Source of the DNA: Carcharhinus amblyrhynchos
Taxonomy: Eukaryota
Assembly: GCA_965287045.1 (NCBI GenBank)
Contig: OZ336882.1
Location: 53,258,001 to 53,322,000 of the forward strand
Reading direction: 5' to 3'
DNA: 64,000 nt
In this document: in pieces, positions 1 to 64,000 of the stretch
Numbering within the stretch: position 1 is the stretch's first letter
Layout of the letters: every line of letters begins with the position of its first letter
Translations under genes and position numbers: made by a program
The notes under the pieces: generated by a model
Database searches by the model: none
Told to the model about the DNA's origin: nothing
The model's input: only the letters and a program-made list of their open reading frames with translations

Positions 1-2479
1 TGCATCCATACTTGTGAGATAAACAGCCGGATTGCTCTCAGGCTGCACCACTGGATGACTTAAATTTAACATGACACGTGCAAAAGACATGCAATGCACA
101 TGAGGCTCTGAGGACACAGGCAGAAGAAATATTACTTTTAACCTTTCTTGCAGGCAATGTAAAAAAGAAAAGGATTTGTGTGAACGAGCAAAGAGTTCGA
201 GACCTTTACCTAACATACACCAACTTGGCCCCAAAGCAATGGTAATCCTTGCTTATTAATGAGTTGGTATCCTGCCTGACTGAATGGCCTGTAGGATGAT
301 GTGTAATATGCTGACAATAGAATCTTTGCAATGTGCTACCAGCCTCATCCTGACAACTGAATAGTTGATCGTACAAGATTGTGATGTTTGCATTTGTTGG
401 AGCTGGTTGCCAGTTTTCTACAGCTAGTATAATTAGCAGATGTGGAATGAGTTCTGAAATCATTTTCCTGTTTTAATAAATTTGGTCCCCCATTTAATGT
501 GTTCATGTATTCAAAAGGTTAAGGTTCCTGAAGCCTCATGTTTTATTACAACTCATGAGCAAGGTCTCACTAAACCTCAAACCAAAGGATAGTGTAAGTG
601 TTGAATTAGGAGATAAATAAAATGAACCGTGATATGAAGTTTAAATCTCGAGTCTCCTTGTGTGCTTGAATTGAACAAATACCCTGATTTTGCAACTTCC
701 AAAAATGAACTACATCAAGGATGATATCTGAAGATTACACAGCAAGAGGAATCCAGGACCTGCAAGCATGGTGTTTGTACGGGAGACAGGAAGAGATCTA
801 ATCAAAACCAGAGGCAAAAATAAACTTCCAAATGTCTAACGACAGAAGTGAGTCAGTTTGAGCTGGTGTTGCAAGATTGCTCATTATTCAAACCTGCTCT
901 GTGAGTTACCTATTGAGAGGTGCTACAGTGGGAGAAAAGAAGCAAAGGAGACAAAGAAAGGAATTAGTGTCTTGATCTATTAGAATTCTAAATACTACTG
1001 TTGAGAAACATTACAAGTGATAGCAAAACCTGGGGACTCGAGTGTTACCTGTCCACTCAAATAAAAGGTGACTAGCAATGCAATTAAATAGTTGAAATTT
1101 GTTGTTGATGTTTTCAGGGACTGTGGGAAATTGATATTTTCATAAAAGCTATTGATTTTCACTGCATGGATGATGGTGAAAGCGAGGGACAAAATTGTTT
1201 CTTCCAGCACCCACCTCCCCCACACTGCTGCCATTCCACCACCCCCACTCCCCTACCCAATTGACCCTCTTGCTTCCAATCACTTTCCTCTGATATATGA
1301 GGGAAGCTATGTCTCAAGGAAATTCGAATAGGTTGAGTGGAAAGGCTTTGGAATGAATAAATCAGGAATATATTGTTTAATAATGCTTTGTTGGCACACC
1401 TTCTGACAGATCCTAGACAACACTCATACTGGTAAAAATCACACCGAGATTCAGAAACTTACATCTGAGTAAGTGGAATATTGTAAAATAATTGGAGGTT
1501 ACAGCAGGCAGTGGTTCAAACTGGAGACAAAATGGTTCATATACTCATCAAATCTATGTTCTTTAGTTGTAATACAGTGGTGATGAAGGCCACCATAAAC
1601 AACAATACAAACTAGTTAGTCTGAATGGCTTCCTTCTGTATTGTATATTCTGTTTAATGCTACACTTGCATGAGTCATGGCTGACATATAGAACTTCAGT
1701 GCAAACTTGGGTGAAATCAATGGAGTCAAATAGAAACTTCAAAAAAATTGAAATTTATTTTGCTGAATTGGATGTACTCAGGCATTGAGTTATTGAAAGG
1801 GGATGACTGGGGCAAGGTTTCTGGCTGCCAGCTCTTATGGTTCCAGGGGCACATGCTAGAAGACAGTAAGCCAGACTAGAGATAAAACACATTGGATCTC
1901 CACTCATTCTGCACTGTGGCAAAATGGATGTGACAAAATGTTTCTCATGATTGGAAATGTAGTATGCATTGAACTTTACCAGACAGAAAGGAGAAGATCT
2001 GGACTGGTAAGACATTAACTTTTAAAGGACTATCTCATTGGCTTTGAGGAGAATAGTGGAACTTGCCTTGTGCCGCTTCCATTCTAACTTTTATCTGTTT
2101 AATGTTTTGAGGTTTTTGCCTGATACCTGATTAGCAGCTGTTGCAAGTGTCATTTTGAAAATGGGTCACTCATTATTTTGTTTCATTTGAAGCAAACAGA
2201 AGAGAATGAGCAAAGAGAAGTGAAGCAGTGTGTACCATCACCCTCATAGCTCCATATTCATATACCTTAATCAAAGAACAATTACCTTCAATAGCTTCAG
2301 TTCACTGGAGAACAAATGACAGATTGTGTCATCTCTTAAAACCTGATCTTCAGCCAAACGCAGGAATGACACTGCCAGTTACTGTCAAGGTCAGAATGCT
2401 CTTGCTTTTATGGGCCTGCTCATTGTAAACTGCAACAGGGGACATCTTAAATATCAGTCAATCTGGAGTTCATAGACAG

Positions 2480-3220
2480 CGTCAACTGCTTGCATTTATA
2501 AAATGCCTTTAGCACGGTACCAAGGTGCTTGATAGGAGAATTATCAGACATAATTTGACACTGAGCAGCTTGAGGTTTCAAAAAACGCGGTGAAAGATGT
2601 ATATTTTAAGCATCGTCTTAAAGGAGAAGAGAGAGAGAAATGTTAGCACAGAGAGGTTGAAAATTCTAGAGCCAAAGGCCAAGGTAGCTGAACGATGAAG
2701 TGATTAAAACCAGCAATGTGCAAGAATCCAGAAAATAACTCAAAGGGTTTAAGATTGGTGCCAAAGGTAGCAAAGGACAAAGGAGTTAAGGAGCCAAATA
2801 TTTTCATTAAGGTGTAACTGAACTGGGAGCCTGTGTAGGTCAGTGAGCACAGGATCAAGAGGTGAATGGGGATCACTGTGATTTAGGACGTGGGCAGTAT
2901 TGCTTTAGATAGCTTAAATGGAATGGAAGATGGGAGGCTGGCTGGGAAGCATGGAATAGAAAAATGGAGAGTATAACAAACACTGGAGCTTTCAGCAACA
3001 GATCAGCTGCATGGGCAGAGATGGCTGTTGTTATGAAGTTAGAAGTAGACAGTCTTGGTGATGGAGCAGACATGTGAGTGGACGTTCATCTCAGAATCAA
3101 AGAAGATACCAAAGTTATGAACAGTTTTGTTCTGCTTCGGACAGTGACTATAGACAGAGGGATTGAGCCACTGGCCAGGGAGCAAAATTTGTGGTGGCCA
3201 CTGAAGACAGATCAAAGCAG
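2480..3220 (-). mobile_element. Degraded L2-clade LINE, 3' part of ORF2 and tail
   Basis: The minus-strand peptide HNFGIFFDSEMNVHSHVCSITKTVYF resembles the L2 RT C-terminal motif (NLGVIFD..L.F..HI..I.K.AYF). An L2-like tail lies at about 2485-2530. The frames are disrupted. Confidence 0.6.
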
Positions 3221-4155
3221 AGGATTGATGCTTTGTGCTCATCTATCATTTTCCACATGATAACAGAATGAGGTTTCTGTGCAATTTATTGCAATGGCAG
3301 GATTCCTCAAGCTTCTGAGTGTTATTACTGCAATTCTACAGATCCCTTCACAAAATCCTGAAAGCGTGAACTAAAGCATTGTTAATCCATATATATTTAT
3401 ATATCAAAGAGAACCATTGAAACTGGATCATGCAAGTGAATGCATGCATCCTTGGCAGCAGTCATCTTCATTTTTTGTACCATTCTTGATGCAGAAGGCA
3501 GAGTATAAGGCATATCTAAAGCATTCCATTCATTTATAGGTCTTGACATCACTTAGATTACTATAAACAGCAGCAGAACACAGATACAAGGCCAGGGAGC
3601 CATCAAGGTTATTGTTGAACAGAATTTAGGCATCTTGAAGTAGTGTCTCAGGTGCTTGAAGAGATGAAGGAGTGTCCCAAGATGACCATTCTGTGCTCCT
3701 TCACTTTGATATCCTGAGAGAAATAAGTCTGGTGCAGATGGATTTACTTGATACAGCATACTGAAATATTGGCGAGCTTTACCATAACAGAATTTCTAAG
3801 AACGTTAATATTTTATTTCAATCTCTTGTGCCTGTCGCTGCATTCAAACTTGCTTCAACCGCCCTAGTTCTATCTTCAATGAGCAAAATGACCTGGGATG
3901 TGAAGGAGGACAAACCTGGTTTATTGCGTTCCTATCATGAGCACCTGGAAAGATGCCTCTGATATTGAAGGTGTGCATTTCTCTTTGTGTGTTCAGCAAA
4001 AAAAGCAGCCCCTTTGCATCACAAATACGTAGGGATAAAGTTCCTATTCCTGAATACTGCAGAGATCATTGTAGGCATGATAGACAATTTGATGGACCAT
4101 TGAACGGTTTGTTGACCTCAGGGTGGATGGGACCGGAACATTCTGTCCATAGTAT

Positions 4156-4460
4156 GCACAGTGGTTAGCACTGCTGCTTCACAGTGTCAGGGACCCGGGT
4201 TTGATTCCCAGATTGGGTCACTGTCTGTGTGGAATTTGCACCTTCTCCCTGTGTCTGTGTGGGTTTCCTCTGGGTGCTCCGATTTCCTCCCATAGTCTGA
4301 GAGACATGTTGGTTAGATGCAGCAGCTATTCTAAATTCTTCATCAGTGTACCTGAACAGGCGTTGGAGTGTGGCAAGTTGGCGATTTTTACAGTAACTTC
4401 ATTGCAGTGTTAATGTAAGCCTACTTGTGACAATAATAAATACACTTAAAACTTAAAAAC
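4156..4460 (+). mobile_element. V-SINE / HE1-like tRNA-derived SINE
   Basis: tRNA-like head (GCACAGTGGTTAGCACTGCTGC...GGGTTTGATTCCC), V-domain core (TGTGTGGAATTTGCACCTTCTCCCTGTGTCTGTGTGGGTTTCCTC) and A-rich tail. Confidence 0.85.
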
Positions 4461-4666
4461 ACTGCTTACCCCTCTATCTATAGACAACAGATTCCTCTGG
4501 GCAGTCCAACCAAGGCCGGAGGGTTATTCACAATAAAAGTGAGACCAAACTCAAGAGATAGGCCAAGTGGAATTTTGGTGAGTGTTACACTTACTGCTCC
4601 AAGATACAACTATTTGAACACAAAGTGGAGCATTTACCTTAACATGGCTGTGACATATTAGGTAGC

Positions 4667-4796
4667 CATGATGTGGAGATGTGGCATTGGACTGGGGTAA
4701 GCACAGTAAGAAGTCTCACAACACCAGGTTAAAGTCCAATAGGTTTATTTGGTAGCAAAATCCACAAGCTTTCAGAGCACTGCCCCTTCACCAGGT
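4667..4796 (-). mobile_element. Solo Penelope pLTR 3' end (degenerate hammerhead + tail), related subfamily
   Basis: The reverse complement aligns to 53882-54010 and ends at the same ...CACATCATG. It is flanked by CATATTAGGTAGC (4654-4666) and CATGTTAGGTACC (4797-4809), a 13-bp TSD with 2 mismatches. Confidence 0.8.
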
Positions 4797-4829
4797 CATG
4801 TTAGGTACCTAGGGTAGTGTTTAGTAATT

Positions 4830-5150
4830 TTGTTTTTCTTTTATTTGGGCATCACTGACGAGACCAACATATGTTGCCCATCCCTAATTGTCCTTGAACT
4901 GAGTGGTAGTGAAGAATTGCTGCAGATCTGGAATCACATGTAAGCCAGACCAGGGTAAAGACAGCAGAATTCCTTCCCTAAAGAACATCAGATGGGGTTT
5001 TGCAACAATCAACAATGGTTTCAGGGTCTTCAGTAAACTTTAATTCCAGATTTATTTATTGTATTGAATTCAAATTTGACCATCTTCCGTGGTAGGATTG
5101 GAAGCTGGGTCTCTGGTCCAGTGGGGGTGCCACTAATCCACTGCCTTCCC
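4830..5150 (-). mobile_element. tRNA-derived SINE (same family as 58255-58600)
   Basis: Reverse-complement similarity to 58255-58600, including the GGTGGAATTTGAATTCAAT core and the GGGCAA..AGGGATGGGCAA tail. Confidence 0.6.
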
Positions 5151-5897
5151 TAAAGTACCAATGTAATTCAAAAGGGATACTATTGCATATCACTATACAC
5201 ATGCTAGCATTTTCTCATCCCCTGTGCTCAATCCTCAACTTGTTAATGATGAGATGCCTGATGAAGATGTTCAATTCAATGCAATAGTGTTGAGCTTAGA
5301 CTGAAGCTGAAAGAATTTAATTACTTTGTCAGCCTTAACAGTCATTAGAGAGATGAGATCTCAGGATGATTGAAAAGAAATATACCCTAACCTTGCATAA
5401 TCAACTCATTTTACGGTTGGTTAATTTACAATTAACTAGTGCTGTCTAACAGTGGTTGAAATTTAGGAATTCTGTTCCAAAAGCTTTTTTTAAAATGATA
5501 AAATTAAATATTCCATTCTAATGAATGGATGGCAAGCTTCTCATTAAGAATAACAGTGCCCTGAACCTTTGGATTATAAAAAGCATCACCACAGTCACGT
5601 ATTACCACTACATCATCTCCAATTGACGTCATTATCTAGTTGAAGTAAACAGTTGGACTTTTGTTTTTCTTCGTTTTGCATGTCAATTTTCTTTCCACCT
5701 ATCTTCCCTGAAAACAATGGTTTGTTCTTGCAGTACAATTTCATGTTATCAGTTGCCCTCCCCTCCAGAAGTGCAAGTCTTTGGAAAGTTTGCTGGCAGG
5801 CTTTTCCATTTTAAGAGGCATCAACACCAAATCCAGCTCAGCCAACATGCAGACAAATAACCTTCCGGCTTCAGTTGGAGAATAGAGTTCAGGAGCA

Positions 5898-6003
5898 GGC
5901 AGTGGGGAGGTGGTGATAGTTGTTGGGGGGTGGAGTGGGTGGAGTGGGGTGGGGGTGATGAGGGTGGGGGGGTGGAATGGTGGGGGGGGGAGGGTGGCGT
6001 GGT
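5898..6003 (+). repeat. G-rich low-complexity tract (G-quadruplex-capable)
   Basis: Multiple runs of 3 or more G with short spacers. Confidence 0.6.
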
Positions 6004-7329
6004 TGATATTTCTCAATGGCGCAAAGGCAAGTTATACGAAATCTATAGTTTCCTTAACTAACTAAACACAGACTGGCATTGAATCTGAGACCTTTCTGAC
6101 TGGAAGGCTAGCCATTCATTGGGTACACACACTGACCAATAGCTGGGGGTTGTTTGTTGAATTTCTAACATTCAATATTTTGGCCCTTAAAAATATATTC
6201 ACAAGATCACGAGACATATAAGGAAGGACCTCGAGTGTGTTTTAGTTGATCTGTATGGAAGCAGTTTATTTCACAGGTACCTTGTCGCACCTTTCTCTTA
6301 ATGTCAGCTGCAATTTCAGAGTGAGTGTTTAAATTATATCCATTTATAAAATCCACATTCCTAACACTTTGCTAAATTTCCACAGAGATGGAAAGGCTCC
6401 ATGCCTTAGTCAAATGCCCTACTGGGTGCCAGAGTCCCAAATCCAGAAGTCCCATCTCTAGATCCTGCACCCACTATTTTCATGGGGTGTGGGTGGTAGA
6501 TGGGAATTAAAGGTGGAATATACTCTACAGTTTTTGGAGGCACATTTAAACTTGCAGCTAACTTCACTCAGAAGCAATTTTCATCACTTTCCCTTCTTTG
6601 TGAAATTTGGGCACGAGAAGTGGAAAAGGAAATGGCATGTTAATCTACCAGTTTCACATAATTTCACACATATATGTATTCGCTTACATACATGAATTAT
6701 GTTTTCTGGCTTATTGATGTTTAATGTTAGGAAATGAAGCTGAATGAATAAAGGGTAGCCTGGTTTTTGTTTGTGTTGTTCCCAGATGGCACGCTATGCT
6801 CTCAACTACAAACTACCCTCCGCTCCTGTTCCTTAGAGTAACGCAGTTTGACCATGACAGTGTGCAACTTTGAGAGTCCTGGTCAAAGTCCAAATGTCCT
6901 GAAAGAGGGTGGGTAGAATTTGGCAAGGAATTGTGTAAATGTGATGTTTATCAGACAATTCCTGAGACATTATACTAATCTGACACAACACAGAATATTG
7001 CGAGCAACTGATGGTGCCAAGGTGCTACTGTCTCCATGGCTGTATCTTGTGAAGCTATTCTAGCCTTAACTCAGCAGTGTGTACTCCTTCATTACAAAGC
7101 AATAATGATTATCAAGAACCTATGATTCTCCTTCCAATGCTTGCAGCATCAGGAACCAGTTGGAGAGCCATTACAGTTAATACATTTCCTCCAAGCAATA
7201 GTAACACTTGCATCTACATCCTGCTTCACAGCAGGAACTCCTTATCAACCCTCTTTTTGTACCACTTCTGAGTCCTGTAGCCCACATTGGGCCCACAATC
7301 CAGCTGTTCAGGAAAGTCCCTCTCAAGTC

Positions 7330-7770
7330 AGGTTTGGGAAATTGGGAATTTCCTCGTTTGGAAAGCCTTGATTCCCTTACTGGTTACAAAGCTGTCGATC
7401 TCAACCTTAAACATACACAATAACCCAGCTGCTACAGTCTTCTGCAGTGAAGAATTTCACAGATTGACTATCTTCTGAAAGAAGAAATTCTTCCTCATGT
7501 ATAGACGCAGTGAGTGATTTGATTCCGGGATGTTCCGACTGAGCGTAATTGGGAAGAGATTCAATTGTGGCTTTTAGGAGTGAAATAAATATAGTCAGTT
7601 GTTGTTAAAAGATGAGAAAGCACTCTTTAAAAAATGGGAATGATGAAGTTACACACATATGAGGAAATATATACAGGTGAGGGATTGCATTGGACAACCC
7701 TTTCAAGGAGCCAGCATTAGCATAATGGGTCAGATGGTTTCCGTCTATGTTGTATAATAATGCTATGATT
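7330..7770. mobile_element. CR1 LINE 3' fragments (minus, then plus orientation)
   Basis: GAAGAATTTCACAGATTGACTATCTTCTGAAAGAAGAAATTCTTCCTC is a minus-strand CR1 motif. It is followed by a plus-strand CR1-type tail ending in CTATGATTCT. Confidence 0.5.
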
Positions 7771-8038
7771 CTCCAGGCTAATATTAACAGAAATGAACTA
7801 CATGGTCAAACATTCTTCTGCACTTTGTGGTTTGTGCATAAGTTAATTGCTATATTTGCAGTTGCACTTTAAAAGTATTCCGGTAGTTATCAAATGCTTT
7901 GAGAAAACCTGTGATCATGATAATAAGATAAATTAAATGCAGGTTATTTCCATACTGTATATCTTGAAGCTGCTGAGAAGCAAATATCGATTAGAATATT
8001 TGTTTTATATTGTCATTCCACTGCAGTGGAGATATCCT

Positions 8039-8128
8039 GGCAGTGCAGTGGCACAGTGGTTAGCACTGCTACCTCTCAGTGCCATGGATCCAGGTTCAAT
8101 TCTAGCCATAGGTGATTGTTTGTGTTTG
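8039..8128 (+). mobile_element. V-SINE 5' fragment
   Basis: GGCAGTGCAGTGGCACAGTGGTTAGCACTGCT...GGTTCAATTC tRNA-like head only. Confidence 0.7.
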
Positions 8129-8959
8129 TTGTGAAGTTGAGTTTGTGAAGTTGGAATGTGATGATGATAAAGATATAAAAAATTGTGAAAATGCTAGAGG
8201 CAAAAAAAACATTGTGTGGTCCCTTTAAAAGCTGGTTTTGTTTCAGTGCTTGGAAGTTTAAAATGCAAAGTATATCCAAAGTCCAAGCTGAAACATTTGT
8301 ATCAAAAAGTCCAGCAGTAGTCTTGACAAAAACAACCTGTTGTTCTTTGAACTTTGTCAAATCAATTTAAAGAAGACACTCAGCTACCAAGAACCTATTC
8401 CTACTGTAGGAAAATTGATAGGTCACCATAGGTAAAAAAGAAAGTGCAAAAGGGAAAAAAAGAGTTAACAATTGCTGCCTCTCAGGTCTTGAGAGGGAGA
8501 GAGCAGCTCCCCGCTCTGCCAACATCATATATTTCTTAAGAGAATGCACCATCTAACCAGTAAAAGGTACCAAATTAAAAAGAACTTACAGAGTGAAAAA
8601 TCTACCGAAAAATTCCAGAAGATTCCGAAAGATGCAAACCTGCTTGTATATTTTTTGAAAGTGACTAAATTTCTATTGTTACTTTTTCAGTTAATGAATG
8701 AATATTGTACTTATTTGAACAGCATTCCAATAGAATCTTACTTTTATTTGGAAGTTCCTTGTTTGGTTAAGGTTAGTTAAATAAATAAATTGTTAAATGT
8801 TCATTTTAAAGTGAGTGTCAGGCATTTCTGTTAGTTAACCATTAAACATTACTGAAGGATGGTTCATCTTCCCACACACATTTAGCAGGTTACAAGGCGA
8901 GGTAGTCCTCTTTGAAGGATTTGGCGTTATTTCTTTAAGGGCCAACCTCCACGTCAGAA

Positions 8960-9200
8960 CAGTATGGAGTTTACACATTTTCCCCATGTTGGCATGGGCT
9001 TCCTCCGGGTGCTCTGGCTTCCTCCCATAGACCAAAAATATGTGGATTAGGTGGATTGGCCATGATTAATTGCCCTTAGTGTCAGGGGGACCAACAGGGT
9101 AAATACATGAGGTTACAGGGTAGTGCATGGATGGGATTGCTGTTAGTCCAGGCTTGATAGGCTGAATAACCTCCTTTATACTGTAGAGATTCTATGATTT
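8960..9200 (+). mobile_element. V-SINE, 5'-truncated, CR1-type tail
   Basis: V-domain core and the tail CTGTAGAGATTCTATGATT. Confidence 0.75.
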
Positions 9201-10013
9201 ATCTTAGGTTTGTTGCTTGTGTCAAAACTGAGTTCTTTATGTAGAGTTTATGAAGGACAGGTTTAGATCAGTTGTAGGAAATGTACTCCCTTGATGTGCA
9301 TATCACTATGCCCTGCTCATTTGAAGGCATAGAGCAGCTTCCTCACCAATGCTTGGGATAGCTTTTCAACTTGACTGCTGCGGGCATGTGAACTTTGTCA
9401 TCCCTCGTGGTCTTTCCCTTTTCTATAGTGCATCATCCACTCATTCCTCCTTTGGAGTGGTTTGCATCAGTTGCCAGCAGTTGCTCGTGCTTAATTATGA
9501 ATGATTTTTCTACAAAACAGGCCTTTTTCGAGCACTACGATTAGCATTCCTGCAAATAAAGACAAATGTAGAGCTGCTCGTCATTGTATTCACGGGGGAT
9601 GAGTAACACAAATGTGTCATGGCTTTGCTCCAAGAATCGATTGAGATCTTACTGCTGCACACTTCTCTATGCTCACAAGGCAAGGGAGATTCTACACATG
9701 CAAACTGATTGATTCACTTGACAAACACACACACACTGTAGTGCTAGCACTCATAAGCTTAACATCCCTGGCTAACAGTAAACTGTGAGCATTGACTTAC
9801 TGTGAGTGAAACATGGTACAGGACCAAAAGGATGTATAAAAAGCTGCCTGTTAAAGAGGATGGATCAACTAACATGTGAAGGCAAATTAAATGACATTTA
9901 TATTTAGTGTGTTATTGGTGTATCTGTAATCGGATTTCAAAGGAATTCAATTGAAGTAAAAGTGTAATTACAGTGGCTCTACAGGAAATCCATCAGAGCA
10001 GAATGCATAATTA

Positions 10014-10155
10014 GGACGGAATTTCCCCATCCCATCTGCCCGCCATGGGAATCCTAACGAGCGGGGAGGGGGTGGGGAAACAACCATGCAGACGTCTGTT
10101 GATCTAGGGTGGCATTTTCCAGTCTTGGGGGGAGCATGGCTGGAAAATCTCACCC
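10014..10155. mobile_element. MITE, PIF/Harbinger-type
   Basis: Imperfect TIRs GGACGGAATTT / AAAATCTCACCC with a TTA duplication on both sides (10011-10013, 10156-10158). Related copies lie at about 14767-14890, 16320-16440, 18421-18550, 23513-23723, 28664-28780 and 56663-56780. Confidence 0.65.
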
Positions 10156-11420
10156 TTAATCCCTATTTGGCACTTGGGTCCTCTTAAAAGGATGAATACA
10201 ATTACAGGTATGTTTTGCCGGTGAATGACATCTTTAAAGCCTTCAAAAGCTGTCAAGTTTAAATCATTTTCCACAGGTGATTAAATTAAATATTGAACAA
10301 GAGTTCTATTTGTTAGTATATTGAGGTGTGATGCTTCAGGTAGTGAATGAGGTCAGTACATCTCCATGTCATTTGCCTTTATATAAAGAATCGTACCCTC
10401 GCTATGATTCTTTTTCAATTCCATAATAAAGCCGACTTCCTTTAAACTTTTACTGGCTTGTAACTATATTGTAACAGGCTCTATAAAAGTCTCAGGCAGC
10501 CAAAATTTAATTCTTGTCAGGAATGGAAACAAAGGGAAGATTTATGAATAGTAAACTGGTAAAACGTTTTACAGGGTATGACTGAGTAATTGTTGTTCAT
10601 TACCTGAATAAGATTTATTATAATGAACCTCACATCCAGCCAGAACCATTGTCCAATAACGCAGTGATGTATAATAACCAGAGACTGGGAGCTGCATGTC
10701 CAGAACTGGAAATCTTGTTTGACTAATTAATTGGATCAGACATGTCCTTGAGCAGTGCCTTAGTAAGCGATGCAAAGCTTATGTGAACATTCAATATTAA
10801 TTGATTGCTGAAACACAGTCACCTTTTTGGCACTGACCGGTTCGAACAAAATGTTTCCTTCCTGGCAGAAAAAAACTGCATAATTATCAGTTAGCACAAT
10901 ACCTTTCTCCAAAGCTCTGGTTTCACTCTTGTTACAGTCTGTGATCGATTTTTATACACCGCTGCTTTTTCATAAAAGGCTGCAGGAAGAATGAGCACTT
11001 TGAAGACGCCTCATCTTTCTGATGCAATTGTGCTCTAACTCCAGTGGATCCGTGGCAGGAAGGCCAGATATTAGGCTGGGAACCAGACACACAGGACAGC
11101 TGTATTAGGAGTAAAGCCTCCCTGGGACAACTAATTGTGAAGAGCAACTGGGGCCAGGTATTTTGGAGGTGGAATGAATCATTTGCAGCCGCTATGACAA
11201 TGGAAGTGAGATGCACATGAGGCCCACTTGGCAGCCCGGGCCTCCCATGAAGACTGAATGCACCTTAGGACAGATACCAGACCTTGTAAATGAGATGTAA
11301 GGGGCAGTTATGTTGACTTTTGGTGGATATGGGGATTTGGTGGATGTGAGACAGTGGGGAATAGATAACCCACTATAACAAAGGTGGATTAATAACTACC
11401 ATCTTGTGACATGTAATCTC

Positions 11421-11758
11421 ATAGAACATAGAACCCTACAGTGCAGGAAGAGGACCTTCAGCCCGTCGAGTCTGCACTGAACACAATCCCACCCAGGCCC
11501 TATCCCCATATATTACACCCACTAATCCCTCTAACCTACGCATTGCTAGATACTAAGGGGCAATTTCTTAGCATGGCCAATCAACCTAACCCGCACATCT
11601 TTGGACTGTGGGAGGAAACCAGAGCACCCGGAGGAAACCCACGCAGACACAAGGAGAATGTGCAAACTCCACACAAGCAGTGACCCAAGCCAGGAATCAA
11701 ACTCAGGACCCTGGAGCTGTGAAGCAGCAGTGCTACCCACTGTGCTACTGTGCCACCC
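11421..11758 (-). mobile_element. V-SINE / HE1-like, full length
   Basis: The reverse complement has the tRNA head, V core (GGAGGAAACCAGAGCACCCGGAGGAAACCCACGCAGACAC on +) and CR1-like tail. Confidence 0.9.
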
Positions 11759-11799
11759 AAATAGTCACGCATATCAGAGGTATATTGTTTCCTATGTAG

Positions 11800-12465
11800 A
11801 AGACATCACTAGAACCTGATGGCTTACACCTAAGGGTCCAAAAATAAATAGCTGCAGAGATAGTGGATGTGCTGGCTATAGTTTTCCAAAATTCTTTATA
11901 TTCGGGAATGCTCTCACTGGATTGTAAGTTGGCAAATGTTACTTCACTTTTCAGGAGAGAAGAGAGAGAAGACAGTGAACTGCAGACCAATTAGTTTAAA
12001 ATCAAGTGTTGGGAAAATACTGGGATCTGCTTTTAAGTCTCAACCATGTACTAAGAAAAGCAGACTATGATTAGGACAAATCAAAATGGTTTCATTAAAG
12101 GTAAATCCTATTTGGCAGATTTATTAGAATTTTCTGGGGATGTAATCAGTAACATATATAAAGGGGGATGTACTTAAATCTAATATGCCTAGAGTTCCAA
12201 AAGGCATTCACTAAGCTGCCACACAAAATGTTAAAGTGTTAATGTTCACTTGCATTCCCTTCAATGTGGTTTATTGTGTTTGCTGCTCCCAATGTGGCTT
12301 CCTCTACCTATGGAAGACTAAATCAGACTGGATGACATGATAAAGGCTCTTGGAATTGGCTGTATACATATTTTAGCAGGGACAGTGGGTTGGTTAATGG
12401 ATAGAAAGCAGAGACTGGACATAAACAGGACTTTCTCAATTTGGCAGGCGGTAAATAGTGAAGTG
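11800..12465 (+). mobile_element. CR1 LINE ORF2 (RT N-terminal) fragment, interrupted at 12245-12336
   Basis: Decayed codons for the PDGLHP, DW..ANVT.LF, RPISL.S..GK and GF.KGKS motifs. Confidence 0.75.
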
Positions 12466-12469
12466 AACA

Positions 12470-13965
12470 AAGAGAACAAAAAAAAACGAAAAGCACAGCA
12501 CAGGAACAAGCCTTTGGTGCTCCAAACTTGTGCTGATGATGATGCCCTAACTAAACTAAAAGAGAACCTCCTGCCCTTACTTGGTCAGATCTCTTTATTT
12601 CCTCCCTATTCAAGTCCCCATCCAGTCTCTTAAATGTTGCTAATGTACCTGCTTCCACCATCTCCTCTGGCAGCGCATTCCAGGCACCCACCACCCTCTG
12701 TCTGAAAAACTTCCCCCATATGTCTCCCTTAAAATTTCCCCTCTCACCTTGAACTTGGGCTCTCTTCTAATTGACACTTCCACCTTGGGAAAAAGCCTCT
12801 GACTCTCAATCTTGTCTATGTCTCTCATAATTTTGTAGACCTCTATCAAGTCTTCCCTCAGCCTCCATATTTTAGTGAAAACAATCCTAGTTTATGCAAC
12901 TGTTCTCATAGTCAATGCCCTCAGGACCAGACAATATCCAAGCGAACCTTCTTTGCACTCTCTCCAAAGCTTCCACATCCTTCTGTTGTGTGGCGACCAG
13001 AACTGTATGCAATACTCCAAGATTTCCCAACTCTTATACTCAGTGCCCCAGCTGATGAAGACAAGCATTCCATTTGCCTTCTGAATCACCTTGGCCTCCT
13101 GTGTTGCTACTTTTAGGGAACTGTGGACCTGCATGCCCAGATCCCTCTGGATGTTAATGTTTCGAAGGGTTCTGCCATTTACAGTATAATTCACACCTAA
13201 ATTTGATCGTCCAAAATGCATCAACTTGCATTTGTCTGGATTAAACTCCATCTGCGATTTCTGTGCCCAAGACTCCAATCTATCCATGTCCTGTTGTATC
13301 CTCTGATAATTGTTGCAACTATCAACAACTCCACCAATCTTCAGGTAATCCTCAAACTTAGTAATCAGACCACCCACATTTTCCTTCAGATCATTTAAAT
13401 ATACCACAAAGAGCAGAGGTCCTAGCATTGATCCCTGTGGAACACTATTAGCTACGGATCTCCATTCTGGAAAACATTCTTCCACCACCACTCTCTATCT
13501 TTTATAACCAAACCAGTTCTGTATCCATCTAGCCAGTCCACATCTAATGATTTTAGGTTTTTTCCAATTTTCCATGTGGGGCTTTATCAAATGCTTTACT
13601 AAAGTCCATATAAACTACATCCACAGCCCTTCCCTCATCAATTATCTTTGTCACCTCTTCAAAAACTCAACTATGACCTTCCCCATTCAAATCCTTGCTA
13701 CCTGTCACTAACTAGTCCATTTTCTTCCAAATACATATCTCCTGTCTCTCAGTACCTTCTCCAAAAGCTTCCCTACCACTGACGTCAGGCTCACTGGTCT
13801 GTAATTTCTTGACTTATCCCTGCATTTTTTCTTAAACAAGCAAACAACATTGGCTATTCTCCAGTCCTCTAGAACCTTGCCTGTTATCAAAAAGGATGTA
13901 AAGGTATCTATTAAGGCCCCAGTTATCTCTCCTTTGCCTCCTGCAGTAACCTGGGATAGATCCAC
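12470..13965 (-). mobile_element. CR1 LINE ORF2 RT region plus 3' tail (pseudogenised)
   Basis: ORF-track peptides DWRIANVVCLFKK..NYRPVSLTSVVGKLLEK, VPQGSMLGPLLFVVYLNDL, QMEFNPDKCKLMHFG and LEYCIQFWSPH. Confidence 0.9.
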
Positions 13966-14315
13966 ACCTCACCATTCACGGACCCAAAGACTTCCTTCAG
14001 GTTAAGCAGCATTTCACTTGCATTCCCTTCAATGTCATTAATTGTGTTTGCTGCTCCCAATGTGGTTTCCTCTACCTAGGGAAGACTAAATGCAGACTGG
14101 ATGACTACCTTGTGAACATACCTTTGCTCAGCCTGCAAACATGACCCCAAAATTCCTGTTGCATGCCATTTTAACTCACCACATTGCTTTTATGCCCACA
14201 AGCCAATCGATGGCCTGCTGCAATGCTGTGGGTATGCCGGCGTTGGACTGGCGTAAACACAGTAAAAAGTCTGACAACACCAGGTTTTAGTCCAACCTAT
14301 TTATTTGATGATATA

Positions 14316-14355
14316 CTCACAAGCTTTCGAGGGGACTGCCTCTTCATCAGGTGAA
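14316..14355 (-). ncRNA. Minimal type I hammerhead ribozyme
   Basis: Minus strand reads UUCAC-CUGAUGA-A-GAGG-cagucc-CCUC-GAAA-GC-UU-GUGAG: stem I, conserved core, stem II and a palindromic AAGCUU stem III. Confidence 0.8.
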
Positions 14356-14362
14356 TGGAGAG

Positions 14363-14402
14363 TTCACCTGACGAAGAGGCAGTCCCCTCGAAAGCTTGTG
14401 AG
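14363..14402 (+). ncRNA. Minimal type I hammerhead ribozyme
   Basis: UUCAC-CUGACGA-A-GAGG-cagucc-CCUC-GAAA-GC-UU-GUGAG. Confidence 0.8.
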
Positions 14403-14766
14403 TATATCATCAAATAAATAGGTTGGACTAAAACCTGGTGTTGTCAGACTTTTTACTGCTGCAATGCTCCAGTGAAGACCGGCTGAAGCTGGAGTAGCAG
14501 CATCTCAACTTCCAGTTGGTCACATTGCAGCCCTTAGGACTCAACACTGAGTTCAGCAACTTTAGATGTTGACCTTTCTCCTCTGTCTTGAAACCCCTTT
14601 CTTCTTTTATTTAATATTCCATACATGTATTGCCTCAACGCACAATACCCCCTCCCCTTCTCATGCCAGCCCATCTATCATTTGTTCTTAAAGATGCTAC
14701 TTTTTTATTGCAGTTTCTACAACTGTAACACATTCTCCTTCCTTTCAGTGCTGACAAAGAGTTGTT

Positions 14767-14890
14767 GGGTGGGATTTTACTGCCTCGATCAAGGGAGACG
14801 GGAAATTCCTGCTCTGGTCAACAGACATTTCCATCGTTCGCCCCTCACCAGCTCCGATTCCATGGCAGGCAAGTTGGTTGAATTCCGGCA
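14767..14890. mobile_element. MITE inserted in the old Penelope 3' UTR
   Basis: GGGTGGGATTTT...GAATTCCGGC imperfect TIRs; the internal sequence is related to 10014-10155. Confidence 0.55.
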
Positions 14891-15348
14891 TATGACGCAA
14901 AATGTTAACTCTATTTTTCTCTTGATAGATGCTGGCAGATCTCTTGAATTTTCCAGCATCCTCTCTACTTATGCTAAATTACTGAGTTAGTTCTAAACAG
15001 CTGGGAGACAATGATAAATTTGTACATTGGGCATAATTGGGAGATTGGGCCCAAAATACATTTTACTGGTGCAGCTGCAATTCATATTTCCTTTTAAAAT
15101 TAATTTCCATGTTTAAAATCTCTCATGAACCAGCCCAGTCGGTTATAAAGCAAAAGTAACTGACATGTAAGAGAGTGAACTTGCTGCAATTTCATTAACA
15201 TGGCTGAAAATTAGCTCATCACTTAAAAAATAACAACCTTAATAAGAGTATCCACCACCTTTGTGCAATCTGATATTAAATTATTGCAAAAAGCTTTAGC
15301 AAAACTATGTGATCCAGTCACAAGCATCACTGGTGTGACCTTAGTCAC

Positions 15349-15632
15349 GGGGTGGCACGGTGGCATAGTTATTAACACTGCTGCCTCACAGCTTTAGGGG
15401 CTCGGATTCAATTCCCAGCTTGGGTCACTGTCTGTGTCGAGTCTGCACATTCTCCCCGTGTCTGCGTGGGTTTCCTCCCACTGTCCAAAAGATGTGCTGG
15501 TTAGATAGATCGGTCAGGCTAAATTCTCCCTCAGTGTATCCTAACAGGCACTGGAGTGTGACGACTTGGGGATTTTCACAGTAACTTTATTGCAGAGTTA
15601 ATGTAAGACTACTTGTGACAATAATAAATAAG
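15349..15632 (+). mobile_element. V-SINE / HE1-like, full length
   Basis: Head, V core and the tail TAATGTAAGACTACTTGTGACAATAATAAATAA. Confidence 0.85.
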
Positions 15633-16514
15633 TAGTCAATTAAAGTGTCTTAAATGTGCAACATTTTAAAATTTGCCTGCCAGTGCCAAGATTTTGAAAT
15701 CAGTTTAGGGAAATTTGTTGAACAGCCACAAGGAGGCACAAAGCTGCCCTGATTATTTCTATCTGGGGACTTTGTGGGTGGGGCCATCAACAGATGAAAT
15801 TATTTTTTAACTCAGTGTTAAATATTGCAAAGAACTAGATTTATCCTTGATGCAATTCATGATTTAACATTCCCTGACCTCTTGCGTTGGTTTGGGCAAG
15901 TTCACCTAGATTTCATTGATGAATCTAGCAGAACCTTAACCTTAGTGGATTTAGTCAATATCTGAGTGAGCTCAGATACAAACTCAGACATAAAGAGAGT
16001 AAAAACAGTAACAAATAACAAGCTGCCTTGCACTGTGATATAATGACTTAAAGTATACAGAAGGAACATCAACTTACGGCTTTAATTACCAAGGAGACAA
16101 TTTCCTAACTGTTTCGGTGTCACAAATCTGAGACTTTTAACATTATCAGTTTTTTAACTGCACTGCATCTCCTCCCTGTTTAAGGATAATTATAAAGATC
16201 TGTTCTGGCCTGAAAACAAGCCCTGCACAGATTCTGTTAGAAGCTATCAAGCCTCCACTTTCTTTGGAAATATAATATGTGAGTATGATTTCCAAAAAAA
16301 ATAAATCTGAGCAAATGTTTTGAATGGAATTTTCCAGCCATGCTCACTGCAAGCACAGAACATCCTGCCTGAAGTCAACGGATCTTGGCATCATCCACCC
16401 CTACTGCCCACTACAATTTCCATGGTGGGATAATTCTGGTTTTTGTGCCTGTCTTCACAATGGAACATACATAAACCTTCTTGGAATTACTACAGAACAA
16501 AGGGATTCATAAGC

Positions 16515-16712
16515 TTCCAAAGTCCAAAGATGTGCGGGTTAGGTTGATTGACCATGCTAAGAAATTTCCTCTTAGTGTCCAGGGATACGTAGATTAGTGG
16601 GCATGATATGCATGGATATTGGGGTCGGGCCTGGGTGGGATTGCATTTGGTGCAGACTTGATGGGCCGAAGGGCCTCTTTCTGCACTGTAGGGTTCTATG
16701 ATGGTTCTATGA
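16515..16712 (+). mobile_element. V-SINE 3' half
   Basis: GTCCAAAGATGTGCGGGTTAGGTTGATTG...CTGTAGGGTTCTATGATGGTTCTATGA. Confidence 0.75.
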
Positions 16713-18710
16713 TGAGGAATTGAAAGAAATTAGAATTGGTAAAAAGGTAGCATGAGGACTAAAAGTTTATTAATCCCTTGGACCTGATGACTTACATCCC
16801 AAAGTGTTGAACAAGATCTCTTTAGGAAGACTGAAATGATTGAGGATGATTTGGTAATCATCATCCAAAAACTCTATACATTTTCGAATGGTTCCTGAAA
16901 ATTGTAACTATTTAAGAAAGAAATGGGAGAGAAACCCAGGAATGTTAGGAACTATTATAAAGGACTATTATAAATAACTGGGCATTTGGAAAATAATGGT
17001 AAGATTGGATCAAGTCAACAAGGATTTATGAAAGGAAAATTATGTTTGGCAAACCTGTTGGAGTTTTTTGAGAATGTTATGTGTAGCATAGATAAAGGAG
17101 AACCAATGGAAATGATGCAATTGGATTTTCAGAAGGCCCACGCAAAATGATAGTGAACAAAATTGGAACATATGGGAGTAGGGTTAAGATACTGACATGG
17201 ACATGAGAATTGCTCAGAAAACATTGGACAGAAATCAAAGAGTAAGAATAAATGGGTAATTTTTAGACCGGCAGGCTGTTACTAGTGGGATCCCAGTACT
17301 TGGGCCCTAGCTATTCATTATCTACTTCAAATACTTTGACTAAAAGTAATATTTCCAAGTTTGTTGAAAACTCTAATCTGGATATAGAAAGGATATTTAG
17401 AAAGGATCTATAGAAAGGATATTATTAAACTAGAAAGAGTGCAGAAGAGATTTACTAGGATGCTACTGGGACTTGATGGTTTGAGTTATAAGGAGAGGCT
17501 GGATAGACTGGGACATTTTTCTCTGGAGTGTAGAAGGCTGAGGAGTGATCTTACAGAGATTTATAAAATAATGAGGGGCATGGATCAACTAGATAGTCAA
17601 TAACTTTTCCCAAAGTAGAGGAGTCTAAAACTAAAGGGCACAGGTTTAAGGTGAGAGGGAAGAGATACAAAACGGCCGAGAGAGACAATTTCTTCATGCA
17701 GAGGGTGGTGAGTGTCTGGGAACAAGCTGCCAGAGGTAGTAGTAGAGGCAGGTACAATTTTGTCTTTTAAAAAGCGTTTTGACAGTTATGTGGGTAAGGT
17801 AGGTACAGAGGGATATGCACCAAATGCAAGCAATTGGGACTATCTAAGGGGTTTAAAAAAAGGCAGTATGGACAAGTTGGGCCTATTTTCATGCTGTAAA
17901 CTGTAAACTTCTAGATAGGAATGTGAGTTGTGAGGTTGATGCAAAGAGCCTTCAAGAGAATTTAGTCAGGTTAAGTGAGTGGACAAGTGCACGCATGGCG
18001 GAGTGAAAAATATGAAGTTACCCACTTTGGTAGGAAGAACAGAAATGCAAAGTATTTTTTGAATTGTGACAGATTGGTGTTAATGTCCAAAGATACTTGA
18101 TATCCTTAGTTATCATACAGGTGCAGCAAGCAATTAGGAACTAATGGTAAATGGTTTGTTGGCCTTAACTGCAAGAAGATTAAAGTACAGTAGTAAAGAT
18201 GTCTGGCTGCAATTGTATAGAGCCTGTGAGAACATATTGGGCATATTGTGTATAGTTTTGACTCTTTACCTAAGGAAGGATTGCAACAAAGGTTCACAAG
18301 ACTGATTCCTCAGGGGAGGAGGAGGGGGGACACCATCCCAAGAGGAGATTTAAGGATTACATGACCTATATTATGTAGAGTTTAGATTAGAAGAATGAAA
18401 GTCAATCTCAATGAAACATAGTGGCCAGAATTTTCCGCAGATTTCCTGGCGGTAGGGAGTGCATGGAACAGGAAACCCGTTGACAATGGCAGAATCAGAA
18501 GATCACACTGCTAGCCATGGTGGGCTGCTGCAAAACATGGTGATGGGGGGTATGTATGTTCATGTCACAGATCGATAGGTTTTAGATAGGTTGTGGATAC
18601 AGGAAAATGGTGTTGAGGTAGAAGATCAGCCATGATCTAATTGAATGACAGAGCAGATTTGAGGGGCGGAATGGCCTACCCTTGCTCCTATTTCCCATGT
18701 TCTTACATTT
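16713..18710 (+). mobile_element. CR1 LINE ORF2/3' remnants, with a nested second CR1 3' fragment (about 17420-17910) and a MITE (about 18421-18550)
   Basis: Decayed GPDDLHP, QGFMKGKLCLANLLEFF, LDFQKA and LERVQKRFTRML motifs. CR1 tails lie at about 17900 and 18700. Confidence 0.8.
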
Positions 18711-19714
18711 AGCACTGTATGTATTTCCAATATAAAATGATGTGGTATTCTAGTCTTTGCAAAATATGCTCCTTATGTCTGGTCCTAAGTTGCAGTTACC
18801 AAACAAGACATGCCACTAATGCATAAATTCAGAATCTAATTGCCCAAGAGTTGCTAGGATCTGTAAGAACTTCAACTTTGAGCTTCAGGCCACATTCCAA
18901 AATGGAGTCTTTCTTGCTAAAGGTGAGTTTTTTTTTTAGTACCTTTCAATTCTTTCTTCCCAATCAAAAAAGCCAATGAGTTCCAATCATTGTCCCCACA
19001 TGAGTGGCAAACCGGACCCAAGCTGACATGACAAGGATATTGCATCCCATCTTGGGCTCGGTGAAACAAGATCCAAGCTGACAGGATGAGGCATTTCAGC
19101 CCCTCCTGAGCTTGATCTAATGCTTCATCTTAGCCAAGAGGCCCAGATGGCTTTGAAAAATTACATCAGGTAAACATGGTATTGGGACCAATATTCCCTA
19201 ATGCCCAAAACAAGGGAGCAATTCCGGTGACAATGATGACAACCTACAGGAAAGAAAAGGCCAGTGGATCAAATAAAAGCTCCCCCCAAGCCTTATCATA
19301 ATCATTCAGGCCAGTTGCAGATGTCTGACAAACAAGGATCCCTGTCCTGTCAAATCAGCTATGGATTGCATCTAGTTAGGTCCTGTCTCTCTGATGAAAT
19401 GAAATTAAATCTGAATGTAGACGCTGAGGATCACCACCAGAACCAAACCTCCACCAATAAAGTTTTAGTCAGTTTGTTCACCCAGCCTGCCGTCATTCTC
19501 ATCCACCAAGGCTGCAAGCACCTTGTACCTTTTGGGAAAATTAAGATGGTAAGTCTTGTATGGCAAGAATGTTTTATGTGCTCTTACAACCACTAGAAAG
19601 AGGAGTGACTTTCCAGGTCCCTGGATATGAGTATCCTGTTGGATATCAGCTCAGATTTCAAAGATGACCATCCATTCTCCTCTTGGTAGCTCTGGGTGGA
19701 GTGTTGTTTGTGCT

Positions 19715-20245
19715 TTACAACTCCTCAAAGTCTGACACAAATCAGGAGTGTAGTAGAATACTCTCCATTTGCCTTGATGAGTGCCATTTGTCTTGATGAG
19801 TGTAACTCCAACAACACTTCAGAAGCTTGACACCATCTGAGAGAAAGCAGCCTGCTTGATTGGCACAACATCCACAAATATTCACTCTCTCCACAACTGG
19901 TACACAAAGCACCACAGTAACTCACCAAGAGTCCTTAGAGAACATTCTCATACCCACACCTGATACCATCTGGAGCGACAATGGCAACAAACGCTTGTGG
20001 TCAGCACCACCTTCTCTTCCAAGTCACTCACCATCCTGATTCAGACATTACCATTCCTTCACTGATGCTGGGTCAAAATCCTTTAATTCCCTCCCTAATA
20101 GCACTTTGGGCATACCTGCGCCACATGATCTGCAGCAGTTTAAGAAGGCGTCTCACCATTATCTTCTCAAGGGCAATTAAGAATGCATAACAAATACTGT
20201 CCTAGCCAGAGATGCCCACAACCTTTGAATTAATCTATAAAAAAA
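19715..20245 (+). mobile_element. Non-LTR retrotransposon 3' end (second LINE family, sharing its tail with the 58255-58600 SINE)
   Basis: QIRSVVEYSP-like coding remnant and the tail TCTTCTCAAGGGCAATTAAGAATG...CCTAGCCAGAGATGCCCACA. Related pieces lie at about 23120-23420 (+) and 25300-25490 (-). Confidence 0.6.
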
Positions 20246-21001
20246 TCACTCTGTTTCTACCACAGCAGGCAGAGTTCAAAGCTCCAGATCTGAGGAAGAG
20301 ATAAAGAGAAAGTTAAAATAGGTGGCAGCCACTAAACTTTGGACACTTCACTTCCATTATGGAATTTATTCTTCAGCTCTGGGCAGGCCATAATGGGTGT
20401 CAGAGATGGGGATACAATAGGGAATGCACCAGTTGCAGGCTTATATTGCCAATTTCCTTTTGTTTAACTGTACCCTGCATTATGCGAATTCTATAATCTC
20501 TGCATGCGTTAATTGAGATGAGGTCAACGTTTGTTAACTGACAGACAGGGCTAAATAAGAGCCTGTAGGACGAGATGAGAAAGGAATGTTAACAAACAGT
20601 TGTGGAGCCTGATAGTCCGGCAACTGAAAGACAGCGTGAAACATGAATAGTTTGCTGTGAATTGGATTAAGAAGAGATAAGAGAGTGAAGGTCATGTCTG
20701 ACAGGTGTGGTTACTCATGTAGAATGAACAATGAACAGAGATTGATAGCATGGCCCAGACACTTTAAGAGAACATCATTTGACACAGTGATGTGTTAGGT
20801 AAATAAAATCACAAATTCATTAGCTGCAGGTAGGATGTATTGATATAATAGTGTCACATTAAGGAGATGTGATACAAAAAGAAATGATGGACCAAAGCCT
20901 CTTTAGAGACTTTTAATTAATTTTGCTTAGGTTAATGTGAGCACTCAGGCCAGGCTTATAAAATCCAATAAGTCCAATGCATGTGAGCTACCTTCAGTAC
21001 C

Positions 21002-21499
21002 AGTCTCGCAGGTATTGTATGTAATGGATTGGATCAATGGTTCGATGAATACAATATATTAAATAGGTGTTACAGTGTTCCCTTGTCATCAACCTTTTGT
21101 GAAGGAAAAATGACAAGTGTACAAACCCAACAAATATCATCACTATTTTCATTGTAAGTTACATGGAATATCAGAAAACAAGCAATTATTGTTTTGTTCC
21201 TAAAAAAGAACAAGCCGTCCCCAATGCACATGGTCCTGCCAGCACTATACAATAGTCTCGCAGGTATTGCTTGTAATGGATTGTATCAATGATTTGGGAA
21301 ATACAATGTATTAATTAGATGTCACAGTGTTTCCTCGTCATCAATCTTTTGTGAAGGAATAATGGCTGGTGTACCCACCATATAACACCACTATTTTTAC
21401 TGTACGTTACATGGAATGCCAGAAAACCAGCAACAATTGCTTTGTTCCTAAAAAAGTACTAGTTGTCCCCAAAATGTGGTCCTGCCAGCAAAATACAAT
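21002..21499. repeat. Diverged tandem duplication, about 250-bp unit x2
   Basis: Units start AGTCTCGCAGGTATTG at 21002 and 21254. Both contain CTTTTGTGAAGGAA, GTTACATGGAAT, TTTGTTCCTAAAAAAG and TGGTCCTGCCAGCA..ATACAAT. Confidence 0.9.
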
Positions 21500-23439
21500 G
21501 CATTTCATGCTGTCATTTACTCTGACCCTATTAAGGATCACTTCCAAGATATTTGTCATGAAGAGTTTGAGTAAGGCACAGAGAAGAGCCCTGAGGCAAA
21601 CACAACACAGATGAGCAGAAAACGTTACTGGGGTCACATGAGCAGGAAGGTGTTGTTTGCCAGAGGATCGGGTTATTGGGCAGGTGGAAATTTGGGCATC
21701 ACAGATCTTGTTATGAAATAAAGCTGCCCATGGAACATCAAACAGTGGTACAGGCATTGGGGACCACACCAGATATTGGGGACTGTATCAAACATTGGAA
21801 ATCACACCAGGCATTGGTGATCATTCCAAAAGCTGATGATCACAACAGGCATAACAAATAGGAGCAATCCAAGAGATCTCACGCAGGCCAGGTAAAACAT
21901 GAATGCTTTAAGTTATGGCGTGCACAGCAGATCCCAAAAAAACAAAGGGCCCATGCACGTAAATGAATAGGCAATGCACAGCAAAACACACAGAGGGGGT
22001 GGAGTCCATCAGAAGATTGCACATCTCATTGAAGTGTTATGATTTTCAATTCGACAATCCACCTTGGAGCCAGTGGCACTTCCAGCACAAGTCAAGTTAC
22101 AGGGATCTCTGTGCTTCTTCTATTAATCCTAATACAGGTGATGATCTCTGATGCCACACAGGCCTTGAGTTTCAGATTGAAGAGGATGTTATTTTTAAGG
22201 CTTCCAAAGCATTCGGGCCTGGATTTCATATAAGTATAACACTGCTGCTACTGGACCATTCAAGCTTCCATTTTGTTGATAAGCACTGAGCCAATGGTTT
22301 TTCTAGTGTCATGCCATCAATAAAGCATGTTGATATGTGTCTTTTTCTCTCTGGATGATGGCACATGCGATATCTAATACAAAGACAGCTCACAAGGACA
22401 GCTACTCATGCTGTGGCATCAGAGTTGCAATAACCATAGGCTTGGTTCAGTATCTACTATGAAAATGAGAATATCTTTAGTCCAAGACATTCCAGAGTGC
22501 TTCATTACCCTTGCCATTAAAGCAGCATGATAGAAAAGCAGAAGACTAAAGCTGAAAGTGCATATTTGCACACATGAACAGAAAAACAATGTGGTATGAA
22601 GCATAACATTGCTCATTAAAATTATGGTTGCATTAACATAACACAAAAGTTTCAAAGCTTTTTTTTGGCATGTGCATAAGTTTGTGCTTGGTAAGTTTTA
22701 TTTTAATGTTTTCATTTTCTGCCTGGCCAATCTACATTCATTACATGTCTCTTTTTGTCCTAAAAGAGTGGAAGTCTCCTTAATAAACAATCTACTCGGC
22801 CACTTCAACGGCATGAGGAGTCAATCACATAACAGAGTGAAAAAAACATATGTAGGTCAGACAGGGTGCAGAGCATGTTCTTTTCCCTGAAGGAGATTAC
22901 TGAATCAATTTGGTTCCTACTACACCCTAGTCCGACAATGAACAGATTTATTAAATTCAATTTCACAACTTGCTACAGTTAGATTTGAATTTGTGACCTC
23001 TGGCATGGATCCAAGACTTACTTAACACATCTGTGCTAGTGATGTCCTATGGAAGTCTAGAATATATTAAAGTTAGGGATAGAAATTTGAACATGTAAAC
23101 TAGGCTGATAGTCCTGTACAGCACCTTCTAAACCCATGACCTCTACCACCTAGAAGCACAAGGGCAGTAGATGCAAAGGAACACCACTCCCTGCAAGTTT
23201 CCCTCTAAAGCACAAACCACATTGACTTGGAACTTTTTTGCCGTTCCTGTACTGTTGCTAGATCAAAATCCTGGAACTCCCTTTCTAACAGCACTGTGAG
23301 TGTACCTACACTATATGGACTGCAGCTGCTCAAAAAGGTGATCACCACCACCTTTCAGGGGCAATAAATGATGGGCCTAGTCAGTGACACCCCACCCTGA
23401 GAATGAACAAAAAGAAACAAATATTGAAAGAGTGTTGCA

Positions 23440-23955
23440 CTGTTGGCATTATCCTTTGCCACTACATTAAACACATATCTAACCTACATTCTCAGATGCA
23501 GGTAAAAGATTTGGGCCAGAATTTTCAAGCTGTTCAGGCCGGCAGGATTCTCCAGCCTCGCTGGCAGCACACCTCCACCCCTGGGTTTCCCATTGGCATG
23601 AGATGATATCAATGGCAATTCCCATTGACAGCAGCAGGACCAGGGAATTCCACCACCAGCAAACAACACTCCACCTCTTGCTGGCCGGAAAAATGCAGCT
23701 GGGAGGTCGGAAAATTTTGCCCTTTATGGCATTATTTAAAAGGGTAACGGGAGACTTCTGTCAATTGGCCTGACCAGTATTTATCCCTCAGCTGATATCA
23801 CTAATAAACCAATTATCTGCTCATTCTGATATTATCTGTGGGTCTTGCTGTGGGTAAATTGGTTGTCCTATTTCTTACATTCCAACAGTGATACAAAGTG
23901 TTTCAGTGGTAGTAAAACACTTTGGGATGTCCTTACTGCATGAAAAGTGCTGTGG
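23440..23955 (+). mobile_element. Old Deu-domain-type SINE (AmnSINE1/SacSINE1-like) interrupted by a MITE at 23513-23723
   Basis: TATTTATCCCTCAGCTGATATCACTAA...ATTATCTG...CTTGCTGTG...AAATTGG...ACATT.CAACAGTGA core with an L2-type tail. The match is recalled from family consensus, not from an alignment. Confidence 0.5.
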
Positions 23956-26900
23956 AAACAACCACTAACTATGAAATATCCTGCAGCGGATCAGTTTGCA
24001 TCATAATACAGTAACAACTTCCTTGGTTCAGTGAAGTCTTCATGGAAACTGCTTCTATGATTTAAGGGTGTACATGTTTTCTGAATGCATTCTAAAAGAT
24101 GTTACCAGTGGACGGGCCTCCAGTGACATCTGACCTCTCCGTTGATCTTAATTTTTTTTAATAAAGCAAAGATTATGAGGCATTCCAAACCAGAATCTCA
24201 TTGTTACTTGTCATATTTGGAAGGATTGGTGTGTGAGAAGAGAGGACAAAGGAAGATGTCAACAGCAGTTGGCAACTGAAAAATCCTTTGCAAAAATGAA
24301 CCTGAAACACGGAACTGATATTATCAGCATTGATGGTGGGTTCATCTTCCACCTTAATGGCCTCCATACCTTCTCTAGGGGATGAGGAATATCCATTCAA
24401 GCCAGCAATGTGAAAGTCATTTGACCTGCTTATTGGCATACCAGTATAATAACTCAAATAATTATCAGTGCGGTTATTTAAAGCAATTACATTTGCAGCT
24501 CTATTGGTGCTGACTCCAGAGATAATGGTTTAACTCCCTCACTTACTTTATATCTGGCAATTAGGGAAGACCAACAAATTCTAATCTAGCCAGTGACACC
24601 CACGTCCGTAAAAGAATTTTTAAAAAAACAGCCAACAGTCATAATGTGATATTATGTGCCTTACCTGTACATTTGTCAGGAATACTCAAAACTACATTAA
24701 ACCAAATAGTGTTTCTGCTCTGATTAAAAGTATTAATTGACACATCATTGAGCCAGAAACTGATAGCAACTTGGCAGAACCTAATAATTTAGCGTGTTGA
24801 AAAATCGTCTCAATGGAATTCTGGAGAATATATAAACTTTTCAAAATTAGACACCTAGTTTTCAGTTTTTAGATATCTATTCTATCAGAAGCATTAGCTG
24901 CAATTTAAATCTTGGAATTTATTTTTACTAACATTATTACTCGCTTCCTTCTACAATTTTAGTATTCCCATAATTGTATTAAAATTGTGATTTCCTGCGG
25001 TAAAACAATTGAAATATTGATTATTCGAACATTACCCGGATAGGGCTTTTGTTCCCAATATTCTGGCCAAGTTAATTCATTGGATAGAGCTTCCAATCTG
25101 GGTCAGAAACACAATTTTTGATTCACATCAGACAATGTGTTGCCTACTTGTCTATCTACAATGGAACGGTCAATGGAGGGTCCTTCCAAACAAGGAAAGT
25201 GGAAAGAATCATTGTAGAAGCTATATCTCCTTTTAAGGGCACTAGCTGCCATATTCTGATAGAAGGTTTTAACATCCTAAAGCCACTTTTATTATTGATT
25301 CAAGTAATGTGGGTGTTGTTGGCTAGCATTTATTGCAAATCCCTATTACTCTTGAGAAGGTGGCGGTGAGCTACTTTCATGAACCACTGCAGAGATAGAG
25401 GTACACACACAGTGCTGGTAGGGTGGATTTTGAGCAAGTGGTGATGAAGAAATATTGATATATTTCCAAGCCAGAATGGCGGTTCTTGTAGAATCTTCAA
25501 CTTTCTATCTGTTGGTGTGCCAATATATCTGCTGAGAAGCTGCAGAGAAAAGGCAAGTGGGTAAAGTAAGAGGTTGAGCGGATAGATTGGCAGGTACATG
25601 GGTGAGGGAGTGACTTTGTATGTGGATGAGGTTTTGGGATAAGTGGATGGATGAGGGGTAGATTGGCTGTTGGGTGAAGGGGTAGGGTATTAGGTAAGTA
25701 GGTGAGTGGATAGGATGGCAGGTAAGTGGGTCAAGAAGTAGAGTTTGTTAGGGGTAGTTGGATAACCAGGGGGTGGGAATGTGGTCGGAGAATAGTACAG
25801 TGGAGTAGCTGGGTGGTCAAGGGTGTAGTCTGGTTGGGGGTTGTCACGTGTTGAGATTGTGGTTGGAAGATAGTCAAAGTTAGACAGGTAGTTGAAGGGC
25901 CTGGATCAGTCAGATTGGGATTAGTCGAGGAGTCAGGTAATAGATTGAGGGTGTCGGTGAGCAGTCAGGGGGGTAGTTGGAGTGGTTCAGGAGGTAGTCG
26001 GGTGTCGGGGTGCTTGCAGGGTAGTCAGGGGAATCAGGAGGGTTGCCGGGTCGGGGGTATTTGGGGTGGTACAGTGTGGAGCTTGTGGGTGGGTGTTGGG
26101 TAATATTGAGGAGTTAGAACTGGTTTTAATCATTTTGAATTTTGCTCGGTAATTGCAAGTCGGCATCATCAAAAGGTCCAGCTCAGAGTTTGGAGGGTTC
26201 CAGATGCAGGAGAACCACCTACTGGAAATTCAAACTTCCCAGGAAATTCTTGTGTAGTCAATGCATCAGGCAATTCAATGGCCCTTAATATGGGATTGAG
26301 GGTTATAGGATTGAGGTAAGGCTAGTAGGTAGGGCAACTAGTGGGCCAAAGGCCTATTTGTGCAGTAGTTTTTCTATGTTCTATGTTCTTGCGGTGCATC
26401 TTGGGGTACTTCTTGAGTACAACCATCCGGAAACCCCTCCCTTCTTAAAGCACGGTGGATGTGCCTTCAACATGGGGACTGCAGCCACTGATGAAGGTAG
26501 CTCACCACCAGCAACACCCATGTCCCATGAAAGAATAAATTATCAAAAAAATTGGAAGTTCCGGCTTATTGACCAATAGAGTTGCAGTGGTGTAACTCAC
26601 AGTTGGTTGCAGAAAATGCAATGTTATGACATGAAATTATTTCAAATTTCAACATCTGCAATATTTTCTTTCATAACTTACAATGTATTATCCAAGGACA
26701 TAAGACATGTTTTTTTCTTCTTCTGAAACTCAGTATCCACTTCCTTCCTACTTCCTTGATTTTTGCCTGTCAGACATCTTTAATTTCCACCCACTTCTCT
26801 CTCTCCATCTCTTTCCCTCCCTTTCATGCTTGCCCTTTGTGTATTACTGCCATCCCACTGTCACCCTGTTCACCAAGACCAAAATGTGTAAAGTCCTAGC

Positions 26901-27444
26901 CCTTGAATAACTTTTTGCTGAGGGCGCTATGCTATCATCCTATACTGAAGTTCAATTGCTTTTAGATCTCAGGCCTGCAGTGAGTTTGGACTGAGAATCA
27001 GCATCAGGAAAGCCAAAGTTATGAGCTAGGAAGTAGAAACTCCACCTTTGATCAACACTGACAACCTCATCTAGCACAGATCAGATGATTGGTCAGAATA
27101 CGAAGAACAGTTGAGAATGATTAAAAGGTTAATCAGGAGAAGGAAATTGCACTGTGATAGGAAGCTAGCTAGAAATCTAAAAACAGATAGCAAGAGTTTC
27201 GACAGGCATCTAAAAAGGAAAAGAGCAAGTAAAATGAGTGTGGATCCTCTAGAGAGTGTTAATGGGGAGTTAATAATAGATAATAAAAAAACTGCAAGTG
27301 AAATGAACAAATACTTTGCTTCTATATTCACTATAGAGGATACAAGAAACATTTCAGTAATAGATATAAATCAGGACAAGGGAGAGAGGTGTTGTGAAAT
27401 TACAATCACTTGACAAGTGGTACTGAGTAAACCGATGAAGCTAT

Positions 27445-28000
27445 GGGCCCGATTTNNNNNNNNNNNNNNNNNNNNNNNNNNNNNNNNNNNNNNNNNNNNN
27501 NNNNNNNNNNNNNNNNNNNNNNNNNNNNNNNNNNNNNNNNNNNNNNNNNNNNNNNNNNNNNNNNNNNNNNNNNNNNNNNNNNNNNNNNNNNNNNNNNNNN
27601 NNNNNNNNNNNNNNNNNNNNNNNNNNNNNNNNNNNNNNNNNNNNNNNNNNNNNNNNNNNNNNNNNNNNNNNNNNNNNNNNNNNNNNNNNNNNNNNNNNNN
27701 NNNNNNNNNNNNNNNNNNAGAGGAGGGGGGAGGGGAGGGAGGGAGAGAGAAAGAAGAGAGAGGGAGGGAGAAGAGAGAGGGAGGGAGGGAGAGAGAAGAC
27801 AGGAGGGAGGAAGAGGGCACATGAGCAGTTCAGAGCTCTGATCATTTCAGCCATGCTAAGCCCTGCCCACAGTGTGAATGGGACTGGAAATATTATTTTC
27901 GGGCTGAGTGTGTATGGGGGTGTCTGAAAGCAGATTTCTAAGTTGGATCTGCATTACGCACAGATTCAGCACTTAGAATGAAAATGGTGAAATCGGGCCC
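27445..28000. mobile_element. DNA transposon with perfect 11-bp TIRs spanning the assembly gap (PIF/Harbinger-like)
   Basis: GGGCCCGATTT at 27445-27455 and AAATCGGGCCC at 27990-28000, with TAT on both sides. The CR1 host resumes across it. Confidence 0.75.
27456..27718. other. Assembly gap (N run), followed by a GA-rich low-complexity tract to about 27820
   Basis: Run of n characters. Confidence 0.99.
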
Positions 28001-31000
28001 TATGAGCTGGTAAGTCTTCGGGTACTGATGAACTTTATTTTAAGGTCTTAAAAGAGGTAGCTAATGAAATAGTAGATGCACTTGTGTTCATTTTCCAAAA
28101 TTCCAGCAGACTGAAAAGTAGCAATTATCACCCCTCTATTCAAGAAGGGAGGCAGAAAACAGAAAATTATAGACCAGTTATCTTGACGTCTGTCATGGAG
28201 AATATGTTAGAGTCAATAATAAAAGCAGATATAGCTGGGCACTTAGACAAGCCCTAGGTAATTGGATTTATGAAAGGGAAATTATATTTATCCACTTTAC
28301 TGGAGGTCTTGAAGCTATAATATTCTGTGGATAGAGGGGAACCTGTAGGTGTACTGGACCTGGATTTCCAGAAAGCAAGGTGTGACATCAAAGATTATTG
28401 CAAAAAAAAGGCTTAGGGTGTAGGGAGTAACCTTATAGCCTGAATTGAAGATTGACTGGCTGGCGGAAAACAGAGAGTATACATAAATGGGTCTTTGTGT
28501 AACTGGCAGGATATGACTAATGGAGTCCTGTAGAAGTCTGTGCTGTGGCGTCAACTTTTTACTATTTGCATCAATGAACTCAAATGAGGGGAGCAAAATA
28601 TATCAGCTGAATTTGCAGATGATACAGAGATAGTTAGGAAAGAATGTTGTGAAGTAGACAAATGGGCCAGAATATTACTGCCTCACCCGTCATGGGAATC
28701 AAAGCAGGCGAGAGGCTGACAATGGGGAGGTCTGTTGACCTTGGGCAGGAGTTTGGGATGAGCAAGGCCATAAAGTCCCACACATGGAGTTTAAAGGTGG
28801 ACATAGATAGGTTGAGTGAGTAGGAAAGATCTGGCTGATGAAACATAATATGGAAACATGTGAAGTTTTCAGTTTGGCAGGGAGAATAAAAAAACAGAGT
28901 ATTACTGAAATGGAGAACGACCACAAAGTGCTGAAGTGTAAAGGAATCTAGGTGTTCTCATGCGTGAGTGACAAAAAGATAGCATGCGGTGTAACATGTA
29001 ATCAAGAACACTAATGAAATGTTATCCATTCCAAGAGGAACTGAACATAAAAATAAGGAAAGGGCATTGGTGAGACTGCATCTTGAATACTGTGTGCAAT
29101 TTTGATTTCATTATTTAAGGAAGGATGTAATTGCATTTGAGGTGGCTCAAAGGAGGTTTACTAGGTTGATACCTGGAATGATCAGATTGTCTTATGAGGA
29201 TTGGTTGGAAAAGCTAGGTTTGCTTCCACTAGAGTTTAGAAAAATGAGGGGTGACTTAATTGCAGTGTATAAGATCCTGAATGGTATCAGCAACGTGGAT
29301 ATTGAAAGGATGATTCCTCTTGTGGGTGGGTCTAGACTGGAGGCACTGATTTAAAATTGGGAGTCACCCTTATAGGACAATGATGAGGTGAATTTATTTT
29401 CTCACAGTGGGTTGTGTGACTTTGGAACTCTCAGCAGGTGGTCGAAGCTGGGTAACTGAATATTTTTAAGGCAGAGGTAGATAGATTGTCTTTAGCCAAG
29501 AGAATCAATGGTTATCCAGGGTAAATGGGGAATGTGGAATGCAGCACAAACAGATCAGCCGTGATCTTACTGAATGGTGGAGCAGGCTCGAGAGGCTGAA
29601 TGGCAAACTCTTGCTCTTATTTCTTATGCTTGTATGTGCTTTTTATTGTTCTTGAAATGTGCTATGTGCGAATGTAATACTTCACATCCGACGTAGGAGA
29701 CTTCTGGACAGGAAATAAATGCCAAATGTGTTGTTTTTCTAGTATTAACAGATACCGTACAATATTCAGAATCCACACTGAAGCTTGAAAAGTATTTCAG
29801 GTTTAATTTCTCAGATGCCTAGCATTCTGTAAACAAACCCAGGAATATAATAACATGAATTATTCTTTTCGGCAAAAATTACTTCAAACAGGTTGAAGAG
29901 TTCAAGCTTTACCTTGTCTTTGTTGTTTCATAGAATGAAAAACAAATTCAATGTTCTAAAAATGATTTCCCCAGAGCCTCTGATTGTGAGTTATTTTCCT
30001 AAATACAAAATGCTCTGGCATGTTCTCTGAATAGCAAATCTTGTTGTCAAACTCTTATGTGCAGTTATGTCCAAAGGATGTTACATTTCTGGATTTTATG
30101 CAAAATATTCTACTAAGATTAATGTCACCAACCACTCACATAAACGCACATTATGTCCGCTAGAATCTGCCTTTCTCTGTTCAAAATGTAGGTAAATGTA
30201 TCAAGAGCCAGGGATCAAACAATACTCCATTCCCACTGTATGACAACTTACTGGAAAGTACTTTATTCTACTACATATTTCTCATTATTTTCCATAGGAT
30301 GTTTTTAAAACATTGTTGTTAAGGTAGAGGTTTAGATTTTAAACCAAAAGAGAAGTTATTAAACATAGAACATGTTCATAAACATTTAGGGATAAAATAG
30401 CAGGCAGGATATTGAAGTAGAATTTGATTGTGGTGATCTCCGTAATCTGTGGTAATGTGGCAAACAACCTTGGAAAAATGGTTATTGCAGAGTAATAGTC
30501 ACGCCCATGAGGACTGCCTCAATGATAGGAAATATAACAAAATGCTTTGGGAAAAGAACTGAATGTGGCAAGATGTTTGAGCACATAAATTAATGTGCAG
30601 CTTGCAATAAAAACACCAGCTATTAGACTTTCAGAAGTGACTGCTACATTGTTTGAGTGGACCAGTAGGGCACGTGAATTATTGTAATTTGCAAATTCAG
30701 TCAACCTAATATAACACAAGAAGTCCAAATGATCCAAATCAGAGTTGCCAAGTGTTGGCTACATGGCCCATAATGTAAAGGAATCAACAGGAGGCAATGC
30801 CTACCACATATGTGGTGCATTATCCAGACACTGCATACAAATGCCAAGCTTGAGGGACAGTGGCCACCAGTTGATTACATTCAATATGTCCTGTGACCTG
30901 ACACTGGTTATAAACTTGCAAAAGAGTTCATTTCAAAAACTCTTGAGAATAAATTAAGTTGATTGGGTAAGTTGCTCTTCAACACCTCAGCAGGTGATAA

Positions 31001-31159
31001 GTGGAAAATATTTAAAGTTGTAATGCTCTATGCAAAGGATAAATAATAACAACAATAATAATTTGCATTTACATAGCACCTTTAATAAGGTAAAACATTC
31101 CAACATTTTGTCACCTATGAGTACAAAATTGCTAAAAATCTCATCAAGCTTTTTTTTAC

Positions 31160-31457
31160 AAATTTTATTAAATAAATGTCACAAGCTTACATTAATATTG
31201 CAATGAAGTTACTATGAAAATCTTAGTCGCCGCACTCCAGCACCTATTCGAGTACACTGAGGGAGAATTTAGCATGGCCAATGCACCTAACCACCATGTA
31301 CTTCAGGCCATGGGAGAAAACCAGAGCACTGGAGGAACCCATGCAGATACAGAAGAACATGCAGACTCCGCACAGATAGTGACCCAAGTTGGGAATTGAA
31401 CGCGGGTCCCGAACACAGTGAGGCAGCAATGCGAACCACTGTGCCGAGATGCCACCC
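31160..31457 (-). mobile_element. V-SINE / HE1-like
   Basis: Reverse-complement head, V core and tail. Confidence 0.85.
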
Positions 31458-31597
31458 ACAAAGAGATAGATTTTCATGAGTGTAAGGATATGATGGGGCA
31501 GATTGATAGCTGAAGATATGGTGATAAATAACAGGTCAAAAACTGGACAACAGGGACAGTTAGGAATTTGAAATCACAGTCATAGGTGAATTATAAC

Positions 31598-31905
31598 GAG
31601 CAGCATTGTGGCACAGTGGTTATCACTGCTGCTTCACAGTGCCAGGGACCTGAGTTCGATTCCCAGCTTGGGTCACTGTCTGTGTGGAGTTTGCATGTTC
31701 TCCCCGTGTCAGCGTGGATTTCCTCCAGGTGCACCGGTTTCCTTTCACAGTCCAAGAGACGTGCTGGTTAGTTGGATTGGCCATGCTAAATTCTCCCTCC
31801 ATGTACCTGGACACGCACCAGAGTGTGGCAACTAAGGGATTTTTATAGTAACTTCATTGCGGTGTTAATGTAAGTCTATTTGTGATAAATAAAGAAACTT
31901 TACAT
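31598..31905 (+). mobile_element. V-SINE / HE1-like
   Basis: GTGGCACAGTGGTTATCACTGCTGC head, V core and tail. Confidence 0.85.
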
Positions 31906-32734
31906 TTGACTTTATTGAGGGAGATATTTTCCAGGCGCATAGGAAGAAGAGTTGGAAAGAGGAGATGACTGTGGCTGGAGAGGGGTACAAGGAAATGTTC
32001 AGAGATATCTTTCTCAGCAATTCAAGCTATGGAACTTGTGGAATAATGATAAAGCTGACCATGATCCAGTTATCTCAGACTAGAAAAGAATGATCCGAAT
32101 GGATTAATGAATAAGTCAACAGTGAAATAAAGGGGGAATTTATATCTGTAAATCCTGCAGGATAAGGGAAATTGGTGTTCACTGGGATGAACACAAGAGT
32201 ATTAAACAAACAGGGAAACAATTGGGAGGGTCAAAAATGGCAAGCTGATTCATTTCATACTAATGTATAAAATGATCCTCATCAACTCTTCGGCCTTCAA
32301 AGGAGGTATCTGAAATGAATCATTATAGAGCTAAAAAAAATAAAGATTTATATTGTGTAAAGGTAAATCTAATTATTAAAATGGCAAGGGTGACAGATAC
32401 AATTTCAGCAAAGAAAAGTTGAGGACCTTGGGACTTTCTCTTTCACATACCGCATAATCAGTTGTTTGAATCAATTCTGAGCTAGTGTACTGAAGCAACA
32501 GCACTGGAATCATCGAAAGACCAACTGAAGGAACAGCACACAAAGAAGTTATAAAGCTCACTAACTAAAACTGCTTCTTCTTTCAGCTTCTTCTATTTTA
32601 CTTGGAGTTGCTGCAATTTTGAATTGATCACTCTCCCCCATCTCCTCCTGTCAATCACCTTTTCCAATCCCATTTTAAGTATGTCACTATCACACCTTCT
32701 GGTCTTCAACCTTCCTTTTCTTTCCTGTGAAAGA

Positions 32735-33150
32735 AGAAAGATAGTGAACGAAGCCCAGTCCATCACACAAACCAGCCTCCGATCCATTGATTCTGTCTAC
32801 ACTTCCTGCTGCCTCAGCAAAGCAGCAGCATAATCAAGGACCCCACACACCCTGGGCATACTCTCTTCCACCTTCTTCCGTCAGGAAAAAGATACAAAGG
32901 TCTGAGGTCAAGTACCAACTGACTCAAGAACAGCTCTTTCCTGCTGCCATCAGACTTTTGAAAGGACCTAGCAAATATTAGGCTGATCTTTTTCCTCACC
33001 CTATCTGTAACTGCAATACGATAGTCTCAAACCCTCCTTTCCTTTTCCCCTATGTACTCTATGAATGGCATCTTTTGTCTGTATAGTGCACAAGAAATAA
33101 TACCTTTCACTGTATCCCAATACATGTGACAATAATGAATCAATTCAAAT
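32735..33150 (+). mobile_element. Rex1/Babar-type LINE 3' end
   Basis: GCCCAGTCCATCACACAAACCAGCCTCC...GACTCAAGAACAGC..TT.CCTGCTGCCATCAGACTTTTGAA...ACATGTGACAATAAT..ATCAA. This continues the end of the RT fragment at 54985-55700. Confidence 0.7.
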
Positions 33151-33154
33151 CAGA

Positions 33155-33510
33155 AAAATCAAAGGTGGAGTGAAAAGGAAGGAAAGGAGAGAGTGCTGAA
33201 TGTAGTGTAAAAGTTATAGCCAAGATGGAGAGAAAGATCAACTTAATACGAAGTAGGTCCATTCAAAAGTCTGATGGCAGGTGGGAAGGTGAAGGAGAAT
33301 ATGACGGGGGTGTCTGGGGTGTGTGGGGTCCTTGATTATGCTGGCTGCCTTTTTGAGGCAGCAGAAAGTGTAGACAGAGTTGATGGATGGGAGTTTGGTT
33401 TGCATGATGGATTGGCTTCGTTCATAACCCTGTGTAGTTTCTTTCAGTCTTGGACAGAGCAACAGTCTTTCCAAATTTGATGCAACCAGAAAGAACGTTT
33501 TCTATGGTGT
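33155..33510 (-). mobile_element. Rex1/Babar-type LINE 3' fragment, inverted relative to the preceding copy
   Basis: ORF-track peptide QSIMQTKLPSINSVYTFCCLKKAASIIKDPTHP matches the plus copy QSITQTSLRSIDSVYTSCCLSKAA. Confidence 0.7.
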
Positions 33511-33800
33511 AATTGCATCTGATTCCTTCATCCTCAAGGGCCATATCTAATTTCTTCTTGAAACCACAAAACATTTTGGCCTCAACCACTTTCTGTGGCA
33601 GTGAATTGCACAGATTCACCACTCTCTGGGTGAAGACATTTTTCCACACTTGTCTTAAAATGTTTACCCCTTATCCTCAGACTATGACCTCTAGTTCTGG
33701 ACCCCCACACCATCAGGAACATTCTTTCTGAATCTACCCTGTCTCACCCTGTTAGAATTTTATACATTTCTCTGAGATCCTTTCTCACTCTTCAAACTGC
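33510..33800 (-). mobile_element. CR1 LINE 3' fragment
   Basis: Peptide FTQRVVNLCNSLPQKVVEAK..FKKKLD. Confidence 0.75.
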
Positions 33801-34282
33801 CATATGGAACATGGACCATGGCTTGGAGCTCTCCTGCCATTGTCTTACACTTTAAGTTGAACTAATCCTTTTAATAACAAACAATATCAACTAGAGCCTT
33901 TCTTCTCTGCTCTTTGTTATTATAGAACACCTTACTCACAAACAGGGAAGGTGGAAGAGGGTATGGCTGGGGTGATATCGTAACAATTATAACCAATAGT
34001 AGTAGTAAGTACTTACCCAAGTGAAATCACTCAAGTAACTGTCTAGATTTCCTTAGGAGATATAGACTTGCACTCTATTCTTTCTTATAGTCTTTTAACC
34101 ACCTGGTTTTCCTCTTAGATCCACTTCTCCTTTACTGCTTTATCCTCTGACCTTGTTTATTATTTAAGTTTTAGCAATTAATGGCAGTCTCTAACATCAG
34201 TTACTCACTAACAAATTAGATTACTGTTTTCCTGTGATATCAGACTTGGAGCTTTCAAATTAAGCACACTGTTTTCCCTGTT

Positions 34283-34575
34283 CCTCACAGGGCCCCGAGC
34301 CTCACATTCCCCGAGGTCCCTGAGCCTCACACTCCCTTTTTCCTCCGCCTCCAGAAGAGTGTCCTTTGCAGGTCCCCATACCTCACACTCTCCGATGTCA
34401 CCAAGCCTCATGCTCCTCCTGAGGCTCCTGAGCCTCACGCTCCCTTTATCCTCTACTGCCAGAAGAGTGTCCCTCACAGGTCCCTTGCACTCCCTGAAGG
34501 TAAGTACAAGCCCCAAGCCTCACACTCAATCCTCCACCCCCAGAAATGTGTCCCTTGCAGGTCCTGCACTCTCCG
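34283..34575. repeat. Imperfect hierarchical tandem repeat
   Basis: Recurrent GAGCCTCACACTCCC and TCCTCC.C..CCAGAAGAGTGTCCCT.GCAGGTCC blocks (about 3 higher-order units). Confidence 0.65.
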
Positions 34576-35964
34576 TTCTCATTCCTCTTTGCTGCCATTT
34601 TGTTTTCTTAACTTCAGACTGCACTTTTCTTACGCAAATGATATTATAGATGCTTTGCATTTAACTCCCTGTTTCAAATACCTGTGATAATTGAATTCAT
34701 GCTGGCTTGTCCAACAGAAAATGCCCTACACACACTGACACAATACAGTAAATGTGCTGTGACATTAGTTTACCGTTAAGAATTTTTTTATTTAATCATG
34801 ATCTCTGGAGCTCTCACAGCTTAGTGTTTCTCATTGTTGTTGAGCTGTCTACCAGGTGGCCTTTTATTGCTCCTTCAGTGGCTTCAGTGGGGGCCTCAGG
34901 TACTTTCTGAGATTGGTTGTATGACCCTGCATTGTTAGGAGGAAAACTGGTTGGCAGGCCAGGTGACAGGAGCTTTCATTTTCAGTTCTGAGCTGCAGGT
35001 TAATTTTTAGAAGAGGCAGCAAGCTAAAAAGAAGTGTTTCTCCCTCCCTGTGTTTTTTTAAATTCTGCTGGTCATCTGAAAACAGGGTCTTGCCTGCCTG
35101 AAGGGGTAACTTAACCAGAGTCTACCTGGGGTTCTGAGAAGCTGTTCTGACTTCAAATTGTTCTGGATGTGTTAAGAGGAATATTAAAACTCACAAGACC
35201 GAGAGTTTTCAATTCTCCAAAGGACTCAGTTCCAATATTATGTGAGCATTGGACTCTACCACATTGAACATGTTTAAAGTGCTTTGTCTATGGAAGATTT
35301 TGGTTTGATAGAATATCTTAGGTATATTTATTAAGGGTTATACATTATCATGGTTGTTTTGTTTTTGTTTGTAATTGATAAAAATTATTGCTAATTTCCT
35401 TTCCGTACAGGTTAACCATATTCTAAATTAAACTTTGTTTGATAAAAACTCCCTAATAGGCCATTTGAATCAGACCTGAAGTGAAACATCTCATGCTTAT
35501 CTTAGCTAAATCCTTATGATCTAAGAATTTGTGATCAAGGTGGGCTCCATAAAACACTTTGAAGTTTCTGATCTGAACCTTAAAGTCATCTATGCATATT
35601 TATCAAACATCTACGTCTATTTAGTATCCTTCAGAAGTAAAGTGCTTATGATAATCAGAGAAGACGCACTTTACTTTTCATCTTACCGTTCTATCAACAA
35701 ATGCTTACAAAGGTTAAAATATGCAAACACACATTGTGAACAGAATAGAAGCATGAAAATCATACGCCCAATGACAGTGTTTGTGTTACTCATTTTTACT
35801 TACTAATCAGAAATACAATTAGCCACATTTGGATTCTCAATTAACCACATGCAGTGAGTAGTTGATGTATTGACCAACAGTGACTTGTCTTTCCAGCTAT
35901 TAAAGATAATATAAAATAGTTTGACACCAATGCAGTGTCAATTGACAGTAGTACTTTCAAACAA

Positions 35965-36140
35965 AATAGTGCAGAAATCTGAAACAGAAATAGACAAGGC
36001 TGGTTATGCATAGCAGATCAGCTAACATCTACAGAGAGAACAATCAAGTAAACAATTCAAGATACATAATAGAGTGACAGGTATACTAATAACATCAGAA
36101 CAAGGAAAGGAATGTGTAACACGGAGCAGATCTGAAAGGT
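35965..36140 (-). mobile_element. Very degraded Penelope-type 3' UTR remnant
   Basis: The reverse complement loosely resembles 14893-14970 (CTCT..AGATG.T.GC.GATCT..T.A...CCAGC) and has a GTTCTGATG core remnant. Confidence 0.35.
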
Positions 36141-36723
36141 CACTAGTCTATAGTTTCCATATTATTTTGTATGATTGGCTATTATTTCAGCATTCCCCTC
36201 ATGATTCTTCTCTGGATTTGTTTGCATTATGCAAATATCCCCCTCCACTTACTTTTGTTAATATTAGTGGCCGGATGCTGAGTATGTTTGCCTTTCAGGT
36301 TTTTAAAACTTGCACTTACATATATATTGAGCACTGTTCCAACTGCTTACATCAGAGAGATCCTCAGAAAGGAATCTATTTTACTGCAAGGCTACCAGAC
36401 AGGTTATTGCAAAAAGCAAGGCTGCATAACATACTGTAGTGATAGGGATACTAATTCTGAGCACAGTTGAATACATTAGGTAAGTAGGTAGGTGTTGTAT
36501 ATGTTTTAAAGGGATAGAAGAATGCCACCATAGTATTAATAGTTTGACAGAGTAAGGATTAACGTGGGACTGGAGAACAGTACCGTCTATGGTATGATTA
36601 GACAGTCACATGCTGGTAGACTTTAGAGTAGCGTGTGGAAGGAACAAAAATGGAGTCAGCACCCACACATGGCAGTGCCTAGGATTGTGCACAGTTATGG
36701 GTTAACAATACATGGTTCATATT

Positions 36724-36775
36724 TGTGAAACTTCTCACTGTGTTTACCCCAGTCCAACGCCAGCATCTCCACATT
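36724..36775 (+). mobile_element. Penelope pLTR tail-only fragment
   Basis: TGTGAAACTTCTCACTGTGTTTACCCCAGTCCAACGCCAGCATCTCCACAT matches the terminal about 50 nt of the pLTR. ATATTT on both sides is a possible short TSD. Confidence 0.7.
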
Positions 36776-37276
36776 ATATTTAAACATACAGGCCTCCAGA
36801 CTTCTTATTGAGAGACCGAACAAGCTTTCACAGCAATAGGTAAATAGAAAGGAAGGATGAAAGGAAGCGAGGGAAGGAGACATTACAAGCATCATTAACA
36901 GTGTAATGGTGAACAGGAAATAATTGTAACACATCAATTCTAATATTGTAAAATATCTGTAACCTTCTTGAAAAATATTGTGTAAATGACACATACCATT
37001 GTTGATGCACAGATTAGGGGAAGGTGGTGTTGACATAATGCTAATGTCACTGGATTTGTCTTCCAGATACTCAAATTAATGTTCTGAGTATACATGTTCA
37101 AATCCCACCATTGCAGCTGGTGGAATTTAAATTCAATTCATTAATACACTTAAAAGCTACTCCCAGTACTAACAACCATAAAAACCCATCTGCACTCTCT
37201 CCTTTCCTTCTCTGTGCATGTTATGCTTTGTCTGTATAGTGCACAAGAAACAATACTTTTCACTGTATACTGATGC

Positions 37277-37603
37277 ATAGAATCAATAATCCCTACAGTG
37301 CAAAAAGGAGGCCATTCGGCCCATCAAGTCTGCACTGACACCAGTCCTATCCAGGCCCTATACCCATAACCCAACTTATCTACTCTACTAACCCCTTGAC
37401 AATAAGGGGCAAGTTAACATGGCCAATAAATCTAACCCGCGCATCTTTGAAATGTGGGACAAAAACGCAGCACTCAGAGAAAACCCACATAGATGTAGGG
37501 AGAATATGCAAACTCCACACAGGCAGTGACCCAAGCTGGGAATCCAACCAGGGTCCCTGGTGCTGAGACAGCAGCGCTAACCACTGTGCCACTGTTCTGC
37601 CTG
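37277..37603 (-). mobile_element. V-SINE nested in a Rex/Babar tail (about 37190-37630)
   Basis: Reverse-complement V-SINE. The flanks CAATACTTTTCACTGTATAC and ATGTGACAATAATAAATCAAATCAAA rejoin as a Rex tail. Confidence 0.8.
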
Positions 37604-39137
37604 TATATGTGACAATAATAAATCAAATCAAAGCTGTGACAGCTCACAAAACCCTGCTCTCCTCTATGTTCTTTATTTGTTCATCCCCTACATCAACTTT
37701 CTTACCCATTTCCCTATCTTCAGAAAATTCCAAACTTAATCTACACATTAAATGATGGTGGAGTATGCAGTTAATGATTTGGATACTTGCTCTGGCAAGA
37801 ACTAACACCTTCTGGGCTGTCTCAATGGTGAAACTCTTGTTTAGGTCACCAATGGTTTGCTAAGTCTTGCTATTCAGTTGTTCTTGGCATTTTCCTGGGA
37901 AAAGCCATAAATGAATTGGTAAGAGGGTTATCTTTGTCCCCAGCATCCGCCGGGAGCATAGTGGTCTGTGAGAATGAGGAGGGTATCATGTATTAGCATC
38001 CAAAGAACAGTGCAGAGGGAGGTCATTTAGTTCTCGTTCTTTCAACTTGCCAGACTCCATGTGGAAGGTAAGGAACTGTTGATAACTGTCAAACAATATG
38101 TCAGTGACCAGCCAGCTATCATGTGCACTGCAAACTGACTGATATCAATGCAGTTCCCAGAGGGAGGTAGAATGGAACAAGAGACATATATATTTTACCC
38201 ACAGTGACCTTCACTACCACAGGAAGTGCATTGCATGTTCTGATGCCAGTCCCATGAACGTCTCTCCGTTGAAACAATTGCAGCCACTATCAACAGCACT
38301 CCCCTGTGAAGTCCATCTTTGATGAGTACCCACACACTCCGAGATCCCCTTTACTGCAAACCTGAGTCATCTTTCCTTCCTTCCTCACAGTCACTCCTCC
38401 TGTTAATGTGGGAACCCCTATGGTAAGCTCAGCAGCATTCCTATGCTCCACAGTTGAGAAAAAAATAACTAATCCTTTGAAACACTTCTGGATTTTGAAA
38501 TTACGCATGACACATTCCACTTTGTGTGGAATTGTGCAATATCGGAGATTGCATGCTATTTTTCAAATCTCCCCTTGTATAAGCAAAATAATTGTTGCTG
38601 CTTGCAAGAATCCCCTGTAAAATACACAAACCTCAGGGGGCAGACTGACACTGAAATACTTCACACAGCTATTTACCAAAAGGAAATTACAGTCACATAA
38701 ATGATTGCTGAAACAACAGTGAAAGATACAAAAAGGATTGAAATGCAAGAGTCACTCAAAATGTTTAACTTGCAAGTAGAATTGTCCTCTTCAATTGTAC
38801 ACCATAATCCAAAAACAAGAGGGTGCCTTTGTTTTAGTTGAAAAGGAAAAAGATGATTGTGAATGAAGGACTACAAATAGAGTAAGGCTGAATAAAATGC
38901 TGCATATAGGCATGGAAAATCACTAACCATTGCAGCTCTACCTCTGGGCTTAATTTTAGAGGCAAGAGTGGTCCAGAAACAATGCTTTAAGTCATTCAAT
39001 CCCTTGAGCGGGCTCCACCATTCAATAAAACCGTGTTTCAATCTGTCCCTCAACTTTATTCACCCAGCCATTCATACTTAATGTAAATTTATTGAACTCA
39101 ATCTTAAAAGTCCAACTGAACCCATCATCTACAAGGA

Positions 39138-40092
39138 TTGCACAGTGGCACAATGGTTAGCACTGCTGTCTCACAACGCCAAGAGCCTGGGTTCAATTCC
39201 AGCCTTGGGTGACTGTGTGGAGTTTGTATGTTTCCTCCATGACTGCATGGGTTTCCTCAGGTGTTCTGGTTTCCTCCCACAGTCCAAAGATGTTCACGTT
39301 AGATAGAGTGGCCATGCCAAATTGATCCTTAGTGTCAGGGATATTAGCAGGGTAAATATAGAACATAGAAAGACTACAGCACAAACAGGCCCTTCGGCCC
39401 ACAAGTTGCACCGATCATATCCCTACCTACTAGACTTACCTATCATCCTCAATCCTATTAAGTCCCATGTACTCATCCAGAAGTCTCTTAAAAGACCCTA
39501 TCGAATTTGCCTCCACCACCACCGACGGCAGCCAATTCCACTCATCCACCACCCTCTGAGTGAAAAACTTACCCCTGACATCTCCTCTGTACCTACTCCC
39601 CACACCTTAAACCTGTGTCCTCTCCCTAGCAACAATGTCAGCCCTGGGAAAAAGCCTCTGAGAATCCACCCGATCTATACCTCTCAACATTTTATACAGC
39701 TCACCTCTCATCCTTCGTCTCTCCAAGGAGAAAAGACCGAGCTCCCTCAACCTATCCTCACAAGGCATGCCACCCAATCCAGGCAACATCCTTGTATATC
39801 TCCTCTGCACCCTTTCAATGGCTTCCACATCCCTCCTGTAATGAGGCGACCAGAACTGCGCACAGTACTCCAAGTGGGGTCTGACTAAGGTCTTATAAAG
39901 CTGCAGCATTATTTCCCGACTCCTAAACTCAATTCCTCGATTGATGAAGGCCAGTACGCCATATGCCTTCTTAACCACATCTTCTACCTGCGAGGCCGAT
40001 ATGTGTATGTGGATATGTGGATTACGGAGATAGGGCCTGGGTGAGATTGTTATTGGTGTAGACTCGATGGGCTAAATGGCCTCCTTATGTAC
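39138..40092 (+). mobile_element. V-SINE split by a CR1 insertion
   Basis: SINE head and core at 39138-39358; the SINE 3' part resumes at about 40000-40092. Confidence 0.75.
39359..39998 (-). mobile_element. Relatively young 5'-truncated CR1 LINE
   Basis: Peptide VKKAYGVLAFINRGIEFRSREIMLQLYKTLVRPHLEYCAQFWSPHYRRDVEAIERVQRRYTRMLPGL; tail TTCTATGTTCTAT on the minus strand. Confidence 0.9.
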
Positions 40093-41251
40093 TGGGGTGA
40101 TTCTATGATTCTCTGAGGGCAAAGAATTCCAGATTTCTACCACCCTTCCATAGGTTCCCTTGCGGTGAACAAAAAGGCATCAAACTGGAAGAGAAATACG
40201 GAGCAGGTCAAGTAGTCTCTGAACCAGAAGAATGTTCTCCCCACCTATCTTCAAGTTGCTGACATGCAAGATGTTAACTTCCATAAAATGTTTACAGGTG
40301 AGCTGTACGCTCCTCACGTTTTCTGTTTTTAATTTCACACACGTGTGATTGAGTCAGCTTCCTGCGGTTAAATCTAAACCATTAGACGGTTGGAACAAAT
40401 TGGCTTCAACTAGCTAACTGTAATGATGGCTCGCTATTGCTTAATTAACTCAATGTAAATATTCATATTCCACCTCTGCAATGAGCAGCTTTTACAACTC
40501 TGGAAACAGCAACATTTAATTTCTGTGCAAATGCAACAGCAATTTGTTTGCGTGTTTTTTTTGCATGGAACCTTTAGCTTTCACTCTCTATTATCTTGCC
40601 ATGATTCATCAAGAGTTTGGATATTAAAGGACAAGTTTGAAATTCTCAATTTCAGCGGTACAAGGACCAATTTTAATTCCTACAGCTATTTTCTGTCTGA
40701 TATTCCTTTCTAGGTTGGGCAGTTTAGTTTTCTTAGAGAAAAAAATTCAGGTTTCACGACCAAAGGAATCGACTGAAAGTTATCATTAAGCTTGTTGGAA
40801 TTCATGCCAGCAGATGTGGAGGCTCTATAATCCCAGTGTGAGTTAATAGCATGTGAATGGTCAAAACATTTGTTTGAAATGCATTTGTTTGATACCTTCG
40901 CAGAGGCACCAAAATAAAACTGAATAAAGCCTCTGATAAAACAGCAGAGAAAGGGCTTACAGAAAAAATGTATTATGAGTTCCAGTGCTCAATGCAATTT
41001 CAAGGTCACAGTTTTTAGTTTAATCCATTGAACCTTCCTGATCCCCAAAACAGCACTTTAACGTTTGATAAATTGTTGTGTGCCCTGTAAACAAAAAAAG
41101 GGGACTTGATAAATCTAGCTGGATTCTGTTGTTATCAGAATGGTGTAGACTATGAATATTGCCTGGCAACATTACTGAGCATTTAGTTTGTTTTGAGGTT
41201 GATATTAGGCTCCATGTAATCCTTTAGTGTCTGTCCAAAAGTTTGTGCTTC

Positions 41252-41560
41252 GAATCACAGAATCATATTGCTATAGTACACAAAGAGGCCATTCAGCCCT
41301 TTAAGCCTGCACCGACAACAATCCCACCCTGGCTCTATCCCCGTAACCTCACTTATGTACCCTGATAATTCCCCTGACATTAAGGGGCAATTTATCATGT
41401 CCAATCAACCTAACCCACACATCTTTGAAGTGTGGGAGGAAACTGGAGCACCCAGAGGAAACCCACGCAACCATGGGGAGAACGTGCAAAATCCATGCAG
41501 ACAGTGACTCGACGCTGGAATTGAACCCGGTACCTTTGCGCTATGAGGCAGCAGCACTGT
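41252..41560 (-). mobile_element. V-SINE / HE1-like
   Basis: Reverse-complement V core and CR1-type tail. Confidence 0.8.
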
Positions 41561-43799
41561 GTTGTTTTGCTACAAAGTATTTTGTACTATATTACAGATG
41601 AAGGATTGATATCACAAAGTTGCTTTTAAATATTAATTTGTTTTTAGATGTTAAAAGGCTCTAAATATAACTATTAGCAAATATATAATTAGCAATTAAA
41701 ATAATGTGCAGTGAACAATAAAATCAGTCACATCTGGCATCAGATGCCTGGCTTAGACATTAGGTAACTGTCTGACTGTACACATGACTAGTGAGACATG
41801 AGTTGCCATCTATTCCTGCTTAGTTTCGCAGTGCAGGCATCATTTCCAATCCATGCTGGCAGTGTTTCAACCTTTCTTCTTACATTTGACTTCATTTTGT
41901 TAAATGTGGTTCATGAGTTTACAATTGGTTGCATCCATTCCAGAAATCCAATGATCTTTAATACACCCCCATAATTTTAACAGGTCTGCTGGACTGATTT
42001 ACACATGTGGCATAGTCTTTAAACACTAGTCAGCAAGTGAATAGAACTTCATCAGGAGGAATATAATTGGGAGTAGTGCTTTGGTTTGGGTGGGGCATTG
42101 GAGTGGGGGTATTGCATGGCAGCCATTAAATAATATTCTGATTTATCATTACAAAGATGATCATGCTTCATTCACTGTTGAAATAAAGTCAACATGACTT
42201 TATGCCGTATGACATTTGGTTTCTTGATATTTAATTCTGTCACCAGGTAACTAGGAGCACCCCCATCTCCCATGTCCAATGGTCAGGAACAGTTAAACAT
42301 CATTTACTTCCAACGTTTCTTCCTCTGCACTTGTGAGCTGGCAAATCCGTGAAGGCCACATCCAGTTCTCCCCTTCATGTTCTGTGCTGTCTTCTGTAAC
42401 AAGGGAAAGAAGAGTCCTATGAATGAATATGAGGGCATATGCTCATTTAATCAATGCAATGGATACCAAGAGAGAAAGGCCTGGCATTTCAGAATGAGAG
42501 GGAAGGATATGGGTACAAAGGAAAGGGCTGGTGGGTGTGAGGAGTGACGTGATTAACCAGAGTTGACAAGGCAAAGTAGTAGAGGGTACTTCATGCAATA
42601 CAATATAGGTGCTATGTCATTGAAGCTTTGAGCCTAATCTACGATTGATGTTCCTGTTCCAGATATTCAAACTCCTGCAAAATCTATCCTTGGATTGGCC
42701 CTTTGGATACAGGTGATGAGATTGCTTTGTGCAACTCTTCATTATGTGCGCACAGATTGGACTGTAAAGCTGCAAGTAAAGTGAAAATGAGATGGCTGAG
42801 ATGAAAAAGCCCCTGACAGACACAGCAAACTTATCTCCAGATTTTCCGCTCAGTGTCCGACACCCGACATCTCAGAGCATCTTCCTGTAAATATCAGAGA
42901 TCAATCAGGCACCTGAACAAAGTCTTCTGACCCTGGGCACTGAATATAATGAAAATATCAGTCCAAATCTAATGTACAAGGCTTATAAGTCTAGTGCTCA
43001 GAAGGAAAATTCCCCCCCAAGGCAAATAATTGTTTGAGAAGTCAATCCTTCCCAGTTCTGCTTTTCCAGACTGATCTGCCAGGAGAGGATCTTACCAAAC
43101 TCAGTTTGTGCTGGAAATCTCAAAGGGAGCAGTGGAGGAATTCTGAGCACAACCCACACCCAATTTATATAGCACTAGCTGTCCCATTCTGTAGATAAAG
43201 AATTTAAATGTTGCAAAGCTTCTTAGAAAAGCTACGGAGAGAAGATGTGTATGAGGAGTAGGGTAAGAGGGTAGGGTAGATAAGCAAGTGGAAAAGAGAG
43301 TAATGTGGGGAAGGAGGTAGAGTGGGAATGGTAAATGTATAAGATGATAGGGTGGCTGAGGGGGTAGAGTGAGCGAGGGTGTGGGGGTAAGATAAGTGGT
43401 TAATGAGGATGGGCCATGGTAGGTAGGATGGCAAATGGGTGAGTTGGGTTGGGACGGGAGGAATTTTCAGGTCTGGAGCTTGTCAGATTGGGTCAGGAGG
43501 TAGTCAAGTGGTGGATGTTTGCTAGGGGGAGCCAGTGATTGGAAGACATGAGAGGCTGGAGAGAGTCAGAGGTATTGAATGGGAATTGAGAGTGGGGGTG
43601 GTCAGTGTGATTGATTGGAGAGGGTCAGTGTATAGTTAGCCAGGAATTCAATCGTTTCTCTGTCTAATATTTTAAGGCCAAATATTCAGGTAATTAAATC
43701 GGAACCATCTGAGGAGATTTTTCAGAGTCTCCTGGGGAATTGCCCACTGGGAGTTCAAACTTGCTGGGCAATTGCAGTCTTTGAAAATACCTTTCAGAC

Positions 43800-44530
43800 T
43801 TTCAAAGAAATGCTGCTGTAGAAAGTAGTCTGGGTGTCCCTGAACATGAATCACAACAGGCTAGCGTACAGCTGCAGCAAGTAACGCAGAAAGCAAATGG
43901 GATGTTGACCACCATTACAAAGGAGATGAAGTATAAAAGTAATCTTGCTCAACTGCACTGAGCATTGGTAAGACCCCATTTAAAGTAGTGTGTACATTTC
44001 TGGTCTCAACTTAGATGTTTAATGAAAGTGTTTCAGAAAAGGTTCAGTAAGGCCGATTCCCTTGACGAAGACATTGTTTTGTGAGGAAATGTTGAGCAGG
44101 TTGGGCCCATATCCACTGGAATTTAGAAAAATGAGAGCTGATCTTATTGAAACATATGGGATTCTGAGTGGGCTTCCCAGGATAGACACTGTGAGGATAT
44201 TTCCTCTCTTGGGAGAATCTAGAACAGTTTAAGAATAGTCACTTGGTAGTTTAAAAATAAGGGCCTCTCAGTTAAGAGGGAGATTTTCTTCTTTCAGAGG
44301 GTTGTTAGTCTTTGTATTTCCTTCCACAGACAACAGTGCAGGTTAGACTATTGAATATATTCAAAGCTAAGTTGGACAGATAAATATATGATCGACAAGG
44401 GAGTCAGCGGGTTATGAGGGACATACAGGACTGTGGAGTTACGGCCATAATCAGATCAACCACAATATTATTGAATGTTGTGACATACTCTTTAGTTGAA
44501 TGGCTTACACACGCTCCTATTTCTTATGAA
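43800..44530 (+). mobile_element. CR1 LINE 3' fragment
   Basis: Decayed KANGML, ALVRPHL and MRADLIETY motifs; tail CTCCTATTTCTTATG. Confidence 0.75.
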
Positions 44531-46384
44531 AACTAAATCAATCACAACATATTCTTTATGCTTGACTTGTGTAAACTGGTTCTTCTATCAAGCATGCAAC
44601 CTTGGACACAAATGCCCAAACCTTGTATTTGTATCAGTTTAGACTAGGGATAGGAACTGTCTCTTTGTCTTTTGTTGTATTGCATATATTTGCAGTAACA
44701 ATACAAGGCTATGTATTTGGTGGTAAATCCACCATTGACAAATTTTTGCTGCTTCTGTCAGTATTACTGCTACTGTGCACCACCCATGTGATGGACTGAT
44801 ATACAATTAGCAATGTCATATCTAATTCTGAATGCTATTGTACTACCTTTCTGTTGATGCCCCCTTAATGAGCTCTTTAATTTGAAATGGATTAATTCCA
44901 ATGTCAAATTATCACATCATAGACCATATTAAGCATCTATACATGACAGTTGTCATTCAGAATATCCTGTCTTCCATTATCATCCAAACATGGCCCAACA
45001 ATTTTGTACACAACATTCAAGTGCTAAAGAAATTTTGTTCAATATTTTGAAGTAATACGTTCATAACCTAGATATTTTCTTGTTTTAAACTATGTGTCAC
45101 TCAACCTTCTTAAGTGCTTGACTGCCTATGACTTCCGAAATAATAGGGACAGGGAGTAACATGCAAATGTTAATGAATAAACTTGGTGTGAAAAAGAGTA
45201 AAGGAATCTACTGATTTCTGCATTGTCTGGGTTTCGTGACAGAACAGTTTGGGCTGTATCAACAAGGTTCAATGTCCATGTTCATATTGTTTGTGCCAGG
45301 ATAGATCACTGACCATAGGGTCAGCATTTGCTCTGCAATCATTACAATTTACAAGCCTTGGATGTTGTTATTGAAGAGGCTAAATGTCCCTGAATGACAA
45401 AATCCTTTCAAATGTCAGCTAGCTGTGTTGTCTGAGGAAATGGGCCCACATCAGATGCAGTCACAATTGGAGCTGAATCCAGTGTTTCCTTTATAGACTG
45501 TATCTATGAGTACCTTCTGATTCTACTGAAGCTGATGCGCAGGATATAATTCCCTGCAGGTCGCATTCTGACATTGCCTCCTGAACATAAGTATGTCTTA
45601 GGATGCATTTATACTGAAGCCACAAAGGAACTGTAAGTGATTCATCTTTTGAGTCATCTCCAAGTTGTGATCAAGTGCCCTTTGTATCAAGATAATCAGC
45701 GTTTCCATCATTCTTCCCTTTCTTGACAGCAATTCAACTTAATTAAGACAGTTTAGCATTCCTGTGCACTTTTATTCTTAGGTTCGCAAAAACTAAAGCA
45801 CACTTATCACAAACGTGTGTCTCTTCTTGAAGATCTGGTTCAACATGAAATATTGGATTCTATTGCACCCTCTCTCATGTTGTTAATCTTACTTAATCAG
45901 GAGAATTCATAGCGTGAAATCAGAAGACGAGCTAGCTGTCATTATTCTCTTTCTGTGTTCCTGGTGCCCTAAAATAACTGAGGTGACTGTCTGCCTGTAA
46001 TTAGCCATCAGCTGCAAGGGACTATAGGCACCTCTTCAGTCTCACAAAGAGACAAGTGGTTATAGCTTCATGCGCATTATTCCACATCAAACATAGCTTA
46101 GCAGGAATCTCTCCCATTTTTGCTGCCTGCCATGGGCATGTTGGAAAGATTAGTAGGTTTATTACCAATTATTTTGACCATGCCATGAACATACCTTCCT
46201 TTGTCAACATGCCCTGGAGTGAGGCTTGAATTTAAGCTTCTGATTCAGAGGTAGCGGCACTACCCATTGAGCTACAGGTTCTCTCTGAAGTGGATGTATA
46301 CTTCAATATATGATATTGAAAGTGAGCAAATACTGGCTTTCAAGATATGACTTTCAATCCATGGATCTGCAGCTGGCTTCCTAG

Positions 46385-46920
46385 AAACATAGCAAGACAC
46401 AGCACAATAAGCATCCAATCCATTGTTCAGTAGAGTTTTCCAATGTGTCCCACTTTCCTGCTCTTTTTGTAGAGCCCTGTGATTACTTTCCCTCCAACTA
46501 TTTATCTAATTATTAGTTGAATCTGCTTCCCCTGCATCACCCTTTCAGGCAGTGCCTTCCAAATCACAACAAGCTCATTGTATCGAAGGAAGTGTTCCTT
46601 CATATAATCTTTGGCTCTTCAGCCAATCATCTTAAATCGTGAGCCTCCAATCACCATCCCTTCTGTCACTGAAATCAATTTCTCTTTATTAACTCAAAAT
46701 TGTCCATGATTTTGAGTACATCTATCAAATCTACTTCTGTGCTCGAAGCAGAACAGCTCGAACTTCTCCAGACTCTCCACCTAACTCAAGCTCTTCATCC
46801 CTGGCACCAATCTAGCAAATCTCCTCTGCAAATTCCAAAGACTTTGATATCATTCCTAAAATGTATTGCCCAGAATTAAGCACAATTCTCCAGCTGAACC
46901 CTAGCCATTCTTTTCAAAAC
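46385..46920 (-). mobile_element. CR1 LINE 3' fragment, old
   Basis: GAATCTGCTTCC...CCCTTTCAGGCAGTGCCTTCCAAATCACAAC and CTCATCCCTGG..CAATCTAGCAAATCTCCTCTGCA are reverse-strand CR1 motifs. Confidence 0.65.
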
Positions 46921-47607
46921 GTTTTGCATTCAGTTTAAATTGCCTCTTCCCACATTTCCAACTAACGTATTTCATTCCATTTAACTCTATGTCAAGTTGT
47001 AATTGTCATGTGACTGCTCATTTTGCTATGTCTGTTTTGGTGCATCCGTACTTTGCTCCTGTATCCCTAATTTAACTCTGCTGAGTTGAAATGAGAGATG
47101 GAGGACTGCATCAAGAATGCAACTGTAAGTCCTAGAATTTACAACATTGCCACCTGCAAAGCAAGATAAAGTCACCCACCTATTGTAAATAATCTATGCA
47201 CTGAGAGATAGTTTAGATGCTTGCAACAGTTTATCTGAAGCATAAACATGAACCCATTTTAGCAGCAAACATGGCCTTCTAAAATTGTTTCTTTATTTTA
47301 AATACTGTTGACAATTTGCAATCAAATCACTTGAACTACATTAATATTTTACAACCAAATTAGCGCTGGCACAACAGAGTATTGAAGATTCAAAGATGTC
47401 CTCAAACTGGGTGTTTTTCTTGTTAGGTCTGTACGTTTTGGGGGTTTTGCAGTATAAAACCTTTTTAATTCAAATATTCAGGCCCTGAAATTTACACCTG
47501 GGGCGGCGGTCCGGGGGACCAGAGGTGAGGGGGGTGGGGGGTGTGCATTGTCTGTGCCTGAAGTTGGCACAGACGGAAATGATGTGAAACCTGTTTCCAC
47601 CCAAGAT

Positions 47608-47974
47608 ACAGTAAAAAGTCTGACAACACCAGGTTTTAGTCCAACCTATTTATTTGATAATATACTCACTAGCTTTCGGGGTTACCCCCTTCGTCAGGTG
47701 AATGGAGAGTTCTGGCCTCAGACAGAGCATATAAAGCACAGACAGTTTACAGATTACTGATTAAAATGCGAATCCTTACACCTAACCTGCTGTTCAAGAC
47801 CTGAAGTGGCTGATAATGTGAGTGGAAGGAGCACTGATCACAGTTTAAAGAGATGTGTATTGTCTCCAGACAGTACAGTAAGTGAGGTTTTGCAAACCCA
47901 GGCAAGTCATGGGGGTTACAGATAGTGCGACATGAACCCAAGATCCCTGTTGAGACCGTCCTCATGTGTGCGGA
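47608..47974 (-). repeat. Pseudo-LTR (3' pLTR of the inverted arm, tail-less)
   Basis: Reverse complement of 53607-53973 with one substitution that I could see. Confidence 0.9.
47665..47702 (-). ncRNA. Minimal type I hammerhead ribozyme
   Basis: Minus strand reads UUCAC-CUGACGA-A-GGGG-GUAA-CCCC-GAAA-GC-UA-GUGAG. Confidence 0.85.
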
Positions 47975-50594
47975 ACTTGGCTATCAGTCTCTGCTCAGCG
48001 ACTCTGCGCTGTCGTGTGTCGTGAAGGCCGCCTTGGAGAACGCTTACCCGAAGGTCAGAGGCTGAATGCCCGTGACCACTGAAGTGTTCGCCAACAGGAA
48101 GGGAACAGTCTTGCCTGGTGACTGACGAGCGATGTTCATTCATCCGTTGTCGTAGCGTCTGCATGGTCTCCCCAATGTACCATGCTTCGGGACATCCTTT
48201 CTTGCAACGTATCAGGTAGACAATGTTGGCCGAGTTGCAAGAGTATTCACCACGTACCTGGTGGATGGTATTCTCACGTGTGATGATGGTATCCATGTCG
48301 ATGATCCGGCATGTCTTGCAGAGGTTGCTGTGACAGGGTTGTGTGGTATTGTGGTCACTGTTCTCCTGAAGGCTGGGTAGTTTGCTGCGAATAATGGTCT
48401 GTTTGAGGTTGTGTGGTTGTCTGAAAGCAAGAAGCGGGGGTGTGGGGATAGCCCTGGCGAGATGTTCGTCTTCATCAATGATATGTTGAAGACTCCGGAG
48501 AAGATGTCGTAGCTTCTCCGCTCCGGGGAAGTACTGGACGACGAAGGGTACTCTGTCCACTGTGTCCTGTGTTTGCCTTCTGAGGAGATTGGTGCGGTTT
48601 TTCGCTGTGGCGCATCGGAACTGCTGATCTATGAGTCGAGCACCATATCCTGTTCTTATGAGGGCATCTTTCAGGGTCTGGAGGTGTCTGTCACGATCCT
48701 CCTCATCTGAGCAAATCCTGTGTATACGGAGGGCTTGTCCATAGGGAATGGCTTCTTTAACATGTTTAGGGTGGAAACTGGAGAAGTGGAGCATTGTGAG
48801 ATTGTCTGTGGGCTTGCGGTACAGTGAGGTGCTGAGGTGACCGTCCTTAATGGAGATGCGTGTGTCCAAGAATGCAACTGATTCTGGGGAATAGTCCATG
48901 GTGAGTCTGATGGTGGGGTGGAATTTGTTGATATCATCATATAGTTGTTTCAGTGATTGTTCACCATGAGGCCAAAGGAAGAAAATGTCATCGATGTATC
49001 TAGTGTATAGCATTGGTTGAAGATTCTGTGCAGTGAAGAAGTCTTGTTCGAACCTGTGCATGAAGATGTTGGCATATTGAGGTGCAAATTTGGTCCCCAT
49101 GGCTGTTCCATGTGTCTGGATGAAAAACTGGTTGTTGAAGGTGAAGACATTGTGGTCCAGGATAAAGCGGATGAGTTGTAAAATTGCATCTGGAAACTGG
49201 CAGTTGTCAGCATTGAGTACTGAGGCAGTCGCAGCAATGCCATCGTTGTGGGGGATGTTGGTGTAGAGCGCTGAGACATCCATTGTGACGAGGAGTGTCC
49301 CTGGTTCAACTGCTCCGTGTGTGCTGAGTTTCAGTAGGAAGTCTGTAGTGTCGCGACAAAAGCTGGGGGTTCTTTGTACAATGGGTTTCAGGATGCCCTC
49401 GACGTAGCCGGAGAGGTTCTCACACAGAGTCCCATTGCCCGATACGATGGGACGGCCAGGTGTGTTTGCCTTGTGTATCTTTGGGAGGCAGTAGAGATCT
49501 CCAATGCGGGGAGTACGTGGAATGAGAGCACGAAGGGTGCTCTGAAGGTCCGGATCAAAGGTCTTGATCAGATTGTTGAGTTGACGAGTGTGTTCTTTGG
49601 TCGGATCTGTGGGTAATTGTCTGTAGTGTTCCTCATTGTTTAGTTGTCGGTACACTTCTTTACAGTAATCCGTTCTGTTCAGTATGACGATGGCCCCTCC
49701 TTTGTCTGCTGGTTTAATGACAATGTTGCGGTTTGTCTTGAGAGCGTGGATGGCGTTGCGTTGTGCTTGGGTGATGTTCGGGGCTGTCTTGTGAGTGCGG
49801 CTGATGAATCTGGTGTTAACGCACCTCCTGATGGTTTGGGCATACAAGTCCAGTCGAGGGCAGCGGCCTTCCGGAGGAGTCCAATTGGATTCCTTCCTCT
49901 TAGGCTGTTGCACTGCGGATCTCTCTGTCGGCTGTTCTGGTTCATCGACTGTCTCACTGTGTTTGTTGCTGGCCTCTTGGGGTTTGTGGAAAAACTCCCG
50001 CAGCCTCATTCGCCTGATGAATTCCTCTGTGTCCGCTGCGAGACTGATGGGGTCCATTTTGGTGGTGGGGCAGAAATTGAGCCCTCGGCTGAGAACTTCG
50101 ATTTCATCTGGTTGAAGTGTGTAGTCCGACAAGTTGACAATAGACCTCCCTGCGGTAGTGCTGTTTTCTACTGTGGTGCCGGGGGAGGCTTGGTTGTTGC
50201 TGGTGGCGATGCCGAGTTTTTCAAGTTTCCTGTTCTTGGTGTGCGTGTAGGTGGTGTAGTTTCTTTGTCTCATCTGCTTGGCAGAGTTTCGCAGTTGGTC
50301 TGCATCCTGAGCACAAGTTGAGAAAATGTATTCCATTTTAGTTTCCAGGGTGTGGCGTTTGCTGTAAAGCTGGTGTATGAGGTGGTTGAGAAGTGTGAGA
50401 GAGGTGCGACGGCAAAGTCTCTCAGCGTAGTCTGTGTTATAGGTTGCCCTGAGTGGGTTCGTGATCTGTAGTCCTTTTGGTATCTTGTCTGCTTTCTTGC
50501 ATCTCTGTAAAAACTTGATGTCTGTGTCGATATGCGCAATCTTCTTGGAGATCCTCTCCACTTGGATCCGGCAGTTTGCGGTGTCCGCACACAT
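47916..50594 (-). CDS. Penelope-like RT + GIY-YIG endonuclease, inverted copy with a chimeric N-terminus (MCADTANC..., 892 aa)
   Basis: Uninterrupted frame. The protein matches the plus copy from DTANC onward except QVRG vs QVHG. The first in-frame ATG (50594-50592) comes from the antisense strand of the central pLTR; the track start at 50633 is a GTG. Confidence 0.85.
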   Translation of the reverse strand: MCADTANCRIQVERISKKIAHIDTDIKFLQRCKKADKIPKGLQITNPLRATYNTDYAERLCRRTSLTLLNHLIHQLYSKRHTLETKMEYIFSTCAQDADQLRNSAKQMRQRNYTTYTHTKNRKLEKLGIATSNNQASPGTTVENSTTAGRSIVNLSDYTLQPDEIEVLSRGLNFCPTTKMDPISLAADTEEFIRRMRLREFFHKPQEASNKHSETVDEPEQPTERSAVQQPKRKESNWTPPEGRCPRLDLYAQTIRRCVNTRFISRTHKTAPNITQAQRNAIHALKTNRNIVIKPADKGGAIVILNRTDYCKEVYRQLNNEEHYRQLPTDPTKEHTRQLNNLIKTFDPDLQSTLRALIPRTPRIGDLYCLPKIHKANTPGRPIVSGNGTLCENLSGYVEGILKPIVQRTPSFCRDTTDFLLKLSTHGAVEPGTLLVTMDVSALYTNIPHNDGIAATASVLNADNCQFPDAILQLIRFILDHNVFTFNNQFFIQTHGTAMGTKFAPQYANIFMHRFEQDFFTAQNLQPMLYTRYIDDIFFLWPHGEQSLKQLYDDINKFHPTIRLTMDYSPESVAFLDTRISIKDGHLSTSLYRKPTDNLTMLHFSSFHPKHVKEAIPYGQALRIHRICSDEEDRDRHLQTLKDALIRTGYGARLIDQQFRCATAKNRTNLLRRQTQDTVDRVPFVVQYFPGAEKLRHLLRSLQHIIDEDEHLARAIPTPPLLAFRQPHNLKQTIIRSKLPSLQENSDHNTTQPCHSNLCKTCRIIDMDTIITRENTIHQVRGEYSCNSANIVYLIRCKKGCPEAWYIGETMQTLRQRMNEHRSSVTRQDCSLPVGEHFSGHGHSASDLRVSVLQGGLHDTRQRRVAEQRLIAKFRTHEDGLNRDLGFMSHYL

Positions 50595-50986
50595 GAGGAC
50601 GGTCTCAACAGGGATCTTGGGTTCATGTCGCACTATCTGTAACCCCCATGACTTGCCTGGGTTTGCAAAACCTCACTTACTGTACTGTCTGGAGACAATA
50701 CACATCTCTTTAACCTGTGATCAGTGCTCCTCCACTCACATTATCAGCCACTTCAGGTCTTGAACAGTAGGTTAGGTGTAAGGATTCGCATTTTAATCAG
50801 TAATCTCTAAACTGTCTGTGCTTTATATGCTCTGTCTGAGGCCAGAACTCTCCATTCACCTGACGAAGGGACTAACCCCGAAAGCTAGTGAGTATATTAT
50901 CAAATAAATAGGTTGGACTAAAACCTGGTGTTGTCAGACTTTTTACTGTGTTTACCCCAGTCCAACGCCGGCATACCCACATCATG
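50584..50986 (+). repeat. Central pseudo-LTR (direct repeat of 53607-54010)
   Basis: Begins TCCGCACACATGAGG (the last 59 nt of the ORF plus the 3' UTR) and ends at the ORF ATG. It has about 7 differences from the right pLTR. Confidence 0.92.
50855..50892 (+). ncRNA. Minimal type I hammerhead ribozyme with weakened stem II
   Basis: UUCAC-CUGACGA-A-GGG-acuaac-CCC-GAAA-GC-UA-GUGAG. Predicted cleavage is after A50887. Confidence 0.75.
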
Positions 50987-53665
50987 ACTACTATCGACAC
51001 CGCAAACTGCCGGATCCAAGTGGAGAGGATCTCCAAGAAGATTGCGCATATCGACACAGACATCAAGTTTTTACAGAGATGCAAGAAAGCAGACAAGATA
51101 CCAAAAGGACTACAGATCACGAACCCACTCAGGGCAACCTATAACACAGACTACGCTGAGAGACTTTGCCGTCGCACCTCACTCACACTTCTCAACCACC
51201 TCATACACCAGCTTTACAGCAAACGCCACACCCTGGAAACTAAAATGGAATACATTTTCTCAACTTGTGCTCAGGATGCAGACCAACTGCGAAACTCTGC
51301 CAAGCAGATGAGACAAAGAAACTACACCACCTACACGCACACCAAGAACAGGAAACTTGAAAAACTCGGCATCGCCACCAGCAACAACCAAGCCTCCCCC
51401 GGCACCACAGTAGAAAACAGCACTACCGCAGGGAGGTCTATTGTCAACTTGTCGGACTACACACTTCAACCAGATGAAATCGAAGTTCTCAGCCGAGGGC
51501 TCAATTTCTGCCCCACCACCAAAATGGACCCCATCAGTCTCGCAGCGGACACAGAGGAATTCATCAGGCGAATGAGGCTGCGGGAGTTTTTCCACAAACC
51601 CCAAGAGGCCAGCAACAAACACAGTGAGACAGTCGATGAACCAGAACAGCCGACAGAGAGATCCGCAGTGCAACAGCCTAAGAGGAAGGAATCCAATTGG
51701 ACTCCTCCGGAAGGCCGCTGCCCTCGACTGGACTTGTATGCCCAAACCATCAGGAGGTGCGTTAACACCAGATTCATCAGCCGCACTCACAAGACAGCCC
51801 CGAACATCACCCAAGCACAACGCAACGCCATCCACGCTCTCAAGACAAACCGCAACATTGTCATTAAACCAGCAGACAAAGGAGGGGCCATCGTCATACT
51901 GAACAGAACGGATTACTGTAAAGAAGTGTACCGACAACTAAACAATGAGGAACACTACAGACAATTACCCACAGATCCGACCAAAGAACACACTCGTCAA
52001 CTCAACAATCTGATCAAGACCTTTGATCCGGACCTTCAGAGCACCCTTCGTGCTCTCATTCCACGTACTCCCCGCATTGGAGATCTCTACTGCCTCCCAA
52101 AGATACACAAGGCAAACACACCTGGCCGTCCCATCGTATCGGGCAATGGGACTCTGTGTGAGAACCTCTCCGGCTACGTCGAGGGCATCCTGAAACCCAT
52201 TGTACAAAGAACCCCCAGCTTTTGTCGCGACACTACAGACTTCCTACTGAAACTCAGCACACACGGAGCAGTTGAACCAGGGACACTCCTCGTCACAATG
52301 GATGTCTCAGCGCTCTACACCAACATCCCCCACAACGATGGCATTGCTGCGACTGCCTCAGTACTCAATGCTGACAACTGCCAGTTTCCAGATGCAATTT
52401 TACAACTCATCCGCTTTATCCTGGACCACAATGTCTTCACCTTCAACAACCAGTTTTTCATCCAGACACATGGAACAGCCATGGGGACCAAATTTGCACC
52501 TCAATATGCCAACATCTTCATGCACAGGTTCGAACAAGACTTCTTCACTGCACAGAATCTTCAACCAATGCTATACACTAGATACATCGATGACATTTTC
52601 TTCCTTTGGCCTCATGGTGAACAATCACTGAAACAACTATATGATGATATCAACAAATTCCACCCCACCATCAGACTCACCATGGACTATTCCCCAGAAT
52701 CAGTTGCATTCTTGGACACACGCATCTCCATTAAGGACGGTCACCTCAGCACCTCACTGTACCGCAAGCCCACAGACAATCTCACAATGCTCCACTTCTC
52801 CAGTTTCCACCCTAAACATGTTAAAGAAGCCATTCCCTATGGACAAGCCCTCCGTATACACAGGATTTGCTCAGATGAGGAGGATCGTGACAGACACCTC
52901 CAGACCCTGAAAGATGCCCTCATAAGAACAGGATATGGTGCTCGACTCATAGATCAGCAGTTCCGATGCGCCACAGCGAAAAACCGCACCAATCTCCTCA
53001 GAAGGCAAACACAGGACACAGTGGACAGAGTACCCTTCGTCGTCCAGTACTTCCCCGGAGCGGAGAAGCTACGACATCTTCTCCGGAGTCTTCAACATAT
53101 CATTGATGAAGACGAACATCTCGCCAGGGCTATCCCCACACCCCCGCTTCTTGCTTTCAGACAACCACACAACCTCAAACAGACCATTATTCGCAGCAAA
53201 CTACCCAGCCTTCAGGAGAACAGTGACCACAATACCACACAACCCTGTCACAGCAACCTCTGCAAGACATGCCGGATCATCGACATGGATACCATCATCA
53301 CACGTGAGAATACCATCCACCAGGTACATGGTGAATACTCTTGCAACTCGGCCAACATTGTCTACCTGATACGTTGCAAGAAAGGATGTCCCGAAGCATG
53401 GTACATTGGGGAGACCATGCAGACGCTACGACAACGGATGAATGAACATCGCTCGTCAGTCACCAGGCAAGACTGTTCCCTTCCTGTTGGCGAACACTTC
53501 AGTGGTCACGGGCATTCAGCCTCTGACCTTCGGGTAAGCGTTCTCCAAGGCGGCCTTCACGACACACGACAGCGCAGAGTCGCTGAGCAGAGACTGATAG
53601 CCAAGTTCCGCACACATGAGGACGGTCTCAACAGGGATCTTGGGTTCATGTCGCACTATCTGTAA
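50984..53665 (+). CDS. Penelope-like retroelement polyprotein: reverse transcriptase + GIY-YIG endonuclease (893 aa; Cys-rich linker suggests Neptune clade)
   Basis: PLE RT motifs PADKGGAIV, LPKIHK, PGRPIVS, TMDVSALYTNIP, GTAMGTKFAPQYANIFM, RYIDDIF, FLD, LYRKPT and SFHP. Linker PCHSNLCKTC...YSC. Endonuclease VYLIRCKKGC..WYIGET..RQRMNEH..VGEHF..H..E..GLN. The first ATG is at 50984; the track start at 50948 is a GTG. Confidence 0.95.
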   Translation: MTTIDTANCRIQVERISKKIAHIDTDIKFLQRCKKADKIPKGLQITNPLRATYNTDYAERLCRRTSLTLLNHLIHQLYSKRHTLETKMEYIFSTCAQDADQLRNSAKQMRQRNYTTYTHTKNRKLEKLGIATSNNQASPGTTVENSTTAGRSIVNLSDYTLQPDEIEVLSRGLNFCPTTKMDPISLAADTEEFIRRMRLREFFHKPQEASNKHSETVDEPEQPTERSAVQQPKRKESNWTPPEGRCPRLDLYAQTIRRCVNTRFISRTHKTAPNITQAQRNAIHALKTNRNIVIKPADKGGAIVILNRTDYCKEVYRQLNNEEHYRQLPTDPTKEHTRQLNNLIKTFDPDLQSTLRALIPRTPRIGDLYCLPKIHKANTPGRPIVSGNGTLCENLSGYVEGILKPIVQRTPSFCRDTTDFLLKLSTHGAVEPGTLLVTMDVSALYTNIPHNDGIAATASVLNADNCQFPDAILQLIRFILDHNVFTFNNQFFIQTHGTAMGTKFAPQYANIFMHRFEQDFFTAQNLQPMLYTRYIDDIFFLWPHGEQSLKQLYDDINKFHPTIRLTMDYSPESVAFLDTRISIKDGHLSTSLYRKPTDNLTMLHFSSFHPKHVKEAIPYGQALRIHRICSDEEDRDRHLQTLKDALIRTGYGARLIDQQFRCATAKNRTNLLRRQTQDTVDRVPFVVQYFPGAEKLRHLLRSLQHIIDEDEHLARAIPTPPLLAFRQPHNLKQTIIRSKLPSLQENSDHNTTQPCHSNLCKTCRIIDMDTIITRENTIHQVHGEYSCNSANIVYLIRCKKGCPEAWYIGETMQTLRQRMNEHRSSVTRQDCSLPVGEHFSGHGHSASDLRVSVLQGGLHDTRQRRVAEQRLIAKFRTHEDGLNRDLGFMSHYL

Positions 53666-54010
53666 CCCCCATGACTTGCCTGGGTTTGCAAAACCTCACT
53701 TACTGTACTGTCTGGAGACAATACACATCTCTTTAAACTGTGATCAGTGCTCCTTCCACTCACATTATCAGCCACTTCAGGTCTTGAACAGCAGGTTAGG
53801 TGTAAGGATTCGCATTTTAATCAGTAATCTCTAAACTGTCTGTGCTTTATATGCTCTGTCTGAGGCCAGAACTCTCCATTCACCTGACGAAGGGGGTAAC
53901 CCCGAAAGCTAGTGAGTATATTATCAAATAAATAGGTTGGACTAAAACCTGGTGTTGTCAGACTTTTTACTGTGTTTACGCCAGTCCAACGCCGGCACAC
54001 CCACATCATG
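53607..54010 (+). repeat. 3' pseudo-LTR with 37-nt tail ending at the position of the ORF start codon
   Basis: Direct repeat of 50584-50986; ends ...CCCACATCATG immediately before the TSD. Confidence 0.92.
53879..53916 (+). ncRNA. Minimal type I hammerhead ribozyme
   Basis: UUCAC-CUGACGA-A-GGGG-GUAA-CCCC-GAAA-GC-UA-GUGAG, with a GNRA-capped stem II and a palindromic AGCU stem III. Predicted cleavage is after A53911. Confidence 0.85.
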
Positions 54011-54257
54011 TCCACCCAAGATTGCATTGTTAATGCAAGTTGGCCAATATGTAATGCATCTGCCAATTGTGCTGACACTGAGACAGACTGGGAACGCATC
54101 ACTCTCTGAATCCAATGAGGACCCAGTGGCAGGGTTTAAAATGAGAGAGGGCAACTCCCTGAATGCTGCCAGGGGTGTAAGGGAGGCTGAGGGAGCTGAA
54201 ATCAACAACTGCAAGAAGTTTCATGAACAGCAATGGCATCAGCAATAGGAGCCCAAT

Positions 54258-54480
54258 ATGGAAGGTGAGTGGGCAAGTTGGGTTTCACTGGAGTGTCTGG
54301 GTGCCCTAGTGCCAGAGGTCAGTGCCAGGCAGCACATTCTGATGCCGAATGCAGCAAGGGAAGGACACCTCCGCTGTCGAAAAACGTCTGGTTGGAGATT
54401 GCTGCCCAGGTTAGTGGGTGTGAATCTTTGTGCCGTACCTGGTTTCAGTGACATGAATGGTTCAACGATCTTCTGCAGTC
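54258..54480 (+). pseudogene. Myb/SANT-like DNA-binding protein remnant (PIF/Harbinger accessory ORF type)
   Basis: LECLGALVPEVSARQHILMP / frameshift / KNVWLEIAAQVSGCESLCRTWFQ*HEWFNDL fits the W..IA..V.....RT..QC...F.DL pattern. Confidence 0.6.
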
Positions 54481-54526
54481 CGCAAGAGTAAAGGCAGAGA
54501 TGGCATGGATCTGTGTAGAGAAACGT

Positions 54527-54625
54527 AGTCACTCACTCCACTCACTCACCCAGACTCACTTGCTCATTCACTCAGACTTATTTACATATTCACTCACTCA
54601 GACTCTCACTTACTCACTCATTCAT
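54527..54625. repeat. (ACTC)n-like degenerate microsatellite; resumes at about 54955-54985 and 55697-55750
   Basis: CACTCACTC repeats split by a SINE and a Rex insertion. Confidence 0.75.
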
Positions 54626-54950
54626 AGAATCCATACAATCCCTACAGGGTAGGAGGCTATTTGGCCATCAAGTCTGCACCAACCACAATCCTAACTAGGC
54701 CCTATTCCCGTGACCCCACATATTTACCCTGCCAATCCCCTTACTCTAGGGTTAATCTAGCATGGTCAATCAACTTAACCTGCACATCTTTGGATTGTGG
54801 GAGGAAACCGGAGCATCCAGAGGAAACCCATGCAGACATGGGGAGAACGTGCAAACTCCATACAGACAGTGACCCAAGGCCGGAATTGAACCCAAATCCC
54901 TCAGACTGTGAGGTAGTAGCGCTAACCACTGTGCCACCATGCCATCCCGC
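54623..54950 (-). mobile_element. V-SINE / HE1-like, full length
   Basis: Reverse-complement head, V core and tail. Confidence 0.88.
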
Positions 54951-54984
54951 CCATTTACTCACTCACTCATTCACTCACCCACCC

Positions 54985-55700
54985 AGCATTATTGCTACAA
55001 AATGTATTTCCAAACTCTGTGCTCCTCCCTCTGCAACTGGATCCTAGACTTCTTAACCCACAGACCGCAATCTGTAAGGATGGGCAATGACACCTCCTCC
55101 ATGATTATCCTCAACACCAGTGGCCCACAAGGCTGTGACCTCAGCCCCTTTCTATACTCCCTGTACACCTATGACCGTGGCCAAATCCCATTTCAACTCC
55201 ATTTTCGAGTTTGAGAACGATATCATCATGGTGGGTCTGATCTGAAACAATGATGAGACAGAGTACAGGAAAGAGATAGAGAATCTAATGAATTGGTGTG
55301 GCAACAATAATCATCCCTCAACGTTAGAAAAATGAAGGAGACAGTCATCAACTTCAGGAAGTGGAGCACATGACCTGTCTACATCAACGGGGTTGAAGTG
55401 GAAATGTTGAGAACTAGAAGCTTTTAGGTGTCCAGATCACCAACAATCTCATCTGGTTCCTCCACGGCAATGCTATAGTTAAGAAAACTCACCAATGCCT
55501 CTATTTTCTAAGGAGGCTAAGGAAATTCGACATGTCCACTATGACAGTCACCAATTTTTACAGATGCACCATAGAAAACATCCTTTCCGAATGTATCACA
55601 GCTTGGTATGGCTTTTGATCTGACCAAGACCTTAAGGAACTACAAAGGATTGGAAACACAGCCCAGTCCATCACACAAACCAACATCCCATCCATTGACT
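54985..55700 (+). mobile_element. Rex1/Babar-type LINE RT fragment
   Basis: [43 protein letters not shown], followed by decayed WC..NN..LNV.K.KE...FR and LYFLRRLRKF motifs. Confidence 0.8.
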
Positions 55701-56279
55701 CGCTCATTCACTCACTCAGTTACTCGCTCAGCATCTCACACTCACTCAACTTGATGTCAATTTGGTATTCCTGTCAATTGTTTGGAAATGTTTTGCTCCA
55801 TTACAGGCAGTATAGCAATGCAAGTTATTGTCACTGTTGTTGTTGTGTAACTGCCAAATACTAATTTCAATTGCCATAGTCTTTTTTGGGTCAAAGTATT
55901 TGTTAATAACTTTGAAAGAGGTAAGTGTGCTCAATACATTTCAGGTAAAGATTACTGCATTGATTTTCTCTTAATGCTCCTCTCTCAGTTAGTTAAAAAT
56001 CTATGTTTAATTTATTCTTTGTTTCCCAGTGGAAGTTACTTGAGAATTTCATCAACATTGCTCTTGTTTTACTTACTGGTTTCTCATCAATTTTAAAGAG
56101 CATTGGAAGCTGAAGTCCCAGTGCTTTCCACTGAAGGAAGTGGATCAACTCCCTGGTATCTTGACGGATTACTGAGTGTTTTCTTTTTAAGTTGGAGACA
56201 CAGATAGACAGCTGCTTAAATAATTAAGGAATTGTGTCTTTTCAAATTCTGTTGTTAAGTTTATCTAACCACAAACATA

Positions 56280-56900
56280 ACTAGACATATAGCGCATGGG
56301 AATAGGGATAGGCCATCCACCTCTGGAACTGTCATCCCGTGCATTAGATCCTGGATGATCTGCCGTCTCAGCAGCTTTGCAGGGAGTGAGTTCAGAGTTG
56401 TATTATGTCTTGTGTGAGAAAATGCCTACTGACACCACTCCTGAAAGGCATAGTTCTAGTTTCTATTTATGCTTTGTTCTGGACTGCCCCACCAGCGGGA
56501 ATAATTCCTTCCCGTCGAGCTGTCAAGCCATTTAATCACTTGAAACATCTCAATTAGATGACGCTATAATCTTCCATACTCAACTGAATGCAAGATTAGT
56601 CTATGCAAGCTGGCCTCATAATTGCCTTGCCAACATGCTGGTGAATCTGCACTCCACGTTCATGGGGCACAATCTTACTGGGCATCCACGCTACACTCCC
56701 CGCTGCTGTGAGGTCAGAGAATTTGGCTTCCAGCCAAATCTCCGTTCACTACAGCAGGATAGGTAAAATCCTGCTGGCCTGAACAGCCATAGGCTTCCAT
56801 TTCCAATGTCCTTTCTTAGGTAAACTGCCTAGAACTGAATTCATTACTCCAGATGTAATTTAAACAGAACTTCATACAATGGTGGCATAATCATTAAATT
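56280..56900 (-). mobile_element. Old CR1 3' fragment with an internal MITE (about 56663-56780)
   Basis: Reverse-strand CR1 motifs (CTGGTGAATCTGCACTCCAC, AGAACTGAAT.CA.TACTCCAGATG). Confidence 0.55.
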
Positions 56901-56904
56901 TTAG

Positions 56905-57185
56905 CCCACACTTTCTTGCATCAGGAAAAAGATACAAAAGCCTGAAGTCATGTGCTGACTGACTCAAGAACAGCTTCTTCCCTGCTGCCATCAGACTTTT
57001 GAATGGACCTACGACACATTAAGTTCATCTTTCTCTACACCTTAGCTAAGACTGTACTACTACATTCCGTACTCTCTCCTTTCCTTCTCTATGAACAGTA
57101 TGCCTTGTCTGTATAGCGTGCAGGAAGCAATACTTCTCATTGTTATACCTCTACATGTGACAATGATAAATTAAATCAAATCAAA
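56905..57185 (+). mobile_element. Rex1/Babar-type LINE 3' end
   Basis: Matches 32870-33150. Confidence 0.75.
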
Positions 57186-57639
57186 AGCTTAAGATGATGG
57201 TTAATAATTCACCCTAGACTTTGAGGATATATTTCTGTGCTATTCACTAGTTGTTTTTGTGACATCTGCATGTGGAAACTTAAGTCCTGTACAGTCAAAT
57301 AGAAGTCAACAAAAAGGAAGGAAAATTATGTTTTGAGTGAGGTTGGATTCACAAAGAAGCACCAAAAGCAGCACCAATCAATTTTTCCAGTCATGTGCAA
57401 TCATTTCGACTTTTGAACATTTGTTCTCCATGAATTTTGAGTTGCCTTCAAATTGAGGTATTTGTTGCAATGATAAATATTTTCAAGGAAAGATGTTCAG
57501 GGCATAGGGTATAAAGTGAGTCATTTATTGCTGTATGAATTTCGTCAACAAGCAAATTGATTCTGTATTTAGCTCAAAACCTTTCACTCCTCACAGTTGG
57601 CCAGATTGTTGGTATTACAGAAATGAACGCCTAACCTAC

Positions 57640-58030
57640 ACTGAAAATGGAACACAGGAACAGGAGATGTCTCATTCAGCCCTGAAGCCAGAGCTCCATT
57701 GTTCAGTATAATCATGAATATTATTTACCTCATCTCCATATCCTTGTTTTTGCTTCATGTCCCTTGATATCCTTACTTAATAAAAAATAATCATTTTCAG
57801 CAAAAAGCTCATATCTTCCCACATCCACGGTCTTTAGGGAAGAGAATTCCAAATTTCCAGTACCCTTTGTGTGAGAAATGACTTCCTGTTTTCCTTCCTG
57901 CATGGCCAAGCTCTAACTTTAAGTTTTTGCACCCTCATTTTTGATCCGTACACAAGAAGAAATTGTTTCACTCTCTCTACCCATGAGCAAGCCACCCCTT
58001 ACTCTTCTGTACTCAGGAGAATACAAGATA
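57640..58030 (-). mobile_element. CR1 3' fragment
   Basis: GGAACACAGGAACAGGAG..CATTCAGCCC tail and GGAAGAGAATTCCAAATTTC motif. Confidence 0.6.
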
Positions 58031-58254
58031 CATTCTTCAGCAGAAAGAAAGAGAAAATATCACCAGAAGTGCTACAGCTAGCAGATTCTTACAGGGCTCG
58101 TTTGCATGAAGCTATAAGTTTAAATATTTAAACAAAAGCTGTTTGCTGCTTATCACTTCCACAGGTTGACATAAATATTTTAAAACTCCCTGAAAACCAG
58201 ATTCCGGGTTGGCACACAAAACTATAGACTTTTCAGCAAATCTTATGATGGTCT

Positions 58255-58600
58255 AAGAGCATTATCATTAAACTATTAATCCAGAAACTCAGCTCATGTT
58301 CTGGGGCCTTGGGTTTGAATCTCACCACGGCAGATGGTGGAATTTGAATTCAATAAAAAAAATCTGGTATTAAGAATCTACTGATGACCATGAAACCATT
58401 GTCGGTTGTTGGAGAAACCCATCTGGGTCACGAATGTCCTTTAGGGAAGGAAATCTGCCGTCCTCACCTGGTCTGGCCTACATGTGACTCCAGAGCCACA
58501 GCAAAGTGGTTGATTCTCAATCACCCTCGGGCAACTAGGCATGGGCAATAAATGCTGGCCAACAGTGATGGCAATGTCCCACAAATGAATAAAAAAAAAC
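58255..58600 (+). mobile_element. tRNA-derived SINE with a LINE-shared tail
   Basis: B-box-like GGGTTTGAATCTCACC, conserved body, tail GGGCAACTAGGCATGGGCAATAAATGCTGGCC and poly(A). Confidence 0.7.
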
Positions 58601-58769
58601 CTATAGTCCTTCTCTTCAGCTGTTTTTCTCAGGCTTGCTGCTGCTATGTTGTGCTATCCCAATGGCTGCAGCACGGCTAGGGAAAGGTTGCTGACTTTAA
58701 CTGGGGAGGGGGAGAATCAGATACAGCCTTGCAGGATGCCCTTGACCAGCTCTGGTTCTTGTAGGTCCA

Positions 58770-60470
58770 GCTTTAGACTCCGCTGCCTCAACATGGATAG
58801 AGGCTGGCTGGCAGCAGCAAGGACATTGCTGAGCGGCAGTTATGGGAGTATGAATGCTGAACAATTTGGACAGAAGGACAGAGACCAATATCCTTACGTG
58901 GGTATTCACTAGTCCTGTGAGGGAGGGGTTAAATTAAAAAGGTGGTGGGGATGAGAAGCTGAGTGGAGAGACATAAGAGGGGGAAACAAAAATTGAAATG
59001 AAAGATAAAATCGTACAAAGCAAAAGTGGAAGGCGGAGAAACAAAGGCTAGCAGTAAACAGAATACAAAAATATGTGTAAAAATGCTAAAAAACAGTCAA
59101 ATCCAAAGGCTGAATTCCAGAGCATTTATAATAAAGTAGGCCAATGAACAGTACAAATAAATGTAGATGGGTACAATATGATTGTGATTACAGAGATATG
59201 GCTCCAGGGTGACCAAGGCTGGGAACTGATTATCCAAGGGTATTTGATATTTAGGAAGCACAGGAAAAAAAGAAGTGGGGAGGTGTTGTTAGTAAAGGAT
59301 GGAATCAGTACAATAGTGAGAAATAATATTGGATTAAATCATGATGTAGATTCAGTCTGGTTAGAGCTAAGAAGCATTAAGGGATGAAACCATGAGTGGG
59401 AGTTGTCTATATTGGTAAGGTAGGGGAGAGCATTAAACAGGAAATTAGAGATGCATGTAGCAAAGGCGCAGCAGTATTAATGGGTGACTTTATTAATAGA
59501 CTAGACAAACCAAATCAACAATAATACTGTGATAGCTGAATTCCTGGAGTATATATGAAGTGGATTTTTAGGCCAGCACATTGAGAACCCAACCAAGGAA
59601 CAGGTTATCCTAGATTTTTAACTGTGTAATGAGAAGGGGTTAAATAATAATCTTGTTATGTGGGGTTATGGCGGGGCAGGCTCGAAGGGCTAGATGGCCT
59701 ACTCCTGCTCCTATTTCTTATGTTCTTATTATGTTATTTTAGGGAAGAGTGATCATAACATGTTAGGATTCTTCATTAGGATGGAAAGTGAAATAGTTCA
59801 ACCCAAAGCTAGGGCCCTAAGTCCAAACAAAGGGAACAATAAAGATTTGAAGGGTGAGTTGGCTACATTTGATTGGAGAATTTCATTATAAGGTGGATAG
59901 GAAATGGCTAACATTTAAAGAAACTTGGTGCAAACAGAAACAGGAAAAGTGGCCCAACCAAATAAAGTAAGGATTGCATTCGATCCAAAGAGGAGCCATC
60001 TAAAGTTGTTAAGAAAAGGAATAAGCCCAAAGATTAAAGACAGTTCACAATTCAACAAAGGAGGACGGAGAGATTGATCAAGAGAGGGAAAATAGAGCAT
60101 AAGAGTGAACTTGCACGGAGCATAGAAGTGAACTGCAAATACTCCTGTAAGAATGTAATAAGAAAACAAACTGGTGACAACAAATGTAGATCCTTTATAG
60201 TTCAAAATTGGAGATTTTGCAATGGAGAACAAGGAAATGGCAGAACAATTAAACTGCTACTTCAGTTCTGTCTTCACAGAAGAAAAGATAAATAACTTCC
60301 CAGAAATAATAGGGTGCCAAAGGTTGAGTGAGAAGGAGGAACTGAATGAAATTAGTGCCAGCAAAAAGAAATGCTGAAGAAATGAATGGGTCTGAAAGCC
60401 GATAAATCCCGAGGGCCTAATAACCTACATCCCAGAGTTCGAAAGGATTTGACCATGGAAGTAGTTAACT
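58770..60470 (+). mobile_element. CR1 LINE: ORF1 3' end, APE endonuclease and linker of ORF2 (pseudogenised)
   Basis: ETNIL...GEGLN*-like ORF1 end. APE motifs IVITEIWLQGDQGWELIIQGYLIFRK, DSVWLEL, MGDF and LGKSDHNM. It breaks off after KSRGPNNLHPRV. Confidence 0.85.
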
Positions 60471-60795
60471 GTGATCTTTCCCCTCCACCTTGATCCCTTT
60501 TATGTTTCTTATGTTCCTTGTTTGCCTCCCCCATAGGACCATCTGTCATTTGTTCTTAAATATTGCATTCACTGAGAACTCTTATGAACACGTTCTGCTA
60601 TTTTGCCTTTATGCAACTATCCGTCATTAATGCTATCATGAACACTCTCTTTGTCTTGTGTCCATGATATGTTTGTCAATCTCTCCTTAGTTCTCACCTA
60701 TCCCTGACCTTCTATTCTGCTCCGCCTCCTTCAAGAATAAAAGGCATCACATTCTTCAGTTATGAAGAAAAGTCATCGGGACTTGAAATGTTGGG
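60470..60795 (+). mobile_element. Old Penelope-type 3' UTR with a degenerate hammerhead
   Basis: Pyrimidine-rich UTR ending CAGTTATGAAGAAAAGTCATCGGGACTTGAAATGTT: (C>A)UGAAGA core, AAGUC/GACUU stem II, GAAA. Confidence 0.5.
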
Positions 60796-60796
60796 T

Positions 60797-61080
60797 TTCT
60801 CCGACTTTGCCTATAGCTGGGATTCTCTGACCTCCCTGTAACTTGGCTTCTCCAACCTCGCCTGTGGCTGGGATTCTCCGACTTCACCTGGGGCTGGGTT
60901 TCCCTGACCTTGCCTGTGGCTTGGAACCTCTGACCTCGCCTGTAGCTGGGGTTCTCTGACCTCGCCTGCAGCTGAGATTCTCCGACCTTGCTGTGTCTGC
61001 ATTTCTCTAACCTCGCCTCTGGCTCGGATTCTCCCACCTCACCTATAGTTGGGATTCTCCAACCTCATCTGTGGCTGGGA
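60797..61080. repeat. Minisatellite, 26-bp unit x11
   Basis: Consensus TTCTCYRACCTCGCCTGTRGCTGGGA; nine 26-bp and two 25-bp units. Confidence 0.9.
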
Positions 61081-61419
61081 ATCCCTGTACCCATGGCAGT
61101 GAATGAAGGTTAGGCTGAGCACCAAATTCTCCATTCTCACTGACAGCGAAGGAGGGGGTACAACATCAGAGACTTTCAACCTATATTTTAAAAAAAGGAT
61201 TCTCCATGCGTTTGATACCACATCCGTAGCAGGGGGCTTCAGATTCGGCCACCCTGCCATTAGCCAAGCTCTTCAATTAGCAGGCCATTCTCAGCCATTT
61301 GCTCATTGTCTAATGCGTAGGATGGCTGCTCAGTGTCTGCCCCACGATTTCCAGAGGCCTCCCTTGCCAGACTGCTGGATGCCCTACAGCAATGTAGTGA
61401 CATCTTTTACCTATATATA

Positions 61420-61900
61420 GAGAGGTGACCCATAAGAAGGAGAAGAAGCCAACATGGGTAACAGTGGCAGCATTGATAAGCACCAGCTCCCTGAAGAGGA
61501 GGACATCCAGTGCTGGAAAGGATGAATGGTTTCCTCCACTTTGCCAGGGTGAGTCAGCCCTCTCGTCACTCTCAGCTCTCACATTCACACAACCATTACA
61601 CACCCACAGGGAATTCACTCACTGTCACCTTAAAGGACAGCACTACTCCTCTCCCACACAAATCTTCACCTCCCTGCAGGTTGTGTCTTCATCACCTCAT
61701 TGCCCCCACTTGCCATCCACGCATGCCAGGCATCAATATCATCTGCCCTAGCTCATGGCCTGCTTATATTCTCTCCATCTATTTTCATACAGGGCAAGTT
61801 GGTGCACAATAAATAGGAAACATCGCCGACGGACGAAGGAATGCCAGAATTAAAAGTCCTCTTGGTTTTGAGGAGAGAGCCCTCCAGCTGGCCAGGAAGG
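61420..61900 (+). pseudogene. Second Myb/SANT-like (Harbinger accessory ORF) remnant with an intron
   Basis: KPTWVTVAALISTSSLKRRT/IQCWK.MNGFLHFAR, donor GTGAGT at 61549, acceptor TTTTCATACAG at 61792, then GKLVHNK*ETSPTDEGMPELKVL/FEERALQLA. Confidence 0.55.
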
Positions 61901-62249
61901 AATTTGATTGCTTCTGTGCTGAGGGTAAGGTGGGCGCCAATAAGTAAAGTGAGGACCCAGAACACCGTCACCCATCACACCAATCTAATATGAGTCAAGT
62001 TGCCTTCACCTGAAGGCTCTTGTCATGCACTAATGAAATCTCCCTTCTCTTATTGGCACTTCCAGAGAGCAGCCCAGGGCCTGCACGAGCCATATCCAAG
62101 AGTCCATCTCAGAGAACAGCTCTGATGACTTGAATTGAAAATTGAAGAACCATCACAGCTTTCGCCCATACCCTCCATCAGCGCAGAGTAGTACAATTGC
62201 CACCACATCTGCCACTGGCAGAATGTAAGCTAATCTGATTCTGCATTTA

Positions 62250-62620
62250 AGAATACAAGAAATAGGAGCAAGAGTGGATCATGTGGAAAGTCGATCCTGC
62301 TCCACCGCAGTCATGGCTCATCTTAGGCTTGAACCCCACTTTCCTCCCTCCTCCCCTCATCCCTTGACTCCCCGAAAACCAAAAATCTGTCTATCCCAGT
62401 CTTAAATGTTCTCAACAATGGAGAATCCACAACATTCTGGGCTGGAGAATTCTATAGATTCACCACGCTTCCAGTGAAGTAATTTGTCCTCTTCTCAGTC
62501 TGAAATAGTTAGCCCCTTATCCTGAGGCTGTGCCCCAATGTTTTTGATTCCCGGGACAGTGGAAACAATCTCTCAGTGCCCATCCTATCAAGCCCCTTGA
62601 GGATTTTGTGGGTTTTAATG
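62250..62620 (-). mobile_element. CR1 3' fragment
   Basis: AAGAATACAAGAAATAGGAGCA tail and GAGAATTCTATAGATTCACCAC motif. Confidence 0.7.
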
Positions 62621-64000
62621 AGTGAACTATTCAATAAATGTAAAACATCTTTATCCTCCTTGCGTTGCACACTTTTAAGCCACAGATGTCCTACAGTGAT
62701 GTATAACTTTAGAAATCAAAAGAAAATGATCCAGTAAAATCTGTGTGATCATTCAAAGATAGCCCATGGCATTAGTTATGTGTGAGGAGCAATCCTGCAT
62801 GGATTGTTTGTGGCACAGTTAGGAAACTTCTCTGGGTCTCTCTTCCCCATTGAGTCTGTACCACTGTACTTTCACAATAAAAGGAAGTGCCTTGACTATC
62901 CTACTAAACCTCTGCCAGTCGCATCCTCACCAAAGCAGAGAGAAGCAAGTGTAACTTAGTCAAAGTATTTCCTCTGCATCTCATTCTGATGGTGAAGTTA
63001 GATGAAGAACTTGCAGTGTTTCAAGGCACTGAACATTCTGAGCATCAAAGTGTGAGTAAAGAGAAAAGACTAATTATCTAGGCTGCCTGTAACCTGTTGG
63101 TGGAGTCTCACATTGATCCATTTTTGTGGAGAGGCAAGCTTTTTTCTGCCTTACATTCAAATTAGCCTGCACCATTTAAAATGAGCAGTTGAAATAAATG
63201 AGCCAAGGTGCAGCTAATTCTGGAAACTGGGGCTTATAGCTAGCAGTTATAACCTTAATGTTAGTGCAGCTCTTGTCAGATAAAGCTTTTGAGGGAAATC
63301 GTTAAATTTCTTGTCCCGAACTTTGATTTATCTAATTTGGTTCATTCGTAATGATGGATCGTTTGTGATGAGACCTGAGATTTCAGATAACACTTCAACA
63401 AACATGAGGGCCATCAACTTGATTTTCCCATGTAGGGGAATGTGATAATGCACAAAGTGAGATGTGACTTTGACAATCTTCTGCCAATCATTGGAGCTTC
63501 GTTCAACAATCATGCAGTTTGAGACTCGAATCTCTAATAAATTAATAACAAACCCATTTCTTATCTTGGAACTCAGCAGGGAAATTCTCTCCTTTGTTTC
63601 AGCGTCTTTTTTCTCTGGGCTGTTTTGCAGCATGATTTTCATTAAACAAGAGGTTGTGAGGCAATGTCAGTGCCTGGTTGTGGTATTTGTCTGATTTCTT
63701 TCTTCATTTTCTCTTTTTCTTTAACATTGTCTGTGTTTGCAAAGTGAAAACCTACTGCAAAATTAACTACGTTTCATCTGTATTCACCAAATCTAACAAA
63801 GTCGAAAATGAGTTTCGATTTGTGGTTATCTGATAGGATAGTGAGGTACTTAGTCAAAGCTGAGCTGTTCTAGCTGCCAACATTCTTAGTCTATACTAAG
63901 GGAAATACAAATCATTTTGCTGAAGAATCAAGACTAACAAATTATTGTAATTCCCTGTGAAACATTGGCATGAAATAGCACAAATGTCTGGATTCCTAAT

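Follow-up and report, generated by a model that had tools for sequence, protein, structure and literature searches.

In LINE-1 twin priming, both ends of the target DNA prime cDNA synthesis, which results in a head-to-head inversion with short microhomology and one TSD, non-overlapping parts of one RNA being copied. For EN+ PLEs, the layout has been defined as a partial tandem of pseudo-LTRs (pLTRs), an optional inverted 5'-truncated copy, a tail of 30–40 nt at one end and a TSD (PMC8557442). The combination of inverted and tandem copies has been called typical of PLEs (PMC3846280, PMC8557442, PMC2377424), which agrees with the background statement in a first-pass annotation of this locus that PLE insertions often carry an inverted segment. 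How the tandem and inverted ends originate is an acknowledged open question (PMC8557442). Biochemically, the Poseidon protein of Anolis (PAc), for which a dimer is predicted, has been shown to cleave both strands and to extend them, and its reverse transcriptase (RT) uses two homology-free start sites bracketing the tail (PMC11167929).

Here, an insertion at 47596–54022 of a 64,000-nt stretch of the shark Carcharhinus amblyrhynchos (contig OZ336882.1; this whole stretch is referred to as the window) is compared with these systems.

Anatomy of the insertion

The insertion displays the standard PLE layout: a TSD encloses a partial tandem together with a 5'-truncated inverted copy, and the 37-nt tail is confined to one end. 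The architecture is not new, and the extreme feature is limited to the length of the inverted copy.

47596..47607, + strand: left TSD copy, 12 bp
47608..50585, − strand: inverted copy, slightly 5'-truncated, spanning ORF nt +13 through the end of the pLTR (site A), tailless
47608..47974, − strand: pLTR of the inverted copy, 367 nt, minimal hammerhead motif at 47664–47703
47916..50594, − strand: open frame of the inverted copy, 892 codons
50584..50585, no strand: head-to-head junction with a 2-nt TC overlap
50584..50986, + strand: inner (5') pLTR, a 5'-truncated upstream tandem copy, hammerhead motif at 50854–50893
50984..53665, + strand: intact ORF, 893 aa
53607..53973, + strand: 3' pLTR, overlapping the ORF end and ending at site A, hammerhead motif at 53878–53917
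53974..54010, + strand: 37-nt tail, among the outer ends at the right one only, stopping on ATG (site B)
54011..54022, + strand: right TSD copy, 12 bp
51181/50400: arm difference 1, synonymous, codon 66
53328/48253: arm difference 2, His/Arg at residue 782, CpG-type change
53831/47750: arm difference 3, inside the pLTR

As previously annotated, the arms (47608–50585 and 50996–53973) differ at exactly three of 2,978 positions, with zero indels. Two of these differences are transversions; one is private to the left arm, the other base being common to both direct pLTRs, and at residue 782 His and Arg are each seen among shark proteins. Both arms are enclosed by a single perfect 12-bp TSD, TCCACCCAAGAT, which does not occur again in the window on either strand and is the longest exact repeat between the two insertion ends (chance probability 8e-8 for one register, 3.6e-5 for 21 × 21 registers). 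The flanks are unique and not mirrored (23–26% identity), both outer ends of the unit are element 3' ends and the central head-to-head junction is unique sequence. The single TSD and the unique flanks support the earlier proposal of one insertion event.

The spacer, which had been described as almost wholly one pLTR, indeed comprises 410 nt, i.e., the inner pLTR plus 9 nt of the ORF. Within the inner pLTR, an upstream copy contributes the final 59 nt of its ORF; the 3' UTR, the hammerhead motif and a 37-nt tail ending on ATG are also present. Between this inner pLTR and the 3' pLTR, 7 of 404 sites differ (1.7%), compared with a divergence of 0.1% between the arms, and the inverted arm carries the 3'-pLTR allele at all five diagnostic sites covered. 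For two tail differences, both alleles are present in other copies within the window, which suggests that these two, at least, are variants of the family older than the insertion.

The first-pass annotation also listed two intact ORFs and an essentially complete second element. Both frames are open (918 and 917 aa from stop to stop) and the inverted copy, whose end lies 9 nt away from that of the inner tail, retains 889 of 893 codons. However, it lacks the native ATG, and in place of its native codons 1–4 (M-T-T-I) the antisense inner pLTR supplies M-C-A. The ATG used here occurs by chance in antisense pLTR sequence, where nine other ATGs lie ahead of it, and no promoter-bearing pLTR lies upstream in the orientation of the copy. 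Translation of this headless mirror copy is unlikely. Completeness does not apply either, since the left copy, beginning at ORF nt +13, is devoid of a sense 5' pLTR and of a tail.

The TC overlap noted earlier at the junction is present, but has no evidential value, because an overlap of at least 2 nt is expected in ~15% of random joins. Longer pairing around the junction, seen in a fold as an imperfect duplex of 12 nt, was likewise rejected, since of 3,000 random site pairs 30%, 17% and 11% paired at least as well in windows of 20, 30 and 40 nt, respectively. RNA structure at the tail and at the ORF start was not significant (z −0.46 and −0.08).

A pattern scan revealed five minimal hammerhead motifs, every one inside a PLE pLTR, all with six of six stem-I pairs and with a two-sided stem II change between subfamilies. 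They match the minimal PLE type, defined by the core boxes, an extra base before helix II and a palindromic helix III (PMC4209133). An Rfam search gave zero matches at either threshold.

A miniature insertion of a 92%-identical subfamily serves as an internal control within the window.

14215..14468, − strand: miniature insertion
14223..14365, − strand: miniature tailed copy
14363..14458: miniature inverted copy, tailless, ending at site A

Its layout is the same as that of the large insertion, with a 7-nt loop, a 3-nt overlap and a 13-bp flanking repeat, which includes microhomology with the element ends. In both inverted insertions of the window, the inverted arm stops within 1–4 nt of site A and the tail lies on the other arm. 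Of four related pieces in the window, the remaining three have less than 150 nt of element per arm. ATT spans the right TSD edge of the large insertion, as in PAc cleavage, and is absent at the miniature copy (n=2).

Regarding host genes, 96 of the 147 ORFs of at least 75 aa were scanned, element-internal, N-containing and dispersed-repeat ORFs being mostly excluded, and a Pfam match was obtained for one, an RT fragment at 12892–13494. A scan for bacterial promoters was set aside as not applicable to a shark host.

Classification of the element

The 893-aa protein consists of an N-terminal helical domain, a TERT-like RT, a linker and a GIY-YIG endonuclease. The RT contains D440 and YIDD (534–537) and matches RVT_1 (E 1.4e-9). 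Its telomerase-like character, in a single ORF as in EN+ PLEs, is apparent from the AlphaFold model (pLDDT 92), for which TERT is the best Foldseek match, and from VIA, where the top three matches are telomerases (Z 17–18, rmsd 4.2–8.0, 323–384 aligned). PF01541 is found when the endonuclease is searched as an isolated domain (E 3.7e-5, 24.4 bits vs. a cut-off of 22.6), and no match was reported for the whole protein. The CCHH residues and the catalytic R, H, E and N of a C-terminal GIY-YIG endonuclease of the EN+ PLE type are present, C798, C802, H822, H838, R818, E868 and N883 being conserved in at least 90% of 105 rows. A single-sequence fold of this domain was unusable (pLDDT 33.5), and the whole-model fold searches barely covered it. 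Searches of the PDB with the protein, by sequence and by profile, gave zero matches, and NCBIfam returned sub-threshold bacterial RT models only. The RT, the endonuclease, the layout and the hammerheads together support the PLE identity assigned earlier.

Within the PLEs, a CX2-5CxxC motif in the RT-EN linker marks Neptune and Nematis and is missing in Penelope and Poseidon (PMC8557442). Here, the linker contains CX4CxxC at 755–763 (C755-x4-C760-xx-C763), the motif being found in 83 of 105 aligned relatives, and the Penelope/Poseidon clade was ruled out by this zinc-finger motif. Neptune is preferred over Nematis by elimination, because a retrozyme preprint reports Neptune and Poseidon as the sole PLEs in its sampled vertebrates. 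The element is thus probably a Neptune-type PLE, as judged from the linker. Proteins of the same family are found in public annotation of Mustelus (91%), Scyliorhinus (85%) and Heptranchias (84%), named "uncharacterized" and partial (48–72% coverage) in comparison to the full-length copy described here. A quick tree of 27 of the 105 rows places the query with the Scyliorhinus and Heptranchias rows (support 99).

For the N-terminal part (residues 1–330), a head-to-tail homodimer via residues 42–77 is predicted with a score of 0.47; the best of three controls scored 0.00, at least 31% of contacts are shared between runs and pLDDT is at least 61. Among microbial proteins, the mark applied here was reached by 21 of 30 homodimers and by none of 23 monomers; among eukaryotic ones, the figures are 17 of 29 homodimers (7 of 16 in animals) and 0 of 30 monomers. 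The model supports a possible homodimeric binding.

Origin of the inverted copy

The claim that both target-DNA ends were primed is kept as the most likely mechanism, in line with the cleavage and extension of both strands by the Poseidon protein. We consider it somewhat more probable than all other routes together that this is one insertion of a Neptune-type PLE, in which cDNA was primed from both ends of one staggered cut and joined head to head. Here, the endonuclease would generate a 12-nt staggered cut, as suggested by the TSD, with two inward-facing 3' ends, from which a probably dimeric RT would prime cDNA without need for homology, at site B (the tail end, on ATG) on the right and at site A (the pLTR end) on the left. 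Both cDNAs would be copied from the same type of template, ORF plus 3' pLTR; the left one would halt at ORF nt +13 to +15 and the right one would continue for another ~410 nt, reaching an upstream pLTR that represents a different allele. Head-to-head joining of both cDNA ends and fill-in would then leave one presumably expressible element (pLTR-ORF-pLTR-tail) and a headless mirror copy. The one TSD around the whole unit, the element 3' ends on both outer sides, the unmirrored flanks, the homodimer model and the placement of site A and tail on opposite arms in both inverted insertions are in favor of this route. On the contrary, the supporting biochemistry comes from a Poseidon and not a Neptune element, and the absence of a strand difference in start-site use (PMC11167929) does not predict the fixed pairing of sites A and B. 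Two independent cDNAs of ~3 kb each should furthermore be rare, as the short arms of the three other pieces illustrate, and the junction lacks a positive signal.

The near symmetry of the arms in both inverted insertions (loops of 7 and 410 nt) is rather a prediction of fold-back, which the earlier account had passed over as a biological route and which is kept as the main rival, although it appears clearly less probable. In this case, a single first-strand cDNA of ~3.4 kb would self-prime just beyond the inner pLTR, the ORF and 3' pLTR would be copied as DNA, and the product would be cut or stopped at site A and joined to the other target end. If the fold-back landed within the inner pLTR, the short inverted pLTR commonly seen would result, whereas a landing just beyond it would force a full-length arm. 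This accounts for the 3'-pLTR alleles (five of five), the spacer of about one pLTR and the small loop and overlap of the miniature copy; antisense-template self-priming has been proposed for palindromic PLE junctions (PMC3846280), and two reports describe 2-bp fold-back inverted duplications of target DNA in L1 insertions (10.1101/2024.12.14.628481; PMC10191854). It requires, however, that synthesis stopped, or the product was cut, exactly at site A in each of two independent insertions, a position corresponding to one of the RT start sites determined for Poseidon (PMC11167929), and the closure of a 410-nt loop by 2 nt is weak, the extended pairing being equalled by 11–30% of random site pairs.

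Far less probable than both are the remaining explanations. The long left arm could have been filled during assembly from a collapsed high-copy repeat between real ends, as a 263-N gap in the window indicates a scaffolded assembly and two of the three arm differences are transversions; this is quite improbable, given that the arms are non-identical with one difference private to the left arm, that the central junction is unique and the flanks unmirrored, and that the TSD and the ends at sites A and B fit the family rule. About the same low credence is given to later repair, i.e., a break in a PLE insertion of the ordinary kind, whose inverted pLTR was short, followed by invasion of the 3' pLTR, backward copying of the ORF and rejoining, or a gene conversion homogenising the arms. 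The same allele pattern would result, and the inner pLTR is indeed more divergent than the arms, but both alleles of the two tail differences exist in other copies, ORF and TSD are undamaged and CpG o/e is 0.61 in the arms vs. 0.22 in the flanks. Two separate insertions abutting head to head by chance are the least probable: insertion of a PLE into its own pLTR is a conceivable scenario (PMC11167929), but the one TSD around both largely refutes it, the junction contains neither host DNA nor a second duplication and the arms are 99.9% identical.

The locus could also be read as a snapshot of pseudo-LTR regeneration from unit-length RNA templates by run-off-and-jump, which is considered doubtful. 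The template would be a unit-length RNA with site B, the end of the tail, as its 5' end; the left arm would stop 9 nt short of the tail end because its cDNA ran off the RNA 5' end, and the right cDNA would run off the same end and restart on the tail of a second RNA, adding the inner pLTR of a different allele. A stop within 9 nt of the tail end has a probability of ~1% under uniform stops, a post hoc figure, and any template switch is confined to 50975–50995, the position of the left-arm end. If true, this would exclude rolling-circle copying of one circular monomer as well as a one-RNA strong-stop transfer, and tandem and inversion would be two outputs of one dimeric TPRT step.

Age and significance

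The locus supplies a full-length, motif-complete shark ORF of apparent Neptune type, while the biochemistry cited here was performed on a Poseidon element (PMC11167929). A very recent origin, as stated in the first-pass annotation, is compatible with the data, but the age is only bounded, at up to ~7e5 generations at a shark mutation rate. As to a possible activity of the retrotransposon, the ORF is intact and the arm divergence is low. With three allele-distinguishable pLTRs within one TSD, the question of how PLE ends originate becomes a countable genome-wide test, namely from which pLTR the inverted arm is copied and at which positions long arms end. A near-perfect 3-kb palindrome could furthermore give rise to a hairpin RNA silencing the family, or act as a fragile site.

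Comparison with known systems

The likeness to LINE-1 twin priming would lie in the priming of both ends, along with the head-to-head inversion and short microhomology within one TSD; in contrast, the shark insertion contains the whole ORF plus pLTR twice. The PLE described in PMC2377424 shares the tandem of a 5'-truncated and a full copy, a variable inverted terminal copy and a 34–37-bp repeat at the 3' end, whereas here the inverted copy reaches 2,978 nt with 889 of 893 codons and the protein appears to be of the Neptune rather than the Penelope/Poseidon type. With PAc, the two end positions bracketing the tail, the upstream hammerhead and the predicted head-to-tail dimer of N-terminal helices are shared; the RT start sites of PAc lie 111–118 nt inside the ORF, whereas the shark tail ends on ATG (PMC11167929). 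In Pen2a_Av from Adineta vaga, an inverted pLTR is likewise followed by pLTR-ORF-pLTR with a tail at one end, a head-to-head junction and a single TSD, of 9 bp compared to 12 bp in the shark (PMC3846280). Its inverted part, however, is a 181-bp pLTR that overlaps a 15-bp palindrome (PMC3846280), whereas in the shark insertion nearly the whole element is inverted around an asymmetric spacer of 410 nt.

Architecture of the inverted insertion

The feature at 47596–54022 is real; it is an extremely long form of the inverted layout that is standard for Penelope-like elements (PLEs), an architecture already known. As described in PMC3846280, this layout typically comprises an inverted pseudo-LTR (pLTR), followed by pLTR-ORF-pLTR, a tail and one target-site duplication (TSD). 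The parts are as follows.

Features of the insertion
47608–50585 and 50996–53973, inverted arms, 2,978 nt each, 410 nt between them
50584–50986, plus strand, inner pLTR, part of a partial tandem
50984–53665, plus strand, 893-aa ORF
up to 53973, plus strand, 3' pLTR, its end being site A
up to 54010, plus strand, 37-nt tail ending on ATG, site B

The arms differ at 3 of 2,978 positions, with zero indels. The 12-mer at 47596–47607 is repeated at 54011–54022 and nowhere else in the window (chance 8e-8 for one register, 3.6e-5 for 21 × 21 registers). The coordinates given in the first-pass annotation are correct. The two flanks are not mirror images of one another and have no further match elsewhere in the window.

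On the plus strand, inner pLTR, ORF, 3' pLTR and tail form a partial tandem, while the minus-strand copy runs from ORF nucleotide +13 through to site A and carries no tail. Its frame is open and starts with M-C-A, via an ATG of the antisense inner pLTR. The four initial native codons are missing, and nine other ATGs precede this substitute ATG, a chance codon, on the minus strand. The insertion therefore comprises one intact element and a headless mirror copy, rather than two intact elements.

An explicit account of an inverted arm with a nearly whole ORF was not found in a search covering few subscription papers and only part of the early Penelope literature, and passages of PMC12910113, PMC8969392, PMC9977147, PMC4350176 and 10.64898/2026.07.22.740005 add nothing on long inverted dimers. 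This silence on near-full-length inverted arms is a weak sign of their absence.

The encoded protein

A Pfam scan of the 893-aa protein detected the RT domain, whose structure model (pLDDT 92) has telomerase as its best match in two fold searches. The GIY-YIG domain was not picked up by this whole-protein scan and exceeds the Pfam cut-off when scanned in isolation. Of 105 aligned relatives, 90% or more share the catalytic and zinc-binding residues. Furthermore, the protein contains the CX4CxxC linker motif, a type which, according to PMC8557442, marks Neptune/Nematis and rules out Penelope/Poseidon. The homologue search gave 2,922 matches out of 8,000 scored candidates; the nearest named homologues are partial shark proteins (84–91% identity). 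In a quick tree built from 27 of these 105 aligned rows, the query clusters with shark rows (support 99), which indicates a shark-like host. For P0067, P0020 and P0026, public gene models join this PLE ORF to host domains (e.g., an epsin-2 isoform in Heptranchias), probably by annotation read-through into intronic copies.

Hammerheads and pLTR differences

Every pLTR contains a minimal hammerhead as defined for PLE pLTRs in PMC4209133, and all five motifs across the window lie inside PLE pLTRs; an Rfam search detected zero hammerheads. The inner and 3' pLTRs (50584–50986 vs. 53607–54010) differ at 7 of 404 positions (1.7%), about 17 times the arm divergence. Among these differences is a change at two adjacent nucleotides that weakens hammerhead stem II in the inner pLTR (-10.7 vs. 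-14.8 kcal/mol). At all five diagnostic sites covered, the inverted arm carries the 3'-pLTR base.

For the two tail differences, each allele is also found among other copies in the window, which suggests that they are older than the insertion. In that case the direct pLTRs would derive from different templates, and both rolling-circle copying of a single circular monomer and strong-stop transfer on one RNA would be disfavoured. The pair would then have come either from a tandem donor of mixed type or from a template switch within 50975–50995, the interval in which the left arm stops. A reading in which copying runs off a tail-cut RNA and then jumps, regenerating the pLTR, appears unlikely.

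Other repeats in the window

14215–14468, small palindromic PLE insertion ("miniature") carrying two hammerheads, 7-nt loop and flanking repeat
4662–4796, minus strand, older related pLTR scrap (77–85% identity range), ending near the same ATG boundary
36723–36777, plus strand, older related pLTR scrap (same range), scarcely more than tail
12892–13494, minus strand, LINE-type fragment matching RVT_1
39607–40071, minus strand, LINE-type fragment
4150–4440, 11430–11760, 15350–15630, 31600–31900, 54640–54950 and others, SINE-like dispersed repeat, both orientations, many copies
60792–61080, tandem array, about 11 copies of a 26-bp unit (72% matches)

Despite its MITE- or hairpin-like look, the miniature (92% identical) is a doubly truncated PLE. 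Like the large element, it pairs a tailed arm with an inverted arm that lacks the tail and ends at site A, and it serves as an internal control for the layout; the loop measures 7 nt here and 410 nt in the large element. The fragment at 39607–40071 has no Pfam match and presumably resembles a CR1/L2 C-terminus; the SINE-like repeat we take to resemble shark V-SINE/HE1. At 27456–27718, a 263-N gap adjoins GA-rich low-complexity sequence, the assembly being scaffolded.

Age of the insertion

The arm divergence of 0.10% (95% interval 0.02–0.29%) corresponds, at a shark mutation rate of 7e-10 per site per generation (PMC10587355), to about 7e5 generations (1.5e5–2.1e6). This value is a maximum if RT, donor or assembly errors account for some of the differences, and an underestimate if gene conversion acts between the arms. 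With RT error as the sole source, at least three differences would arise with P 0.02 if the assumed error rate is 1e-4 per base, and with P 0.27 if it is 3e-4. Since the divergence is half of the epaulette shark nucleotide diversity (0.002; same source), it is plausible that the insertion is polymorphic. A CpG o/e of 0.61 in the arms vs. 0.22 in the flanks and the undamaged ORF are consistent with a young copy. The earlier description as very recent is compatible with these figures, which only bound the date.

Mechanism of formation

By the established geometry of target-primed reverse transcription, a TSD is the mark of a staggered cut that leaves both 3' ends pointing inward. Here, such a cut would expose both ends, and each could prime a cDNA, one at each of the sites bracketing the tail. 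This dual priming, as also put forward in the first-pass annotation, is favoured as the rather probable mechanism because of three observations. A Poseidon protein, as shown in PMC11167929, cleaves and extends both strands, starts reverse transcription without homology at two sites bracketing the tail, and is predicted to form a head-to-tail dimer. Both inverted insertions in the window have one end at each of sites A and B. Finally, residues 1–330 were modelled as a homodimer via residues 42–77, with a score of 0.47 against 0.00 for the best of three controls, a pLDDT of 61 or more and contacts that agree to at least 31%. Among eukaryotic proteins, 17 of 29 homodimers (7 of 16 for animals) and none of 30 monomers reach this mark; the model supports, and does not prove, an N-terminal homodimer.

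Fold-back of one cDNA would account for the near symmetry of the arms better than dual priming, and it echoes the self-priming idea in PMC3846280 as well as reports of L1-associated fold-backs; however, it demands a precise stop at site A and is considered unlikely. The 2-nt microhomology, formerly read as evidence on joining, cannot decide between the two, since an overlap of at least 2 nt is expected in about 15% of random joins and wider pairing at the junction is no more than background. Less likely are interior mis-assembly, for which the 263-N gap in the window speaks, and later repair, each quite improbable in that order, and two separate insertions, which are barely credible.

Because its three pLTRs can be told apart, the element allows models of how PLE ends form to be tested, and it also supplies a full-length, probably Neptune-type ORF. 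End positions bracketing the tail are common to this element and to the Poseidon element of PMC11167929, the biochemistry cited here being that of a Poseidon protein.
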